A stretch of 64,000 nt of DNA. It comes from Lachnospiraceae bacterium. Lineage in GTDB: Bacteria > Bacillota > Clostridia > Lachnospirales > Lachnospiraceae. Under the pieces are notes generated by a model. It ran no database searches. It was given only the letters and a program-made list of their open reading frames with translations, and had not been told where the DNA came from. Position numbers and translations under genes: made by a program. Position 1 is the first letter of the stretch, and the number at the start of each line of letters is the position of its first letter. Shown here piece after piece: positions 1 to 64,000 of this stretch. The stretch spans positions 137 through 64,136 of the forward strand of contig DATESN010000071.1 of NCBI GenBank assembly GCA_035270785.1, read 5' to 3'.

Positions 1-1712
1 TGATCCTCGTTCCAGACTTTCAAACTCTTCCTTGTATTTAAACTTAAGAAACCAAGAATTCTGTCTTTACTTGCAACAGGGATGGCTATCATTGATTTAA
101 TATGCCACACCATCAACCCCTTACCTTCTACCTTGTCATTTATAAATTTTTCACTAATATTTGGTATATGAACAATTTCATTATTAAGAATTTGGGTTAC
201 TATAAATTGTTCAAGAATATTTGCACTATTTTCATGAATATCAAGGTCCATAATTTCACTATGATTCCATTGGTTTTTTTGCATAATTTCTTCCTTGTTT
301 TTCGCAATCACAGAAAGTGTGACGCAATCCACCTGGGAGCATTCTCCTATACATTCCAACATCTCATCTATTTTTTTATTTAAATTCGAGGCGGATGCAT
401 TCACAAATCCTGATGAAACATAGGAAATCATCTTTTGAAATTTAACTTGCGTTTCGGTTTCCGTTAATCTTTTAATATATATTTGATTTACAAAATAAGC
501 TAACCATAGTGTAATTAGCAAAATTCCAATCCTTGTTAGATGATCTGCTGAGCTAATAACTATTGTTCTTGTAGGGGCAAGAATCCACACAACAATTTGA
601 AGTATCAATATAAAGGTACTTGGCCAAATGAGCATTCCTTTTTTACTTGTTATTACTAATAGGAAAATAAAAATAAAAGAAACCGACCATACCGTAGTGC
701 TAGCTGAATCAATAAATTTAAATGTGATCATTGTCATGATAACCATCATGCAAAAGATAACAATGTAATCAATAAACTTTTCTTTTATCTTCAGTTGTAA
801 AATAAGTTGAATAAGGATTCCAACACCAAGCAGATAACTGCTAAATAATAAGGAAGGTTTCATTGGTTCATTTAATAGAAAAAACTGAATTGCAAAATTT
901 ATCATGCTTCCAAATACAAAAGAAATGGTTAAATTAAGATACAGTTTGCCTCGAGTAATTTCATCAAGTATCTTTCCGTCTTCTGCAACTGCCGCCTTCA
1001 TCTCAGGGAGCATCAACCTATATTTTCTAATGGCATAGAAAATACCCGTGATTGGTATTATTTGTAACGCTGGCGCCATTTGGGGAACGGCATCTACCAG
1101 ATAGATATTTGCGATCATATCCGTTAAGGTACCTATTGTCAGTGAACAAATAAAACAAACTATTAAAATTGAAGTTTGCTTTTTCATTTTTAAATCTTTT
1201 GATTGTAATCTGCAATGAATAAGAATAATAATTCCAGCAATGGTGAAACCCATATAATAAAAATTAAAATACCAATCTAAATAATTATTTACAGGTATAT
1301 TAGTCCACCCAGCAGTACTATGTATAAGATGATATTGACCAATTGCTACCTCTTTTATTATATTAAAAACAAAAATATTTATGATTGCAGGTAGATACAA
1401 AAATATGTAAATCCATTTTCTTTTTAATAGTCTATTTTTCTGTGTTAATATCAAAATAAAATGAAGTAAAAAACTGTATACCGTTCCCCAGCCAAAAGCG
1501 GCGATACGCCTCCATAGTAATGCCGTTTCATAATCCGGCGCAGAATTAGCTATGGAAAAAGAAAATGCCCAAATAGAAATGGAAAGACAACTAGCAAAGA
1601 AAATTCTATTGAGCATAGACCTTCCATTCAGCATCAGTATATAAACGCTAAAAAATACATAAATACTAAAGGCAATGAAATATATCATTGAAATTTGTTG
1701 GGGTAATGGCAT
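1..1712 (-). CDS. Membrane sensor protein with an N-terminal multi-TM (7TM-sensor-like) region followed by a GAF domain. Partial: the C-terminus lies beyond the window start
   Basis: Absent from the supplied ORF track because there is no stop inside the window. I translated the minus strand by hand from the ATG at 1712-1710 (SD AAGGAGAA about 7 nt upstream). It stays open for about 570 codons to position 1. The sequence starts MPLPQQISMIYFIAFSIYVFFSVYILMLNGRSMLNRIFFASCLSISIWAFSF and has about 9-10 hydrophobic spans. It then runs NSANILEQFIVTQILNNEIVHIPNISEKFINDKVEGKGLMVWHIKSMIAIPVASKDRILGFLSLNTRKSLKVWNEDQ, which is GAF-like. Confidence 0.75.
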   Translation of the reverse strand, partial: MPLPQQISMIYFIAFSIYVFFSVYILMLNGRSMLNRIFFASCLSISIWAFSFSIANSAPDYETALLWRRIAAFGWGTVYSFLLHFILILTQKNRLLKRKWIYIFLYLPAIINIFVFNIIKEVAIGQYHLIHSTAGWTNIPVNNYLDWYFNFYYMGFTIAGIIILIHCRLQSKDLKMKKQTSILIVCFICSLTIGTLTDMIANIYLVDAVPQMAPALQIIPITGIFYAIRKYRLMLPEMKAAVAEDGKILDEITRGKLYLNLTISFVFGSMINFAIQFFLLNEPMKPSLLFSSYLLGVGILIQLILQLKIKEKFIDYIVIFCMMVIMTMITFKFIDSASTTVWSVSFIFIFLLVITSKKGMLIWPSTFILILQIVVWILAPTRTIVISSADHLTRIGILLITLWLAYFVNQIYIKRLTETETQVKFQKMISYVSSGFVNASASNLNKKIDEMLECIGECSQVDCVTLSVIAKNKEEIMQKNQWNHSEIMDLDIHENSANILEQFIVTQILNNEIVHIPNISEKFINDKVEGKGLMVWHIKSMIAIPVASKDRILGFLSLNTRKSLKVWNED

Positions 1713-1806
1713 ATAGTTATTCTCCTTTGTAGGTTGATTTGATTCCTCTTGATGATTGAATTGTCTTGCCAAATTGTAGATATCTTTTATTTATTTCACT
1801 CATTTC

Positions 1807-2724
1807 TTAAGGAAGCTTATTTCCAGCAGCAATATATATTTGATACCATTCTTCACGGGTAAGATATAACTCCGATGCCAAACATATTTCGGTTAAACGA
1901 TTTGGATTCATTGTTCCAACAACTGGCTGCATATTAGCTGGATGTCTTAAGATCCAAGCAGTTGCAATGGTTGTATTCGAAACACTATATTTTTCTGCTA
2001 TTTGATTTATTTTTTTATTTAATTCTGGAAACTTTTCATTGTTCAAAAATACTCCTTCAAAGAAGCCATACTGAAATGGTGACCATGGTTGTATGGTAAT
2101 ATCATTTAATCGGCAGAAATCCAAAATACTTCCATCGCGATCAACTGCATTATCGGTCATCATATTTACTTCCAAACCATTTCCAATCATATGTGTATTG
2201 GTAATACTAAATTGAAGTTGATTTGCAACAAGGGGTTGTCTTACACACTTTTGCAATAATTGAATTTGCATAGGTTTCTGATTTGATACACCAAAATGGC
2301 GAACCTTGCCCGATTTTTCTAATTCATCAAAGGCAGACGCAACTTCTTCTGGTTCTACTAATGCGTCTGGTCTATGAAGTAATAAAACATCAAGATATTC
2401 CGTTTGTAGTCTTTTTAAAATACCATCAACAGAGTTTAAAATGTGTTTCTTAGAAAAATCAAACATTCCTGGCCTTATACCGCATTTTGATTGAAGAATT
2501 ATCTTGTCCCTTACATCGCTAGACATATGAATAGCATCCGCAAATATCTTTTCACATTCACTAGCTCCGTAAATATCTGCATGGTCAAAAAAGTTTGCCC
2601 CTAACTCTAGTGCTTTTTGAACAAATTCTTCTGCTTTTTTATGATCAATATCGTTAATCCGCATACATCCTACAGCAATATTGGGTACTTGAAGATTACT
2701 TTTACCTAGTTCTATTTTTTTCAT
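1807..2724 (-). CDS. Aldo/keto reductase family oxidoreductase
   Basis: 305 aa ORF with AKR-like motifs GANFFDHADIYG and LLLHRPD. SD AGGAGGAA precedes the ATG. Confidence 0.85.
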   Translation of the reverse strand: MKKIELGKSNLQVPNIAVGCMRINDIDHKKAEEFVQKALELGANFFDHADIYGASECEKIFADAIHMSSDVRDKIILQSKCGIRPGMFDFSKKHILNSVDGILKRLQTEYLDVLLLHRPDALVEPEEVASAFDELEKSGKVRHFGVSNQKPMQIQLLQKCVRQPLVANQLQFSITNTHMIGNGLEVNMMTDNAVDRDGSILDFCRLNDITIQPWSPFQYGFFEGVFLNNEKFPELNKKINQIAEKYSVSNTTIATAWILRHPANMQPVVGTMNPNRLTEICLASELYLTREEWYQIYIAAGNKLP

Positions 2725-2866
2725 TTCATTTCCTCCTGTTAACTTTTGGTAGAATCGATTGTTTATTACCTTTTCTCTATTGTTACCAATCTATAGTAAT
2801 TAATTATAACAAAATTAACAGGGTTATGAAACATAAAATGAATAAAAAACATATCTTTTTATACCA

Positions 2867-3610
2867 TTATCCAAGGATTGCAACATATTGAAGAAATAAT
2901 TGAAACGATGTTTGATCCCACATTAAAACATTTTGTACATACCCCAGAGCATCTGCATTATATCTTCCCGCAATCTTTTGAAATGCAAATAGCTCATATA
3001 CTCCGTTTGAATCAATGTCTACTGGGTATAAAGCACTTAATGGATTCATAAACCCGGTAATTGGGGCTTTAAGTTTTCCATCTTTATCATATATTTCATT
3101 TAAATAATCCGTATCTCTCAACGATAGATCGATGATATAATTTGCACTATTTGCATCACTAATTACTTCAACCTTATAATTATCCTTATAAGTAATATTA
3201 TATTGGAATATGTCATTATATTTATCTGAATCAAATAACATTTTAGGTATATTTTGCACAAATGAGTAAAGATAATCATATGTGATTGCCCCACTACCAC
3301 CAGAATCTATGCGAATTAATATATCCTCTACTTTATCTCCATTAAAATCTCCCAGAAATAATGTAGGATTATACCCTGCATTATTATTTAGCTTAACACT
3401 TTCACTTCTACCTGTCCTTCCATCCTGTATGACTAGAGTAATGTTTTGTATAAATGGAGAATCCGTTGATTTCCTCCCTACCAAATATACATTATCAATC
3501 ACACCATCCCCAGTTACATCACCTTGTGCAAATGAAGCAATAAAATAGTTGGCTTGATTTATATTCGCATTTGTATTTGTATTTGTATTTGTATTTGTAT
3601 TTGTATTCAT
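2867..3610 (-). CDS. FG-GAP/VCBS-repeat-like protein with an N-terminal (Thr-Asn)n tract; function unknown
   Basis: 247 aa. Three Ca-binding-loop-like repeats: GDVTGDGVIDNVYL, GDFNGDKVEDILI and DIDSNGVYELF. No signal peptide is evident. SD GAGGAA lies upstream of the ATG. Confidence 0.6.
   Translation of the reverse strand: MNTNTNTNTNTNTNANINQANYFIASFAQGDVTGDGVIDNVYLVGRKSTDSPFIQNITLVIQDGRTGRSESVKLNNNAGYNPTLFLGDFNGDKVEDILIRIDSGGSGAITYDYLYSFVQNIPKMLFDSDKYNDIFQYNITYKDNYKVEVISDANSANYIIDLSLRDTDYLNEIYDKDGKLKAPITGFMNPLSALYPVDIDSNGVYELFAFQKIAGRYNADALGYVQNVLMWDQTSFQLFLQYVAILG
3569..3604. repeat. Perfect hexanucleotide microsatellite, (ATTTGT)6 on plus = (ACAAAT)6 on the coding strand
   Basis: Six perfect tandem 6-nt units were read directly. 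They lie at codons 2-14 of the 2867..3610 gene and encode NTNTNTNTNTNT. Confidence 0.95.
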
Positions 3611-3725
3611 TTTATTTCCTCTGAAATTTATGATCCTGTTGCTGTATCATATTCTGAGCACGAGATATTTGCTATTCATTTGATGCAATGTAGGTTGTTT
3701 TTTAAACATCTCAAGTGAAATCATT

Positions 3726-3757
3726 AAAAAAGGATTACTCTTTTTGGAATAATCCTT
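3726..3757 (-). terminator. Candidate rho-independent terminator
   Basis: 8-bp stem AAGGATTA/TAATCCTT with a 12-nt loop, followed on the minus strand by a T-run. Confidence 0.4.
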
Positions 3758-3817
3758 TACTTAATATTTTATTATTATTCTGCCTGTATCAATTAACTAT
3801 ATTCTCGGCATGAAAAT

Positions 3818-3838
3818 AAGCCTTGAAATTCAAGGCTT
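3818..3838 (-). terminator. Candidate terminator hairpin downstream of the DprA-like gene
   Basis: Near-perfect palindrome AAGCCTTGAA-A-TTCAAGGCTT. A T-rich tract (TATTTTCAT) follows on the minus strand. Confidence 0.45.
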
Positions 3839-3977
3839 TGAAAGATTACAACAAATTTGTTACATAACTTACACTGTTTTTTTTCAATAACTTAAGTGTA
3901 GAATATTAATAGTGGCTGAACCCCTAATATATATGTATAAAACAATATTTTATCTAAATCAAAAATATGTCTAATTA

Positions 3978-4928
3978 TCACAAATCAAAAATAGTCATTT
4001 GTTTGTTGTTAACATAGTTCCAATTCTCAATTAACGCCGGATCTTTTAATGATTTTATCTGATTTATCGAATCTGATTGCAAAATTTTAACTTTATTTAT
4101 ACTTATATGATCAGCCAGATCTTTATTTAATCCAAACCTCTTATTATTCTCATCTGTTTTAGAATTATACATAACATATCTTTCAATTTCATATTTTCTG
4201 GCTGCCTCCATTGCGTGACGTGATCCGCTATCTCCTTCGTCCTTCCTATAACTAGCCACTAACACTATTGCTTTTGCGAACATTGCCTGTAATCTGTCTC
4301 TCTCAATAAATCGATTAATTGCTTCACTTCTTGATGAAGAATCTCTGTAGTATTCCGATAATAGCAATCCTCCTTTATTTACTATTTCTTCAGCCAGCTT
4401 ACGATTTTTTGCTGGATAAACTTTACTTATTTGTGACGGTAGAATTGCAATTGTTTTACCATTCAATTCCAAAGAGGATTTATGTGCAATCGTATCGCAG
4501 CCCAATGCCAATCCACTAACTATTATTATATCATTCTCTACGAGTCTCTTTACCACATCCGCTTCTCTTTTAACTATTTCCTCTTCTGGGTCGACCAGTC
4601 CAATAACTGCTACATTTTTGTTTAAATCACTTAGTAATGACAAATCACCTTTATAAAATAATAAATAGGGTTTATCACTATTATTTTTTACTTTGTAGTT
4701 AAGAACTGGAAACTCTTTATCATAAACACATATGATTCCTTCTTCACTTTCATATGAATTAAATTCGTTAGATATCCTTGTTAAAGTCTTAGTAAAAATA
4801 TTATCTTCTAATATTCTCTCTTCAAATATCACCTTATTTTCAAAGTTTACCCAAAATTGAGCATTAGATTTAATAATCCCACATTCTTTTGCTGCTAAAA
4901 CTTTTAATGCTATTTCTGAATATTTCAT
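3978..4928 (-). CDS. DprA/Smf-like (SLOG/Rossmann) protein, a diverged paralog; candidate ShosA-like component
   Basis: 316 aa. DprA hallmark blocks are present: LLFYKGDLSLLSDLNKNVAVIG, IIVSGLALGCDTIAHKSSLELNGKTIAILPSQISKVYPAKNRKLAEEIVNKGGLLLSEY and RFIERDRLQAMFAKAIVLVAS...DSGSRHAMEAARKY. The SD AAGGAGGG sits inside the end of the upstream gene. The ATG shares one base with the upstream TAA (TAATG at 4926-4930). Confidence 0.75.
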   Translation of the reverse strand: MKYSEIALKVLAAKECGIIKSNAQFWVNFENKVIFEERILEDNIFTKTLTRISNEFNSYESEEGIICVYDKEFPVLNYKVKNNSDKPYLLFYKGDLSLLSDLNKNVAVIGLVDPEEEIVKREADVVKRLVENDIIIVSGLALGCDTIAHKSSLELNGKTIAILPSQISKVYPAKNRKLAEEIVNKGGLLLSEYYRDSSSRSEAINRFIERDRLQAMFAKAIVLVASYRKDEGDSGSRHAMEAARKYEIERYVMYNSKTDENNKRFGLNKDLADHISINKVKILQSDSINQIKSLKDPALIENWNYVNNKQMTIFDL

Positions 4929-5545
4929 TAGACCCTCCTTGTGTACCCAATTGAATAAAAAATAACACTCCTTGCTCCATTATTTAATAGTGCCTGGATG
5001 CAGTCTTCATCAATATTTACATTCTTTGTATATATATCATCAACAAGTATAATATTTTGATTCATTAATTTGTTTCTATATATTTCACAGGTGGCAACTG
5101 CGATTCCTGGATATGGGGCGTCACCATCATTAGGAATATTAGCTGCAGTTCGCAAATGGGTAGTTTTAGTGTTTTCTACTCTTCTAATTAATTCTGTTCC
5201 ATCAACAGCTCCGCGAATATTATTAGCTGCAATACTAATTGCTTCTTTCAACATTTGCTGTGTAGCAACATATGTATTCAATGCCCTTGCCCTTGGGACG
5301 CAAACGCATAAACAATTTGTTATATTGTTTTCACTCATAATTTGGGGAATATCTTGCATTAAAATATCTATGACATCTTCTCTTGCACCTATTAAAACAC
5401 TTTGTTTCTCCGTGTCAAAAGTGTTTTTTAAAATATTTAGAAAATCCGGATTATTTGGTTGTCTAAACCCTGTATAATATTGGTGAAAATACCCGGTAAT
5501 TCTTTCACTTAGAAAAAGATTTGGAACAATTTTAAAACTTTCCAT
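4928..5545 (-). CDS. Phosphoribosyltransferase-fold (ComF-like) protein with a degenerate PRPP loop; candidate ShosT-like component
   Basis: 205 aa. The C-terminal block NIILVDDIYTKNVNIDEDCIQALLNNGARSVIFYSIGYT matches the PRTase signature (hydrophobic-VDD-x-x-TTG-x-T), but with KN in place of TG. The central block CLCVCVPRARALN is ComF-like. There is no N-terminal 4-Cys finger. A strong SD GGGGGAGG lies 8 nt upstream of the ATG. Confidence 0.65.
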   Translation of the reverse strand: MESFKIVPNLFLSERITGYFHQYYTGFRQPNNPDFLNILKNTFDTEKQSVLIGAREDVIDILMQDIPQIMSENNITNCLCVCVPRARALNTYVATQQMLKEAISIAANNIRGAVDGTELIRRVENTKTTHLRTAANIPNDGDAPYPGIAVATCEIYRNKLMNQNIILVDDIYTKNVNIDEDCIQALLNNGARSVIFYSIGYTRRV

Positions 5546-5717
5546 CTTGATTTTCCTCCCCCTTGCTATCCGAGTTGTCTTGCCAATTGGAACACATTTT
5601 TGTATGCTCTAATTCCTCACTAGCAAGATTCTCTTTTTTGTTATTGTTACCATTCAATAAGTCGTTTTGAGTGCTCATTTTTATCAGCCCTTTCTTCTTA
5701 TTGAATTTAATTTGTTG

Positions 5718-6097
5718 CTAACTTACCTGCTTCCTCAAATTCTTATATCGCTTTTTTGTATCCGATACCGAATAATCAGCAAGTCCTTTTAATACAAACG
5801 TAATCTTATATGGATCTGATATTCCATCTTTATTTATTTCGCCAATAATTACTTTCTTTACAACACTCTCAAATACAGAACGATCGAATTTATCCAATAT
5901 CTTAACTTCTGAAATTCGTGATCTTAATTCTTTCATTCTCTTGCCGATATCTTTCTTTGCATCAACATTTGATGTTAGAATCTTTTATTCCTGCCTAACA
6001 TGATTGATTTTCTGTGTATACTCTTCATATCTCTCATCATAAGCCTCTTTTAAGATTTTACAATCAAGTAACATATCGGTCAATTTCTTTCGCTTTG
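5718..6097 (-). pseudogene. C-terminal remnant of a large serine recombinase, interrupted by an in-frame TAA
   Basis: The reading frame gives ...[105 protein letters not shown].... This is a coiled-coil plus C-terminal tail typical of clostridial large serine recombinases. The catalytic N-terminal domain is missing. The stop at 5985-5987 is in frame. Confidence 0.55.
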
Positions 6098-6435
6098 CTT
6101 CCATTGCTGCAACGGCACCTGTGATTGATGCTGATGACGAAGAGATTGCACAGGCCATTTCTGTTGTTTTTTTATTCAATGTTATTGATGCTATCATTTT
6201 CCCCACATTAGGATCTATGCTTGGTCTTTCTAATTTTGGCTTTGGTCTATTTGCTGGCACTGCTATAAATGATACTTCTTCTGTTACTGCAGCAGCCTCA
6301 ACCTGGGATACATTACACGGAACAAATGGAATGGTATTAGAATATGCAACCATTGTAAAACTAACCCGAACCTTGGCCATTATTCCGATTACTTTAGTTC
6401 TCTCATTTCTTCGAATTCGAAATGAAAAGAAATAA
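6094..6435 (+). pseudogene. Internal fragment of a YeiH/UPF0324-family membrane protein
   Basis: The sequence [67 protein letters not shown]...[16 protein letters not shown] matches the conserved core of YeiH-type proteins. Only about 110 aa are present, flanked by unrelated fragments on the opposite strand. Confidence 0.6.
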
Positions 6436-7205
6436 ATATTATCTTTTTGAAACTTATATTTTCATACCAATCGTTGAATTCCTCTATGGTATCTGCTTGA
6501 AAAAATTTATAATATTTAAACACATCAGCCGTACTCATGAAAATCTCAGAATAAAATACTGCAATTACTTCATATTCTCGTTTTTCTTATAAACTATCAA
6601 AACAAATGATTGCATGATTTGCCTCATAGTTTTGATCTGCGTACTTCTTTAATCCTTCAAACATGAAACTGGATTTCATGGTATGACCATGAATAATCAA
6701 ATTTGTGGATGGTGGCGTAGCACCAATTTCTGTATAATTATATTCTTGTAGGCCATTTCCTACATCTGAATCTGTAACTAATATTAAATTACAATTGCTA
6801 TTTTGCTCTTTATTAAAATCAAATGACAGATAATAATCTTCCTCACCCAGTGTCTGCATAACTGGATAATCTATTACGGTATCTTCAATTTTAAGCCACC
6901 CTACTAAATCCGAATTTTGTTCATAAAAAGATTCATATTCTGGTAATATTTTTACTGTTAGCAACAATGAAATATCTGTCTTGTCATTTTTTTTTATATT
7001 TTCTATTTTTTTTTTTGCTGTATCAAATCCAACTGTTTTTTCATTTTACTATGATTAATCCCTTTTTAAATAAATACTACTTATTAAAATGCTCAAAATA
7101 AAACAAATTCCTACTAGGATTTCAAACAACAAATGCTTGAAAAAAGTTGTCTTTCGACACCCCTTTAATTTATTTTTTTTATCGTTCTTAAATTTTTGAA
7201 TCTTT
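6436..7205 (-). pseudogene. Class B sortase pseudogene
   Basis: One frame reads as follows. First a TM anchor, FFKHLLFEILVGICFILSILISSIYLKRD, followed by TAA-TCA-TAG-TAA. Then ...NSDLVGWLKIEDTVIDYPVMQTLGEEDYYLSFDF...IIHGHTMKSSFMFEGLKKY...ICFDSL, followed by TAA. Then EKREYEVIAVFYSEIF...EEFNDWYENISF. I found no start codon and no TLxTC catalytic-Cys segment. The fragment ends against the YeiH fragment. Confidence 0.65.
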
Positions 7206-7214
7206 TTTATCTCA

Positions 7215-8348
7215 TTACATTTCAATGGTTGTCCCTTCCGGTATGTTTTCTATCAACCAATACAAATCGTCCTGTGAAACTCTAACGCAACCAGATGTAT
7301 GCTCATCATGCAATGATATAGATTCTTTTTCTCGAAAATCATCAGCATTGGCATCCATCAAATATATGTCACTATGAATAAAATAATCTTCAAATACAAC
7401 AAGATATCCATAGAATTTTACCTGTTCAAAGTCAGGATGATATGTACTAATATATTCAGTTGACGACACTTTTTCTATGTTAAAAATTCCTGCCGGAGTC
7501 AGTGTCTTTCCATCACCGCCGAATATGCAAGGCATACTCCTTGCAAACTCATACATAACATAATCAGATGCATCAAAGTCTTTTCTGATTGGATAATTAT
7601 CCCAAAGTACTTTTGTATCCGTTTTTTCATAAATTTCCAAGCAACTAGATTTTCTGTTAAGCTTAAGATAGTATCGATTATCTATTCTTTTATTGAGAAT
7701 TCTACTTGCAACTATATACATTCCCTTTATTATTATTTCAACTTTTATTCTACAGCTCTCAAGACATTTATTCCATTCAGCTATTCCTTCTTTATGTCCT
7801 TTTTTCTTGTAATTGATGGCTTCATTATATACTTCTTCTACATAACCACCAGTTATAATATTATCATCTTGAGCTACTTCAATTAACCACAGCCACAATT
7901 CTGGACATGTAATTGATCTATTAAAAATATTAGCAGTAGGTTTGCTTTTCCCTTTTCGCATATCTTCTAGTTCATATTGAGCGCAATATGATACAAGAAA
8001 ATGCCATTTTTGATTTGGTTCTCCAACCGATTTATCATCTTTAACACAACATATAAAGCTCTCATCAAGTTCTTCAAGAGAATAAACCTTACCTAACTTG
8101 CCTTGCTCTATCAATTTTCTCATTTCGATAATATTTTCCAGATGCCCATCTTTTTTCTTCTTAATTACGTCTTCAAGTTCTTCAATAGATTTGTCGTTGG
8201 TTAATATAAATTTATTAGCGAATACAATATAACCTCCTTCTTCTTGCCGGTATTTACTCATAAACTCTTTTGTATAAGGGGGAGTTGGTTCTTTCTTTTT
8301 ATAGAAATTAATTGCCTTAATCGTTAAAGTATCAAATTTCTTGTACAA
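7215..8348 (-). CDS. Protein with an unknown N-terminal domain (about 210 aa) and a C-terminal YkuD-type L,D-transpeptidase domain; no signal peptide or TM
   Basis: 377 aa with a TTG start and SD GGAGG. The C-terminal region carries GKTLTPAGIFNIEKV...YFIHSD...HTSGCVRVSQDDLYWLIENIPEGTTIEM, which matches the YkuD His/Cys catalytic pattern (SHGCIR-like). Confidence 0.65.
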   Translation of the reverse strand: MYKKFDTLTIKAINFYKKKEPTPPYTKEFMSKYRQEEGGYIVFANKFILTNDKSIEELEDVIKKKKDGHLENIIEMRKLIEQGKLGKVYSLEELDESFICCVKDDKSVGEPNQKWHFLVSYCAQYELEDMRKGKSKPTANIFNRSITCPELWLWLIEVAQDDNIITGGYVEEVYNEAINYKKKGHKEGIAEWNKCLESCRIKVEIIIKGMYIVASRILNKRIDNRYYLKLNRKSSCLEIYEKTDTKVLWDNYPIRKDFDASDYVMYEFARSMPCIFGGDGKTLTPAGIFNIEKVSSTEYISTYHPDFEQVKFYGYLVVFEDYFIHSDIYLMDANADDFREKESISLHDEHTSGCVRVSQDDLYWLIENIPEGTTIEM

Positions 8349-8412
8349 TTTAAAACCTCCATAATAATATTTTTACTCACCTTTTATTTAGACATCAGCA
8401 AATATTTATTAA

Positions 8413-9687
8413 TCACACATCGCCTTTACATTTTTTCTTTGCCAAAAGCGTTCTGCTTATAAACGCTCCAAAAACCAAGACACCTGCTATCGAGGCTACA
8501 AAACTTATGAGCATTTCAACTCTGCCGGTAGATACATAATCTACAATTTGCAGAATGGAACCGATAATAGAAGTAAGTCCAAATATAGCAATAATCATTC
8601 CTATAGTGCTTTCTCTCTTTGAATCAATTCTCTCTTGTTCTTCATTGAGTAGATTTATTTTTTCTTTTATCTCCATAATAGTTTCATTTATACCATTTAG
8701 CTCTATAAGTAGGCGATATGTATCACATACATTATTCCAACGGGATATCTGCGACGGGACAAGAGTCCCATATGCTATAAATTTCATTGCCTTTCTCTTT
8801 AAATCCTGAATGCTTTTCTTTAGCATTGCAGACGGATTATTTGATATGTATCTTTGATGTATTTCCTCATTTAATAGCATACATGTATATTTCTGATACA
8901 TTACAAGCATGGTAATTAACAAATCATCGTTAGCGTTTTCTACAAGTGGGGCTTTTCCTTTTGAATAAGCATAAGATATTTCCTGGGATGTAATTGAGCA
9001 TCCCCAGCCATAGTCCTTAGAATCTACATCTCTTGCTCCAGTAACATACTCAACATCTTTTTCCGATAAATCTTCGAAATCACGAGATAAGTTAATAATT
9101 CTATGCTCGTTATAAGTTATCTTGTTTATGATGTCAGTCTCTTTAAATCTATTTGGAACATATGCGACATTAAGTCTATAGGCCTCTTTCAAGATAAAGC
9201 TCTGTGATTTTATATCTGTAATAAACCATCGCATTTGGGGCTTTAACTGGCTCAAAATCTTGTCGCTTATATTTTTCAAGAATAAGGCCTGGATGTTTTT
9301 TAATTCTTCATTCTCATCTGTATATCCTGGATATATAAATTTATATATCGACCCAACATTTCCATTATAATAGGATAAATACGCAGAGAGAAATGCTATA
9401 CCATTATCAAATACAAATAATTGCAAATCAGTAATAGATATTTCCGTATCTAATTGAATCGGATCCAGTTTAACGTCTAATTTATAGCGCCGAACAAAAT
9501 TCCCATCCATACTACACTTATTAGCCAATAATTCAATGAAATCACTCGACTCAAATGGAATGGGTTTGCTTTCCATAATTGACATATCTTTAAATTTAAT
9601 TTTTACATCATACTTGAGCGGTAAAATGACAAACATTCCCCGCTCAATATAATATTTATTCTCGATATGTTTCCAGTATTTTTCCAT
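8413..9687 (-). CDS. CorA-like-architecture membrane protein with a soluble N-terminal domain, a coiled coil and 2 C-terminal TM helices; lacks the GMN motif
   Basis: 424 aa. The C-terminus reads EIKEKINLLNEEQERIDSKRESTIGMIIAIFGLTSIIGSILQIVDYVSTGRVEMLISFVASIAGVLVFGAFISRTLLAKKKCKGDV. That gives two hydrophobic helices, a short loop and a basic tail. No GMN motif is present in the loop. Confidence 0.5.
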   Translation of the reverse strand: MEKYWKHIENKYYIERGMFVILPLKYDVKIKFKDMSIMESKPIPFESSDFIELLANKCSMDGNFVRRYKLDVKLDPIQLDTEISITDLQLFVFDNGIAFLSAYLSYYNGNVGSIYKFIYPGYTDENEELKNIQALFLKNISDKILSQLKPQMRWFITDIKSQSFILKEAYRLNVAYVPNRFKETDIINKITYNEHRIINLSRDFEDLSEKDVEYVTGARDVDSKDYGWGCSITSQEISYAYSKGKAPLVENANDDLLITMLVMYQKYTCMLLNEEIHQRYISNNPSAMLKKSIQDLKRKAMKFIAYGTLVPSQISRWNNVCDTYRLLIELNGINETIMEIKEKINLLNEEQERIDSKRESTIGMIIAIFGLTSIIGSILQIVDYVSTGRVEMLISFVASIAGVLVFGAFISRTLLAKKKCKGDV

Positions 9688-9855
9688 TCACTTATGACCT
9701 CTCTAAAACATTTTAACTTATTATTTGACTCCCACATCTCAACCAACAAATACTTCACATGACTGTCTACACCCTTAAACCCATACTTTTTCACTTAGTC
9801 TAACACTTCTAAATCTCCTCAAAGCCGATAAATACTGGGGTTTTAAAGGCATTTT

Positions 9856-10761
9856 CTACAGTTCATATGGCGTCACTTGATAAACATAATAATTCAACCA
9901 ATTGGTATACAAAATATTACTATGTGCTCTCCATGTAAGATTTGGCTTTACGCTTGGATCGTCACCTTTAAAATAGTTTTTTGGAACATCTACGGATAAG
10001 CCTTTTTCAATATCCCTTGTATATTCATTGTTAAGGGTTATGCGATCATACTCAGGATGCCCCATTACAAAAACATGTCTACCTTCATGAGAAAGAGCTA
10101 GGAACACACCTGCTTCTTCCGATTCGGCTAATACGGTAACTTCTTTGCAGTTATGTAAATCTTCTGCTGATACGGTTGTGTGGCGGCTATGAGGTGCAAA
10201 AAATACATCGTCAAAACCACGCACCAGTGGGATCTTACGATTTGCTACTGTATGTTCGTACAATCCAAATATTTTTTCTGATAAGGCTTTCTTTTGTATT
10301 CCAAAATAATGGTAAAAGGCAGCTTGTGCCCCCCAGCATATATGCAATGTTGAAGTAACATGATCTTTGGTCCAATCCATAATCTCACAAAGTTCATCCC
10401 AATAATCCACCTTTTCAAACTCCATTTGTTCAACAGGTGCTCCCGTAATGATAAATCCATCAAAATATAGATCCTTCACTTCTTCGAAGGTTGTATAAAA
10501 CTTATTTAAATGATTCGCCGATGTATTTAATGACACATGGGATTTCACATTGATGAAGCTAATATCCACTTGCAATGGTGTATTCGAAAGCGCCCTTAAA
10601 AGCTGTAATTCTGTATCTTGCTTAATTGGCATCAAATTCAAGATTCCTACTCGAAGTGGGCGAATATCTTGATGCATAGCTCTATTTTCATCCATGACAA
10701 ATATATTTTCATATTCTAATATTTCCTTTGCAGGCAAATCTCCATTTACTCTTATTGGCAT
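9856..10761 (-). CDS. metA: Homoserine O-acyltransferase (MetA family)
   Basis: The protein starts MPIRVNGDLPAKEILEYENIFVMDENRAMHQDIRPLRVGILNLMP, a classic MetA N-terminus. I prefer the ATG at 10761 (SD AGGTGA) over the GTG at 10782 given in the track. Confidence 0.9.
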   Translation of the reverse strand: MPIRVNGDLPAKEILEYENIFVMDENRAMHQDIRPLRVGILNLMPIKQDTELQLLRALSNTPLQVDISFINVKSHVSLNTSANHLNKFYTTFEEVKDLYFDGFIITGAPVEQMEFEKVDYWDELCEIMDWTKDHVTSTLHICWGAQAAFYHYFGIQKKALSEKIFGLYEHTVANRKIPLVRGFDDVFFAPHSRHTTVSAEDLHNCKEVTVLAESEEAGVFLALSHEGRHVFVMGHPEYDRITLNNEYTRDIEKGLSVDVPKNYFKGDDPSVKPNLTWRAHSNILYTNWLNYYVYQVTPYEL

Positions 10762-10785
10762 ACTATCACCTAGCTTTCTCACTTT

Positions 10786-10890
10786 TTATTCCATATTTCT
10801 TTATTCCCTATTTTTTTATTCCCTAATTCTTTATTCCCTATTTCTTTATTCCCTATTTCTTTATTCCCTATTTCTATATTCAATATAATT
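10786..10890. repeat. Tandem 15-bp repeat, about 7 copies (TTATTCCCTATTTCT on plus, AGAAATAGGGAATAA on the gene strand)
   Basis: Units read at 10786, 10801, 10816, 10831, 10846, 10861 and 10876. Three consecutive copies are perfect and the outer ones are degenerate. The array fills most of the ligA-metA spacer. Confidence 0.95.
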
Positions 10891-10921
10891 TATCATCTCT
10901 AAAAATCATGAAATAATACTA

Positions 10922-12898
10922 TCACACATTACTTGGCATATCAATGTTATATTCCTTTATAAAATCCCCCTCTGTTAAAATGGGAATCCCTAATTCCTTG
11001 GCTTTTTTGTTTTTAGATGAATTTGATGCGATATCATTATTAATTAGATAATTCGTTTTATTGGTAACACTACCGGTTACTTTTCCGCCTAGTTTTTCAA
11101 TCATTTCTTTTAATTCATTACGACTTGAAAAGTTTTCTAGACTTCCTGTTATCACAAACGTTTTATTTAGAAGAATTTGATCCTTTTCATCTATTTGTTC
11201 CACTTCTATTACTAATTCTTTTATAAGATTATCAAGAATAATCTTATTTTTATCATTCCCAAAAAAATCTTTGATGGAACCTGCTATTACTTCTCCAATG
11301 CCATCAATTCTACTTAATGTTTCTATAGAAGCTTGTAATATGTTTTCTAAATCATAACTACATTCTTTACATAGCATCTTTGCATTGGCAATACCAATAT
11401 TTGCGATTCCAAGACTATAGATAACTTTTGGCAACGTCGTTTTTCTAGACTTTTCAATACTATTAATAAGGTTTTTATAGGATAATGTTCCAAACCCTGC
11501 CATCGTTTCTATTTTATTTTGATAACGATCTAAATGATAAATATCAGCATATTCAAGGATAAAACCCTTTCCAATTAATTTTTCCAACGTAGCTTCTGAA
11601 AGTCCTTCAATATTCATTCCATCCCTACTAACAAACAAGGAGAAAGATTTTATCTTTTTTACTTCACAATCAGGATTTATACAGTACAATGATTGAACAT
11701 CATTGGTTTGCTTTACTTGTGTGATTCCACCACATACGGGACATTGGCAAGGAATCTCTATACTGTTACTTTTTGTAAGGTTTTCTGCTATTTGAGGAAT
11801 AATCATATTCGCTTTATATACTGTTATTCGATCTCCGATGCCTAGTTTCAGTGCTCTCATAATACTTATGTTATGAACGGAAGCTCGACTTACTGTTGTT
11901 CCTTCTAATTCTACTGGATCAAATATGGCCACTGGATTAATTAAGCCGGTTCGGCTTGGGCTCCACTCAATTTCCTTTAAAAAAGTCTCTTTCAACTCAT
12001 CTTCCCATTTAAATGCAATGGAATCTCTTGGGAATTTTGCTGTTGTGCCTAATGACTTTCCATAAGCAATATCATTTAATGCTAATACCAATCCATCTGA
12101 TGGAATGTCAAATGTTGCTATCTTTACTTGAAACTGTTCTATCGTTTCAAGTAAATTTTCTTTATTTACCTTTTTATATTCTACCACATCAAAACCAAGC
12201 TCTTTTAAAAATTGAAATTGACTTTCTTTAGACTCCATATCGTCTATTTCATCTGCTTTCACTAGTGAAAATGCAAAGAATTGTACATTACGATTTGCTG
12301 CAACTTCATTATTTAACTGCCTAACGGATCCGCTGCAGAGGTTCCTTGGATTCTTATATTTTGCATCAACATCTTCTATTTTTTCATTAATCTTATTAAA
12401 TTCTGTATACGTAATGATAGCCTCTCCACGCAAAATTAATTCCCCTTGATACTTGATTTTGAGCGGAATATTTTTAAATACCCTGGCATTGTTCGTAATT
12501 ACTTCTCCTATTTCACCATTACCTCGCGTCACTGCTTTTGCAAGTTTTCCTTCCATATAGGTTAGAACGATCGTAAGTCCATCTAATTTCCATGAAAGAA
12601 TTCCTTCATTGTCTTGTATCCAATTTATTAAATCCCCTCTGTCCTTTGTTTTTCCCAAGGAAAGCATTGGTTTCTCATGAGCTTCTTTTGGAAGGTTATC
12701 CATCACCTCATATCCAACTTGTACCGTTGGCGAATTTGCTGCAACCATACCCGTTTCTTCTTCTAAGGCAACTAACTCATCATATAATTTATCGTACTCG
12801 AAATTGCTCATAATCTCGCTGTCATCTAGATAATAAGCTTTTGAAGCCTGTGTTAATATTTGAATTAACTCTTTAATTCTAATTATTTTTCGTTCCAT
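10922..12898 (-). CDS. ligA: NAD-dependent DNA ligase
   Basis: 665 aa ORF with a C-terminal BRCT region and a CPVCG zinc finger (CQCPVCGG). The layout follows the ligase order of adenylation, OB, Zn, HhH and BRCT domains. The likely start is the ATG at 12898 (MERKIIRIKEL), while the track starts at the TTG at 12919. Confidence 0.9.
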   Translation of the reverse strand: MERKIIRIKELIQILTQASKAYYLDDSEIMSNFEYDKLYDELVALEEETGMVAANSPTVQVGYEVMDNLPKEAHEKPMLSLGKTKDRGDLINWIQDNEGILSWKLDGLTIVLTYMEGKLAKAVTRGNGEIGEVITNNARVFKNIPLKIKYQGELILRGEAIITYTEFNKINEKIEDVDAKYKNPRNLCSGSVRQLNNEVAANRNVQFFAFSLVKADEIDDMESKESQFQFLKELGFDVVEYKKVNKENLLETIEQFQVKIATFDIPSDGLVLALNDIAYGKSLGTTAKFPRDSIAFKWEDELKETFLKEIEWSPSRTGLINPVAIFDPVELEGTTVSRASVHNISIMRALKLGIGDRITVYKANMIIPQIAENLTKSNSIEIPCQCPVCGGITQVKQTNDVQSLYCINPDCEVKKIKSFSLFVSRDGMNIEGLSEATLEKLIGKGFILEYADIYHLDRYQNKIETMAGFGTLSYKNLINSIEKSRKTTLPKVIYSLGIANIGIANAKMLCKECSYDLENILQASIETLSRIDGIGEVIAGSIKDFFGNDKNKIILDNLIKELVIEVEQIDEKDQILLNKTFVITGSLENFSSRNELKEMIEKLGGKVTGSVTNKTNYLINNDIASNSSKNKKAKELGIPILTEGDFIKEYNIDMPSNV

Positions 12899-12927
12899 GA
12901 AGGGTATCATCCTAATCAATTTATTTT

Positions 12928-13650
12928 CTATATCTTTAATCCTACTGACTCATAGAGAGTTTCTATTTCCTTACCAGCTAATTCTCTATATTCACCCGAT
13001 TGCAATGTTCCAATTTCTATATTCATGATTCTTATTCTTTGCAATAACTTCACCTCATATCCAAGAGTTTTGCACATTCTACGAATTTGTCGGTTTAGCC
13101 CTTGGGTCAATATAATGCGAAAAGAAAACTTACCAACACTTGTTACTTGGCATTCTCGTGTAGTCTCTTCTAAGTCTTTTAGATAAACACCTTTGCTCAT
13201 TTGGGCTAAAAAATGGGGCGTTATTTCCTTATCCACTTTTACTAAATATTCCTTTTCATGCTTATTCGCAGCACGCATCATTCGATTAATAAGTTCCCCA
13301 TCGTTAGTCATAATGATAAGACCTTCTGAATCTTTATCCAGCCTACCCGCATAGGTTATTCTAATGGGATAATTCAAGTAATCAGTGATTGTTTGATCCG
13401 CGTATTTGTCTTTTTCTGTACAAGTAACACCTACTGGTTTATAAAAAGCTAGGACTACTTTACTATTTTTATTCTCAACTATCTTTCCATTGAAACTAAC
13501 GGAATCTGTTTCTTGCACTTGATACCCCATAGTCGCCGTAATTCCATTTACAAGAACACGTCCCGCATCAATCATCTTATCAGCCTCACGCCTTGAACAT
13601 ATTCCACAATCAGCCAAATATTTATTTAATCTAACCATATTTTTACTCAT
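12928..13650 (-). CDS. rluF: RsuA/RluF-family rRNA pseudouridine synthase with an S4 domain
   Basis: S4 N-terminus (VRLNKYLADCGICSRREADKMI), catalytic GRLDKDSEGL, and HEKEYLVKV...QGLNRQIRRMC...RIRIMN as in RluF. Confidence 0.8.
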   Translation of the reverse strand: MSKNMVRLNKYLADCGICSRREADKMIDAGRVLVNGITATMGYQVQETDSVSFNGKIVENKNSKVVLAFYKPVGVTCTEKDKYADQTITDYLNYPIRITYAGRLDKDSEGLIIMTNDGELINRMMRAANKHEKEYLVKVDKEITPHFLAQMSKGVYLKDLEETTRECQVTSVGKFSFRIILTQGLNRQIRRMCKTLGYEVKLLQRIRIMNIEIGTLQSGEYRELAGKEIETLYESVGLKI

Positions 13651-13778
13651 AATTTTTATCCATTTCTATTCATTTATAAATAATGTTTCTTATTATTGTA
13701 ATCTATTATAGGTGTTTTGTCGAGGCTGCCAAAGGGTTTGAAAATAGATAAAATAAAACAACAATAATTTACTAATCG

Positions 13779-13807
13779 TAGTAAAAGGGTATTTAAAGTG
13801 TTATAAT
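13779..13807 (+). promoter_or_regulatory. Candidate sigma-A promoter of xpt with an extended -10
   Basis: TGTTATAAT (TGnTATAAT) at 13799-13807, with a weak -35 TAGTAA 17 bp upstream. It lies about 40 nt upstream of the xpt start. Confidence 0.4.
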
Positions 13808-13848
13808 GATATTGGTTTTATAAAAATAATCTAACGAGGTGATGTGTA

Positions 13849-14421
13849 TTGAAATTACTTAAGGACAAGATATTATCAGAAGGAAAAGTAGTAAATGAAC
13901 ATATTTTAAAAGTAGATAGTTTTATTAATCATCAGGTAGATCCAGTTCTTATGGACGCTGTAGCCAAAGAATTTGCTGAACACTTCAAAAATAAGGGCAT
14001 TACTAAAATTGCCACTATTGAAAGTTCTGGGATTGCTCCAGCCCTCTTCACTGCAAAGGAAATGGGACTTCCACTTATTATTTTTAAAAAACAACCCTCT
14101 CAAATCTTGTATCACAATTTATATCAGACAATGATTGAATCTTATACCAAAGAAACTTCTTACGAATTGACTTTATCTAAGGATTATATCTGTTCTGATG
14201 ATCATGTACTTATTATTGATGATTTTCTTGCCAATGGTGAAGCAGCTTCTGGTGCCATTCGATTAATTAGAATGTCATACGCTACTGTTGCAGGACTTGG
14301 TGTATTGATTGAGAAGTCATTTGAACCAGGACATGATAAAGTGGCCGGAAATGGGATCGAAGTATATTCACTTGCACGTATTAAAAAGTTAGATCATGAT
14401 TCTATTGAATTTTTGGATTAA
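13849..14421 (+). CDS. xpt: Xanthine phosphoribosyltransferase
   Basis: The protein starts MKLLKDKILSEGKVVNEHILKVDSFINHQVDP and carries the PRTase loop VLIIDDFLANGEA. TTG start with SD GAGGTGA. Confidence 0.9.
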   Translation: MKLLKDKILSEGKVVNEHILKVDSFINHQVDPVLMDAVAKEFAEHFKNKGITKIATIESSGIAPALFTAKEMGLPLIIFKKQPSQILYHNLYQTMIESYTKETSYELTLSKDYICSDDHVLIIDDFLANGEAASGAIRLIRMSYATVAGLGVLIEKSFEPGHDKVAGNGIEVYSLARIKKLDHDSIEFLD

Positions 14422-14456
14422 GTAATATATAAGAACAATTAGAAGAATAAAAGAAG

Positions 14457-14497
14457 AAGACCATTACAAACAACACACAGTTGCGGGTAATGGTCTT
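14457..14497 (+). terminator. Terminator hairpin between the convergent xpt and 14532..14963 genes
   Basis: 11-bp perfect stem AAGACCATTAC/GTAATGGTCTT with a 19-nt loop, followed by TCTCTT. Confidence 0.55.
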
Positions 14498-14531
14498 TCT
14501 CTTATATCATATTTCCCTTACATTCATATCC

Positions 14532-14963
14532 TTATAAATATCTCTTTAAGCTTCTAATATTGCTTTCTTGAAAATTTACTAATTCATTTGCTATTTCCAT
14601 GGCTTCTTTAGAGGAATTTCCATGCTGATTTAGAGACTTCCACATATGTGTTAAACCCCTGTTGTTTTCTTGAATCATAATCTCTGCAAGATGACTAGTG
14701 CTTGTATTTAACATGGTACTCATATGAATACCACTGACTAATTTTACATCTTGTATGGCATTTCCATGATAGGGATCCGCTTTCCCTGTAAGTAGCTTAT
14801 CAATTGATTTATTTCTTAATTCTGTGTACTTCATGTTTTGTTTGGATAATTGAAGCGCTAAATCATCGTCATACACTTTATCTTGAACAGTATCAATGGC
14901 TTTCATTGTCATTTCAGCATTTCTTTGTATTTCCTTATATACTTCAATATCCGCTTTATTCAT
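14532..14963 (-). CDS. Hypothetical protein, predicted all-alpha
   Basis: About 143 aa from MNKADIEVYKEIQRNAEMTMKAID. No motif was recognised. The coding call rests on ORF length, context and an SD-like GGGG. Confidence 0.5.
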   Translation of the reverse strand: MNKADIEVYKEIQRNAEMTMKAIDTVQDKVYDDDLALQLSKQNMKYTELRNKSIDKLLTGKADPYHGNAIQDVKLVSGIHMSTMLNTSTSHLAEIMIQENNRGLTHMWKSLNQHGNSSKEAMEIANELVNFQESNIRSLKRYL

Positions 14964-15041
14964 ACAAATACCCCGCAACCTTTTTCCTTAGTATTTCACT
15001 AAAAGAAAAAGAGTATGCAGGGTATTTATTTTTCATTTCAA

Positions 15042-16022
15042 TTATTGTTCAAATGGAAATTGAATTCCCCATTCATGACGAAGGGAATCCATCATCTGCA
15101 TGATTCGAATGATCTCTTTATGAGGCATCTGTGGACATTCGATTTGTCCTTTTTCCAATGCATCAATACATGCTTGAACCTCATATTCAAATCCTGTAAT
15201 TTGTTTTGGTTTTTTAATATAAGCTATTTCTTTATTTTCGGCATTATATGCTTTTACAGAATCAAAGTTATTGATATTCTCAACAATTACATATCCATTA
15301 GTTCCATAGATAATACCTTTTCTATCGCTAATACCACGCATAGTACTGCCGATATTTGCTATCTTACCATCATCGTATACAATAGAAATTGCATTTGATG
15401 CGTCCATTCCACTTTCTGTATAGGTACAACTTGATGTGACTTTCTTTATTTTATCCCCAAATATAATCGATGCAAAATTTAGAGTATACACACCCACATC
15501 TAACAATGCGCCTCCAGCTAAAGCTGGATCCTGAAGTCTTTGCACATGTTCAATCATATAGCCTAGGTTACAAGTTAAATAGACAGGATCACCTATGATC
15601 CCTGAACCAATCATCCCTTTGATAGAGGCTACCATTGGCATATATCTTATCCACATAGCTTCTGTTATAAAGACACCTTTTTCTTCTGCGTAGGCAATTA
15701 GTTCTTCCGCTTGTTTCGCATTCGCAGTAAATGCTTTCTCACATATCACAGGCTTTCCGTGTGAAATACATAATTTGGCATGTTCAAAGTGATGGGAATG
15801 TGGTGTCGCAACGTAGATGAGTTCGACTTTTGGATCATTTACTAATTCTTCATAGGAACCATATGCCTTTTTAAAACCGTATTCGGATGCAAAAACCTTT
15901 GCTTTTTCTAAATCTCTAGAAGCAACCCCATAGCATTGCACATTTTTCATACGCTTCATGGTTGTAGCCATTGTTTGCGCGATATTCCCTGATCCTAATA
16001 TTGCCATGTGTATTTTTTTCAT
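15042..16022 (-). CDS. Gfo/Idh/MocA family NAD(P)-dependent oxidoreductase
   Basis: MKKIHMAILGSGNIAQ (Rossmann GxGxxA) and EKAFT. The preferred ATG is at 16022 (SD AGGA). Confidence 0.85.
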   Translation of the reverse strand: MKKIHMAILGSGNIAQTMATTMKRMKNVQCYGVASRDLEKAKVFASEYGFKKAYGSYEELVNDPKVELIYVATPHSHHFEHAKLCISHGKPVICEKAFTANAKQAEELIAYAEEKGVFITEAMWIRYMPMVASIKGMIGSGIIGDPVYLTCNLGYMIEHVQRLQDPALAGGALLDVGVYTLNFASIIFGDKIKKVTSSCTYTESGMDASNAISIVYDDGKIANIGSTMRGISDRKGIIYGTNGYVIVENINNFDSVKAYNAENKEIAYIKKPKQITGFEYEVQACIDALEKGQIECPQMPHKEIIRIMQMMDSLRHEWGIQFPFEQ

Positions 16023-16154
16023 TTTATATCCTATCTGCCCGTTGCAAACGCGCACTCTTATTATTCGTTGAATATGCTTTTTTATTCAACAAAATTCATT
16101 TTAAAACCTGTTTCCAATTTAAAAGCTCATATTTCTATATTAACACAAAAAAAA

Positions 16155-16184
16155 TCTATGTCACTTGTTTTCAAGTAACATAGA
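16155..16184 (-). terminator. Rho-independent terminator after the SH3-domain gene
   Basis: Hairpin TCTATGTTACTTG-AAAA-CAAGTGACATAGA on the minus strand, followed by a T8 run. Confidence 0.65.
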
Positions 16185-16204
16185 TCGATTTAATTAAAAT
16201 TTAA

Positions 16205-17428
16205 TTATTTGACAAATTCTGTTTTCACATATGCCGTAGAATGATTATAACTAACTTTACTCCAACCATTTTTTAATGTTTCAATTAATTCAAGTTTTTC
16301 ATCTTTATAAGCAATACCTATTTTATCAGCGGTTTCACTATCGCTGGAACGAACATTGACATTTTCAAGTACCGTTACCGTACCAATGCTAGATTCCATC
16401 ACTTCTAAAAACTCCGATTTAATAAAAGCTTCTTTACCTTCATACTCAATTTTGCTCCATCCATTTGGTAAAGCCTCTAAACGAGTATAGGTTGCTCCTA
16501 CTTGGGACTTACCTAATTTATCAGCTGTTTCACTGTCGGATGATCTGATATTGACTACGTCTATTGTTTTTACTGTTTCAGTAGTTAGGACTTCTTCCAC
16601 CACTGTTTCTGCTTCAACTTCTTCTGGTACAACTTCTTCCACTTTTACTGGTGCCTTACTTGCTTCTAATGATGCAAGCGCCTCTCCAACGTCATTTTTT
16701 AACTTCAATGACAGTTCATCCATAAACAATTTTAAATCTTCGTCCGTATCTACAGCTTCATTATATTTGACTTGTACCATATTGGTTAAATCTTTAACAT
16801 CATCCTGTGTGGTAACAGTTTGAATATATGCTGTAATATTATCGTCTGTTTCTCCAGAATAAACGTACAACTCATTGTTTTCATTGGTACATAAATAAAA
16901 TGTATTTAACCCTGGCGCTCTGGTTTCAATCCCTTTAAATTTAACTTCACTATACACAAATGTAATATATGAATTTTCTAATGGCCCTGGCTTTGTATAA
17001 CAAATAAGATTATCATAGGATTCAAGATAATTACTCTTTTTTTCTATACGTATTATTTCCGTATCATCTGTATAACTTCGCATGTTGCTATATGTTTCTT
17101 TATCACCCTCTAACGAAGATTGATAATAAACCTTCATAAATTGATTAATCTGATCATATGCATTTTTTTCGAGAGGCGAATCGGGAACTATTAAAGCACC
17201 AGTGTCCTGATCAATAGATGCTACAACAGAACCTGAGTCTGCTATTGCTTTATCCTCATCTCTATTGTTTTCTACTAAAACAGTAATCACTACAGCAACT
17301 ACTAACACTATACTAACAAAAGCAGGTACTGCTATTCTAAAATTATCTGATATCCATTCCTTTAATTTAGGAATAACATTTTCTTTTGAGCTTTTTATCT
17401 TTAAAGACTTTTTCGTTGAACGTTTCAT
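16205..17428 (-). CDS. Membrane-anchored protein with two C-terminal bacterial SH3 domains
   Basis: N-terminal TM AVPAFVSIVLVVAVVITVLV. Duplicated SH3-like modules: VNIRSSDSETADKLGK...NGWSKIEYEGKEAFIKSEFL and VNVRSSDSETADKIG...NGWSKVSYNHSTAYVKTEFV. ATG at 17428 with SD AAAGGTGA. Confidence 0.75.
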   Translation of the reverse strand: MKRSTKKSLKIKSSKENVIPKLKEWISDNFRIAVPAFVSIVLVVAVVITVLVENNRDEDKAIADSGSVVASIDQDTGALIVPDSPLEKNAYDQINQFMKVYYQSSLEGDKETYSNMRSYTDDTEIIRIEKKSNYLESYDNLICYTKPGPLENSYITFVYSEVKFKGIETRAPGLNTFYLCTNENNELYVYSGETDDNITAYIQTVTTQDDVKDLTNMVQVKYNEAVDTDEDLKLFMDELSLKLKNDVGEALASLEASKAPVKVEEVVPEEVEAETVVEEVLTTETVKTIDVVNIRSSDSETADKLGKSQVGATYTRLEALPNGWSKIEYEGKEAFIKSEFLEVMESSIGTVTVLENVNVRSSDSETADKIGIAYKDEKLELIETLKNGWSKVSYNHSTAYVKTEFVK

Positions 17429-17453
17429 TATAATCACCTTTCTATTTGGTTAA

Positions 17454-17525
17454 TGCACCCGGCAGGAATCGAACCTGCATTAAAGGCGTCGGAGGCCTCC
17501 GTTCTATCCATTAGACTACGGGTGC
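17454..17525 (-). tRNA. tRNA-Arg (anticodon CCG)
   Basis: The minus strand reads GCACCCGTAGTCTAATGGATAGAACGGAGGCCTCCGACGCCTTTAATGCAGGTTCGATTCCTGCCGGGTGCA. I folded it by hand into a cloverleaf. The acceptor stem is 7 bp and the T-arm is GCAGG/TTCGATT/CCTGC. The anticodon loop CTCCGAC gives CCG. There is one C-A mismatch in the D-stem and no encoded CCA. Confidence 0.85.
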
Positions 17526-17656
17526 CTATCTCTGGATATTGTCAATTGTTACGAATTTGTTACAATCAGCAAACTTATATTATCACAATTCAACATGTTT
17601 GTCTAGTTCCTTTGTACCACTATAATACCTATAACCTTATAACCTTATTTCATCCA

Positions 17657-18604
17657 TTACAATCTGCTTACCTCCCCACCAAGTCTTGAAAAATAATAAA
17701 CATGATCGGATAAAACTTCTTCTACTTCTACTTGAGTTTCATTTACTTCTTTTACCATATTTGCAAACTTATCACATTCCCGTTTATCTTTTGTAGGAAT
17801 GAGAATAACCTCATGAATACTACTTGGTAATATATAAAGGTCACTTTCCACTTCTATTGAAAATCCTTCCAAAACATGATCATATAACATACAAGTTGCA
17901 CCATTCGTCTTTGATTGATTGGTTAGTACATACATTGGTAAATTTTCCTCATTTCTATTTGAGAGTTGTTCATTTAGTTCTTCATTTAATTCTTCGCACC
18001 ATTCCTCTGGAATATCATTTGCATCATTTTCATGTAACATTTCGTTTAATATTTGATTCATATTTTTAATTTCCATATGTAGAAGCTTGGGTGTATTTTT
18101 TTTCGCTTGGGCAAATAATTCTTCTATAGTTACATTCCACATCTTTAGGTGACTATTATGAATAGTAATGGAAGCTCCAGAAAATTGTTCACTAATAATA
18201 AGACAATAAAATACAATTGCCAAGTCAAGATACTTCATATGAGGTATCTGTTCTAATAATTCCAGATTTTTGTCATAGTTAATAATTTTATATGCTATTT
18301 TTTCCTTTACTAATTTATAATCTAAAAAGAAATCCATATTAATATTCTTTCCAACTTTACTTTCTTGATAAATTTGAATTATTTCATTAAAAATATCACT
18401 AAATATTTTTCCTTCTCTATATTCTTCAAAATATCCATTCAAATAAATAGTAGGAGAAATATTATTATCTTTTTCAGCTATGATCATCCCCTCCAAGCAA
18501 ATCCCATTATTCTTTATCACCTGGTTAATAGTAACCATTACCTCTTCACCCATATATTCCTGCACACTTTTACATACTTTTTCTACAAATTCATTAAATT
18601 CCAT
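17657..18604 (-). CDS. DUF5688-like protein
   Basis: The protein starts MEFNEFVEKVCKSVQEYMGEEV and ends ...LPSSIHEVILIP...MVKEVNETQVEVEEVLSDHVYYF. This matches my recollection of the DUF5688 family common in Lachnospiraceae mobile elements. ATG at 18604 with SD GTGAGGAA. Confidence 0.6.
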   Translation of the reverse strand: MEFNEFVEKVCKSVQEYMGEEVMVTINQVIKNNGICLEGMIIAEKDNNISPTIYLNGYFEEYREGKIFSDIFNEIIQIYQESKVGKNINMDFFLDYKLVKEKIAYKIINYDKNLELLEQIPHMKYLDLAIVFYCLIISEQFSGASITIHNSHLKMWNVTIEELFAQAKKNTPKLLHMEIKNMNQILNEMLHENDANDIPEEWCEELNEELNEQLSNRNEENLPMYVLTNQSKTNGATCMLYDHVLEGFSIEVESDLYILPSSIHEVILIPTKDKRECDKFANMVKEVNETQVEVEEVLSDHVYYFSRLGGEVSRL

Positions 18605-18697
18605 AAAATTCCTCACTTTCTAACTATTAGTTTTGATTGGTTTTTTGCTCGAATGAGCGTAAGAAGTCGTTCAACCACATTGGTGAACTTAAAAAAA

Positions 18698-18721
18698 GAC
18701 AACGGAATAGATTCCATTGTC
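18698..18721 (-). terminator. Rho-independent terminator after efp
   Basis: Minus strand GACAATGGAATCTATTCCGTTGTC followed by T7. Confidence 0.65.
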
Positions 18722-18758
18722 TCACAAACTTTGATTATGAAAAGTTACATATCTTCTA

Positions 18759-19316
18759 TCAGGCCCTTGAAAGGTATTCACCTGACCTCGTATCAATCTT
18801 GATTTTATCATTTTGTTCCACAAATAGTGGTACATATACAATTGCCCCAGTTTCAACAACAGCAGGCTTTGTAGCTCCTTGTGCTGTATCTCCTTTAAAT
18901 CCTGGCTCTGTTTCAATAATTTCAAGTTCAACAAATAGAGGTGGTTCTACAGCGTATACATTTCCATTATGGGAACAAACTTTTACCATTTCGTTCTCTT
19001 TTACGAATTTCAATGCATCTCCAATTGATTCAATGTTTAATGCAATTTGTTCATAATTTTCTACATCCATAAAGTTATATAAATCGCCATCCTCATATAA
19101 ATATTGCATATCTTTTCTATCGATACGTGCTTGTGGGAACTTTTCGTTTGGTCTAAAAGTTTTTTCAACCACACCGCCACTTTTGATATTCTTTAATTTG
19201 GTTCTTACGAAAGCAGCACCTTTACCTGGTTTGACGTGCTGAAACTCAATAATCTGATAAATATTATTTTCGTATTCCATCGTAATACCATTTCTGAAAT
19301 CACCTGCAGAAATCAT
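18759..19316 (-). CDS. efp: Translation elongation factor P
   Basis: [48 protein letters not shown] is a canonical EF-P sequence. Confidence 0.95.
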
Positions 19317-19385
19317 TTAATAATCCTCCTAAAAATTCACGTTATAATTCTTTTATAGTGTATACTATAAACTCACTTTTTTCAA

Positions 19386-19814
19386 CTATTTTTTCAGGAT
19401 ATAATCAATTGCTTGAACATATCCATTTAATCCTTGTCCAAATATCTGTTTATCACAGACTTCTGCTGTTACTGAAACCTTACGAAACTCTTCTCTATTT
19501 GTAATATCCGAAATATGGATTTCTACTTTTGGAATAGTTACACTAGAAAGCGCATCTCGTATAGCATAACTGTAATGGGTGTATGCACCTGGATTAATTA
19601 CTATTCCCTCTGTTCCATCAAAATAGGAATCCTGAATACGATCTATGATGGCACCTTCGTGGTTTGATTGAAACACCTCGATTTTACATTTTTCTTCTTC
19701 GCCTTTTTTTGAAATGATATTCAACAGGTAATCGTAATCTTCTGCCCCATAGATACTTTTTTCTCTAATTCCCAAAAAATTTAAATTGGGACCATTTATT
19801 ACTAGTATATTCAT
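19386..19814 (-). CDS. aroQ: Type II 3-dehydroquinate dehydratase
   Basis: MNILVINGPNLNFLGIREKSIYG...FQSNHEGAIIDRIQ. ATG at 19814 with SD AGGGAG. Confidence 0.9.
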   Translation of the reverse strand: MNILVINGPNLNFLGIREKSIYGAEDYDYLLNIISKKGEEEKCKIEVFQSNHEGAIIDRIQDSYFDGTEGIVINPGAYTHYSYAIRDALSSVTIPKVEIHISDITNREEFRKVSVTAEVCDKQIFGQGLNGYVQAIDYILKK

Positions 19815-19870
19815 ATTTAAACTCCCTATATGCCCTATCATTATGCACTATCAGTGATTGAAGTGTTTTA

Positions 19871-20377
19871 TTAATAAATACCCACCACAATTTCATTTAT
19901 TATTTCATCAAATGTTTTGCCATCAGTTTCAATGATTCGTGTCGCTGCTTCCTCGTAAATAGGCTCTCTTTTTAACATCATGGAACTAATTTTTTCAAGT
20001 GGTTGTTCTCCTTGTAATAGTGGCCTTTGGGTATCGTGTTCTAATCTTGAATAAATAGTAAAAGGAGATGCTTTCAAATAAATAACTTGCCCCATTTCCT
20101 TTAATAGTGCCCTATTTTCTTTTCGTAAGGGAAGTCCACCACCAACAGAAATAATTTGTCTTGTTTGATTGTTCCTTATTTTCTCTAAATAACTCGATTC
20201 CAAGTCTCGAAAATATTCTTCTCCATAGTTGGTGAATATCTGGGATATTGTAGCATTCTGTTCTTTTTCAATTTGTTTATCTACATCTATCATAGTAAGC
20301 TCCAATTTATAGGAAAGCCTTAGACCAACCGTAGACTTACCAGAACCCATAAAACCTATCAGTATTATATTATTCAT
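19871..20377 (-). CDS. aroK: Shikimate kinase
   Basis: Walker A motif IILIGFMGSGKSTVG; 168 aa. The start overlaps the end of aroE by 8 nt. Confidence 0.9.
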   Translation of the reverse strand: MNNIILIGFMGSGKSTVGLRLSYKLELTMIDVDKQIEKEQNATISQIFTNYGEEYFRDLESSYLEKIRNNQTRQIISVGGGLPLRKENRALLKEMGQVIYLKASPFTIYSRLEHDTQRPLLQGEQPLEKISSMMLKREPIYEEAATRIIETDGKTFDEIINEIVVGIY

Positions 20378-21251
20378 TTATCTTTTTCTCTATCTCTTTC
20401 ATCATCTGTATATAGACATATTCTGCTTGACTTTCAGATATACTCACTTGATTCCAAAGTTCATAAGCGATTACCCCTTGATATAATAACATCTTAAGTC
20501 CATTAAATGCCCGTCCTCCCCCTTGTTCTACATTGGACATGAATTTTGTTTTTACCGGATTGTAAATTAAGTCATAGCCCGTATGTATTTTTTTATAAAA
20601 GGATTTATCCTCGATTGGTGCCTCCGATATATTTGGGCTAAGGCCAACGCTAGTCCCTTGAATCGCCAAGTAATGTTTATCTGGCAAAAGGTGATGGTCA
20701 CTCATTTTCATAGGTACAATAGATGATGTATGAAAACAATGATTTACCTCATTAGCCACTTGTTCCGCTTTTTCTAGCGTTCGATTAAGCAGAAAAATAC
20801 GATGAGCCCCATTGGATGCACATAGGAACGCCACTGCTCTTGCTGCTCCTCCTGCACCTAGAATAATGATGTCCTCACCTTTCAATAAAATTCCTTCTGT
20901 ATTCATAGCTCGAAGTAGCCCTAACATATCCGTATTATATCCCTTGAATCCATCTTCCATTCGAACTAGCGTATTCACAGCACCAATATTTTCTGCTAAT
21001 TCATCAATTTCACATAACAGAGGAATAATATCGCTTTTGTATGGAATGGTTACATTCATTCCCAGTATATTTAATCCAAAGGCCCCTTTGATTGCTTCTA
21101 TTAACTTTTCTTTCTCTACTAAAAAAGGAATATAGACGAGATTATGGTCTTGAAGACTTGCAAGGGTATTGTGAATCATTGGTGATAATGTATGTTCTAC
21201 TGGATTGCCTACAAGTCCACACGTCCTTGTTTTTCCATTAATACTTATCAA
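20370..21251 (-). CDS. aroE: Shikimate dehydrogenase
   Basis: GLVGNPVEHTLSPMIHN, NVTIPYK and the NTD...GAGGAARA Rossmann motif. Confidence 0.9.
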   Translation of the reverse strand: MISINGKTRTCGLVGNPVEHTLSPMIHNTLASLQDHNLVYIPFLVEKEKLIEAIKGAFGLNILGMNVTIPYKSDIIPLLCEIDELAENIGAVNTLVRMEDGFKGYNTDMLGLLRAMNTEGILLKGEDIIILGAGGAARAVAFLCASNGAHRIFLLNRTLEKAEQVANEVNHCFHTSSIVPMKMSDHHLLPDKHYLAIQGTSVGLSPNISEAPIEDKSFYKKIHTGYDLIYNPVKTKFMSNVEQGGGRAFNGLKMLLYQGVIAYELWNQVSISESQAEYVYIQMMKEIEKKINE

Positions 21252-21255
21252 TCTT

Positions 21256-21765
21256 TTATTCCCCCTTACTTCCTTTTCTCATATAAAAATAAAGAACTAT
21301 CTTTTCAAAGAATCGTTTAATAACAATTTGAATTTCTTCCTTTTTATCAATTGGTTTTACTAAATATGTTGTAATTCCCGCTTTTTTTGCACCCCATACA
21401 TCTGTAAATAATTGATCCCCTATAAAGAGCGTATTACTACAATCTGTGCCTAACTCTTCCATTGCTTTTACATAATTCTTGGTGCTAGGCTTATGAGCCT
21501 TGAAAATATAGGATCCATACCCCACCGCTTCTTGAAAACTTTTTACCCGTTGTTCCTTATTATTTGATAACAGCATCACTTTAAATCCCAATTCCTTTAA
21601 CATGATAAAAAGTTTGATGCTCCTTTTATCTGCCGGTGCGCCGTGAGGAACAAGAGTATTATCAACATCGAAGATGACCCCGCGATATCCTTGGTGATAT
21701 AACCTTCTAAAATCTATTTCATATGTTGAATTATAATATTGATGTGGATAAAACCGTTGCAACAT
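21256..21765 (-). CDS. yqeG: YqeG-family HAD-IIIA phosphatase
   Basis: DVDNTLVPHG (HAD motif I) and GDQLFTDVWGAKKAG, plus the conserved yqeG-aroE neighbourhood. The preferred ATG is at 21765 (SD GGAG). Confidence 0.8.
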   Translation of the reverse strand: MLQRFYPHQYYNSTYEIDFRRLYHQGYRGVIFDVDNTLVPHGAPADKRSIKLFIMLKELGFKVMLLSNNKEQRVKSFQEAVGYGSYIFKAHKPSTKNYVKAMEELGTDCSNTLFIGDQLFTDVWGAKKAGITTYLVKPIDKKEEIQIVIKRFFEKIVLYFYMRKGSKGE

Positions 21766-21830
21766 TCTAGCTCCATTTCTCTTAATCATAAGAAGTGTAT
21801 TTGTAATTGATGATTTCTATTATAACAAAA

Positions 21831-21852
21831 CACCTTGCATTTCTGCAAGGTG
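21831..21852 (-). terminator. Rho-independent terminator
   Basis: CACCTTGCA-GAAA-TGCAAGGTG on the minus strand, followed by TTTTGTT. Confidence 0.6.
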
Positions 21853-21912
21853 CTTACATTCTTTATATAAAATATTCCTTATATGAAATATTCAATAAAT
21901 AAAATCTCCGTT

Positions 21913-22323
21913 TTATTTTTGAATAACAAGACCATCCATACTATTTGAGATTATATTTTGTGAGCTACCAACAAAATATTGATATTGTTGAAGTACTTGG
22001 TCCTTTTGCATATCAGAAATTGCTTTTTCCATATCTAGAGTTTCTATCGAACTATCTTTACCGATGAAATCAAAATCATCTGCCTTATTAAAGGTCAATG
22101 ATATATTTTCTAAATTAGCAATTCTACTTCTATTATCTTGTTCTAACTCAGGGAGAGAATAATTATTTTGTAATGATGTTATATTTTCACTTTCATCAGA
22201 GGTTTTCTTTAAATCTTCCTGACTTTTTATAGTATCCATAGTAACGGTTTTTATATTTTGAAATAAATAACTATTATAAAGCCCGCCATATTGACTTAAT
22301 CCATCAATTGACATTATTCTCAC
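21913..22323 (-). CDS. Hypothetical protein
   Basis: 136 aa, hydrophilic and Ser/Asn/Gln-rich. No recognisable motif. A terminator lies downstream. Confidence 0.45.
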   Translation of the reverse strand: MRIMSIDGLSQYGGLYNSYLFQNIKTVTMDTIKSQEDLKKTSDESENITSLQNNYSLPELEQDNRSRIANLENISLTFNKADDFDFIGKDSSIETLDMEKAISDMQKDQVLQQYQYFVGSSQNIISNSMDGLVIQK

Positions 22324-22436
22324 CTCCTTAATTTACATAATATGTTTACAATACAATTATACTAATGAATTGTTCTGTTTGCAATAAATATATCGGCAAA
22401 TACCGTGAATAGTTTAGTAATTATTACAAGATTCAT

Positions 22437-23189
22437 TTATTTAACCCTATTTTGTATTCCGGCAGAGTCTAATAACGTTTTTGTATAGGAATGTTGTGGT
22501 GAAAAATATACCTTATCAACTTCCCCTTCCTCAACAATCTCTCCATGTTTCATAATCATAACGTGATCACACATTTGATACACAATTCTCAAATCATGTG
22601 ATATAAATAGAATCGCTAAACCCATTTCTCTTTGTAATCTCAATAATAAAGTTACCATTTGTAATTGTATGGTTACATCAAGTGCAGAAAGTGGTTCATC
22701 TGCAATTAATAGTTTTGGTTCTAGCATTAAAGCTGCTGCAATACATACTCTTTGTCTCTGCCCCCCAGAGAGTTGATGTGAAAAATGCTCCATGTATTTT
22801 TCTTCTAATCCAACTTTCTGTAACATTTCAATTGCTTTTTTTCGCATAAGCGACTTGTTTTTCATCCCACTGTTTCGTAATGGTTCTTGTAATATCCATC
22901 CAACGGTCTTCACAGGATTCAATGATCCATATGGATCTTGAAATATCATTTGTGGCCTATCTGAATAATGAATGATTGTTCCATCCACGTTTTTTACCAT
23001 TCCTAATATTGCTTTTGCAAGGGTTGATTTTCCACAACCACTTTCACCAACCAAACCAAGAACTTCTCCTTGCCCTATGGAAAAAGTAATATTTTTAAGT
23101 ATTTGCTTGGTAATCTTTTTTTCAAAAACAAACTTTGTTTGCTGCTTATAGAAAACATTCAAATCTAACACTTCTAATATTGTATTCAT
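22437..23189 (-). CDS. ABC transporter ATP-binding protein (OppF/DppF/NikE type)
   Basis: Walker A GESGCGKST, signature LSGGQRQR and Walker B LLIADEP. Confidence 0.9.
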   Translation of the reverse strand: MNTILEVLDLNVFYKQQTKFVFEKKITKQILKNITFSIGQGEVLGLVGESGCGKSTLAKAILGMVKNVDGTIIHYSDRPQMIFQDPYGSLNPVKTVGWILQEPLRNSGMKNKSLMRKKAIEMLQKVGLEEKYMEHFSHQLSGGQRQRVCIAAALMLEPKLLIADEPLSALDVTIQLQMVTLLLRLQREMGLAILFISHDLRIVYQMCDHVMIMKHGEIVEEGEVDKVYFSPQHSYTKTLLDSAGIQNRVK

Positions 23190-23197
23190 AAACGCCC

Positions 23198-24001
23198 CTA
23201 TTTATTACAAATTTTATTTTTTTTAAAATCAGGTATAGCACCGATTAATTGTTTGGTATATTCCTCTTTGGGGTTACTGAAAATTTCTTCTGTAGGTGAA
23301 TCTTCTAGTATATAGCCACCATGCATCACAATCACCCTCGTACATAATTGTCGGACCAAACTTAAATCATGGGAGATAAACAAAATGGCTGTCTTTTTTT
23401 CTCGATTAATCTTTTTCAATAATTTTACGATTTGATTTTGAATGGTAACGTCCAATGCTGTTGTTGGCTCATCTGCGATTAAGATCTTTGGGTCACATAT
23501 CATTGCAGATGCAATCATAACCCTTTGTCTCATTCCACCCGATAATTCATGGGGATACTTATCATATATTCCTTCTGGATCATCCAGTTCTACTTCTTTT
23601 AAAACCTTAAGTGCGCGTTTTTTACGTTCATCCTTTGTAAGGTTTTGATGGATCCGAAGACTTTCTTCAACCTGCCATCCAATTTTTTTTACAGGATTAA
23701 GCGAAGTCATTGGTTCTTGAAAAATCATACTTATGGAATTCCCCTGATATTGGCGTAGTATGGAACGTTGACAAGTTAATAGATTATTTCCATCAAACAG
23801 AATTTGTCCTTTTTTCTCCATGTCATGACGCCTTAAAAGTCCTGCAATCGCCAAAGCGGTCATGGTCTTTCCCGATCCAGACTCCCCAACAATTCCGATA
23901 ATATCACCACATTCCACTTCCATATTAAAATCAAAGACAACTGTTTCTGGAATCAAATGATCATGAAATTCTATATGTAAATCTTTCACTTCCAATAACA
24001 T
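23198..24001 (-). CDS. ABC transporter ATP-binding protein (OppD/DppD/NikD type)
   Basis: Walker A GESGSGKT, signature LSGGMRQR and Walker B ILIADEPTTALD. Confidence 0.9.
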   Translation of the reverse strand: MLLEVKDLHIEFHDHLIPETVVFDFNMEVECGDIIGIVGESGSGKTMTALAIAGLLRRHDMEKKGQILFDGNNLLTCQRSILRQYQGNSISMIFQEPMTSLNPVKKIGWQVEESLRIHQNLTKDERKKRALKVLKEVELDDPEGIYDKYPHELSGGMRQRVMIASAMICDPKILIADEPTTALDVTIQNQIVKLLKKINREKKTAILFISHDLSLVRQLCTRVIVMHGGYILEDSPTEEIFSNPKEEYTKQLIGAIPDFKKNKICNK

Positions 24002-24012
24002 ACTTTATCTCC

Positions 24013-24807
24013 TTATTCTTTCAGGCCTTCACCTAACAAACTGAATCCTAAAACTAATAAAATAATCATTACTCCAGGGGCCACACCGTACCAAGGTGCT
24101 GAAAAAAGATAGGTCTGCGATTCCGATAGCATGCGTCCCAAACTTGCATCTGGAGGTTGTACTCCAATTCCCAAATAACTCATTCCAGCTTCTGCTAACA
24201 CTGCATTATTAAAACCAATCATGATGGATGAAACAAGTACTGGAAGAATATTAGGTAAAATATGTACAAACATAACTCTGATATCACTTGCCCCTGATAA
24301 CTTTGCACTCTTTACATAATCCAGATTACGACAATGCATAAATTCACTTCTTACAAGACGAGCAAAACTTGGAATAAAAGCAATTCCAAGTGCAATAATT
24401 ACATTGTATTTTCCGCTTCCTAGCAAGCTGATGAAAACCAGTGCTAAAAGAATGCTTGGAAAGGCAAACACGGCATCGTTGATACGCATTAACAGTTCAT
24501 CAATAATGCCACCAAAATATCCTGTGATAGCACCAAGCATAATTCCAAAAAAAGTTCCTATAAAAACAGTCCCCGCAGCAACCAAAAGAGTGATTCCACT
24601 TCCTTTAATAACACGACTAAATATATCTCTGCCAAAATTATCGCATCCCATAATATGCTTCCATGAAATACCTGCAAGTTTTTTTGTTGCATCCATCTTT
24701 TCAGGATCATACGGGGTATAAAAAATACCAACAAAAATAAAAAGTAGCATTACTCCAGTTATAGAAGCTCCAATGATTAAATTATAATTCTTTTTCTTTT
24801 TAAGCAT
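24013..24807 (-). CDS. ABC transporter permease (DppC/OppC/NikC type)
   Basis: 264 aa polytopic protein with the EAA-like loop SAKLSGASDIRVMFVHILPN. Confidence 0.85.
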   Translation of the reverse strand: MLKKKKNYNLIIGASITGVMLLFIFVGIFYTPYDPEKMDATKKLAGISWKHIMGCDNFGRDIFSRVIKGSGITLLVAAGTVFIGTFFGIMLGAITGYFGGIIDELLMRINDAVFAFPSILLALVFISLLGSGKYNVIIALGIAFIPSFARLVRSEFMHCRNLDYVKSAKLSGASDIRVMFVHILPNILPVLVSSIMIGFNNAVLAEAGMSYLGIGVQPPDASLGRMLSESQTYLFSAPWYGVAPGVMIILLVLGFSLLGEGLKE

Positions 24808-24826
24808 CTTTGAATTCCTATCTTTT

Positions 24827-25768
24827 TTAATTTTGTCTCATTCGTGGATCTATAAAACGATAAATTAAATCTACAAACAAATTAACAACAATTACTAAAA
24901 ATGCAATTAATACTATAATTGCTTGTACTACTGGATAATCTCTATTAGAAATCGAGGTTAACAAGATTCTACCAATCCCTGGAATTCCAAAAACTTGTTC
25001 TATAATAACACTCCCTGCTATCATATCTGTAAAAGCCATTCCAAAAAATGTTATCACTGGAATTAATGCATTTTTTAGTACATGATGATATAACACTCCA
25101 TTTGTAGTATTTCCCTTACTAAAAGCCGTTCTACTATAATCCAATTTGGCTTGTTCGCTTAAAGAGCTACGCAAAATTTTGATAGACATGGCACATTTGG
25201 GGAGAGAAATAGCGATTGCTGGTGTTATTAGATAGGCTAGAAACTGTGGAATTCCCTCTTTATAAGAGACAAACCCTCCAGGCACAAACCATTTTAAAAT
25301 AAGCCCAAATAGATAGGTTAGAAGAATTCCTGCAAAAAAAGGTGGGATTGACATCACCACTTGATTAAGTACCATAATGGACTTATCAACCAAACTCCCT
25401 TCATGCTTTGCTGTATATAATCCTAATGGGATAGAAATTGTAATCATAATTAAAAAGGCTATTCCTGTTAATGTAAAGGTAATGGGTAACTTTTCGGCAA
25501 TTATTTTACCAACCGGCATATTGTAACTATAAGAAGTTCCCATGTCACCTTGAATAAAGTAATACAACCAATTGCCATATCGAATGAATAAGGGATCGTT
25601 TAATCCATTTTCTGTTCTAAATGCATCTAAACGTTCTGGTGTTGCTTCCATTCCAAGCTTTGACATCGCTGGATCACCTGGAATGATAGTAAAAGCAAGA
25701 AAGACAAGAAAAGAAACGATGAGTAAGGTAGTGAACAGCATAATAATTCTTTTCCCAATATATTTCAT
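24827..25768 (-). CDS. ABC transporter permease (DppB/OppB/NikB type)
   Basis: 313 aa polytopic protein with a typical N-terminus (KYIGKRIIMLFTTLLIVSFLVF) and a C-terminal DPRMR. Confidence 0.85.
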   Translation of the reverse strand: MKYIGKRIIMLFTTLLIVSFLVFLAFTIIPGDPAMSKLGMEATPERLDAFRTENGLNDPLFIRYGNWLYYFIQGDMGTSYSYNMPVGKIIAEKLPITFTLTGIAFLIMITISIPLGLYTAKHEGSLVDKSIMVLNQVVMSIPPFFAGILLTYLFGLILKWFVPGGFVSYKEGIPQFLAYLITPAIAISLPKCAMSIKILRSSLSEQAKLDYSRTAFSKGNTTNGVLYHHVLKNALIPVITFFGMAFTDMIAGSVIIEQVFGIPGIGRILLTSISNRDYPVVQAIIVLIAFLVIVVNLFVDLIYRFIDPRMRQN

Positions 25769-25799
25769 ATTCTTGCCTACTTCCTTTTATTTTTTATTC

Positions 25800-27359
25800 T
25801 TATTCTACTACATATAATTTAGCAAAATCTTGTACATATAATGGGTAGAATACATATCCAGAAAACTTTTTATTTATTGCTACCATAGAAGCCATATCTT
25901 GAATATAAACATTTGCAGCATCTTCTGCAAGTATCCTTTGGCATTCCTTATAGTATTTTGTTTGTTGTTCAATATCAGTTGACGATGCAGCATTTTCAAA
26001 GGCTATATCATATGCATCATTTTTATAATTAATAAAGTTACCACTAGAGGAAGATGTGAATCTTTCAAGCAAGGCACCTGCCGTTAAACTTGACGCATCA
26101 ACTCCAATCACAGTTGCTTCATAATCTCTGTCCGCATAAACCTCACTTAACCAAGTATCCCATTCAACTAAGTTAATATTGGCAATGACACCAATTTCCT
26201 TAAACTCTTGTGCCAGAACTTGAGCAGTATCTACATGTTGCTGATAATTAGAAGGAACAGTAATGGTAAAAGAAAATCCATTAGAGTATCCAGCTTCTGT
26301 CAAAAGCTCTTTTGCTTTTGTTATATCCTGATTATATACATCATTTAACTCTTCCATGAAGTATTTACCAAAAGAAGGAAACATACTGCTTCCAATTTCA
26401 GTTCCTTTTCCATCAGAAATATACAACATAATTTCTTTTGGATCAATGGCATAACAAAGTGCCTTTCTTACTCGAATGTCTGTAAAAGGCTCCACACTAT
26501 TATTTAAATACATGGCTTGTACAAGATTCATCGTGCCTTCAAGCACATCAAAGTCTTTTTCATCAAGCTCTGCAGCTTGGGCTGTAGTAATACGACAAAT
26601 CATGTCCACAGAGCCACCTTTAAGATTAGTTACAATCATATCTGCATCCGAAATAATCTTAAGTGTAACATGTTCAATATTTGCCGGTGTTCCCCAATAG
26701 TCATCAAACTTTTCTAACATAAAGTTTTCCTGTGGAGAACGGGATACATATTTATACGGTCCAGTGCCAATGGAAATACCATCTGGATCCTTATTGGATG
26801 CTGGAATAATTGCCGTTGTCATATAAGTAAGAAAATCTGTATTAGGTTCTTTTAAAATAATTTCCACCGTTGAATCATCCATGATATTGGTGCTCTCTAT
26901 ATTAGAAAACGCCGGTACCAAAGGACTTGCATTACTGGTATCGGCGCATTTATCGATTGAAAATTTCACGTCCTCTACTGTAACTGTACTTCCATCATGG
27001 AATTTAATACCTTCTCTCAAATAGAAGATATAAGTTTTACCATCTGGGGATATGGCATAGTCTTTTGCTACTGCAGGGATTAAATTACCATCACTATCCG
27101 GCTTTACTAAACCTTCATAAATATTAAAGAATACCTCTTTTGTTCCTGCCGCAACTGCTTTGTGTGGGTCAAGACTGTCTTCTAGATCTTGTGGTATTCC
27201 AATGATAATTTTAGAAGAATTGCTTTCTACTTTGCCACTATTCTTAGTTTCTTTCGTAGACTCTCCACCTGCCTTATCACCTGAACAAGCGCTCAGTGCA
27301 ATAGTTAGTGTCAATAACACAGACACTAAAAGGATATCTTTTACTCCTTTTTTCTTCAT
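25800..27359 (-). CDS. ABC transporter substrate-binding lipoprotein (family 5, peptide/nickel)
   Basis: Signal peptide with lipobox LTIALSAC. The 519 aa length and motifs such as GTGPYK are typical of family 5 binding proteins. Confidence 0.85.
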   Translation of the reverse strand: MKKKGVKDILLVSVLLTLTIALSACSGDKAGGESTKETKNSGKVESNSSKIIIGIPQDLEDSLDPHKAVAAGTKEVFFNIYEGLVKPDSDGNLIPAVAKDYAISPDGKTYIFYLREGIKFHDGSTVTVEDVKFSIDKCADTSNASPLVPAFSNIESTNIMDDSTVEIILKEPNTDFLTYMTTAIIPASNKDPDGISIGTGPYKYVSRSPQENFMLEKFDDYWGTPANIEHVTLKIISDADMIVTNLKGGSVDMICRITTAQAAELDEKDFDVLEGTMNLVQAMYLNNSVEPFTDIRVRKALCYAIDPKEIMLYISDGKGTEIGSSMFPSFGKYFMEELNDVYNQDITKAKELLTEAGYSNGFSFTITVPSNYQQHVDTAQVLAQEFKEIGVIANINLVEWDTWLSEVYADRDYEATVIGVDASSLTAGALLERFTSSSSGNFINYKNDAYDIAFENAASSTDIEQQTKYYKECQRILAEDAANVYIQDMASMVAINKKFSGYVFYPLYVQDFAKLYVVE

Positions 27360-27399
27360 GTGTTGTTCCTCTCTTTATTCCATTATTTAGTTGTTCGAT

Positions 27400-27432
27400 G
27401 AAAAAAAGCGAAGAGCACTACCACTCTTCGCT
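27400..27432 (-). terminator. Rho-independent terminator after nrdR
   Basis: 9-bp stem AGCGAAGAG/CTCTTCGCT with an 8-nt loop, followed on the minus strand by T7. Confidence 0.7.
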
Positions 27433-27493
27433 GTATGCATCTGATATATTGTATATAAATTTTCTTAAAAAATCAAGATGCTTTTCAATTTTA

Positions 27494-27943
27494 TTATTTC
27501 AATACTTTCTTTAGTTCATCCATAAAAGTATTAATATCTTTAAATTCACGATAAACAGATGCAAACCTTACATAAGCAACTGCTTCCAAATCCTTTAATT
27601 TATTCATAACAAGCTCACCTATTGTATCACTTGGTATTTCTTTTTCTTCCATATTAAAAACCGCTGTTTCCACTTCATCTACTAACTGATTAATTTGATT
27701 AGCACTGATAGGACGCTTATGACATGCACGTAAAACACCTGCTTCAATTTTAGATCTATCATAGGTTTCTCTATTATTATCCTTTTTAATAATAATAAGA
27801 GGTATTGTCTCAATCTTTTCGTAAGTCGTAAATCTCTTATCACATTCATCGCATGCACGACGTCTTCTAATCGTATTATTATCTTCCGCTGGTCTTGAAT
27901 CGATCACCCTTGTATTCTCATGACCACAAAAAGGACATTTCAT
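27494..27943 (-). CDS. nrdR: Transcriptional repressor NrdR
   Basis: [42 protein letters not shown] gives the zinc ribbon, followed by an ATP-cone. Confidence 0.95.
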
Positions 27944-28040
27944 ATGTAGCTCCCCCTTATACTAACAATATACACAGTATTTTTATTTAACAATCTCATT
28001 ATATGCTATTGATTTTTTTATGTCAATTATTTTATGGAAA

Positions 28041-28268
28041 CTAAATATCCACTAAAATAATATCAGGTCCAATTTGTTTAATATCACGATAACAAATGAT
28101 TATATCCGCATCGCAGCTTAAAAATGCTAACCATTTACCTTTTCCTGGAATAATAATCTTACATATTTCACCGGTGCATTCATTAAACTCTATATCATAT
28201 ACACGACCTAACTTTTTACAATCTCTAATGTTAATAACATCTTTACATTTAAATTCGGAAAATAGCAT
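28041..28268 (-). CDS. ylmC: YlmC/YmxH-family sporulation protein (PRC-barrel)
   Basis: 75 aa: FSEFKCKDVINIRDCKKLGRVYDIEFNECTGEICKIIIPG...IKQIGPDIILVDI. Confidence 0.85.
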   Translation of the reverse strand: MLFSEFKCKDVINIRDCKKLGRVYDIEFNECTGEICKIIIPGKGKWLAFLSCDADIIICYRDIKQIGPDIILVDI

Positions 28269-28310
28269 AAAAAGACCCCTATGGTTTTTAATAAACCTAT
28301 TCGGGGTTTC
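28268..28310 (-). terminator. Imperfect long hairpin plus T5 immediately downstream of the GH3 gene, abutting the ylmC start
   Basis: Minus strand AAACCCCGAATAGGTTTATTAAAAACCATAGGGGTC followed by TTTTT, then the ATG of ylmC. Confidence 0.45.
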
Positions 28311-28356
28311 TTCTTTTTATGCATAAATTTTATTTGTTCCTTACTTTCTCAATCTT

Positions 28357-30546
28357 TTATTTAGAAACTGTGTAATCTTCCTTTAACTCTATCTTTTCAC
28401 TTAGAATAATATTAGAAACGCAATTTCCTACAAGAATAGAGTATGTTCCTTTTTCTGCAAAGAAACAATCCTTTTCTTCATCAAAGTAAGTAAATGCACT
28501 AGCATCCAACGAAATAAGGACTGATTGTGTTTCACCTTCCTTTAAAAACACCTTATGGAAAGCCCGCAATTCCTTGTCTGGTCGTATTACACTATTATTA
28601 TGACTGTGAATATATACTTGAATCGTTTCAGCCCCTGGCATTTTTCCTGCGTTTGTAGCCTCCACACTAATTGTAATATTCACATTTTCAATATCTGAAT
28701 TATTAATAATCTTCAAATTCTTAATATCAAAACTTGTGTAAGACATACCATATCCAAACGAAAATAACGTTGGAACGTGATAGGTATCATAATAACGATA
28801 TCCTACAAATACACCTTCTCCATAGTTAACACTATCTCCCCCAGGGAATTCACCTAATGTGTGAGAAGGAACTGTTTCTATAGATATTGGCAGAGTCTCT
28901 GGCAACTTTCCTGATGGATTAACTTTACCAAATAAGATTTCTCCAAGGGCATGACCACCTTCCATACCTGCATACCAGGAGTAAACAAGTGTTTTAGCCT
29001 TATGAATCCACTGATTCATTCCAACCGGACTTCCTGTAAGCATAACAATCACGGTATTAGGATTTGCAATTAATAAATGATTAATTAATTCATCTTGGTT
29101 ATATGGTAATGTTAATTCTTCCCTATCTTTTCCCTCTGTATCATGTTCATGATTTAAACCACCTACATAAATAACTACATCTGCCTTCTTTGCAGCTTCT
29201 ACTGCTCTAACAGCCAATTCTTTATTCTTTGTTTCCATTTCCTCAGTAACTGTTCCGTGATAATTACTCTTATCAGCAGATTCCTCTAAACTTACCGCTT
29301 GCCAGCTTTCCTTTTCCTGATGTTCTTCATCCCAAATATTACCCGATGTATTCGCGTCATATCCCTGTTCATATGTGACTGTAACATTACCTCCTGCTTC
29401 CATGGCAATGCCTAGTAACGGGGTAATCTCATATAAAGCTTTTATTTCTGCACTTCCTCCACCTGTAGCCTGTGTACGATTTGCATTATCACCTACCACA
29501 AGAATCTTCATTCCTTTTTTTGTTTTTAAAGGTAAAAGATGATTATCATTCTTTAATAAAACTACAGATTCTCTGGCAACTTGAAGTAATTTTTCTCTAT
29601 CCAAAATATTATTATAAGAGCCTGGTTTTCTTTCGCCATCTAGCATATTAAGACGATTCATCACACTTAGAACTCTTCTTACCTTTTCATCTATTACAGA
29701 TTCTTCCACTTTACCTTCTTCAACAGCCAGCTTAAGGGCATTTGCCATAAAATAATGATCAAAATCATCTGTAACGCTCATTTCTATATCAAGACCATGA
29801 AATGCTGCCTCTAGCGTATCATGTACGCCGCCCCAATCAGATACTACAACACCATCAAATCCCCACTCTTCTCTTAATATTTTATTGAGCAGAAGATCAT
29901 TGTGACAACAGTGTTGACCTCTAAATTTATTATAAGCACCCATAATAGCTTTTGCTTCCCCTTTTTGTACAGCTGCTTTAAATCCAGGCAAATATAATTC
30001 ATGAAGTGCTCTATCCGATACTGTAACATCAACACTTAACCGTTTTGTTTCTTGGTTATTAACGGCAAAATGCTTCACACAGGAAGACACATCATTCTTT
30101 TCAATGCCTTTTATAAGTGGAACGACAAGTTCAGATACTAAATATGGATCTTCACCCATGTATTCAAAGTTACGTCCACACAATGGTGATCGCTGCAAAT
30201 TAATACCTGGGGCTAAAATCATATCTTTACCACGACCTCTAGCCTCTTTTCCTAATATGTTACCTGTTTCAAATGCTAGATTTATATTCCAAGTTGCTGC
30301 CAATGCAGTGTTACTAGGTAAATACGAAGTTTTATCATTGGTAAATCCCATTGGTAACCATTTTGTCTTTTCATAATCTTGTCGCACTCCCATTGGTCCA
30401 TCAGATGTGGTAAGTGCCGGAATCCCTAATCGTTCCACCGCTTTTGTACGAAACAATTCATTTCCATGTATCATATCTATTTTTTCTACTAACGTAAGTT
30501 CCTTTATTAACTCTTCTATTTTTTCTTTTGTCATCTTTTTCTCCAA
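28357..30546 (-). CDS. Glycoside hydrolase family 3 beta-glucosidase
   Basis: 729 aa. Carries GFDGVVVSDWGG (the catalytic Asp region) and a C-terminal FnIII-like domain. No signal peptide. Confidence 0.9.
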   Translation of the reverse strand: MEKKMTKEKIEELIKELTLVEKIDMIHGNELFRTKAVERLGIPALTTSDGPMGVRQDYEKTKWLPMGFTNDKTSYLPSNTALAATWNINLAFETGNILGKEARGRGKDMILAPGINLQRSPLCGRNFEYMGEDPYLVSELVVPLIKGIEKNDVSSCVKHFAVNNQETKRLSVDVTVSDRALHELYLPGFKAAVQKGEAKAIMGAYNKFRGQHCCHNDLLLNKILREEWGFDGVVVSDWGGVHDTLEAAFHGLDIEMSVTDDFDHYFMANALKLAVEEGKVEESVIDEKVRRVLSVMNRLNMLDGERKPGSYNNILDREKLLQVARESVVLLKNDNHLLPLKTKKGMKILVVGDNANRTQATGGGSAEIKALYEITPLLGIAMEAGGNVTVTYEQGYDANTSGNIWDEEHQEKESWQAVSLEESADKSNYHGTVTEEMETKNKELAVRAVEAAKKADVVIYVGGLNHEHDTEGKDREELTLPYNQDELINHLLIANPNTVIVMLTGSPVGMNQWIHKAKTLVYSWYAGMEGGHALGEILFGKVNPSGKLPETLPISIETVPSHTLGEFPGGDSVNYGEGVFVGYRYYDTYHVPTLFSFGYGMSYTSFDIKNLKIINNSDIENVNITISVEATNAGKMPGAETIQVYIHSHNNSVIRPDKELRAFHKVFLKEGETQSVLISLDASAFTYFDEEKDCFFAEKGTYSILVGNCVSNIILSEKIELKEDYTVSK

Positions 30547-30594
30547 GTCTAATGTATTTTAATTTACTGGTAATCGACCTATTTCCCAATTGTC

Positions 30595-30623
30595 AGTATA
30601 CCATTAAAAATCACGTAAAACAA
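30595..30623 (-). promoter_or_regulatory. Candidate sigma-A promoter for the GH3 gene
   Basis: Minus strand TTGTTT-17 nt-TATACT, about 45 nt upstream of the start codon. Confidence 0.3.
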
Positions 30624-30702
30624 CTGCAAACTAACCTAAAGTCTTCTTCAAAAAAGATTATATATATTCCATTTTTAAAGTAATAATAAATTGTCAGCAA
30701 AA

Positions 30703-31482
30703 TCAATTGTCAAGATAATGTTTCATAACTTTTAAAGCATTTTTTTCTAATCTTGACACTTGCGCTTGAGAAATTCCAATCATATCAGCCACTTCCATTT
30801 GTGTTTTTCCTTCAAAAAATCGAAGTGTAATAATTTCATACTCACGTTCATTTAACTTTTTCATTGCATCGCTAAGAGAGATATGTTCCACCCAAAACTC
30901 TTCCCTGTTTTTCTTATCACTGATTTGATCCATCACATAAAGGGTATCTCCCCCCTCTGTATACACTGGTTCATAAAGGCTCATTGGATTTTGAATGGCA
31001 TCCATCGCATAGACTATATCTTCTTTTGTAATTCCAATTTCCCTTGATATTTCTGCTATTGTTGGTTCTTTTTGATTTTGCTTTGTTAAGCTTTCCCTTG
31101 CATATATCGCTTTGTATGCAATATCTTTTAAAGAACGACTGACTCTAATACTGTTGTTATCCCTTAAAAAACGACGTATTTCTCCTATAATCATGGGAAC
31201 TGCATAAGTTGAAAACTTCACATTATGGCTCGTGTCGAAATTGTCAATTGCTTTTATCAAGCCAACACATCCAATTTGAAATAAATCGTCCACATTTTCA
31301 TTGCTAGAAGAAAAACGCTTTATTACACTTAATACTAGTCTAAGATTACCTTCTATATATTGTTCTCTAGCTACTTTATCACCGTTACTAATTCGCATGA
31401 ACAGAACTTCCTTCTCCTGGTTTTTCAAAAGGGGAAGTTTTGCCGTATTGACTCCACATATTTCAACTTTTCCTTGCATCAT
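30703..31482 (-). CDS. sigG: Sporulation sigma factor SigG
   Basis: MMQGKVEICGVNTAKLPLLKNQEKEVLF...GNLRLVLSVIKRF... is near-colinear with Bacillus SigG. Confidence 0.9.
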   Translation of the reverse strand: MMQGKVEICGVNTAKLPLLKNQEKEVLFMRISNGDKVAREQYIEGNLRLVLSVIKRFSSSNENVDDLFQIGCVGLIKAIDNFDTSHNVKFSTYAVPMIIGEIRRFLRDNNSIRVSRSLKDIAYKAIYARESLTKQNQKEPTIAEISREIGITKEDIVYAMDAIQNPMSLYEPVYTEGGDTLYVMDQISDKKNREEFWVEHISLSDAMKKLNEREYEIITLRFFEGKTQMEVADMIGISQAQVSRLEKNALKVMKHYLDN

Positions 31483-31570
31483 CTGTGTTTCCTCCTAGTT
31501 ATATTAAAGTACTTTTGTCTACTAGAATGATTCACAAATTAAGGAGTTATTATTCATCTTTAAAAAAATA

Positions 31571-32311
31571 CTACACGTCTTTTACCATTTCTTTTTTTAA
31601 CCTCTTCATAATCTTTTTCTCTAACCTTGAAATGTAAGATTGGGAAATACCCAAGAGTGTAGCAACTTCCTTCTGGGTCATTTCATCCCCTTCCTCCGTA
31701 TTTAATCCAAACCTAAGATTTACTATTGTTTTTTCCCGATCGGATAACTTTCCTATGGCTTTATTCAAAAGCTTTCTTTCAACCTCATTTTCAATATCAC
31801 GATAAATAACATCTTCCTCGGTTCCTAAAATATCAGAAAGTAATAATTCATTGCCATCCCAATCTACATTAAGGGGTTCATCAATGGAAACTTCCAATTT
31901 TGTTTTGTTATTTCTTCGTAGATACATTAATATCTCATTTTCTATGCAACGAGAAGCATAGGTTGCCAGCTTTATATTTTTGTCCGCTTTAAAGGTATTA
32001 ATTGCTTTTATTAATCCTATTGTTCCAATGGAAATCAAATCCTCAACACCCACTCCTGTATTATCAAACTTCTTAGCTATGTATACAACCAATCGTAAAT
32101 TATGTTCAATAAGGATTGATTTTGCTTCATCACAATAATCCGTCCCCAAGTCGTGAATTACTTTGTTTTCTCTTTCCGCATCTAGTGGTGGTGGTAACAC
32201 TTCCGCTCCACCTATATAATGAATATCTCCTTGCTTCGACATAAAAAAGCTCGGTTCTCTTCGAATCATACGAAATTGAACTTTCCCTGGTATTGCCACT
32301 TTAAAAATCAT
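31571..32311 (-). CDS. sigE: Sporulation sigma factor SigE (pro-sigma-E)
   Basis: [14 protein letters not shown] is the pro-sequence junction, followed by [13 protein letters not shown] and [10 protein letters not shown]. The preferred ATG is at 32311 (SD GGGAG). The track starts at 32341. Confidence 0.9.
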
Positions 32312-32364
32312 GTAAACTCCCATCTGAGTGCTTTTGCACACACTAAAATTAAGTATAATTTATT

Positions 32365-33171
32365 TTATTCTTTCATCCATAATGGATGAAGTATCATTTG
32401 GTATTCATCTGAACTCGATAACCTTCCTTCATAAATACCTAATAATCCTTTACTAATTACAATACTTCTTTCTTCTTTAGTTATTATTATTTGTGTAACT
32501 TCATATCCCTCAAGGATTCCATGTTCCTTACCGATAGAGTGGAATGGTATGACTCTAAATCCATGCTGTCTCAACTCTTCCAAATAAACTTCCATCACCG
32601 ATTTATTAATGATAGAAACAGGTTTTTTACTAATCGGCTCCATTAAACTATTTCCTGTATCTAAAAGTGCCTTAACTTGTATCTTTTCTTGCCCAATATA
32701 GATAGTCGTTTGATATATGTTTTGACTACCATTTCCTTTTATCTTATTCATAACATATAGAAGAAAAAGGCAAAAAAAATAGCCGAAACTAACTAGGCCT
32801 AGTAACGTTAAACCATTTCTTCTAAAAAAAGGAATCTGAGACTTTAGCCATTCAAAAAACCCTCCGTACAAAAAAGTAAAAAAATATAAATATAGTGTTG
32901 CACTATAGAGTTTGCTAAATTCCTTTATTTTAAAGCAGATTTTAAGCATTACAATACCTACAAAACCATAGGCTATTATGATTCTCATTACCCCTGGAAT
33001 ACAAGTAAGTATAATACAAACGCATGCCATACTTGCTCCAAATGCTGCTCCTAGTAGATACCTCAAGTGCGTGGCAGTACACTTTGAAATCTTTCCCACT
33101 AAAAGAAGCAAAAAATAGTCCATTAGAAAGTTGCTTAAGAAAAAACTGTCGATATAAATATCGTAGTACAC
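32365..33171 (-). CDS. spoIIGA: Sigma-E processing peptidase SpoIIGA
   Basis: Five N-terminal TM helices and the aspartic protease motif ALLDTGNSL. Located upstream of sigE. GTG start with SD GGGGGTGA. Confidence 0.9.
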   Translation of the reverse strand: MYYDIYIDSFFLSNFLMDYFLLLLVGKISKCTATHLRYLLGAAFGASMACVCIILTCIPGVMRIIIAYGFVGIVMLKICFKIKEFSKLYSATLYLYFFTFLYGGFFEWLKSQIPFFRRNGLTLLGLVSFGYFFCLFLLYVMNKIKGNGSQNIYQTTIYIGQEKIQVKALLDTGNSLMEPISKKPVSIINKSVMEVYLEELRQHGFRVIPFHSIGKEHGILEGYEVTQIIITKEERSIVISKGLLGIYEGRLSSSDEYQMILHPLWMKE

Positions 33172-33253
33172 TGTTCACCCCCTATACCTTCCAATGAGAT
33201 TATTATAGATTTTATTGCTATTATTTTTTGTCACAATCAAGGGTATAATTCAT

Positions 33254-33305
33254 AAAATTTTATTACAGAAAACGACATGAAAATTTTATTACAGAAAACG
33301 ATATG
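33254..33305. repeat. 26-bp tandem duplication (2 copies, 25/26 identical) in the divergent spoIIGA/methyltransferase promoter region
   Basis: AAAATTTTATTACAGAAAACGACATG followed by AAAATTTTATTACAGAAAACGATATG. Confidence 0.9.
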
Positions 33306-33376
33306 CTATTATAATTATACTTTTTCTGATATAATAGTTTAAAAGTATAAATTCTAAAAAAAGGAAAATAAAACTC

Positions 33377-34849
33377 ATGAGACAATTACTTAACAATATA
33401 ATAATAGGTTCTGATGTTCGTCAAAGCCTCAGTTCACTCAGGCAAATGATAAAAGATAAAACAGCTCGTAACGATCTCATAGAATTAATCGAAGATCATG
33501 TAGATGATATGATAGTTTTACTTGATAATGAGGATTCTAAAACCCGAAAGAACACAGCTCTGCTCATGGGTGATTTAGGATTGTATGAATTTTTAGAACC
33601 TCTTTTTCAGGGATATGTAAGGGAAACACAGCTTTTTGTTAAAAGTGCATTCCTAACTGCAATGAAAAATTTTGATTATGATTCTTATGTTCCGGCCTTT
33701 AAAGATCGTTTGGAAAAGCTAGCTAATACAGAATTAACCATTGAAAATAAAAAACATACAGAAGAAGAAATGCGTGAACTTTCAGAACTAGTTATTTCTG
33801 TAGAAGGAATAACACCACACGAATTTATAGGTTATCACCATTACTATGATTGTATTCTTTTTACAAATCGCAAATATCCAGAAATCACAGGGGAGCAAGT
33901 AATCGATGGTAAGCTAAGTCCTTCCACATTTGGTGTTCGTGTTAGTACTAAAAACATAGAGTCTTTACTACCAATCCGAACTTACAATGAGATTCTATTT
34001 GTGATACCTGGAATGAAAACTTGTGAAATAGATGCCATGATTGCTGCAAAACATATTTCTTCCTCCAATCTTCTACAAATGCTTCAAAACAGTCATACTG
34101 GAACTGTCCCATTTTATTTCCGTGTAAATATAATAAGCAAGATGCCTTTAGATAAAAAAAGTGGTTTTGCTAAAAAATTGTCTAGTGAATTAGAACATTT
34201 AACAGAAAGGCAGTTAATTAATTCCACTTCTAACTATGAATTTGAAATACGTCTAATAGAAAATAAAAATGATTCCTTTACCATCTTAATTAAATTAAAT
34301 ACTATTATAGATGAACGATTTAGCTACAGAAAAGAACATATTGCATCCAGTATAAAACCCGTAAATGCAGCACTTCTTGTTGCTCTTGCAAAACCTTATA
34401 TGATAGAAGACGCTCGAATATTAGATCCATTTTGCGGTGTTGGTACCATGTTGATAGAGCGACAGAAGATCGTAAAAGGAAACACCTCCTATGGGATTGA
34501 TACTCTTGAAGATGCAATTATAAAAGCAAAGATAAATACAGAAGAAGCTGGTCAAATTATTCATTATATTAATAAAAGCTTTTTTGATTTCACACATGAT
34601 TATTTATTTGATGAGATCTTCACAAATATGCCTTTTGTAATAGGCCATAAAACGGAAGATGAAATTTATGAATTATATGATCGATTTTTCAATCGGGCAA
34701 AATCAATGATGAAAAGGGATGGTGTGATTATCTTGTATTCCCATAATCAAGAATACGTATGGCGTCTAACAAAAGAAAAAGGATATACCATAATCAAACA
34801 CTTTGAAGTCATGACTAGAGAGGACACTCATTTGTTTATTATTAAATAA
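33377..34849 (+). CDS. HEAT-repeat / THUMP-like / class I SAM-dependent methyltransferase (UPF0020-type putative RNA methylase)
   Basis: N-terminal HEAT-like DNEDSKTRKNTALLMGDLG. SAM motif I LDPFCGVGTMLIE and motif IV FTNMPF. 490 aa. Confidence 0.7.
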   Translation: MRQLLNNIIIGSDVRQSLSSLRQMIKDKTARNDLIELIEDHVDDMIVLLDNEDSKTRKNTALLMGDLGLYEFLEPLFQGYVRETQLFVKSAFLTAMKNFDYDSYVPAFKDRLEKLANTELTIENKKHTEEEMRELSELVISVEGITPHEFIGYHHYYDCILFTNRKYPEITGEQVIDGKLSPSTFGVRVSTKNIESLLPIRTYNEILFVIPGMKTCEIDAMIAAKHISSSNLLQMLQNSHTGTVPFYFRVNIISKMPLDKKSGFAKKLSSELEHLTERQLINSTSNYEFEIRLIENKNDSFTILIKLNTIIDERFSYRKEHIASSIKPVNAALLVALAKPYMIEDARILDPFCGVGTMLIERQKIVKGNTSYGIDTLEDAIIKAKINTEEAGQIIHYINKSFFDFTHDYLFDEIFTNMPFVIGHKTEDEIYELYDRFFNRAKSMMKRDGVIILYSHNQEYVWRLTKEKGYTIIKHFEVMTREDTHLFIIK

Positions 34850-34854
34850 AAAAA

Positions 34855-34880
34855 GTATCGTTTGAAATTTCAAACGATAC
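34855..34880. terminator. Bidirectional rho-independent terminator between the convergent methyltransferase gene and ftsZ
   Basis: Perfect 26-nt palindrome GTATCGTTTGAAATTTCAAACGATAC, flanked by A6 on one side and T6 on the other. Confidence 0.8.
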
Positions 34881-34898
34881 TTTTTTATTTATTTCTTA

Positions 34899-36047
34899 TT
34901 ATTTATTCCTTTGTAAAAATTCAGGAATCTTCAATGATTTTTCTTCAACATTGCTTCTAACATTGGTCGGTCTTTGAATTCCTTGCACTGACGGATTAAA
35001 GCTTGTCCCAGATAATCCCGCTTTTGGAATTACGCTTCCACCATTTTTATTTGGATAAGTAAAACCGCTTCCAAATTTGTTGATTGGTCCAGAAGAAGCT
35101 GATTCTAATCCGGTTGCAATAACAGTAATAGTACAAGTATCCATTTGTGAATCATCATACATAGCTCCAAAGATGATATTAACTTCATCCCCTGCTAATT
35201 CTTGTACATAACTTGCGGCTTCAGAAGCATCCGATAATGTGATATCGCCTGAAACATTAATGATAACATGAGTTGCTCCGGAAATAGTTGTTTCTAATAA
35301 TGGACTTTCAACTGCCATCTTAACAGCTTCACTTGCCTTATCATCACCTTTTCCAATACCAATACCAATATGTGCAATCCCTTTATCCTTCATAACAGTT
35401 TGTACATCTGCAAAATCTAAATTAATAACTGCAGGAACATTAATTAAATCTGTAATACCTTGAACTGCTTGTTGTAGAACCTCATCTGCCTTTTTTAGTG
35501 CATCAGGCATGGTTGTCCTACGATCAACAATTTCTAATAACTTATCATTTGGTATCACAATAAGTGTATCTACACTTTCTTTTAAACGTTCAATTCCACT
35601 CATTGCATTTTGCATGCGTGCTTTTGCTTCAAAACGGAAAGGCTTTGTAACAACCCCTACCGTGAGAATACCCATTTCTTTTGCCATCCTAGCAACAACC
35701 GGAGCTGCTCCTGTTCCAGTACCGCCACCCATACCGCAGGTTACAAATACCATATCTGCACCTTTTAATGCATTTTGTATTTCTTCAGAACTTTCTTCAG
35801 CAGCCTTTTCACCAATTTCCGGTTTTGCTCCTGCCCCAAGTCCTTTTGTTAATTTTTCACCTATTTGTAAAAGCTTTGGTGCCTTACATAATTGTAACGC
35901 TTGCTTATCGGTGTTCACACCAATAAAATCAACCCCATCAATATTTTCATCAATCATTCTATTTACAGCATTATTTCCTGCACCGCCCACACCAACCACT
36001 ATGATTTTAGCTGCAGATTCTGCATCGTTTGTTTTAATCTCAAGCAA
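34899..36047 (-). CDS. ftsZ: Cell division protein FtsZ
   Basis: [31 protein letters not shown] plus [14 protein letters not shown] start with a strong SD AGGAGGAA. Confidence 0.95.
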
Positions 36048-36166
36048 GGTAGTTCCTCCTTTATATCCCTCTTAAACTCCATATTCTTTATCATATAATT
36101 TTTCAGTGAATTTATCAACCTATTTTTTTAATTTACTCATTTTTTTAAGGCATTTAATGAATTTTA

Positions 36167-36883
36167 CTAATCTAATTCAAAGGTAATATTTTGATTGTCA
36201 TCCGTATAACTATCCATTCGTAAAATTCCACTCTTTTCCTCCAATTCCGGTAAAATGTATTGAAGTTTCACAACCTTTTCATGTATGTAATCATCAGATC
36301 CCAAACTCACTCTAACACTACCAAAATATAAGGTCATTTCATAAGTGGAGTTAAAATAAATTTTATCTGCTACTACCTTATATTTTCCTAATATTTGGGT
36401 AATATTTAAAATTCTATGAAACACATCTTTGTTTGTAATGGGAAGTTCCTTATAAAGAACAACATGTCCAAAATCTAATCCTGATACAAGAGGAATTCCT
36501 TCCGTTTTCATATTCGAGCTTTCTACTATGATACCATCTTTATCAAAATACATAAGTCTCCCCAAGTATTCTACATAGCCGGCTAATGCTTTTTCATAAA
36601 CCCTAATTTTAATAGTATCTGGAGACATAATCGTAACATCCATTGTTTCAATGAACGGAATATTGGTTACTTCCTTATTTTTATATTGATAGGATAGGTA
36701 AATGGAATTATGACCATATTTTCCTCCCATTACCATCTCCTGGATTTCTTCCTTTGAATAGTGTTTATTTCCCTCTACATAAACAGTAGATACGGTATAC
36801 ATTTTAAGTATAAAAAATACGGCAACACTTACACAAGCAAGTATCAATACTAATGCAATTATTATTTTTTTCTTCATACGCAT
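36167..36883 (-). CDS. ftsQ: Cell division protein FtsQ/DivIB (POTRA)
   Basis: N-terminal TM followed by V.TVYVEGNKHYSKEEI (POTRA). Positioned between murA and ftsZ. Confidence 0.8.
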   Translation of the reverse strand: MRMKKKIIIALVLILACVSVAVFFILKMYTVSTVYVEGNKHYSKEEIQEMVMGGKYGHNSIYLSYQYKNKEVTNIPFIETMDVTIMSPDTIKIRVYEKALAGYVEYLGRLMYFDKDGIIVESSNMKTEGIPLVSGLDFGHVVLYKELPITNKDVFHRILNITQILGKYKVVADKIYFNSTYEMTLYFGSVRVSLGSDDYIHEKVVKLQYILPELEEKSGILRMDSYTDDNQNITFELD

Positions 36884-36939
36884 TTACACCCATCTATGTA
36901 TTTTCCAACAAAAGAACGTTATCTTCCTTTATTTCAATT

Positions 36940-38202
36940 TCATGCCTCATTTGTTACGATCTTTGCACCTAAATTTCTTAAATCTTTTTCAATATTTTCA
37001 TACCCTCTGTCAATAAAATGCTTGTTATTTATAGTAGTGATCCCCTTTGCAGCCAAGCCCGCTAAAATAAGTGCAGCACCCCCTCTTAGTTCTTCCGCTA
37101 TCACATTTTTACCCTCTAGTTGATTAACACCTTCTATATAGGCCACGTTCCCATGAACAGTGATTTTAGCACCCATTAAATTCAATTCTTTCACAATTCT
37201 AAATCTATTTTCGAATATTGTTTCTTTAATTACACTAGTTCCATTAGAAACTGCTAGTGCAACTAGTAATGGAGATTGTAAGTCTGTTGGAAACCCTGGA
37301 TATATATCGGTCTCAAGATAAGGGATTGCCTTACCTCTTTTTGGAGCTGCTACCGTTAGTATTCCGCTATCTTCTTGGATAGTGGCTCCCATTTTTGAAA
37401 CTTCTAATAAAAAGGATTGCAAATGTGATATGGGTGCATCTTGTATCTGCAAAACTCCTCCTGTAGCCATACATGCCAGCACATACGTTCCAGCTACTAT
37501 TCTATCAGCGGGCACTTTATAAGTGGTCCCTTTTAATTGATTAACACCTTCAATTTGTAAGATATTAGAACCTATTCCTTCTATCATTGCCCCTGCATTT
37601 TTTAAAAAGAGACATAATGAATGAACTTCTGGTTCTCTGGCTGCATTCTTTATTATCGTAACTCCATCGGCTAATACCGAAGCCAAAATAATATTTTCAG
37701 TAACTCCAACGCTGGAAATTCGTAAGTTTATTACGGAACCCTGTGGCTTTTTCTTACTGCACTTTGCTATCACTCCTCCATCAAGCTCCTCAATGTCGCA
37801 CCCTAGCTGTTTCATGGAGTCCAGATGCATATCCACTGGTCTTTTCCCAATTACACATCCCCCAGGATAACACATTGTAGCCTCTCCTACTCGCCCTAAC
37901 AACGCACCCATAAGCACAATCGAAGACCTCATTCGAATCACATATTCTTCCGGTAATCTGCTTTCTTTAATATTCGTAGCATCTACAATGACTGTGCTGC
38001 CTTCCCAGCTAACGACAGCACCCATGCTATCTAATATTTTTATCATATTGAAAATATCTGAAATTCTAGGACAATTTTCAAGTACTGATATTCCCCTTAC
38101 CAAAACTGTAGCTGCAAGTAAGGGTAATGCAGCATTTTTAGATCCCTGCACCCTTACTTGACCAAAAAGCGGTTCTCCGCCATAAATATGAATAGAATCC
38201 AA
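36940..38202 (-). CDS. murA: UDP-N-acetylglucosamine 1-carboxyvinyltransferase
   Basis: IHIYGGEPLFGQVRVQGSKNAALPLLAA... and the active-site loop CYPGGCVIGKRPVD. TTG start with SD AAGGTGA. Confidence 0.9.
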   Translation of the reverse strand: MDSIHIYGGEPLFGQVRVQGSKNAALPLLAATVLVRGISVLENCPRISDIFNMIKILDSMGAVVSWEGSTVIVDATNIKESRLPEEYVIRMRSSIVLMGALLGRVGEATMCYPGGCVIGKRPVDMHLDSMKQLGCDIEELDGGVIAKCSKKKPQGSVINLRISSVGVTENIILASVLADGVTIIKNAAREPEVHSLCLFLKNAGAMIEGIGSNILQIEGVNQLKGTTYKVPADRIVAGTYVLACMATGGVLQIQDAPISHLQSFLLEVSKMGATIQEDSGILTVAAPKRGKAIPYLETDIYPGFPTDLQSPLLVALAVSNGTSVIKETIFENRFRIVKELNLMGAKITVHGNVAYIEGVNQLEGKNVIAEELRGGAALILAGLAAKGITTINNKHFIDRGYENIEKDLRNLGAKIVTNEA

Positions 38203-38276
38203 TTATTCACCTTCTAATAATTAATTATTCGACCTATTCTATTATATGGATTACGAACTACGATGTACCTTGTACT

Positions 38277-39431
38277 CTATGTGTCTTTAAAGTGAATACC
38301 TCTTGCAACACTTAACACTAGACCTATCTCAATCAATAAGAATAGGGTGGAAGAACCCCCGTAACTAATAAATGGTAAGGTAATCCCTGTATTCGGTATT
38401 GTATTCGTAACAACGGCTATATTTAATATAACCTGTATGGCAAAATGCCCCATTACACCTACCACTAATAATGCACCAAATAAATCGTTTGCATTATTGG
38501 CAATGATCATACATCGCCAAATTAAAAGAACAAATAACAAAATGACTGCAATTGCACCAAATAAACCCAATTCCTCACATATAATGGAAAAGATCATATC
38601 ATTCTGCGCTTCGGGTATAAATCCTAGCTTCTGCATACTTTGACCGATTCCTTTACCAAAGATGCCTCCTGAACCAATTGCATATAATGATTGTAGTGTT
38701 TGAAACCCTTTTCCACTTGCAAACTTTTCAGGATCAAGCCACGCAAGCACACGTTCTCCACGAAAATCAAGATTCGATCCATCTGCCATTTTAACGATCA
38801 CCATTACCACTGCTGAGGCAAATGCGATTCCTCCCACTCCCATTAAAATAAACTTTTTATAATCTGGACTTGCTACAAATAACATAATAATTGCAATTCC
38901 CATTACAATAATGGCAGAACTAAGATTCTTAGTTATGATATAAATCAAAAAACTAACAATTAATGGTGCGCCTACAACAAGGAATACACCTTTTCTAGTT
39001 CTGATTCCTTTGCCCATTTTACAAATAATGCTTGCTAACAATAGAATAATACATAGCTTAGCTACTTCCGCTGGCTGCAATGACATTCCCAAATTAAGCC
39101 AACGTCTTGCACCTTTACTTTCAATTCCCAAAGGACTTAATACCAATACGATAAGTATAATTGATACAAAATAACCTATAATTGCAAACCGATCCCAAAA
39201 ATGATAATCAATTCTTGAAACAATTGTCATTGCAACAATTCCTATAATAGTAGAGATCACTTGCTTTTTTAAATAAAAAGCGGCATCTTTATATTCTATA
39301 TTCGCTTCATAAGAACTAGTGGAATAGATCATTACTAGACCAAATCCTATTAGAAATAGAACTACAAAGAGCAAACTGTAATCGAAAAAGGATATCTGTT
39401 TTTTTCGTTTCTTCTTATATCTATCTGCCAC
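38277..39431 (-). CDS. ftsW: SEDS-family peptidoglycan polymerase FtsW/SpoVE
   Basis: 384 aa with about 10 TM helices. Carries RRWLNLG..LQPAE and a PFISYGGSS C-terminal motif. Confidence 0.9.
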   Translation of the reverse strand: MADRYKKKRKKQISFFDYSLLFVVLFLIGFGLVMIYSTSSYEANIEYKDAAFYLKKQVISTIIGIVAMTIVSRIDYHFWDRFAIIGYFVSIILIVLVLSPLGIESKGARRWLNLGMSLQPAEVAKLCIILLLASIICKMGKGIRTRKGVFLVVGAPLIVSFLIYIITKNLSSAIIVMGIAIIMLFVASPDYKKFILMGVGGIAFASAVVMVIVKMADGSNLDFRGERVLAWLDPEKFASGKGFQTLQSLYAIGSGGIFGKGIGQSMQKLGFIPEAQNDMIFSIICEELGLFGAIAVILLFVLLIWRCMIIANNANDLFGALLVVGVMGHFAIQVILNIAVVTNTIPNTGITLPFISYGGSSTLFLLIEIGLVLSVARGIHFKDT

Positions 39432-39435
39432 ATTC

Positions 39436-40809
39436 TCACTCCTTAAGACTATTTACTATTTCCTTAAATCGATTGCCCCTTACTTCATAATCAGGAAACA
39501 TCCCCCAGCTTGCGCATGCAGGAGATAGTAATACAGCGTCACCTTCCTTGGCAATTTTCTGGCAAATTTCCATCGTTTCTTCTAAACTTTCAGCTAAAAT
39601 AACATCATGAAAATTATGCTTTTTAGCACATTCTGCAATCTTTTCTTTTGTCTGACCAATGAGTATTAGTTTCTTCACTTTCCCGTCGAAGGCTTCAATC
39701 CATTCATCATATATACTTTGTTTATCATATCCACCACCAATTAAAATAGTGGGTCGGGTCATTGCTCTAATTCCTTGAATAGCTGCATCTGGATTTGTCC
39801 CTTTGGAATCATTATAATAAGCAACTCCTTTTTTTGTAGCCACGTATTCAATTCTATGTTCAACAGCCTTAAACTCTCTTACTGTTCTTAATAAATGGTC
39901 CAGTGGAATATTCATACTGCGCCCTATTGCAATCCCAGCCATTACATTTTCCACATTGCATTGTCCAACCAGGTTCATATCATGAATATTCATGATTTTG
40001 TTTGAAACGTTGTCTTTTGCTTCGTATATATATTCCTGTTCAAGATAATATCCATTTGATAATTTACGAGCTGATGAAAAATAAATGACTGTTGCTTTGC
40101 ATTTTTCACCAAATACTTTTGTATATTCATTCTCGTAATTCAATATACAAATTTCATTTTTGGTTTGATTAATAGCGATTTTTTCTTTAGCTTCCACATA
40201 ACTTTCCATTGTATGATGGCGATTTAGATGGTCTGGTGTTATATTTAAAATTGCAGAAATATCTGGTTTAAATTTGTCAATCGTTTCTAATTGGAAACTA
40301 CTAATCTCAGCAACCGTAACAGAAAGTTCCGTTGTGTTACGGGCAATCGTTGTATATGGATTTCCAATATTTCCAACAACATACGACGCTCCATAGTAAT
40401 CTTTCATCATCTGCCCAACCAATGCAGTTGTTGTTGTTTTTCCATTCGTACCAGTAATGGCTACTAGTTTTCCCTTGGAAAAGGTATATGCTAATTCAAT
40501 TTCCCCCCATATACAAATATCCTTCTTTCTAAATTGTACTACAAGATCAGAATCTGTTGGGACACCCGGGCTCAAAACTACGAGTTCTACTTGGTTCTTC
40601 ATCTCTTCCGGTAAAACTCCTGTCATTACTTGAACATTTACTTCTTTTTCAAATCGTTTGTATATCTCATCTACTGAAACTTTTTCATTTTCATCATAGA
40701 GAATGGTATCTGCTCCTACATCACTTAATAAAGTGGCTGCTCCAATTCCGCTAATCCCAGAACCCACAACTAAAACTTTCTGATTTTTCCAGTTCATTTT
40801 TATATCCAA
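39436..40809 (-). CDS. murD: UDP-N-acetylmuramoylalanine--D-glutamate ligase
   Basis: VLVVGSGISG and ITGTNGKTTT. The start is either the TTG at 40809 or the ATG at 40797. Confidence 0.9.
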   Translation of the reverse strand: MDIKMNWKNQKVLVVGSGISGIGAATLLSDVGADTILYDENEKVSVDEIYKRFEKEVNVQVMTGVLPEEMKNQVELVVLSPGVPTDSDLVVQFRKKDICIWGEIELAYTFSKGKLVAITGTNGKTTTTALVGQMMKDYYGASYVVGNIGNPYTTIARNTTELSVTVAEISSFQLETIDKFKPDISAILNITPDHLNRHHTMESYVEAKEKIAINQTKNEICILNYENEYTKVFGEKCKATVIYFSSARKLSNGYYLEQEYIYEAKDNVSNKIMNIHDMNLVGQCNVENVMAGIAIGRSMNIPLDHLLRTVREFKAVEHRIEYVATKKGVAYYNDSKGTNPDAAIQGIRAMTRPTILIGGGYDKQSIYDEWIEAFDGKVKKLILIGQTKEKIAECAKKHNFHDVILAESLEETMEICQKIAKEGDAVLLSPACASWGMFPDYEVRGNRFKEIVNSLKE

Positions 40810-40835
40810 TCCGCACGCTTTAACATGCTCTTAAT

Positions 40836-41792
40836 TTATAATGCCATAAGTGAAATCAAACAAAGAATCGCCGTTACAATTGAAAAAACCGCCACAATCC
40901 TCGTCTCTGACCATCCACAAAGTTCAAAATGATGGTGTATTGGTGCCATCTTAAAGATTCGTTTTCCTCCACTCATTTTAAAATAAGATACTTGTAATAT
41001 AACGGAAATAATCTCTATTAAATAAATAAATCCGATTAATAAAATAAAAAGTGGCATTTGAAGCATGTAGGCTGTTCCAGCCACAAAGCCGCCTAACGCT
41101 AAGGAACCGGTGTCTCCCATAAAAACACTTGCGGGATATACATTAAATAATAGAAAACCAAGTAAGGCACCTACCACGGCACATGTAATTGGCGCAATTC
41201 CACTATTCGTTCCAATGGCCATCACTGAAAAAAAAGTAGCAACAATAACGGTAACACTACTTGCAAGACCATCCAGTCCATCTGTAAAATTTGTTCCATT
41301 GACAGTCCCTAAAATAATCACAAACAGCAGTGGGATTGTGAAAATACCCCAGCTTACATAATGACCTGACCAAAAAGGAATTAACATGGTTGAGCTTATC
41401 CCTGAATAGTTTACTAGATAAAAAGCAAATACGCTAGTGACAATTAATTGCGCAAGCATTTTCTGCCAAGCCCTAAGACCCATAGAACGTTTCAAAACTA
41501 CTTTTATATAATCATCCATGAATCCAATCAATCCAAATCCAAGAGTTAAATATAAAATAGGAATAATCTTTGGATATTCTTTTACATAAAAAAGAGAAGT
41601 TATTACAATACTAGTAAGTATTAAGATTCCACCCATTGTGGGTGTACCTGATTTCTTTAAATGTGATTTTGGTCCTTCTTCTCGGATCATCTGTCCTACT
41701 TTTAATTTTCGCAAAAATGGAATTATGATAGGTCCCAGTAATACACTGATTGCAAAGGAAATGATAACTGGCAACACCATTTCAAAGTTCAT
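40836..41792 (-). CDS. mraY: Phospho-N-acetylmuramoyl-pentapeptide transferase
   Basis: KxGTPTMGG, NFTDGLDGLA and MGDTGSLALGG. Confidence 0.95.
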   Translation of the reverse strand: MNFEMVLPVIISFAISVLLGPIIIPFLRKLKVGQMIREEGPKSHLKKSGTPTMGGILILTSIVITSLFYVKEYPKIIPILYLTLGFGLIGFMDDYIKVVLKRSMGLRAWQKMLAQLIVTSVFAFYLVNYSGISSTMLIPFWSGHYVSWGIFTIPLLFVIILGTVNGTNFTDGLDGLASSVTVIVATFFSVMAIGTNSGIAPITCAVVGALLGFLLFNVYPASVFMGDTGSLALGGFVAGTAYMLQMPLFILLIGFIYLIEIISVILQVSYFKMSGGKRIFKMAPIHHHFELCGWSETRIVAVFSIVTAILCLISLMAL

Positions 41793-41861
41793 ATATAAAC
41801 CCTCCGTAACTTAATCCTTCCATAACTAGTATTTCGAACAAGACTTAGAAAATACCTAAAT

Positions 41862-43598
41862 TCAATTATAATCTATTCCTTTCAAATAAGGAAGAATATT
41901 TTCAAAAAGCTGCCTAACTATTGGTGCGGCTATTTGACCACCATAATAAACTCCATGTGGATTGTTTATAATTGCCACTGCTAAAATAGATGGATTGTCT
42001 GCTGGTGCAAACCCTATAAAAGAGGCAATATATTTATTACTGCTCCTTGGTAATGTTTGACTTGTAGCTGTTTTTCCACCAACTCTAAAACCTTCTACAT
42101 ACCCATTTTTTCCTGTTCCATTTTCAACCACTTGTTCTAATAGATAACGCATAGTCTCCGATGTTTTTTGGGATACAATGTTTTCCTTTGAAGAATAAGT
42201 GAATGTTTTTTTTGATTTTTCTTTCGTATCTATTGCTGTTACTCCAAAGTGGGGCGTTATTCTTGTTCCTCCATTCACAATGGAGGATGCCGTAACCGCT
42301 AATTGAATAGGTGTAATCTGAAAGGATTGACCAAAGGAAATAGTAGCTAGTTCAACAAGGCCAATATTCTCTTTTTTATGCATAATAGTAGCCGCTTCCC
42401 CTGGCAAGTCAATATTTGTCTTTGAAAGCAATCCGAATTTTTTAAAATAATCATAAAACTTATCTGCTCCTAAACGCAATCCAATAGTAACAAATACTGG
42501 ATTACATGAATTCATGATTCCTTGCAAAAAAGTTTCTGCACCGTGTCCTTTCACTTTATGACATCGAATCCTTCTGTCCTCCACCATAATATATCCTGGG
42601 CAATTAAAGGTATCTTCCAAGGAAACAACGCCTTCCTCGAGACATGCAGCTGATGTTATGATTTTAAAGGTAGAACCTGGTTCATAGGTGTCATTAATGC
42701 ATCCATTTCTCCACATCATATTAAGCATATCTTTTTTTTCTTGATCTGTTAACAGTGTTGCATCTACATTTTCAGGTAATTGATATGGATTATTCAAATC
42801 AAACTCTGGAACATTTACCATTGCTAGTATTTCACCATTTTGGGGATTCATCACTATCATAGAAACACTATCTGCTTGCTTTGTCTCCATTGCCTGATAT
42901 GCCAATTGCGTTGCATAGGTTTGAATGTTTAAATCAAGACTTAGATATAAATCATCGCCGCTGATGGGTTCTATCCTATCTTCACCTTCTTTACCTATTT
43001 CTACACCCCTGGAATCTGTAACTGTTAAAATAGTTCCATCAATACCTTTTAAATAATCTTCATAAATAACTTCAAGACCTACAATTCCCTGATTATCTCC
43101 ACCTGTAAAACCTAGAACCTTTGAAGCCAAAGATCCGTACGGATAAAACCGTTTATAATCCTCATCAACTTTTACCCCATCTAAATGATAGGCACGAATC
43201 CTATCGCCTATTTCTTTGTCAACATTACTCTTTATTCGTTCAATAGAAGTGTATTTTAAAACTCTTTTTTTAACATATGCTTCTGTTAACCCCAACTCTT
43301 TCGATAATATCCCTACAACTTCATCGGAATTTGTTATTTGACTATGTATGACTGAGATTGTACAAACCGTTTTATTGGATGCAATTAAGACACCATTTGC
43401 ATCATACATATTACCTCTTGCAGCCTTAATACTCCGCTCCCTCTCATGCAATTCCTGGGCCTCTTTTGTATAATAACCAGAGCAGAAAATCATGACATAA
43501 ACAATCCTAGTGCAAAGACCAATTAGTAATAATGAACTTACTAGAAAGACAATCATGATTTTTTTTCTATTGAACGTTTTATTTTTTATTGTTGACAT
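41862..43598 (-). CDS. spoVD: Class B penicillin-binding protein (SpoVD-position paralog, no PASTA domain)
   Basis: SxxK = STFK, SxN = SCN, and the third motif reads KTA (GGKTATSQ) instead of KTG. The preferred ATG is at 43598 (SD GAGG). Confidence 0.8.
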   Translation of the reverse strand: MSTIKNKTFNRKKIMIVFLVSSLLLIGLCTRIVYVMIFCSGYYTKEAQELHERERSIKAARGNMYDANGVLIASNKTVCTISVIHSQITNSDEVVGILSKELGLTEAYVKKRVLKYTSIERIKSNVDKEIGDRIRAYHLDGVKVDEDYKRFYPYGSLASKVLGFTGGDNQGIVGLEVIYEDYLKGIDGTILTVTDSRGVEIGKEGEDRIEPISGDDLYLSLDLNIQTYATQLAYQAMETKQADSVSMIVMNPQNGEILAMVNVPEFDLNNPYQLPENVDATLLTDQEKKDMLNMMWRNGCINDTYEPGSTFKIITSAACLEEGVVSLEDTFNCPGYIMVEDRRIRCHKVKGHGAETFLQGIMNSCNPVFVTIGLRLGADKFYDYFKKFGLLSKTNIDLPGEAATIMHKKENIGLVELATISFGQSFQITPIQLAVTASSIVNGGTRITPHFGVTAIDTKEKSKKTFTYSSKENIVSQKTSETMRYLLEQVVENGTGKNGYVEGFRVGGKTATSQTLPRSSNKYIASFIGFAPADNPSILAVAIINNPHGVYYGGQIAAPIVRQLFENILPYLKGIDYN

Positions 43599-43663
43599 GA
43601 TGAACCTCATAAGTGCTAATTTATACAATCTATTATAAATTTTATGAGGTTATTCTTTATTAT

Positions 43664-45763
43664 CTATTCATCTCCTGTTTTTTCCATAAAAGAAGTTTTA
43701 GAATTAATAGGTTCGCCTGTTATCGGATCTAAAAATTCACCTGTAATTGGATCTATTGCATAACCTGTTGCCGAATCTATCACTACCTTGCTATTTGAGC
43801 TATTGCTACTTACACTATTGCTACTTACACTATTACCGCTTGTAGCATTACCGCTAATAGTATTTTCACTCACCGAATTATTAACGTATGGGTGAAGTTC
43901 TAACAGTTCCTTTTGTTCCGATTCTGACAATTCTTCTGTCATGAAAATATTCATATAGGGAAGAACTTCTGTCATTATCTTTCTAACAATATCAGTTGCA
44001 TATTTTGCAGAATCTTGCTCTGCAACATTTGGTTCATCAACTACCACATAAATAAGTACTTGTGGATTCACTGCTGGTGCATATCCAAGAAAGGATACTA
44101 CATATTTCCCCTGATTACGTGGTACCTTTTCTGCTGTACCCGTTTTTCCACCCATTGTATATCCTGCCGGTCTAGCTGTTTTTCCTGTACCACCTTTAAC
44201 AACTGCATTACAATACTCTACAACTTTTTCTGACGTAGACGCGGAAATAGGTTGTTTTAAAATCCTACTCTCAATATTAGATACCGTTGCTCCATCTGCG
44301 TTTAAAATTTTGCTAACCATATGTGGTTCATAATAATATCCTCCATTGATGAGGGCGCTAAAAGCCGTTGCCATTTGAATCATAGTCATATTAGACCCTT
44401 GTCCAAAGCTAGCAGTTGCAAGCTCTGTTTCATTCATTGTAGATGCATTAAAGACCAATGAATCAGTTCTAGCCTCACCTGCAAGATCTATATTTGTTTT
44501 TAGACCAAAGTTAAATGCATCCTGGTACTTTAAAAAAGTATCTTTGCCAATGGCTGCTCCCATTTTCATTAGAGCCACATTGCAGGAATTTTCAAGAGCT
44601 TCCGAAATAGATACAATTCCATGACCAAAGCGGTTATGACAATGGATTGTATATCCACCAACATTTAGATAACCTAAACATTCATATGTTTCATTACCCG
44701 TTAATTTTCCAGATTCAATGCCTGAGGCTATGGTAAACGGCTTCATGGTGGAGCCGGGTTCAAAGGTACTTGAAATACAAAAATTAGTCCATAATTGATT
44801 TAACTTATCAAAATAAGTGGACTCATCCATGTCATCTATTTCTTCTTCTGTATAATATTGCGTCAGATCCTTTGGATTATTTAAATCAAAGGTGGGAGAA
44901 CTTGCCATAGCAAGAATCTTTCCACTGTTAGGGTCCATAATAATACATGCTGTATTGCTACTTCCCAATCCTTTTCGTACTTCGTCTCTATGTAATTCGT
45001 TAAACTCTAATAGGTATTTTTCTACTATACTTTGAATATTTACATCAATTGTTGTTACAATCGTCTCCCCGTCTGTTGCTCTGATTGTCGTTCTTTCTAG
45101 TGTGGAATCATCATTTAGATAACCATATTCTCTACCATTTGTCCCCGTTAAAATATCGTTATAATATTGTTCCAAACCATACGTACCTATCCCATCTGTA
45201 TCCGTAAATCCGATCACATCCCCTGCTAGGGAGTTGTAAGGATAGACACGACGATACTCTTCTTCAAACCAAACACCCTTGATATTAGGATTTGTTACCA
45301 CATCATTTTGTAATTCTACAAAATCACTAATTTCATTATAAGTTAGTTTCCTCTCCAAAACATAATATTGAGAAGTGATATTATTGGTTATGTAGCTTCT
45401 TACATTGCTTTCGTCAATAGAAAAACATTTTTTTAAGGCAGCTAATGTTGCTTCTAAATAATCACCCTTACTTACTATCATTTTACTATCTATAATTAGA
45501 TTATATACTTTTTCACTAATGGCAAGATTCGTTCCTTTTGCATCAACAATATTACCTCTCTTATATGGTATTGTTGTACTGTCGTATTGCTGCTGAGATA
45601 AAATCTGTTTTTTATAACTTTCACCATTTTCTTTATTAATTAAAATCAAACGTATGCTTAATCCTATGAAAGCCAGTAACACCAATATAAATAGTATTAC
45701 TAGCTTTTTTTGCATTTTCATAGTGAATTTATTTGGATTGTATTTTTCTTTTTTACTCTTCAA
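43664..45763 (-). CDS. Class B penicillin-binding protein (FtsI/PBP2B position) with a Ser/Asn/Gly-rich repetitive C-terminal tail
   Basis: STMK, SCN and KTGTAEK motifs, plus an N-terminal TM. The tail reads NTISGNATSGNSVSSNSVSSNSSNS...DPITGEFLDPITGE. Confidence 0.85.
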   Translation of the reverse strand: MKSKKEKYNPNKFTMKMQKKLVILFILVLLAFIGLSIRLILINKENGESYKKQILSQQQYDSTTIPYKRGNIVDAKGTNLAISEKVYNLIIDSKMIVSKGDYLEATLAALKKCFSIDESNVRSYITNNITSQYYVLERKLTYNEISDFVELQNDVVTNPNIKGVWFEEEYRRVYPYNSLAGDVIGFTDTDGIGTYGLEQYYNDILTGTNGREYGYLNDDSTLERTTIRATDGETIVTTIDVNIQSIVEKYLLEFNELHRDEVRKGLGSSNTACIIMDPNSGKILAMASSPTFDLNNPKDLTQYYTEEEIDDMDESTYFDKLNQLWTNFCISSTFEPGSTMKPFTIASGIESGKLTGNETYECLGYLNVGGYTIHCHNRFGHGIVSISEALENSCNVALMKMGAAIGKDTFLKYQDAFNFGLKTNIDLAGEARTDSLVFNASTMNETELATASFGQGSNMTMIQMATAFSALINGGYYYEPHMVSKILNADGATVSNIESRILKQPISASTSEKVVEYCNAVVKGGTGKTARPAGYTMGGKTGTAEKVPRNQGKYVVSFLGYAPAVNPQVLIYVVVDEPNVAEQDSAKYATDIVRKIMTEVLPYMNIFMTEELSESEQKELLELHPYVNNSVSENTISGNATSGNSVSSNSVSSNSSNSKVVIDSATGYAIDPITGEFLDPITGEPINSKTSFMEKTGDE
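43801..43860. repeat. 15-nt in-frame tandem repeat (2 perfect plus 2 degenerate copies) in the PBP tail
   Basis: TATTGCTACTTACAC occurs twice, followed by TATTACCGCTTGTAG and CATTACCGCTAATAG. Confidence 0.8.
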
Positions 45764-45783
45764 AGTAACACCTACTTAACATT

Positions 45784-46287
45784 TTATGGTATTAAGGCAT
45801 ATTGTCTTACATAATCGCTTCCTTCACCAGAATATGTGATAATCTGGCCTTCCGAAGCATAACTCATGCCTAATTCTTCAATAGCAACTTTTTTGACATC
45901 TTCTAAATTAATGTTACTAATGATACGACTATATTCCTCATCATTTTCTAAATAAATACTATTTAATTGACTTTTTAGCGATGCAATATTTTCTACACTA
46001 TTTGTAATCTTGAATTGTAATTGTATATATCCAACTAAAACAATACCTGACACTAATAACGCTAGTGCGAGAAAAATAACATATCCCATATTCATATGTA
46101 CTGCTTTATCACGGTTTTTTCTCGCAGAAACACTTAGTTTTTTCTTTGGTTCTTCTTCTATTGCTATAGAAATGTCTAATTTCCTTACAGCATTCCCTTG
46201 TACATAGCTATCATACCTTTTTTCTTTTGCCGTAGTATTTCTATATTCTTTTGTGGTCTGCACTTTTCCTTGACGCGAACCTGCCAT
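45784..46287 (-). CDS. ftsL: FtsL-position cell division membrane protein
   Basis: Single TM (MGYVIFLALALLVSGIVLVGYI) followed by a coiled coil. Lies between rsmH and the PBP gene. The preferred ATG is at 46287 (SD GAGGGA). Confidence 0.6.
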   Translation of the reverse strand: MAGSRQGKVQTTKEYRNTTAKEKRYDSYVQGNAVRKLDISIAIEEEPKKKLSVSARKNRDKAVHMNMGYVIFLALALLVSGIVLVGYIQLQFKITNSVENIASLKSQLNSIYLENDEEYSRIISNINLEDVKKVAIEELGMSYASEGQIITYSGEGSDYVRQYALIP

Positions 46288-46329
46288 ATGAAAGTCCCTC
46301 TGTTTTTCCGCAAACATTTACAATAATTG

Positions 46330-47265
46330 CTATTTTTTTTCAAATACTCTTAATTTTGCACTTTTAGATCTTCTATTAACTTCTAGTTCTTCTTCACTTG
46401 GCAAAATAGGTTTTCTCGTAGTTGCCTTTCCTTTCGAAACCTTTCCACAAATACATACTGGAAATTCTGGTGGACAAGTACAAGGATTTTCATTTTTACG
46501 AAATGCTGATTTTACAATTCTATCTTCCAACGAATGGAAGGTAATAATGCATAATCTTCCTCCGGGATTCAACAAATCAATCATGCTATCAAGTGAATCT
46601 TTTAAAACCTCTAATTCTTTATTACATTCAATACGAATAGCTTGGAACGTTTTTTTGGAAGGATGTCCGCCTGTAATGCGCATCTTTGCTGGAATTGCCC
46701 CTTTGATTATTTCATTTAATTCTCCGGTTGTGGCAATTGGTTTCTCGCTACGCACTCTCACAATATGTTTTGCTATATTTTTAGCAAATTGATCTTCCCC
46801 ATAATCACGAATAATCCTATAGATGTCTCTTTCTGGGTAATCATTCACTATTTCTTTTGCACTTAACGTCTGTCTTTGGTCCATTCTCATATCTAAAAGG
46901 GTGTCATATTTATAAGAAAACCCTCTTTCAATCGTATCAAGTTGATAAGATGAAACTCCTAGGTCAAGAATTATTCCATCTACTTTTTCGATTCCTATTC
47001 CTTGCAATGCTCTTTTAACATTAGAATAATTTTCTCTTATAATCGTAATTTTACTTTGATAATCCATTAATCTTTTACTAGCTGCCTCTATTGCCGCACT
47101 ATCCTGATCAATTCCAATCAATCTTCCTTTATCATCCAACTTTTTGACAATTTCAAGTGCATGTCCACCGCCGCCAAGTGTTCCATCTACATAGATTCCA
47201 GATGATTTTATATGAAGTCCTTCTATTGTTTCTCCTAATAATACGGATTTATGTTCAAAGCTCAT
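46330..47265 (-). CDS. rsmH: 16S rRNA (cytosine1402-N4)-methyltransferase
   Basis: HKSVLL.E...L......[11 protein letters not shown] and FHSLEDR. Confidence 0.95.
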
Positions 47266-47303
47266 ATACGTAGGCCTCCATCTGTCTGCCTTTACAGACT
47301 CTT

Positions 47304-47735
47304 TTATATGCCAAGTCCTAAATCTGCCATATGCTCCGCAATTTCATCCATATCTTCGTAGGTAGCAGTTCCTTCCCATCTTTCTTTTGACCAGATTTCA
47401 ATTCTGCTTGCTACACCAACTAGAACAACTTCTTTTTCCATCTCTGCAAATTCTCTTAGCGTAGAGGGAACTAGTATTCTTCCTTGCTTGTCCACTTCTA
47501 CTTCTGCAGCTCCTGCCAAAAAGAAACGAACAAATTGTCTGGCATCCTTATTTGTTAATGGTAATAACTTCAACTTTTCTTCAAATACCTTCCACTCATG
47601 ATTATCATACACAAATAAACAGCCATCTAAGCCCTTCGTTATCACAAATGTGTCGCCCAGAATATCTCTGAACTTCGAAGGTATAATGAGCCTGCCTTTC
47701 AAATCAATAGTGTGATTGTATTCTCCCATAAACAT
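47304..47735 (-). CDS. mraZ: Transcriptional regulator MraZ
   Basis: [24 protein letters not shown] is a canonical MraZ N-terminus. I consider the 22-codon upstream extension in the ORF track non-coding. Confidence 0.9.
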
Positions 47736-47796
47736 AAAAGTCACCAACTTTTCAAGTGTGTCTGCCACGATTGTAATAAGTTTGTGAATGTTATCT

Positions 47797-47833
47797 ACCA
47801 CTTAACACCACTTCATACCACTTTTCACCACTT
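47797..47833 (-). promoter_or_regulatory. Four direct AAGTGGT repeats at exact 10-bp spacing (putative MraZ operator)
   Basis: The minus strand reads AAGTGGTgaaAAGTGGTatgAAGTGGTgttAAGTGGT. It lies 60-100 nt upstream of the mraZ ATG and just downstream of the candidate promoter. Confidence 0.7.
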
Positions 47834-47852
47834 ATGAACCTATTTTATACTA

Positions 47853-47881
47853 ATATTAAGAATTTGACAAGTAATTTTCAA
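47853..47881 (-). promoter_or_regulatory. Candidate sigma-A promoter of the dcw operon
   Basis: Minus strand TTGAAA-17 nt-TAATAT. Confidence 0.5.
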
Positions 47882-47901
47882 GTATTTAATCATCAAAAAA
47901 A

Positions 47902-47926
47902 AGCGCAAATCCTAAAGATTTGCGCT
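47902..47926 (-). terminator. Rho-independent terminator after lgt (palindrome flanked by A8 and T5)
   Basis: AGCGCAAATC-ctaaa-GATTTGCGCT. On the minus strand it is followed by T8. Confidence 0.8.
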
Positions 47927-47993
47927 TTTTACTATATGTGGTTATTAATTATTTCTTTTGTCTATATCTAGAAAACTTCTATGTTTTTTTGTT

Positions 47994-48884
47994 TTATTTT
48001 TTGGAAGTTTTTACTACCTCTTTTTTCTTTTTATCATTTACCCTTACTATAATTTCAATAATAATAGATAAAATAAATAAAAACATACCCAAAACTTGTG
48101 AAGCTGCAATATTCGTATTCATAAAACGAAGTTGATCTGTTCTAATTCCTTCAACAAAAAATCTTCCTAGTCCATATCCGCCTAAATATATTAAAGTAAT
48201 CTCACCTTGGAATTTCTTATGCTTACGATACAGTAACATGATTGCTAAAATTATTACGTTCCAAACACTTTCATAAAGGAATGTGGGATGTACCTGAATA
48301 TAATTAGCTCCTTCCGTAATATGTGTCGCAATGCTCGTTGAGATATCACTACCTCTAACAGCTTCTATTGGTAAACGCATAGAAAATAAACCGTCACTAT
48401 ATTCACCAAACGCTTCACGATTCATGAAATTAGCCCAACGACCTATAATCTGGCCTAAAATCAGTCCTGTCACTCCCACGTCTGTTAATTGAAACATCTT
48501 AATTTTTTTAATCTTTGTATATATCGCACATGTTAAAAAAGCCGCTATCACTGCACCATATATAGCCAGTCCACCACCTCTTATATTAAATACACTAAGT
48601 AAATCAGTTTTATAGTAATCCCAGGACAATGCCACATAATAAATCCTTGCTCCTATAATAGAAAAAATAATTGCATAAATGGAAAAATCCCAATAAATAT
48701 CAGGATCATGACCTTCTAACTTTGCTTGGTTTAACCAAAGTGCAAATCCTGCCATAACACCGATACCAATAATGACTCCGTAAAGTGCAATTGGAAAACC
48801 AAATACCGTGAAACCTTTTGGTACATTTTTTAAATAAATACCCAAATTGGGAAAGGCGATATCTTTTGCTCCCATAATATCCAT
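47994..48884 (-). CDS. lgt: Prolipoprotein diacylglyceryl transferase
   Basis: FGFPIALYGVIIGIGVMAG..., GARIYYV and GQIIGRWANFMNREAFG. Confidence 0.9.
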   Translation of the reverse strand: MDIMGAKDIAFPNLGIYLKNVPKGFTVFGFPIALYGVIIGIGVMAGFALWLNQAKLEGHDPDIYWDFSIYAIIFSIIGARIYYVALSWDYYKTDLLSVFNIRGGGLAIYGAVIAAFLTCAIYTKIKKIKMFQLTDVGVTGLILGQIIGRWANFMNREAFGEYSDGLFSMRLPIEAVRGSDISTSIATHITEGANYIQVHPTFLYESVWNVIILAIMLLYRKHKKFQGEITLIYLGGYGLGRFFVEGIRTDQLRFMNTNIAASQVLGMFLFILSIIIEIIVRVNDKKKKEVVKTSKK

Positions 48885-48926
48885 AACTAGCTCCTATCCA
48901 CCTGTTATAACAGATGATTTCTTTTT

Positions 48927-50027
48927 TTATACATTAAAACGGAACAAAATAACATCTCCATCTTTCACAACATATTCTTTTCCTTCCAATCCAACTAACC
49001 CTTTTTCTTTCGCCGCAGATAACGAGCCAAATTCTAATAAATGTTTATAATTCACTACTTCTGCACGAATAAATCCTCGTTCAAAATCTGTATGAATCTT
49101 TCCTGCAGCTCCTGGGGCTTTTGTTCCTTCTTTGATTGTCCAAGCTCTTGTTTCATCTTCTCCGGCAGTTAAATAACTGATGAGCCCTAATAAATGATAG
49201 CTTGCTTTAACTAATTTTTCGAGACCTGATTCTTTTAATCCCAGATCTTCCAGAAACATTGCTTTTTCCTCATCATCAAGCTCTGCTATTTCTTGCTCTA
49301 TTTGGGCACAGATTACAAACACTTCACTTTTTTCAACCATAGCAAACTCACGAACTGCCTGAACCAATGGGTTGTTAATCCCATCGTCTGCCAAATCTTC
49401 CTCTGCCACATTTGCAGCAAAGATAACAGGTTTTGCAGTTAAAAGATTATAGGAATCAAACAAACCTTTTTCGTCTTCATCATCACCAACTTCAAAAGTC
49501 TTTGCCATCTTTCCATCCTCTAGATGAGTTTTAATGCTCTTTAAAAGATTTAATTCTTTTGCTAATGTTTTATCATTGATTGCTCCCCGAACTGTTTTTG
49601 AAATTCTTCTTTCCAATATATCCAGATCAGAAAAGATCAATTCGAAATTAATGGTTTCGATATCTCTAAGGGGATTTACAGTTCCATCTACATGTATAAT
49701 ATTTGTATCTTCGAAGCATCTAACAACATGGACAATCGCATCTACTTCTCTAATCGTACTTAAAAATTGATTGCCAAGTCCTTCTCCTTTGGAAGCCCCT
49801 TTTACAAGACCCGCAATATCTACAAATTCAATCACCGCTGGCGTAACTTTTTTTGATGTATACATTTTTCCTAAAAGCTTTATTCTTTCATCCGGTACAG
49901 TTACTATTCCCACATTAGGATCAATGGTACAGAATGGATAGTTTGCTGATTCAGCTCCTGCTTTAGTTAATGAGTTGAATAATGTGCTCTTTCCTACATT
50001 TGGTAAACCTACTATTCCTAATTTCAT
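48927..50027 (-). CDS. ychF: Ribosome-binding ATPase YchF
   Basis: MKLGIVGLPNVGKSTLFN...ANYPFCTIDPN and a C-terminal TGS-like domain. Confidence 0.95.
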   Translation of the reverse strand: MKLGIVGLPNVGKSTLFNSLTKAGAESANYPFCTIDPNVGIVTVPDERIKLLGKMYTSKKVTPAVIEFVDIAGLVKGASKGEGLGNQFLSTIREVDAIVHVVRCFEDTNIIHVDGTVNPLRDIETINFELIFSDLDILERRISKTVRGAINDKTLAKELNLLKSIKTHLEDGKMAKTFEVGDDEDEKGLFDSYNLLTAKPVIFAANVAEEDLADDGINNPLVQAVREFAMVEKSEVFVICAQIEQEIAELDDEEKAMFLEDLGLKESGLEKLVKASYHLLGLISYLTAGEDETRAWTIKEGTKAPGAAGKIHTDFERGFIRAEVVNYKHLLEFGSLSAAKEKGLVGLEGKEYVVKDGDVILFRFNV

Positions 50028-50693
50028 TTAATACTCCTTATATTCTTTTAGTATTTTCATAAAGTGTTTGGTATTTTCCACTACATTTCCTTTGTATATC
50101 GCAGACCCCATAACAATAATATTGGCACCTGCCTGTAGTACGTTTTCTATATTATTTTCATTAATTCCACCGTCAACTTCTAAATCAATGGATAGATTCT
50201 TTTCTTTTATAAGTTCACTAATCCTATTAATCTTTTCTGTGCTATAACCAATATAGGCTTGTCCACCAAAACCAGGCCTTACACACATAACAAGAATCAT
50301 ATCTATCATTTCAAAATAAGGCTCCAAAGCATGAATGGAGGTTTCTGGATTAATTGCCAATCCTACTTTTACACCAAGCTTTTTTATTTTTTTTATTACT
50401 TCCTCTGGATACTTCAGTGTTTCCAAATGTACCGTAATAATATCTGCTCCACACTTCACAAACTCTTCTATGTATTTTTCTGGTTCTATAATCATGAGAT
50501 GAACATCGAATATTCTTTTGGTTACCCTTCGAATACTCTTTATGACAGGCATTCCAAAGGAAATAGATGGTACGTAAACCCCATCCATAACATCAATATG
50601 AATATACTCTGCTCCAGCCTGATCCACTGCTTGTATTTCTTCTCCCAATTTTGAAAAATCAGCTGCTAAAATAGATGGTGACAATATATTCAT
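50028..50693 (-). CDS. rpe: Ribulose-phosphate 3-epimerase
   Basis: ILSPSILAADF..., HIDVMDG and VDGGIN. Confidence 0.95.
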   Translation of the reverse strand: MNILSPSILAADFSKLGEEIQAVDQAGAEYIHIDVMDGVYVPSISFGMPVIKSIRRVTKRIFDVHLMIIEPEKYIEEFVKCGADIITVHLETLKYPEEVIKKIKKLGVKVGLAINPETSIHALEPYFEMIDMILVMCVRPGFGGQAYIGYSTEKINRISELIKEKNLSIDLEVDGGINENNIENVLQAGANIIVMGSAIYKGNVVENTKHFMKILKEYKEY

Positions 50694-50694
50694 C

Positions 50695-51573
50695 CTAATA
50701 TCTCCTTTTTTCTTTTTGTTCGTTATAAAGTAAAATATAATTATGGTATCTAACCTTGCTGATTTTTCCTTGTTCTAACGCTTCTTTCACAGCACAATTA
50801 GGTTCATGAGTATGAGTACATTCTTGAAAACGACAATGTTCTTGATATTTAGTGAATTCTGGATAATAGTTTTTCAGTTCTTCCTTTTGCATACTAAACA
50901 CTTGTAAGGAACTAAACCCCGGGGTATCCATAATATAACTATTATGATCAATCTCTATCAATTCGCTATGTCTGGTTGTGTGCTTTCCCCTATCTATTTT
51001 CTCACTAATAGAACCAGTTTCCATATGCACCTTGGGTTGAATTTTATTAATAATAGAGGATTTTCCTACCCCACTAGGACCAGCAACTGCCGTTGTCTTA
51101 CCTAATAAAAGTTTCTTCAACTCTATACTTCCATCCGTTTCCATGGCGCTTGAAAAAATCAAAGAATAACCTGTCTTATCATATATTTGTCTTATCTCTT
51201 CTTTCTCCCCTTTGGATGATATATCGCTTTTATTAAAACAAATAATGCAATAAAGTCCTTGCTGTTCCATCATAATTAGAAAGCGATCCAGTAAATTGAA
51301 ATTGGGGTCTGGTTTTACAATAGAAAAGATAACCAACGCTTGATCAATATTTGCTACCGCCGGACGTATTAATGAATTCGTTCTCGGTAAAATATCATTT
51401 ATATTTCCCTTTTTGTCATCCTCATTAATAACATCAAATAAGACATTGTCACCCACTAAAGGCTTCATTCTTTCTTTCCTAAATATGCCCTTTGCCTTGC
51501 ACTCGTAAATCCCATAATCAAAAACATGAACATAATAAAAACCAGCAATCCCTTTTATAATTTTACCTTGCAT
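50695..51573 (-). CDS. rsgA: Ribosome small-subunit-dependent GTPase A
   Basis: GPSGVGKSS, the zinc knuckle CRFQECTHTHEPNCAV and an N-terminal OB fold. Confidence 0.9.
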   Translation of the reverse strand: MQGKIIKGIAGFYYVHVFDYGIYECKAKGIFRKERMKPLVGDNVLFDVINEDDKKGNINDILPRTNSLIRPAVANIDQALVIFSIVKPDPNFNLLDRFLIMMEQQGLYCIICFNKSDISSKGEKEEIRQIYDKTGYSLIFSSAMETDGSIELKKLLLGKTTAVAGPSGVGKSSIINKIQPKVHMETGSISEKIDRGKHTTRHSELIEIDHNSYIMDTPGFSSLQVFSMQKEELKNYYPEFTKYQEHCRFQECTHTHEPNCAVKEALEQGKISKVRYHNYILLYNEQKEKRRY

Positions 51574-51578
51574 AGGCT

Positions 51579-53549
51579 TTAATTTTCCTTTACAAATACG
51601 ACAATTTCTTCTTTACTTCTTGCTTCTTGAACACTATGAGTTGTGGAATCACCAAATTCATCTGTTATTTGTGAAACAACTGTCACGGTATATGACACAA
51701 CAATTTTTCCATCTGATATATTTGAAATCCCTGCAACACTTGTGGATACTGGAAAAACGGTAGGTGATGATGATTTCCATAAAATACTTCCATCACTTCC
51801 CAATAACATAACGGTGGCGTCTCCACCCTGATAATCCATATCATTTGGAGATTCAACATATAAATTGTAACTATACGTTATAGATTCTAGACCAAGACTT
51901 ACTTTAATATCTACTTTGGTTCCACTATTTACAGAACCTCCTGCAGTGTAGCTCTGATAATATACTGAGCCAACGCTATATTCATTATTTATTGTTACAT
52001 CCACATAAGTTTCGTCAACCTTTCCTAACACTAAGCCAACTGTTTCCAATGCTAACCTTGCTTCCTCTTGTGTTTTTCCAAGCAAAGTAGGTACAACAAC
52101 CTCTTCAACTTTTGACCCCTTACTTACTAAAAGGGTAACAGTAGAATCTCTATATACCGTAGTTCCTCCATCCGGAGTTTGAGAAATAACACTATCTTTA
52201 CTCACTTTTGAAGATTCCGATGTTTCAATGATAACGGTTAAACCTTCATCTTCTAGAGTTTTCGTTGCTTCCGCTTTGGCTTTACCAACTACATCAGGAA
52301 TGGAGACAACCTTTACATCATTTTCTTTATCAATTTGAACATTCTCTTCCTTTGCTTTATTTCCAGATACTTGTGTTTGTTCTTTCCCTTTTAAAGGAAA
52401 AATCCCCATTACATTTCCAACTACATATAAAACAACGCATCCAATAATTACCGCAGCGACAACCATTAATATTGTCGTTATCTTTTCCATTTTAGGATCA
52501 AATTCTTCCGCTTCCTGTTCTTTTTCATAGGACTGTTTTCTAATTGGCTCTGTATTTCTTCGAATTTGTTCTGGATTTTTTGGCAACGAATGATTAGTCC
52601 TTAGACGCATAGAATCATTCCTGTTTTCCTTATTATCTGCATGGACTTTAATCTTTTTCATATCAGAATCAGTCATCATTTTCGTTTGGCCATTTTTATC
52701 TATGTCAACTATTTTAACAAAATCCTCATCGGGACTTATTAAAGATTTCTTTAAATCTTCAATTAATTCATTCATGGTCTGATATCGTCTATCCGGACTC
52801 TTTTGGGTACATTTGAATACTATTTGTTCAACACTTACAGGAATCTCTGCCACATAGTCTCTTGGTGATGGCATATCATCTTGAATATGCTTAATGGCAA
52901 TTGCTACTGTTGTTTCACCATTAAAAGGAACTCGTCCAGTCAACATTTCAAATAATGTAATCCCTAGTGAATAAATATCACTTTTTGCATCGCTATATCC
53001 ACCTCTAGCCTGTTCTGGGGAGGTATAGTGAACTGATCCCATGACATTGGAAGTTATGGTATTACTTGTAGCAGCTTTTGCTATTCCAAAATCTGTTACC
53101 TTTACCCTACCTTCTTTTGAAATAATAATGTTTTGAGGCTTAATATCTCTATGAATAATGTGATTATTATGTGCTGTTTCAATCCCCAGGCAAACTTGGA
53201 TTGCAATACTGACCGCTTCTTTTACAGAGAGACGGGCTTTCTTTTCAATGTACTTTTTTAATGTAATACCTTCCACCAATTCCATGACGATGTAATAAAT
53301 GTTATTTTCTTCACCTACATCATAAACGTTAACAATATTGGCATGCATTAGTCCTGCTGCCGCTTGTGCCTCAACACGAAACTTTGAGACAAAATTTGTA
53401 TTCTCACTAAACTCTTGTTTTAACACTTTGATAGCAACAAATCTATTTAGCTTATGACATTTCGCCTTATAAACATCGGACATTCCGCCTGTACCAATTT
53501 TTTCAAGGATTTCATAGCGATCTCCTATCATCATTCCAAATTTAATCAT
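51579..53549 (-). CDS. prkC: Ser/Thr protein kinase with extracellular PASTA repeats (PrkC)
   Basis: Kinase motifs GTGGMSDVYKA, HRDIKPQN and DFGIA, plus a central TM. There are at least 2 PASTA-like repeats (IPDVVGKAKAEA... and VPTLLGKTQEEA...). Confidence 0.9.
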   Translation of the reverse strand: MIKFGMMIGDRYEILEKIGTGGMSDVYKAKCHKLNRFVAIKVLKQEFSENTNFVSKFRVEAQAAAGLMHANIVNVYDVGEENNIYYIVMELVEGITLKKYIEKKARLSVKEAVSIAIQVCLGIETAHNNHIIHRDIKPQNIIISKEGRVKVTDFGIAKAATSNTITSNVMGSVHYTSPEQARGGYSDAKSDIYSLGITLFEMLTGRVPFNGETTVAIAIKHIQDDMPSPRDYVAEIPVSVEQIVFKCTQKSPDRRYQTMNELIEDLKKSLISPDEDFVKIVDIDKNGQTKMMTDSDMKKIKVHADNKENRNDSMRLRTNHSLPKNPEQIRRNTEPIRKQSYEKEQEAEEFDPKMEKITTILMVVAAVIIGCVVLYVVGNVMGIFPLKGKEQTQVSGNKAKEENVQIDKENDVKVVSIPDVVGKAKAEATKTLEDEGLTVIIETSESSKVSKDSVISQTPDGGTTVYRDSTVTLLVSKGSKVEEVVVPTLLGKTQEEARLALETVGLVLGKVDETYVDVTINNEYSVGSVYYQSYTAGGSVNSGTKVDIKVSLGLESITYSYNLYVESPNDMDYQGGDATVMLLGSDGSILWKSSSPTVFPVSTSVAGISNISDGKIVVSYTVTVVSQITDEFGDSTTHSVQEARSKEEIVVFVKEN

Positions 53550-53552
53550 TCC

Positions 53553-54305
53553 TTACACCTCATCAGCAAATGGTTCGATAATTATTACTGCAATATTATC
53601 TTTTCCACCGTTGTTATTAGCAGCTTTCACAAGTTCCTCTGCCTTTTCTACAATATCCCTTTGACCATTTAATATCAAACGTATTTCCTCATCCTCTAAC
53701 ATATTGGTAAGCCCATCAGAGCACATTAAAACAGTATCACCTTTCTCAACTTCTACGTTGAAAAAGTCAATTTCAATTTCTTCTCTCACCCCAACTGCTC
53801 GGGTTATGATATTCTTATCCGGATGGTTTCTAGCAGCACTACGTTCCAACCCCCCCATACGAATCATCTCTTCAACAAGGGAATGGTCTCTAGTAATTTG
53901 TTTAATTTCACTATTTACAACATATAATCTGCTATCTCCCACATTAGCAACTTTCAAGCAATGATCTCGGCAGGTAGATACTACAACGGTTGTCCCCATA
54001 CCATTCATCGTTTCATCTTCAAGAGATTTTATTCTTATATGTTCATTCGCTGATTCAATCGCTTTTGTCAATATTTTAACTGGATCTATTTCAAGAGAAT
54101 TTCTTATCTCACTTTCAATAATTTCCACTGTATACTTAGATGCATAATCGCCTGCATTATGTCCACCCATTCCATCCGCAACAATAAATACATTTGGGAG
54201 ATTTCCTAATGGCATTTCTGATGTATATACAAAGTCTTGATTGAGTTTACGCTTTTTGCCAATATCGGTAATGGAAAATGTCTTTAGCACCTTATTTCCT
54301 CCCAT
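53553..54305 (-). CDS. stp: PP2C-family Ser/Thr phosphatase (Stp/PrpC)
   Basis: NQDF, ADGMGGHNAG and GGKDNIAVIII. Confidence 0.9.
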   Translation of the reverse strand: MGGNKVLKTFSITDIGKKRKLNQDFVYTSEMPLGNLPNVFIVADGMGGHNAGDYASKYTVEIIESEIRNSLEIDPVKILTKAIESANEHIRIKSLEDETMNGMGTTVVVSTCRDHCLKVANVGDSRLYVVNSEIKQITRDHSLVEEMIRMGGLERSAARNHPDKNIITRAVGVREEIEIDFFNVEVEKGDTVLMCSDGLTNMLEDEEIRLILNGQRDIVEKAEELVKAANNNGGKDNIAVIIIEPFADEV

Positions 54306-54306
54306 A

Positions 54307-55335
54307 CTAATTCTTTATAAAACTACGTCGTAATTGTCCACAGGCTCCATTGATATCTCTACCCATTTCCCTTCTTATAGTAACATTAATTTTATTTTTT
54401 TCAAGTTTATTTTTAAAGTCTAACACTTGTTGCCTCTCAGACTCTACAAATTGTCGTTCTTTAATAGGGTTAACTGGTATTAAATTAACGTGGCAATTAA
54501 GGTCACGAATTAGATGAATCAGCTCATTTGCATCCTCTTTATGGTCATTAACACCACCAACCAAGCTATATTCAAACGTAATTCTTCTTCCTGTCTTTAA
54601 AAAATAATAAGAACAAGCACTAATTACTTCTTCCAAACTATATTTATTGGTAATTGGCATCAATTGTTTTCTTTTTTCATTTGTGGGTGCATGTAAGGAT
54701 AGCGCTAAGGTGATTTGCAATTGTTTGTCTGCAAGTTCCCTCATCTTTGGCACAATACCACAAGTGGAAACGGTAATATTTCTTTGGCTAATATGTAACC
54801 CATTATCATCTGTGAGAATTTCAATAAAGGTAAGCAAATGATCAAAATTATCCAATGGTTCTCCCGCACCCATAATTACTACATTGGATACTCTTTCCCC
54901 TGTTAATAGCGTAATTGCATAAATTTGATCCAACATTTCTGATGGCAAAAGGCTTCTTTCCAGCCCATCTAATGTAGACGCACAAAAAAGGCACCCCATA
55001 CGGCAGCCAACCTGGGAAGAGATACATACTGAATTACCATGCTTATACTTCATCCATACACTTTCCACAATATTTCCATCGCTACATTTAAATAAAAACT
55101 TTTTCGTTCCATCAATTTTTGAAACCAATGTTTCCACCGCTTCTAAAGATGTGTACTCATATTGTGCCGCCAATTTTTCTTTTAATTCTTTTGATATATT
55201 TGTCATTTCATCAAGATTTCTCGCTAATCTTAGATGCATCCACTCATAAATCTGTTTTGCTCTGAAAGGCTTCTCGCCCATACTTACCAATACTTCTTTT
55301 AGTTGTTCTAAATTTAAAGATTTTATATCTTTCAT
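54307..55335 (-). CDS. rlmN: 23S rRNA/tRNA (adenine-C2)-methyltransferase RlmN (radical SAM)
   Basis: FRAKQIYEW and the CxxxCxxC cluster GCRMGCLFCAS. Confidence 0.9.
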   Translation of the reverse strand: MKDIKSLNLEQLKEVLVSMGEKPFRAKQIYEWMHLRLARNLDEMTNISKELKEKLAAQYEYTSLEAVETLVSKIDGTKKFLFKCSDGNIVESVWMKYKHGNSVCISSQVGCRMGCLFCASTLDGLERSLLPSEMLDQIYAITLLTGERVSNVVIMGAGEPLDNFDHLLTFIEILTDDNGLHISQRNITVSTCGIVPKMRELADKQLQITLALSLHAPTNEKRKQLMPITNKYSLEEVISACSYYFLKTGRRITFEYSLVGGVNDHKEDANELIHLIRDLNCHVNLIPVNPIKERQFVESERQQVLDFKNKLEKNKINVTIRREMGRDINGACGQLRRSFIKN

Positions 55336-55365
55336 AATTTATTACCTACATTCACACTTCTTGCT

Positions 55366-56748
55366 TTATTTGTTTTTACATAGCCTTGCCATGAAAAATC
55401 CATCCGTATTGCTTAATCCTGGGAGCAATTGCAAATAACCTTCCTCTGCTGTCCCTCCTTTTAAAGCATCTGGAAGCATCGGGGTTAAACTTTTAAGCTT
55501 AAATGGAAAGTGATCCGTAAACCATTTAACATTTTCCTCATTTTCTCTTTTATTAATCGTACAGGTGCTATAAATGAGGATACCACCTGGTTTCACATAT
55601 TGTTGTACCGTTTTTAAAATAGTTTGTTGCAATAGCGCCAATTCTTCCAATGATTCCTCTGTTACATGATATTTAATATCTCTCTTTTTACCAATCACGC
55701 CAAGCCCTGAGCAAGGAGCGTCCACTAGCACAACATCGGCACTCTCATGGCTGCTTTCACAATCAATGGTTGCATCCCATACCTTAATGGTAATATTTTG
55801 ATAGGGATTTCGTTGCTTATTTTCATCCATCATAGACGTTTTGTATTCTGATAAATCTCTTGCTTCTATATGTCCCGTATGATTTAACTTACATGCCAGA
55901 TGTATTGTTTTTCCTCCAGGTGCTGCACATACATCAATAATTTCGTATCCCTTTTGTATCTGTGCAATCTCTACCGCTAACATGGAACTAACATCTTGAA
56001 CGTTTATCTTTCCTTCCATAAATCCAGGAACTTGTGTCATTCCTTCTGTCTTCCTCAGTTGGTAAGCATAAGATAAATAGGGATGTCTTTTAATCACAAT
56101 TCCTTTATCACTAATTTCTTTCACTAAACTGTTCTGCTGTTCTTCACTTAGGTTTTCATCCATCCTTACTACAATTGGATGCTCTGCAAGTAAGTCCTCT
56201 AACATGATTTCAGTGGTTTCTACGCCAAATTCATCAAGCCACCTTTTAACAATCCATTCTGGCATAGAATATAGGATTGAATAAGCAAGAACTGGTTCTT
56301 TTTCTTTGCTCGGATAAGTAATGGTATCTTTTCCTCTTGCTATATTGCGTAGAACGCCATTTACAAATCCTTTTAGTTGTCCAAATCCACGTTTTTGTGC
56401 TAGTTTCACTGCCTCGTTACAAGCTGCTGAGTCCGGAATACTATCCATAAACATAATTTGATATACAGCCATCCTCATGATGATACAAATAACTGGTTTC
56501 ATTTTGTTTACTTTCACCTTAGAAAAGGAATTGATAATATAATCAATTTGAATTTGTCTTTCTAGGGTTCCTTCACATACACGTTTGATAAATGATTTAT
56601 CTAGCACATTAAGATAGTTATATTTATTTAAAACATTTCTTACCACAACGTGGCTATACTCTTTTTGGGTTGTTATCTCCTGAAGCATATCCAATAGCAG
56701 TGCTCTTGTATTTACCGAATTATTCATTCTGTTTTCCTCATTCATCAA
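55366..56748 (-). CDS. rsmB: 16S rRNA (cytosine967-C5)-methyltransferase
   Basis: N-terminal NusB-like domain, CAAPGGKT, DAPCSGLG and YSTCT. Confidence 0.9.
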   Translation of the reverse strand: MMNEENRMNNSVNTRALLLDMLQEITTQKEYSHVVVRNVLNKYNYLNVLDKSFIKRVCEGTLERQIQIDYIINSFSKVKVNKMKPVICIIMRMAVYQIMFMDSIPDSAACNEAVKLAQKRGFGQLKGFVNGVLRNIARGKDTITYPSKEKEPVLAYSILYSMPEWIVKRWLDEFGVETTEIMLEDLLAEHPIVVRMDENLSEEQQNSLVKEISDKGIVIKRHPYLSYAYQLRKTEGMTQVPGFMEGKINVQDVSSMLAVEIAQIQKGYEIIDVCAAPGGKTIHLACKLNHTGHIEARDLSEYKTSMMDENKQRNPYQNITIKVWDATIDCESSHESADVVLVDAPCSGLGVIGKKRDIKYHVTEESLEELALLQQTILKTVQQYVKPGGILIYSTCTINKRENEENVKWFTDHFPFKLKSLTPMLPDALKGGTAEEGYLQLLPGLSNTDGFFMARLCKNK

Positions 56749-56785
56749 CTTTTATTTAATCATCTTTTATTTAATCATCTTTTAA

Positions 56786-57511
56786 TTAATCATCTCTTTT
56801 ACCGCCAAACAGCACTACTAAACGTAGTAGCTGTAAAATAGTAGCTGCTGCTGCCGCCACATAAGTCATTGCTGCGGCGCCTAGAACCTTTTTGCAATCT
56901 TTTATTTCATTACTACCAAGAATTTTATATTGTTCTAGCAATTTTATGGCGCGACCAGATGCATTAAACTCAACAGGTAGTGTCACTAATTGAAATAGAA
57001 CCGCAATGGCAAATACCCAAATACCAAGTTGGATTAATGTATAATTATAACTCATAATAACTCCCAAAATGATAATTGGAATACCCAATTTAGACCCTAC
57101 ATTGGCAACCGGTACTAAGGTAGAACGTAGTGCTAAGGGTCCATAATTTTCTTGATGTTGTATGGCATGTCCACATTCATGAGCTGCAACACCAATTGCT
57201 GCAACGGAAGTATCTGCATATGTGGAATCCGATAGGCGCAAAACCTTATCCCTTGGATCATAATGATCGGATAATTTACCAGATATACGTTCTATTTTAA
57301 CATCGTGTATTCCCGCATAATTTAAAATCATTTGTGCCGTCTCTGAACCTGTCATTCCACTCATACTTTTCACTTTTGCATATTTATGAAATGTGCTATT
57401 CACTCTTGAAGATGCAATGATAGAAATAACAGCGCCAATCAATACTAATACATAGGTCCAATCCATATAATAACCACCATAGTAACCACCATAAAGTCCA
57501 AATAAAAGCAT
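56786..57511 (-). CDS. Membrane zinc metallopeptidase (YugP/Zn_peptidase_2-like)
   Basis: HExxH motif HECGHAIQH and TM helices. SD AGGAGGAA at the first ATG. Confidence 0.8.
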   Translation of the reverse strand: MLLFGLYGGYYGGYYMDWTYVLVLIGAVISIIASSRVNSTFHKYAKVKSMSGMTGSETAQMILNYAGIHDVKIERISGKLSDHYDPRDKVLRLSDSTYADTSVAAIGVAAHECGHAIQHQENYGPLALRSTLVPVANVGSKLGIPIIILGVIMSYNYTLIQLGIWVFAIAVLFQLVTLPVEFNASGRAIKLLEQYKILGSNEIKDCKKVLGAAAMTYVAAAAATILQLLRLVVLFGGKRDD

Positions 57512-57542
57512 ATTTTTTCCTCCTGTTTATTTATTTTCTAAT

Positions 57543-58475
57543 TTATCTTCCCAATACCATACCTACATCGATTTGGTAACCTAATAGAAATTGTTTTACA
57601 CTCATCCTTTTTTTACCCTCTATCTGTATTTCATGAAGGAGTAATTGTTTATTTCCCGTGTTCACTGCTATAGCATCCCTTGTCACATAGGAAATGCTCC
57701 CTGGACATCCATCCGAATCTTCTAATAAAATGTCAGAATTCCATATTTTTAGAGTCTTATCATTCAGATAAGTATATGCACTTGGCCAAGAATTTAATCC
57801 CCTTACCTTTCGTTCGATTTCACAAGCAGAACTGCTCCAATCAATAATACCAAGGCTTTTATGAATCATTTTAGCATAACTCATTTCGCTTTCATTTTGT
57901 GGTGTTGCCGTTATAATCCCTTGTTCAATCATAGGTAACGCTTTTACAATCAATTTGGCACCACATACACTTAATTTTTCAAACAAACTTTCTCCCGTTT
58001 CTTTTGAATCAATTGGGATAACGGATTTTAACAACATATCTCCGGTATCGATACCCTCATCCATTTGCATAATGGTAATACCTGTTTCTTTTTCTCCATT
58101 CAATATTGCCCACTGGATGGGTGCAGCCCCTCTATATTTAGGAAGTAAAGAAGCATGAATGTTAATACATCCAAATTTTGGCATTGTTAATATTTCACTG
58201 GATAAAATCTGACCAAATGCAGCTACTACAAAAATATCTGCTCCATAAGTCCGTAAAACCTCTACCGCCTCTTTTGTTTTTATTTTAATTGGCTGGAATA
58301 CTGTAATTTGATTTTTGATGGCACATTCTTTCACTGGGGTGCATTGCATTTCCTTCCCCCTGCCTTTTGGTTTATCCGGTTGTGTTACAACAGCACATAC
58401 CTCATGACCCTCTTTGATAATAGCTTCTAGTGCTCCTACGGCATAATCAGGAGTTCCCATAAACACAATTTTCAT
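57543..58475 (-). CDS. fmt: Methionyl-tRNA formyltransferase
   Basis: MKIVFMGTPDYAV and NIHASLLPKYRGAAPIQ. There is a 4-nt overlap with def. Confidence 0.95.
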   Translation of the reverse strand: MKIVFMGTPDYAVGALEAIIKEGHEVCAVVTQPDKPKGRGKEMQCTPVKECAIKNQITVFQPIKIKTKEAVEVLRTYGADIFVVAAFGQILSSEILTMPKFGCINIHASLLPKYRGAAPIQWAILNGEKETGITIMQMDEGIDTGDMLLKSVIPIDSKETGESLFEKLSVCGAKLIVKALPMIEQGIITATPQNESEMSYAKMIHKSLGIIDWSSSACEIERKVRGLNSWPSAYTYLNDKTLKIWNSDILLEDSDGCPGSISYVTRDAIAVNTGNKQLLLHEIQIEGKKRMSVKQFLLGYQIDVGMVLGR

Positions 58476-58963
58476 TCTTCTTCATCCTCATCATCATCCA
58501 TATCCGTGATCTCTAATAGATCGCCCTCTACCTTTTCAATGTATAAATGACCATCTAAATGTTCTAATTCGTGGCATATTGCCCTAGCCATCAATTCTGT
58601 TCCTTCTATTTCAATTGGTTCCATATGTTCATTCCATGCAACTGCCTTTACATAATTTGGTCTTGTAACAATCCCTGCTTTTCCTGGAACACTCAAACAC
58701 CCTTCTTGACCTGTTTGTTCCCCACTCATCTCAACAATTCTAGGATTTATTAAAACATGAGGATCTTCTCCTGTCACATCGATAACGACGACACGTTTTA
58801 AAACACCTACTTGGGGTGCTGCCAATCCAACACCATAGGACTCGTACATGGTATCAAACATATCTCCAATTAGATCTAGAATTCTAGGTGTTATTTCTTT
58901 TATTTCTTTACTTGTTTTTTCGAGGACCTCATCTCCAATAATGCGAATCTTTCTAATAGCCAT
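58472..58963 (-). CDS. def: Peptide deformylase
   Basis: GVGLAAPQVG, EGCLSVPG and HELEHLDG. The tail is acidic (DMDDDEDEEE). Confidence 0.95.
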   Translation of the reverse strand: MAIRKIRIIGDEVLEKTSKEIKEITPRILDLIGDMFDTMYESYGVGLAAPQVGVLKRVVVIDVTGEDPHVLINPRIVEMSGEQTGQEGCLSVPGKAGIVTRPNYVKAVAWNEHMEPIEIEGTELMARAICHELEHLDGHLYIEKVEGDLLEITDMDDDEDEEE

Positions 58964-58998
58964 AATACTCCCTTCTTCCTGTTTTACATGTAATCAAC

Positions 58999-61245
58999 TT
59001 ATGTATTCATTGGATCAAAATCAAATTGTACGATTTCATTTTTTAATTCTAATGCATTTATTATTTCTTCTACGTCATCCTTTATTCCAGTAAGAACTTC
59101 GTAATCTTTGTGTTTTACATAAATTACCGTTCGATAAATATCTTTAATTTTTCCTATTGAGGCTGGCGCAGGGCCCATCATTACCACTTTTTCTTGAACT
59201 TCTGTATTTTGTATTTCCCTCTTACGAATAGATTCCCCTATGGTTTTTGCTAATTGGTTACCTTTTTCTTCTTGTCTTGCAAGAACTAATATTGCCATCA
59301 TATGAGCGGCAGGGGGATATTTCAGTAATTCTCGGTATACGTATTCTTCCTCATAAAAGCTTTTGTAATCCTGATTAGCCGCATGAATAATACTATAGTG
59401 ATCTGGTTGATAGGTTTGTATTACTACTTCTCCCGGTATTAGGCCTCTTCCTGCCCTTCCTGCCGCCTGCGTTAACAATTGGAAGGTTCTTTCCCCTGCT
59501 CTATAATCATTTGCGTATAAGGACATATCCGCTGCTAAAATACCAACCAATGTAACGTTAGGAAAATCATGACCCTTAACAATCATTTGAGTTCCCACTA
59601 ATATATCGGCTTCTCCCTGGGCAAACTTTGATAAAATAGTTTCATAACTATCTTTTGTTTTTGTAGTATCCGCGTCCATTCTAAGTGTTTTTCCATGGGG
59701 AAACTCTCTCCATAACATTTCTTCTACTTGTTGCGTTCCTGCTTTGAATCCTAAAATATATTTGGAACCACATTCCGGACATTTGCTAACAGAAGATTCA
59801 TAATAGCCGCAATAATGGCAGACCAGTTTTCCGTTTTTATGTTCGGATAAAGATACATCGCAATGGGGACATTTCATAACATGTCCACATGCTCTACAGG
59901 AAACAAAACCTGCATATCCTCTTCGATTTAGAAAAAGAATGATTTGTTCCTTCTTTCTTAACCTATCATCCATTAACTCATAGAGCCTTCTGCTAAACAT
60001 CGTTCTATTTCCACTTTTTAATTCTTCCCGTAAATCTTCCACAAATACATGGGGAAGCGTACCTCCCGTTAAACGTTCCTTTAGTTCATACATTTTAAAG
60101 ATTCCCACTTCTGCCATATGATATGACTCCAAAGAAGGAGTGGCTGATCCCAAGACGACAATCCCATGATGATAAGAGGCTAGTTCTATCGCCACTTCCC
60201 TCGCATGGTATTTGGGCATTGTTTCACTTTTATAACTTCCTTCATGCTCTTCATCTATTATGATAATACCTAAATTTTGAAAAGGTGTAAACAACGCAGA
60301 CCTGGGACCGATTACCACATCTACTTCATTCTTTTTTGCTCTTTCAAATTGATCAAATTTTTCCCCTGGTGATAGCTTGGAATTCACCACTGTAACGCGT
60401 TCTCCAAAACGTTGGTAGAACCGCTTTACTGTTTGATACGTTAATGCAATTTCTGGAATTAGGACAATTGCCTGTTTTCCCTTTGCAATCATCTTTTCAA
60501 TAAGTTCCATATATACTTCTGTTTTTCCACTGCCTGTTATTCCATGAATCAAGTACTTACCATTTTGATGGCTTTCAAAATCTTTTATAATATCCGTTAC
60601 AATATAATTTTGATGTTTGCTTAATGATTTCTTTTCCCATTTTTCTCTTTTTATATGAACTGGATTGCGATATACATCTTGGGTTGTCACTTTGACAATT
60701 CCTTGATTTTCAAGTGCTTTTATCGTCTGTCCTGTGACATGAATCTTTGACGTAACCAAAGCGTAGGGAATTTCACTCACCTCTAATAACTCCATTAAAA
60801 GTCGTACTTTTGCCACTTGATGTTTCTTTTGAAACAGATCTATAAATTCTAATAATTCTTTTTTTTCAACCAAGCAAATGATGTTTTTCTTTTCCAAAGA
60901 CTTCATTTTTTGTTTTACTGGAAGGACCGTTTTCAAAGCAGCTATCATGGTGGATCCATAATTTTTCTTAATCCAATATGCCAACCGAATAAAGGTACTT
61001 TCTACCGTAACACCGTTATCTATGATGGAATCAATTTCTTTTATTCTGCTAACATCAAATTCTATTTTTTCTGTTATTTCCATAACATAGCCTTGTATTA
61101 ACTTATTTCCACTTCCAAAGGGGATCGAAACTGACATTCCAACCTCTAGAAAATCCCTTAATGATGGGGGGATTCTATATTGAAAAGTTCGATCTACTTT
61201 TTCATGAGAAATATCTACAATTATATTTGCGTATTGATCCATCAT
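58999..61245 (-). CDS. priA: Primosomal protein N' (PriA helicase)
   Basis: YANIIVDISHEKVDRTFQYRIP, Walker A GITGSGKTE, DEEH and the Cys-rich zinc region CRACGHVMKCPHCD...CHYCG...CPECG. The likely ATG is at 61245 or 61242, just after the murE stop. Confidence 0.9.
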   Translation of the reverse strand: MMDQYANIIVDISHEKVDRTFQYRIPPSLRDFLEVGMSVSIPFGSGNKLIQGYVMEITEKIEFDVSRIKEIDSIIDNGVTVESTFIRLAYWIKKNYGSTMIAALKTVLPVKQKMKSLEKKNIICLVEKKELLEFIDLFQKKHQVAKVRLLMELLEVSEIPYALVTSKIHVTGQTIKALENQGIVKVTTQDVYRNPVHIKREKWEKKSLSKHQNYIVTDIIKDFESHQNGKYLIHGITGSGKTEVYMELIEKMIAKGKQAIVLIPEIALTYQTVKRFYQRFGERVTVVNSKLSPGEKFDQFERAKKNEVDVVIGPRSALFTPFQNLGIIIIDEEHEGSYKSETMPKYHAREVAIELASYHHGIVVLGSATPSLESYHMAEVGIFKMYELKERLTGGTLPHVFVEDLREELKSGNRTMFSRRLYELMDDRLRKKEQIILFLNRRGYAGFVSCRACGHVMKCPHCDVSLSEHKNGKLVCHYCGYYESSVSKCPECGSKYILGFKAGTQQVEEMLWREFPHGKTLRMDADTTKTKDSYETILSKFAQGEADILVGTQMIVKGHDFPNVTLVGILAADMSLYANDYRAGERTFQLLTQAAGRAGRGLIPGEVVIQTYQPDHYSIIHAANQDYKSFYEEEYVYRELLKYPPAAHMMAILVLARQEEKGNQLAKTIGESIRKREIQNTEVQEKVVMMGPAPASIGKIKDIYRTVIYVKHKDYEVLTGIKDDVEEIINALELKNEIVQFDFDPMNT

Positions 61246-61252
61246 AAAAACC

Positions 61253-62716
61253 TTATCTCTCTGCCAAAATATCTTGAATGATTTCTCTCTCATCCATAGG
61301 ATATTTTACGCCCCTAATCTCTTGGTAATCTTCATGTCCTTTTCCTGCAAGAATAATAAGATCTCCCTGCCTTGCATGATGTATGGCATATGCAATTGCC
61401 TTTTTTCTATCTACTATTTCAACAAAAGTTCCTTCTGTTTTCCTTGCACCTATCTTTATATCGTTTATAATTAAAAGGGGATCTTCAAACCTTGGATTAT
61501 CTGAGGTAATAATTGTTAGATCTGCTAGATTACCGCTTACTTCCCCCATCTCATACCTACGAATCTTAGAGCGATTTCCCCCACATCCAAACAAACATAC
61601 TAAACGTTTTGGATTATATTCTCTCATAGTTACTAATAAGTTCTCCAAAGACATAGCATTGTGTGCATAATCAATCAATAATATATATTCCTTGGAAATA
61701 GGTAGTAACTCAATACGACCTTTCACATGAATCTCTTTTAATGCATTTTTCATTTGCTCTACGATAACATGGAAATGACTGCATATGGCTATTGCTGCCA
61801 CCGCATTATAGATATTGAATTTTCCTGGAATACCAATTGTTGCTTCCATTTGTATTAATCCGTTCATTGAAAAGTCAACACCCATATGTTCATAAGTATG
61901 ACGTAATTTTGTATTGGTTACCCTATAGTCTGCACAAGGAGAAAACCCATAGGTTTCCAATTCGCAAGTATGACCCTTTAACACATTTCCAACATGACCA
62001 TCATCCACATTTATAATACCCAGTTTGCACTGGTGAAATAGTTTTCCTTTATAGGACATATATTCTTCCATGTCCTTATGTTCATTTTGCCCAATATGAT
62101 CTGGCTCAATATTAGTAAAGACCCCAATGGAAAAAAGGATACCTTCTGTTCGATACATCATAATTCCTTGTGAGGAAACTTCCATTACTACAATATCACA
62201 TCCCCCATCTAGCATTTGTCTGAAATACTGATGAATCAAAAAAGATTCTGGCGTCGTGTTTTCGGTTTCTATACTTTGTTTTCCAATAACTATTTCTATC
62301 GTTCCTATAAGACCTACTTTATGTCCCGCTGTTTCTAACATCTTTTTTGTTAAATATGTTGTGGTAGTCTTTCCCTTTGTTCCTGTAATACCTATCACAT
62401 GCATGTTTCTAGCTGGGTAGCCAAAAAAAGCCGCCGACATATATGCTAAGCATTTCCTTGTGTTTTCCACCATGATTACTGTAATGGTATCTAATATAGG
62501 TATGTATTCGGTTTTTGATAAAACAATTGCTTTTGCTCCCTTTCGAATCACCTCAGGTATGACCTTGTGTCCATCAAAACTCGAACTTTCTATACATATA
62601 AAAACACTATCTGGTTTCATATTTCTTGAATCATAGATTAAATGGGATATATTCACATTATCACTTCCCTGAATACACTCATATGTGATTTCACCTAATA
62701 ATTCTTTTAATTTCAT
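61253..62716 (-). CDS. murE: UDP-N-acetylmuramoyl-L-alanyl-D-glutamate--2,6-diaminopimelate ligase
   Basis: GITGTKGKTTT and the DNPR motif (ITSDNPRFEDP), which is the signature of the meso-DAP-adding type. The preferred ATG is at 62716 (SD GGGGGA). Confidence 0.9.
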   Translation of the reverse strand: MKLKELLGEITYECIQGSDNVNISHLIYDSRNMKPDSVFICIESSSFDGHKVIPEVIRKGAKAIVLSKTEYIPILDTITVIMVENTRKCLAYMSAAFFGYPARNMHVIGITGTKGKTTTTYLTKKMLETAGHKVGLIGTIEIVIGKQSIETENTTPESFLIHQYFRQMLDGGCDIVVMEVSSQGIMMYRTEGILFSIGVFTNIEPDHIGQNEHKDMEEYMSYKGKLFHQCKLGIINVDDGHVGNVLKGHTCELETYGFSPCADYRVTNTKLRHTYEHMGVDFSMNGLIQMEATIGIPGKFNIYNAVAAIAICSHFHVIVEQMKNALKEIHVKGRIELLPISKEYILLIDYAHNAMSLENLLVTMREYNPKRLVCLFGCGGNRSKIRRYEMGEVSGNLADLTIITSDNPRFEDPLLIINDIKIGARKTEGTFVEIVDRKKAIAYAIHHARQGDLIILAGKGHEDYQEIRGVKYPMDEREIIQDILAER

Positions 62717-62990
62717 GTCTTTCCCCCAGACTTCCATTTGTTTCAGACTATTCTATCTATTATATGCAAGGTGGAAGGGAAAAAACAAAAATATTCTATT
62801 TATAAAGATAGCACAGAAAGTTCTATTTTTCAACTAAGGAGGATATCCCGAGTTCCTGTATGTTTCATCATTTTTTATAATGTTATTATTATTTTATAAT
62901 TGCTACACATTTTGAACACATCTAACCTTTATAGTATGTATTAGATAGTTGAAAAACTACTATCTCCCCCCCTCATAAGAAAAAAATAAG

Positions 62991-63018
62991 AACCCTAAGG
63001 TTTATAAACCTTAGGGTT
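62991..63018 (-). terminator. Rho-independent terminator after recJ
   Basis: Perfect palindrome AACCCTAAGGTTTATAAACCTTAGGGTT. On the minus strand it is followed by CTTATTTTTTT. Confidence 0.75.
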
Positions 63019-63032
63019 TTTATTTTTATCTA

Positions 63033-64000
63033 TTACCGATATGATTGCATGATTAATTGAATCTCTTTATTTCCACGAAATTCATTCACCTCCGGAACAT
63101 AAATAATGTGTAGTACGACTTTATTTTTTTTCCCATCATACAAAGCAGTTTGTTCCTCTTTGCCAAACTTTTCTAATACATAGGCGTCAAATTGACTTAA
63201 ATCGCCAAAATAAATAAGAGAAAATCGGTTTTTATCTTCATCTTCTACCGTATACTTTCCTACATTTTTATTCTTTCCTATTACTTTTCCACTTAGAAAT
63301 CGTAAGTTTCTATAAGCAAAAACTGGTTTTTGATTACCCATACCAAAAGGCTCTAGTAAGCTGAATTCACGGATAAGCTTTTCGCTAATATAGGAAGGAG
63401 GCATAGCAATATCAATGTAAATCTTTTTCATGAAATCTTCTGCCACTAACTCACAGTTTTTGTTGATGGTTTTACGAAATAGGGATATATTTTCTTCCTT
63501 TATCGATAAACCCGCTGCTAATTTATGCCCACCATATTTCACAAATAATTCTTTGCATTTTATCATTTCCTCAAACATGTGGAACGCATCAATAGACCTG
63601 CCCGAACCTTTTACGCAATCTTCCCCCATGGTTAATACAAATGCTGGCTTTCCATATTTTTCACGAATTCTACCAGCGATGATTCCAGCAAGACTCTCAT
63701 GACAATCCTGCAAATAAATTACCAGTACTTTGTCTTCTTTTAGATCCGTTTCTTCCACAAGAGCAATTGCTTTTTCTAGCCCTTTTGCGGTCAAGTCTTT
63801 TCTACTGTCATTTAAACCCTTTAAATCACCTGCTATTTTCACTGCGTCTTCCCAATTGGTTGCACTTAGTAATTGTAAAGCTCTTTCAGCCGTATCCAAT
63901 CTCCCTGTAGCATTCATACAAGGCCCTAGAACAAAGCCAATATGATAGGGCGACAACTCCTTGCCCTCCAATCCTGTAACGGATATGAGTGCCTTCAAGC
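63033..64000 (-). CDS. recJ: Single-stranded-DNA-specific exonuclease RecJ. Partial: the N-terminus lies beyond the window end
   Basis: DHHA1 region with GRSIDAFHMFE...YGGHKLAAGLSI. The reading frame stays open to the window edge. Confidence 0.85.
   Translation of the reverse strand, partial: LKALISVTGLEGKELSPYHIGFVLGPCMNATGRLDTAERALQLLSATNWEDAVKIAGDLKGLNDSRKDLTAKGLEKAIALVEETDLKEDKVLVIYLQDCHESLAGIIAGRIREKYGKPAFVLTMGEDCVKGSGRSIDAFHMFEEMIKCKELFVKYGGHKLAAGLSIKEENISLFRKTINKNCELVAEDFMKKIYIDIAMPPSYISEKLIREFSLLEPFGMGNQKPVFAYRNLRFLSGKVIGKNKNVGKYTVEDEDKNRFSLIYFGDLSQFDAYVLEKFGKEEQTALYDGKKNKVVLHIIYVPEVNEFRGNKEIQLIMQSYR

Follow-up and report, generated by a model that had tools for sequence, protein, structure and literature searches.

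A PRTase-fold gene overlapping a DprA-like gene in a Lachnospiraceae genome: probably a reduced copy of a ShosTA-type toxin-antitoxin module

In a 64,000-nucleotide stretch of a Lachnospiraceae contig (the window), a gene for a protein without a Pfam domain runs directly into a gene that NCBI labels 'DNA-processing protein DprA'. The initial annotation raised the question of whether these two genes, here termed T and A, are part of the competence machinery or form a ShosTA-like toxin-antitoxin module. The pair is probably a reduced copy of a ShosTA-type toxin-antitoxin or abortive-infection module, drawn from a widespread subfamily in which a HAD hydrolase and the PRTase are encoded by separate genes. 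ShosTA itself is known; what is new is this distant split-ShosT subfamily with its third, HAD-encoding gene. The mechanism of ShosTA is partly understood, the role of its N-terminal hydrolase being debated and its trigger disputed, and the subfamily provides a natural dissection: PRTase, HAD hydrolase and DprA-like protein occur as separate proteins, in two gene orders, in several fusions or with the HAD protein missing. Current annotation overlooks such loci: T is entered as a hypothetical protein, A wrongly bears the name of competence DprA, and no defence model matches the HAD hydrolase. The window itself is of more modest interest, as a reduced and possibly attenuated ShosTA-like pair in the genome of a gut or anaerobe Lachnospiraceae bacterium.

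The pair and its ribosome-binding sites are arranged as follows.

4928 to 5545, minus strand: T, an open reading frame of 205 aa whose product stands alone as a PRTase-fold protein, remotely homologous to the ShosT PRTase (toxin) domain
3978 to 4928, minus strand: A, an open reading frame of 316 aa encoding a ShosA-type DprA-like protein in which an N-terminal helical domain precedes a Rossmann domain and the C-terminal tail is disordered
5555 to 5562, minus strand: Shine-Dalgarno sequence of T, GGGGGAGG, read from the sequence and lying 9 nt before the ATG of T
4933 to 4940, minus strand: Shine-Dalgarno sequence of A, AAGGAGGG (plus strand 'ccctcctt'), made by the Arg-Arg-Val codons that end T

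The junction described in the initial annotation, a TAATG overlap with the Shine-Dalgarno sequence of A inside the end of T, can be read directly from the letters. Plus-strand bases 4926-4930 are 'cat ta', giving TAATG on the minus strand, and the TAA stop of T and the ATG start of A have one base in common. Relatives likewise have overlapping or abutting T/A junctions, and G-rich ribosome-binding sites precede T in them as well. Of 80 related loci, which span many phyla, 79 have the order T then A on the same strand, commonly with a 1- or 4-nt overlap; the sole exception lies on a contig that ends 193 nt past T. T-A fusion proteins are also found among the relatives. Both genes are under purifying selection, with dN/dS values against the closest relative of 0.34 for T and 0.18 for A.

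A is clearly of the ShosA type, and on sequence and structural-model evidence it is the predicted antitoxin. Its DprA-like character, recognized in the initial annotation, is evident from the Pfam family DNA_processg_A (1.3e-40), and its closer affinity from PADLOC, where the ShosA model PDLC03961 matches residues 36-277 at 2.9e-53, ShosA models outscore dprA models, and PsyrA is matched at 9e-21. Sequence searches of the PDB retrieved ShosA (8zva/9vzo) at 4e-18. The AF2 model of A (pLDDT 85) has four N-terminal helices and a Rossmann core, followed by a disordered tail at residues 303-316 (pLDDT <50), and its best Foldseek match is E. coli ShosA 8zva (E 9.3e-17 over 323 columns). In E. coli ShosA, the C-terminus is a disordered loop, and instability is mediated by this C-terminus (PMC11961720).

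T is far more divergent. A Pfam search of T gave no match, and a PDB sequence search with T or its family profile retrieved nothing meaningful and did not recover ShosT. The PADLOC ShosT model PDLC03962 matches residues 35-203 of T weakly (E 3.2e-5, 21.9 bits), although the same model is matched by all 36 of 36 diverse T-family members, at best with 1.3e-13; the PsyrT model is weakly matched by 7 of these 36. Because the model match is weak and the PDB sequence searches were empty, the homology of T to ShosT rests on profile-profile and fold evidence. When the two families were compared by hhalign, residues 38-205 of T aligned with residues 188-368 of ShosT over 155 columns (92.8% probability, E 3.9e-7). 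The AF2 model of T has a pLDDT of 91.4, and Foldseek matched it in the PDB to type-I PRTases only, ShosT structures 8zvd and 8zvc among them, which bears out the PRTase fold proposed at the outset. The top query-normalised TM-score (0.53) belongs to ShosT 8zvd; H. pylori ComF is also a fold match, with a lower score.

The acidic pair on which toxicity depends in ShosT is kept in T. In the alignment, D169 and D170 of T correspond to D331 and D332 of ShosT, T173 to T335 and R122 to R274. The D169/D170 pair is invariant in two 36-sequence alignments of the T family, and mutation of D331/D332 abolishes the toxicity of ShosT (PMC11961720, PMC12961424). The peptide motifs NIILVDDIYTKNVNI and GARSVIFYSIGYT, quoted for T in the initial annotation, are both present, and its remark that KN replaces the TG of the PRPP loop is a fair one, though the ShosT loop at this position is likewise non-canonical (DDFCTEGN). 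The N-terminal 37 residues of T bear a family-specific NPDFLNxLKNTF motif. No CxxC pairs occur in the sequence of T, which thus lacks the four-cysteine zinc finger of ComFC, as had been noted. By its homology to the ShosT toxin domain, T is a putative toxin.

The relatives of the pair commonly include a third gene, which the window retains only as a fragment.

3923 to 3981, minus strand: HAD remnant of 59 nt, the first ~19 codons, found by six-frame translation and by tblastn, with the proteins that the third gene encodes in relatives as queries

A HAD-family hydrolase is the third gene in 62 of 84 loci, arranged as H-T-A or T-A-H, and the T family also includes HAD-T fusion proteins of ~400 aa. 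Since canonical ShosT is itself a HAD and PRTase fusion, its relatives having Pfam HAD_2/Hydrolase and Pribosyltran domains, the family can be named 'split ShosT'. This name rests on common Pfam HAD membership and on the HAD-T fusions because direct alignment is weak: between the HAD family and the N-terminal domain of ShosT, the hhalign match is collinear but weak (E 0.019, probability 2.4%), and sequence homology is not demonstrated by it. The separate HAD proteins, which found no match in PADLOC, have an intact DxDxT phosphatase motif, and in the PDB their family profile matches sugar- or nucleotide-phosphate phosphatases, including XMP phosphatase, rather than pyrophosphatases.

In the window, the HAD half was lost by deletion. 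The closest relative (L085) has an intact 171-aa HAD_2 gene in the equivalent position, and DNA identity with it extends through the end of A and 59 nt of the HAD gene (49/59 nt identical in the remnant) before it is lost. Homology to the HAD gene ends at ~3923, and the reading frame stops at 3892. The start of the remnant has changed from ATG to GTG, overlapping the stop of A as GTGA, and HAD motif I has changed from DLDNTL to DLDKIL. The module is therefore a reduced copy, not a pristine new two-gene design. The suggestion in the initial annotation that T is a compact, single-domain PRTase variant holds as to its compactness, which reflects the encoding of the HAD half of ShosT by a separate gene in this subfamily; a two-gene design does not hold, a third gene having been deleted. 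Look-up of T found this same sequence, deletion included, on two short contigs assembled from two other samples. Moreover, about eight other lineages have T-A pairs that lack a HAD gene despite ample flanking sequence, so a two-gene form does persist naturally.

The closest known system is ShosTA of E. coli, from APEC O1 and a P2-like prophage hotspot (PDB 8zva, 8zvb-d, 9vzo, 9w2p). The two antitoxins, one proven and one predicted, share a SAM-like N-terminal domain, a Rossmann domain and a C-terminal tail that is disordered, and the toxin, proven or predicted, has as its core a non-canonical PRTase whose PRPP loop contains a conserved DD pair. In both, the two genes are adjacent on one strand, the PRTase is associated with a HAD-family hydrolase (in the case of the window, in its relatives), and some relatives sit beside other defence genes. 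Unlike T, which is a PRTase alone, ShosT is one protein of 424 aa with a HAD-type domain at 1-164 and a PRTase domain at 165-424. The E. coli order is shosA then shosT, whereas here T precedes A; T has diverged beyond the reach of Pfam and of PDB sequence searches; and the pair comes from a Lachnospiraceae MAG of low GC. A second point of comparison is PsyrTA/RqlHI, which also has a DprA-like antitoxin and a toxicity that depends on a PRTase domain, as proposed for T. In PsyrT/RqlH, which binds its antitoxin directly, a RecQ-like helicase lies N-terminal to the PRTase. A large helicase adjoins T in some relatives, as a fusion partner or upstream, but the window has no helicase in or beside T. 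PRTase-fold proteins also serve as probable cell-killing effectors in other anti-phage systems (Millman 2022 preprint); unlike those, the window pair has no reverse transcriptase or msr/msd RNA, and its partner protein is DprA-like.

By homology to E. coli ShosTA, a course of toxicity, neutralisation, triggering and defence can be proposed for the pair. T would bind PRPP through its DD-containing PRPP loop and move the phosphoribosyl group to an acceptor, which would disturb purine nucleotide metabolism and lead to DNA damage. A would bind ssDNA and promote RecA-dependent recombinational repair, so that the damage would be neutralised indirectly, as in a type IV toxin-antitoxin system. The predicted disordered tail of A appears to resemble the tail that destabilises E. 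coli ShosA. Were a phage to shut off host expression, or to flood the cell with ssDNA, A would be expected to fail, leaving the cell to be killed or arrested by T. In the ancestral form, with all three genes, the HAD hydrolase would drive the reaction by removing PPi or dephosphorylating the product; as the HAD gene is deleted in the window, T is expected to act unaided, probably more weakly.

A bolder proposal, speculative and rather unlikely, is that ShosTA-type systems are a three-activity pathway comprising a PRTase, a HAD phosphatase and a DprA-like ssDNA/RecA mediator, and not simple pairs of a toxin and an unstable antitoxin. Two observations speak for it: the occurrence of fusions in several combinations (HAD-T, T-A and helicase-T), and the intact DxDxT phosphatase motif of the HAD hydrolase, which may dephosphorylate the PRTase product to a toxic or signalling nucleoside instead of just hydrolysing PPi. 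If the proposal were true, T-A fusions would mean that 'toxin' and 'antitoxin' act in cis on one substrate, such as a phosphoribosylated DNA base, and the naturally HAD-less copy in the window would offer a ready means of gauging the contribution of the hydrolase.

Against the reading of the pair as a reduced but working ShosTA-type module stands the possibility that it is a decaying remnant of a former three-gene system, in which T and A, no longer expressed or needed after the loss of the HAD gene, are becoming pseudogenes. The flanks bear on this alternative.

5721 to 6105, minus strand: C-terminal fragment of a recombinase, a joined frame of 128 aa with one internal stop, in the flank and outside the module
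3818 to 3838, minus strand: hairpin resembling a terminator, AAGCCTTGAATTTCAAGGCTT and then a T-rich tail, lying ~140 nt downstream of A

The recombinase fragment, whose presence as debris upstream of the pair was rightly noted in the initial annotation, matches a 'recombinase family protein' of an Anaerococcus prevotii conjugative plasmid (32.5% identity, E 2e-8, 97% coverage) and marks a decayed mobile element directly upstream of T. Other short open reading frames upstream of T resemble gene pieces. Such debris favours decay, as do the state of the HAD gene, cut to ~19 codons whose start has mutated and whose motif I has decayed, and a promoter scan upstream of T in which matches were no better than in shuffled sequence. 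Also on the side of decay, PADLOC found no defence gene among the genes adjoining the pair in the window. Both open reading frames are nevertheless full length and keep every family-invariant residue, the deleted arrangement recurs in two other samples, and HAD-less pairs exist in other lineages. The HAD half is, in addition, auxiliary and nearly dispensable for toxicity in E. coli, where the PPase-site mutant R56A of ShosT is only marginally less toxic (PMC11961720). Loss of an antitoxin beside an active toxin would be lethal, so that a pair with an active toxin tends to be preserved. Decay is thus an unlikely account of the pair, though by no means a negligible one.

Elsewhere in the flanks, the hairpin is the only terminator-like site in 3600-6100; as shuffled sequence also yields one, it is weak evidence for a terminator. 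Rfam searches of 1-14000 found nothing, the GC profile has no compositional island, and the 64-kb window has no second DprA or T homologue. A 48-aa open reading frame overlapping the start of T (5532 to 5678, minus strand) was considered as a third component and rejected, as no relative has an equivalent upstream of T.

The distribution of the family bears on a further alternative, in which the genes form an operon of nucleotide metabolism or DNA repair: the PRTase and HAD hydrolase would jointly produce a modified nucleoside or nucleotide for the DprA/SLOG-like protein to bind or use, or this protein would load RecA, all in the course of ordinary physiology. The intact DxDxT motif and the phosphatase-like profile of the HAD family agree with such a role. 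Also in its favour, a phage collection yielded no homologue of T, and a plasmid search found a single one, on Synechocystis pSYLB; carriage by phages or plasmids is therefore not typical of the family. Yet the family is accessory and patchy, with relatives in 218 of 185,579 species genomes across many phyla; it comprises ~435 clusters at 50% identity and reaches, in at least 218 species, from Firmicutes through Bacteroidota and Cyanobacteria to an archaeon. Flanking genes other than the HAD gene are not conserved (122 neighbours, from about half of the loci). Known defence genes adjoin relatives, namely Csm3/Cas7, AriA, type II/III methyltransferases, PDC-S02 and mad2, which are counted as occurrences and not as enrichment. 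Finally, toxin-antitoxin and anti-phage behaviour has been demonstrated for the homologous ShosTA and PsyrTA/RqlHI (PMC11961720, PMC12961424, PMC4670107, PMC9122126), and a housekeeping operon is accordingly improbable.

A natural-transformation pair of ComFC and DprA is most improbable and is rejected on the NCBIfam family thresholds. In its favour, the two proteins have the PRTase fold and the DprA fold with its ssDNA/RecA-mediator scaffold, A bears the DprA label, H. pylori ComF is among the fold matches of T, and NCBIfam comF marginally matches the final 40 residues of T (E 0.01). For comF (TIGR00201), however, the cut-off is 233.55 bits and T reaches 15.8; for the dprA equivalog (TIGR00732) it is 191.15 bits and A reaches 129.9. 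The zinc-finger motifs are absent, PADLOC prefers ShosA to dprA, and the genes linked to the pair in its rare, patchy family are a HAD gene and at times a helicase, with no competence genes in its context. On PADLOC, hhalign, Foldseek and NCBIfam evidence alike, the choice of a ShosTA-like module over competence genes made in the initial annotation is supported.

A helicase was considered as a conserved fourth gene of the ShosTA-like subfamily and rejected, as the type found in L002 is restricted to L001-L003. In L001 and L003, an SF1/UvrD-like helicase is fused to T in a protein of ~1,250 aa, and in L002 the homologous helicase is encoded by a separate gene upstream of T.

Two overlapping minus-strand genes encode T, a phosphoribosyltransferase (PRTase)-like predicted toxin, and A, a DprA/ShosA-like predicted antitoxin. 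Their features are as follows.

4928..5545, minus strand: ORF of T, 205 aa
3978..4928, minus strand: ORF of A, 316 aa
4926-4930, minus strand: TAATG stop/start overlap of T and A, read from the sequence
4933-4940, minus strand: AAGGAGGG, the Shine-Dalgarno sequence of A, within T's final codons
3818-3838, downstream of A: terminator-like hairpin
5721..6105, upstream of T, minus strand: recombinase C-terminal fragment with one internal stop (best match a plasmid recombinase, E 2e-8)

The overlap, the position of A's Shine-Dalgarno sequence inside the end of T and the peptide motifs quoted in the initial annotation are all present in the sequence, and the recombinase debris that it reported near the pair corresponds to the fragment listed here. 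T has a GGGGGAGG site of its own, 9 nt 5ʹ of its ATG. Other short ORFs also lie upstream of T beside the recombinase fragment, and 5985-6967 holds a series of short ORFs resembling gene fragments. Two of them, a plus-strand 104-aa membrane-protein-like piece (6121..6435) and one of 126 aa on the minus strand (6587..6967), may resemble a YeiH-type protein and the N-terminus of sortase B, respectively; neither has a Pfam or PADLOC match. No compositional anomaly was found around the pair, no PADLOC-recognised genes among its neighbours in the window, and neither DprA nor T has another copy within the 64 kb. A 48-aa ORF (5532-5678, minus strand) with an RBS-like sequence of its own overlaps T's start by 14 nt; because none of the relatives conserves it 5ʹ of T, it probably is either spurious or specific to this lineage, rather than part of the module.

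Protein A matches Pfam DNA_processg_A (1.3e-40), two PADLOC ShosA models (PDLC03961, 2.9e-53, residues 36-277; the second, 7.5e-23) and PsyrA (9.1e-21). The solved structures nearest to it by sequence are two E. coli ShosA entries and S. pneumoniae DprA. Its AlphaFold model (pLDDT 85) comprises a four-helix N-terminal domain, a Rossmann core and a disordered tail (303-316), the same layout as the SAM domain, Rossmann domain and unstable C-terminal loop published for ShosA (PMC11961720). The top Foldseek match of the model is likewise ShosA (8zva, E 9.3e-17, 323 columns), in keeping with the proposal that the downstream protein is DprA/ShosA-like.

T is more divergent, with no Pfam match and no match in PDB searches using either its sequence or a family profile. 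It matches the PADLOC ShosT model PDLC03962 weakly but over nearly its full length (3.2e-5, 21.9 bits); the same model is matched by 36/36 phylogenetically spread T-family members (best 1.3e-13), and PsyrT is matched weakly by 7/36. The confident model of T (pLDDT 91.4) retrieves only type-I PRTases in Foldseek (PyrR, H. pylori ComF, PurF, HGPRT and ShosT), with the highest query-normalised TM-score for ShosT (8zvd, 0.53), so the upstream protein is PRTase-like, as first suggested. When compared with a ShosT family alignment built from the 424-aa E. coli protein of a P2-like phage hotspot, the T family aligned with 92.8% probability (E 3.9e-7; T 38-205 with ShosT 188-368). This alignment places the invariant D169/D170 on D331/D332, R122 on R274 and T173 on T335. 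Changing ShosT D331/D332 to alanine abolishes toxicity (PMC11961720; PMC12961424). Together, the PADLOC, fold and profile-profile matches and the D169/D170 alignment identify T as a distant homologue of ShosT's toxin domain.

The T family comprises >500 clusters at 90% identity (word-indexed search) and 435 at 50% identity (exhaustive search). Members are typically ~205 aa and mostly unnamed or hypothetical proteins, a few being called phosphoribosyltransferase. When one genome per species was scanned, relatives occurred in 218 of 185,579 species, spanning Firmicutes, Negativicutes, Fusobacteria, Bacteroidota, Proteobacteria, Cyanobacteria, Chloroflexi, Spirochaetes, Planctomycetota and one Methanosarcinales archaeon. 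An A homologue lies 3ʹ of T on the same strand in 79/80 fetched loci, usually overlapping it or a few bases away.

Most T-A loci also contain a HAD-family hydrolase gene (H) of about 170-200 aa, whose product carries the motifs FDLDNTL/FDMDGTL (motif I), WTSA/LVTN and YEDN/FENE. By an HMM census of the related loci, 33 have the order H-T-A, 29 have T-A-H and 22 have T-A alone; ample flanks are available for some eight of these 22 and for the window. The window's nearest relatives, from Firmicutes, Veillonella and Fusobacterium, have the order T-A-H, with the start of HAD overlapping the stop of A. Against the PDB, the HAD profile finds HAD-IA phosphatases (3kbb, 3e-11); no PADLOC model matches the gene. 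In published ShosTA work, ShosT residues 1-164 form a pyrophosphatase-like hydrolase domain. Canonical ShosT thus unites HAD and PRTase in one protein; its relatives combine Pfam HAD_2/Hydrolase with Pribosyltran, and this architecture recurs inside the T family as ~400-aa HAD-T fusions (P0413, P0433, P0373, P0483). Among ShosTA/PsyrTA-type systems, the family is best regarded as a "split ShosT" subfamily. That the separate HAD protein corresponds to the ShosT N-terminal domain is a step we infer and is weakly supported, because their direct alignment is weak (E 0.019).

Two of these loci have further features. The sole plasmid-borne H-T-A copy found, on Synechocystis PCC 6714 pSYLB (L084; RefSeq places HAD upstream of T), adjoins an "Abi family protein" gene and an Rpn-family nuclease gene in a defence-island-like context. 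A Veillonella locus (L033) has two A-like genes (6641-7453 and 8245-9165) on either side of HAD, pointing to a duplication or to systems in tandem.

In the closest relative (L085; T 79%, A 82% identical), the HAD_2 gene is intact (171 aa) and overlaps the stop of A. Directly 3ʹ of A in the window, the minus strand (GTG-ATA-ATT-AGA-CAT-ATT-TTT-GAT-TTA-GAT-AAA-ATA-TTG-TTT-TAT-ACA) encodes VIIRHIFDLDKILFYT, the initial ~19 codons of this gene, with ATG changed to GTG and DLDNTL to DLDKIL. The remnant is identical to L085 DNA at 49/59 nt, identity is lost at ~3923 and the frame stops after 29 codons, so the window has lost its HAD gene by deletion. The window copy is a reduced two-gene derivative, and the identical arrangement occurs on two further metagenome contigs. 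The main alternative, that the locus is a decaying remnant, is unlikely; T and A are intact, keep every family-invariant residue and have dN/dS values against L085 of 0.34 and 0.18, respectively.

Little supports the possible alternative of a metabolic or repair operon: the T family is patchily distributed, no neighbours are conserved among the ~40 loci whose flanks were clustered, and relatives adjoin defence genes (Csm3/Cas7, AriA, RM methyltransferases, PDC-S02 and mad2). A competence pair is rejected by the family thresholds, A falling below the NCBIfam dprA equivalog cut-off (129.9 vs 191.15 bits), and T is not ComFC because it scores far under the comF cut-off (15.8 vs 233.55 bits) and, consistent with the reported lack of a four-cysteine finger, contains no CxxC motif. 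The ShosTA-like reading of the initial annotation is thus supported by the PADLOC ShosA/ShosT, profile-profile and fold matches. Systems of this kind are known, but this one belongs to a subfamily with a split toxin and permuted gene order, which is not described in the literature found on ShosTA and PsyrTA/RqlHI. Current models cover it poorly: Pfam finds nothing in T, PADLOC recognises T weakly through its ShosT model, and the HAD gene matches none of the PADLOC models.

Homology to E. coli ShosTA (PMC11961720, PMC12961424) suggests that T would use bound PRPP to transfer a phosphoribosyl group to an acceptor, disturbing purine metabolism and damaging DNA. As an ssDNA-binding protein, A would act with RecA to repair the damage, neutralising T indirectly; its disordered tail would make it short-lived, so that phage-induced shut-off or competing ssDNA would unleash T. 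The HAD enzyme would remove PPi and pull the reaction forward, or might dephosphorylate the product. Loss of HAD in the window probably weakens T without abolishing its activity, since the PPase-site mutation R56A lowers the toxicity of E. coli ShosT only marginally (PMC11961720). As a caveat, the PRTase domain of the related RqlH is not toxic in isolation (PMC4670107).

Other domain combinations occur among relatives. Single-chain T-A fusions of about 490-546 aa (L029:2484-4112, L040:5995-7632, P0371, P0369), from a Leptospira MAG, a WOR-3 MAG and metagenomes, sit awkwardly with a simple stable-toxin/unstable-antitoxin model. In an Evtepia MAG (L001:2860-6612) and a Christensenellales MAG (L003:1684-5346), T is the C-terminal domain of a ~1,250-aa SF1/UvrD-like helicase fusion, analogous in architecture to PsyrT/RqlH, with A then HAD downstream; Fusibacter (L002) encodes the homologous helicase in a gene of its own, 5ʹ of T. 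T also occurs with a C-terminal HTH_40 domain (L044:709-1620, L070:1629-2567) and, in the 622-aa P0357, with a cold-shock domain and Sel1 repeats. On E. coli plasmid p1585m1_B (L083; NZ_CP086388.1 44412-48706), a DprA-like gene precedes one for a >1,100-aa protein annotated "HAD-IA family hydrolase", which comprises an N-terminal region, a ShosT-like PRTase (PADLOC ShosT 9.5e-8, residues 254-358), a restriction-enzyme-like segment and a DpdF/PsyrT-type helicase; this pair is a large PsyrTA-like relative.

Elsewhere in the window, a 424-aa protein without assigned function (8413-9687, minus strand) has a hydrophobic C-terminal stretch and marginal PADLOC matches (CorA-like 0.0016, NsnC 0.0067). 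A 15-nt tandem repeat, TTTATTCCCTATTTC x 6.5 (10785-10881, 92% matches), lies directly 5ʹ of a homoserine O-succinyltransferase (HTS family) gene (9856..10782) and matches no Rfam family. Finally, a plus-strand hexanucleotide repeat, ATTTGT x 8.5 (3557-3607), encodes the N-terminal (Asn-Thr)n run of an FG-GAP-repeat protein gene (2867..3610, minus strand) and is a possible slipped-strand, length-variable region.
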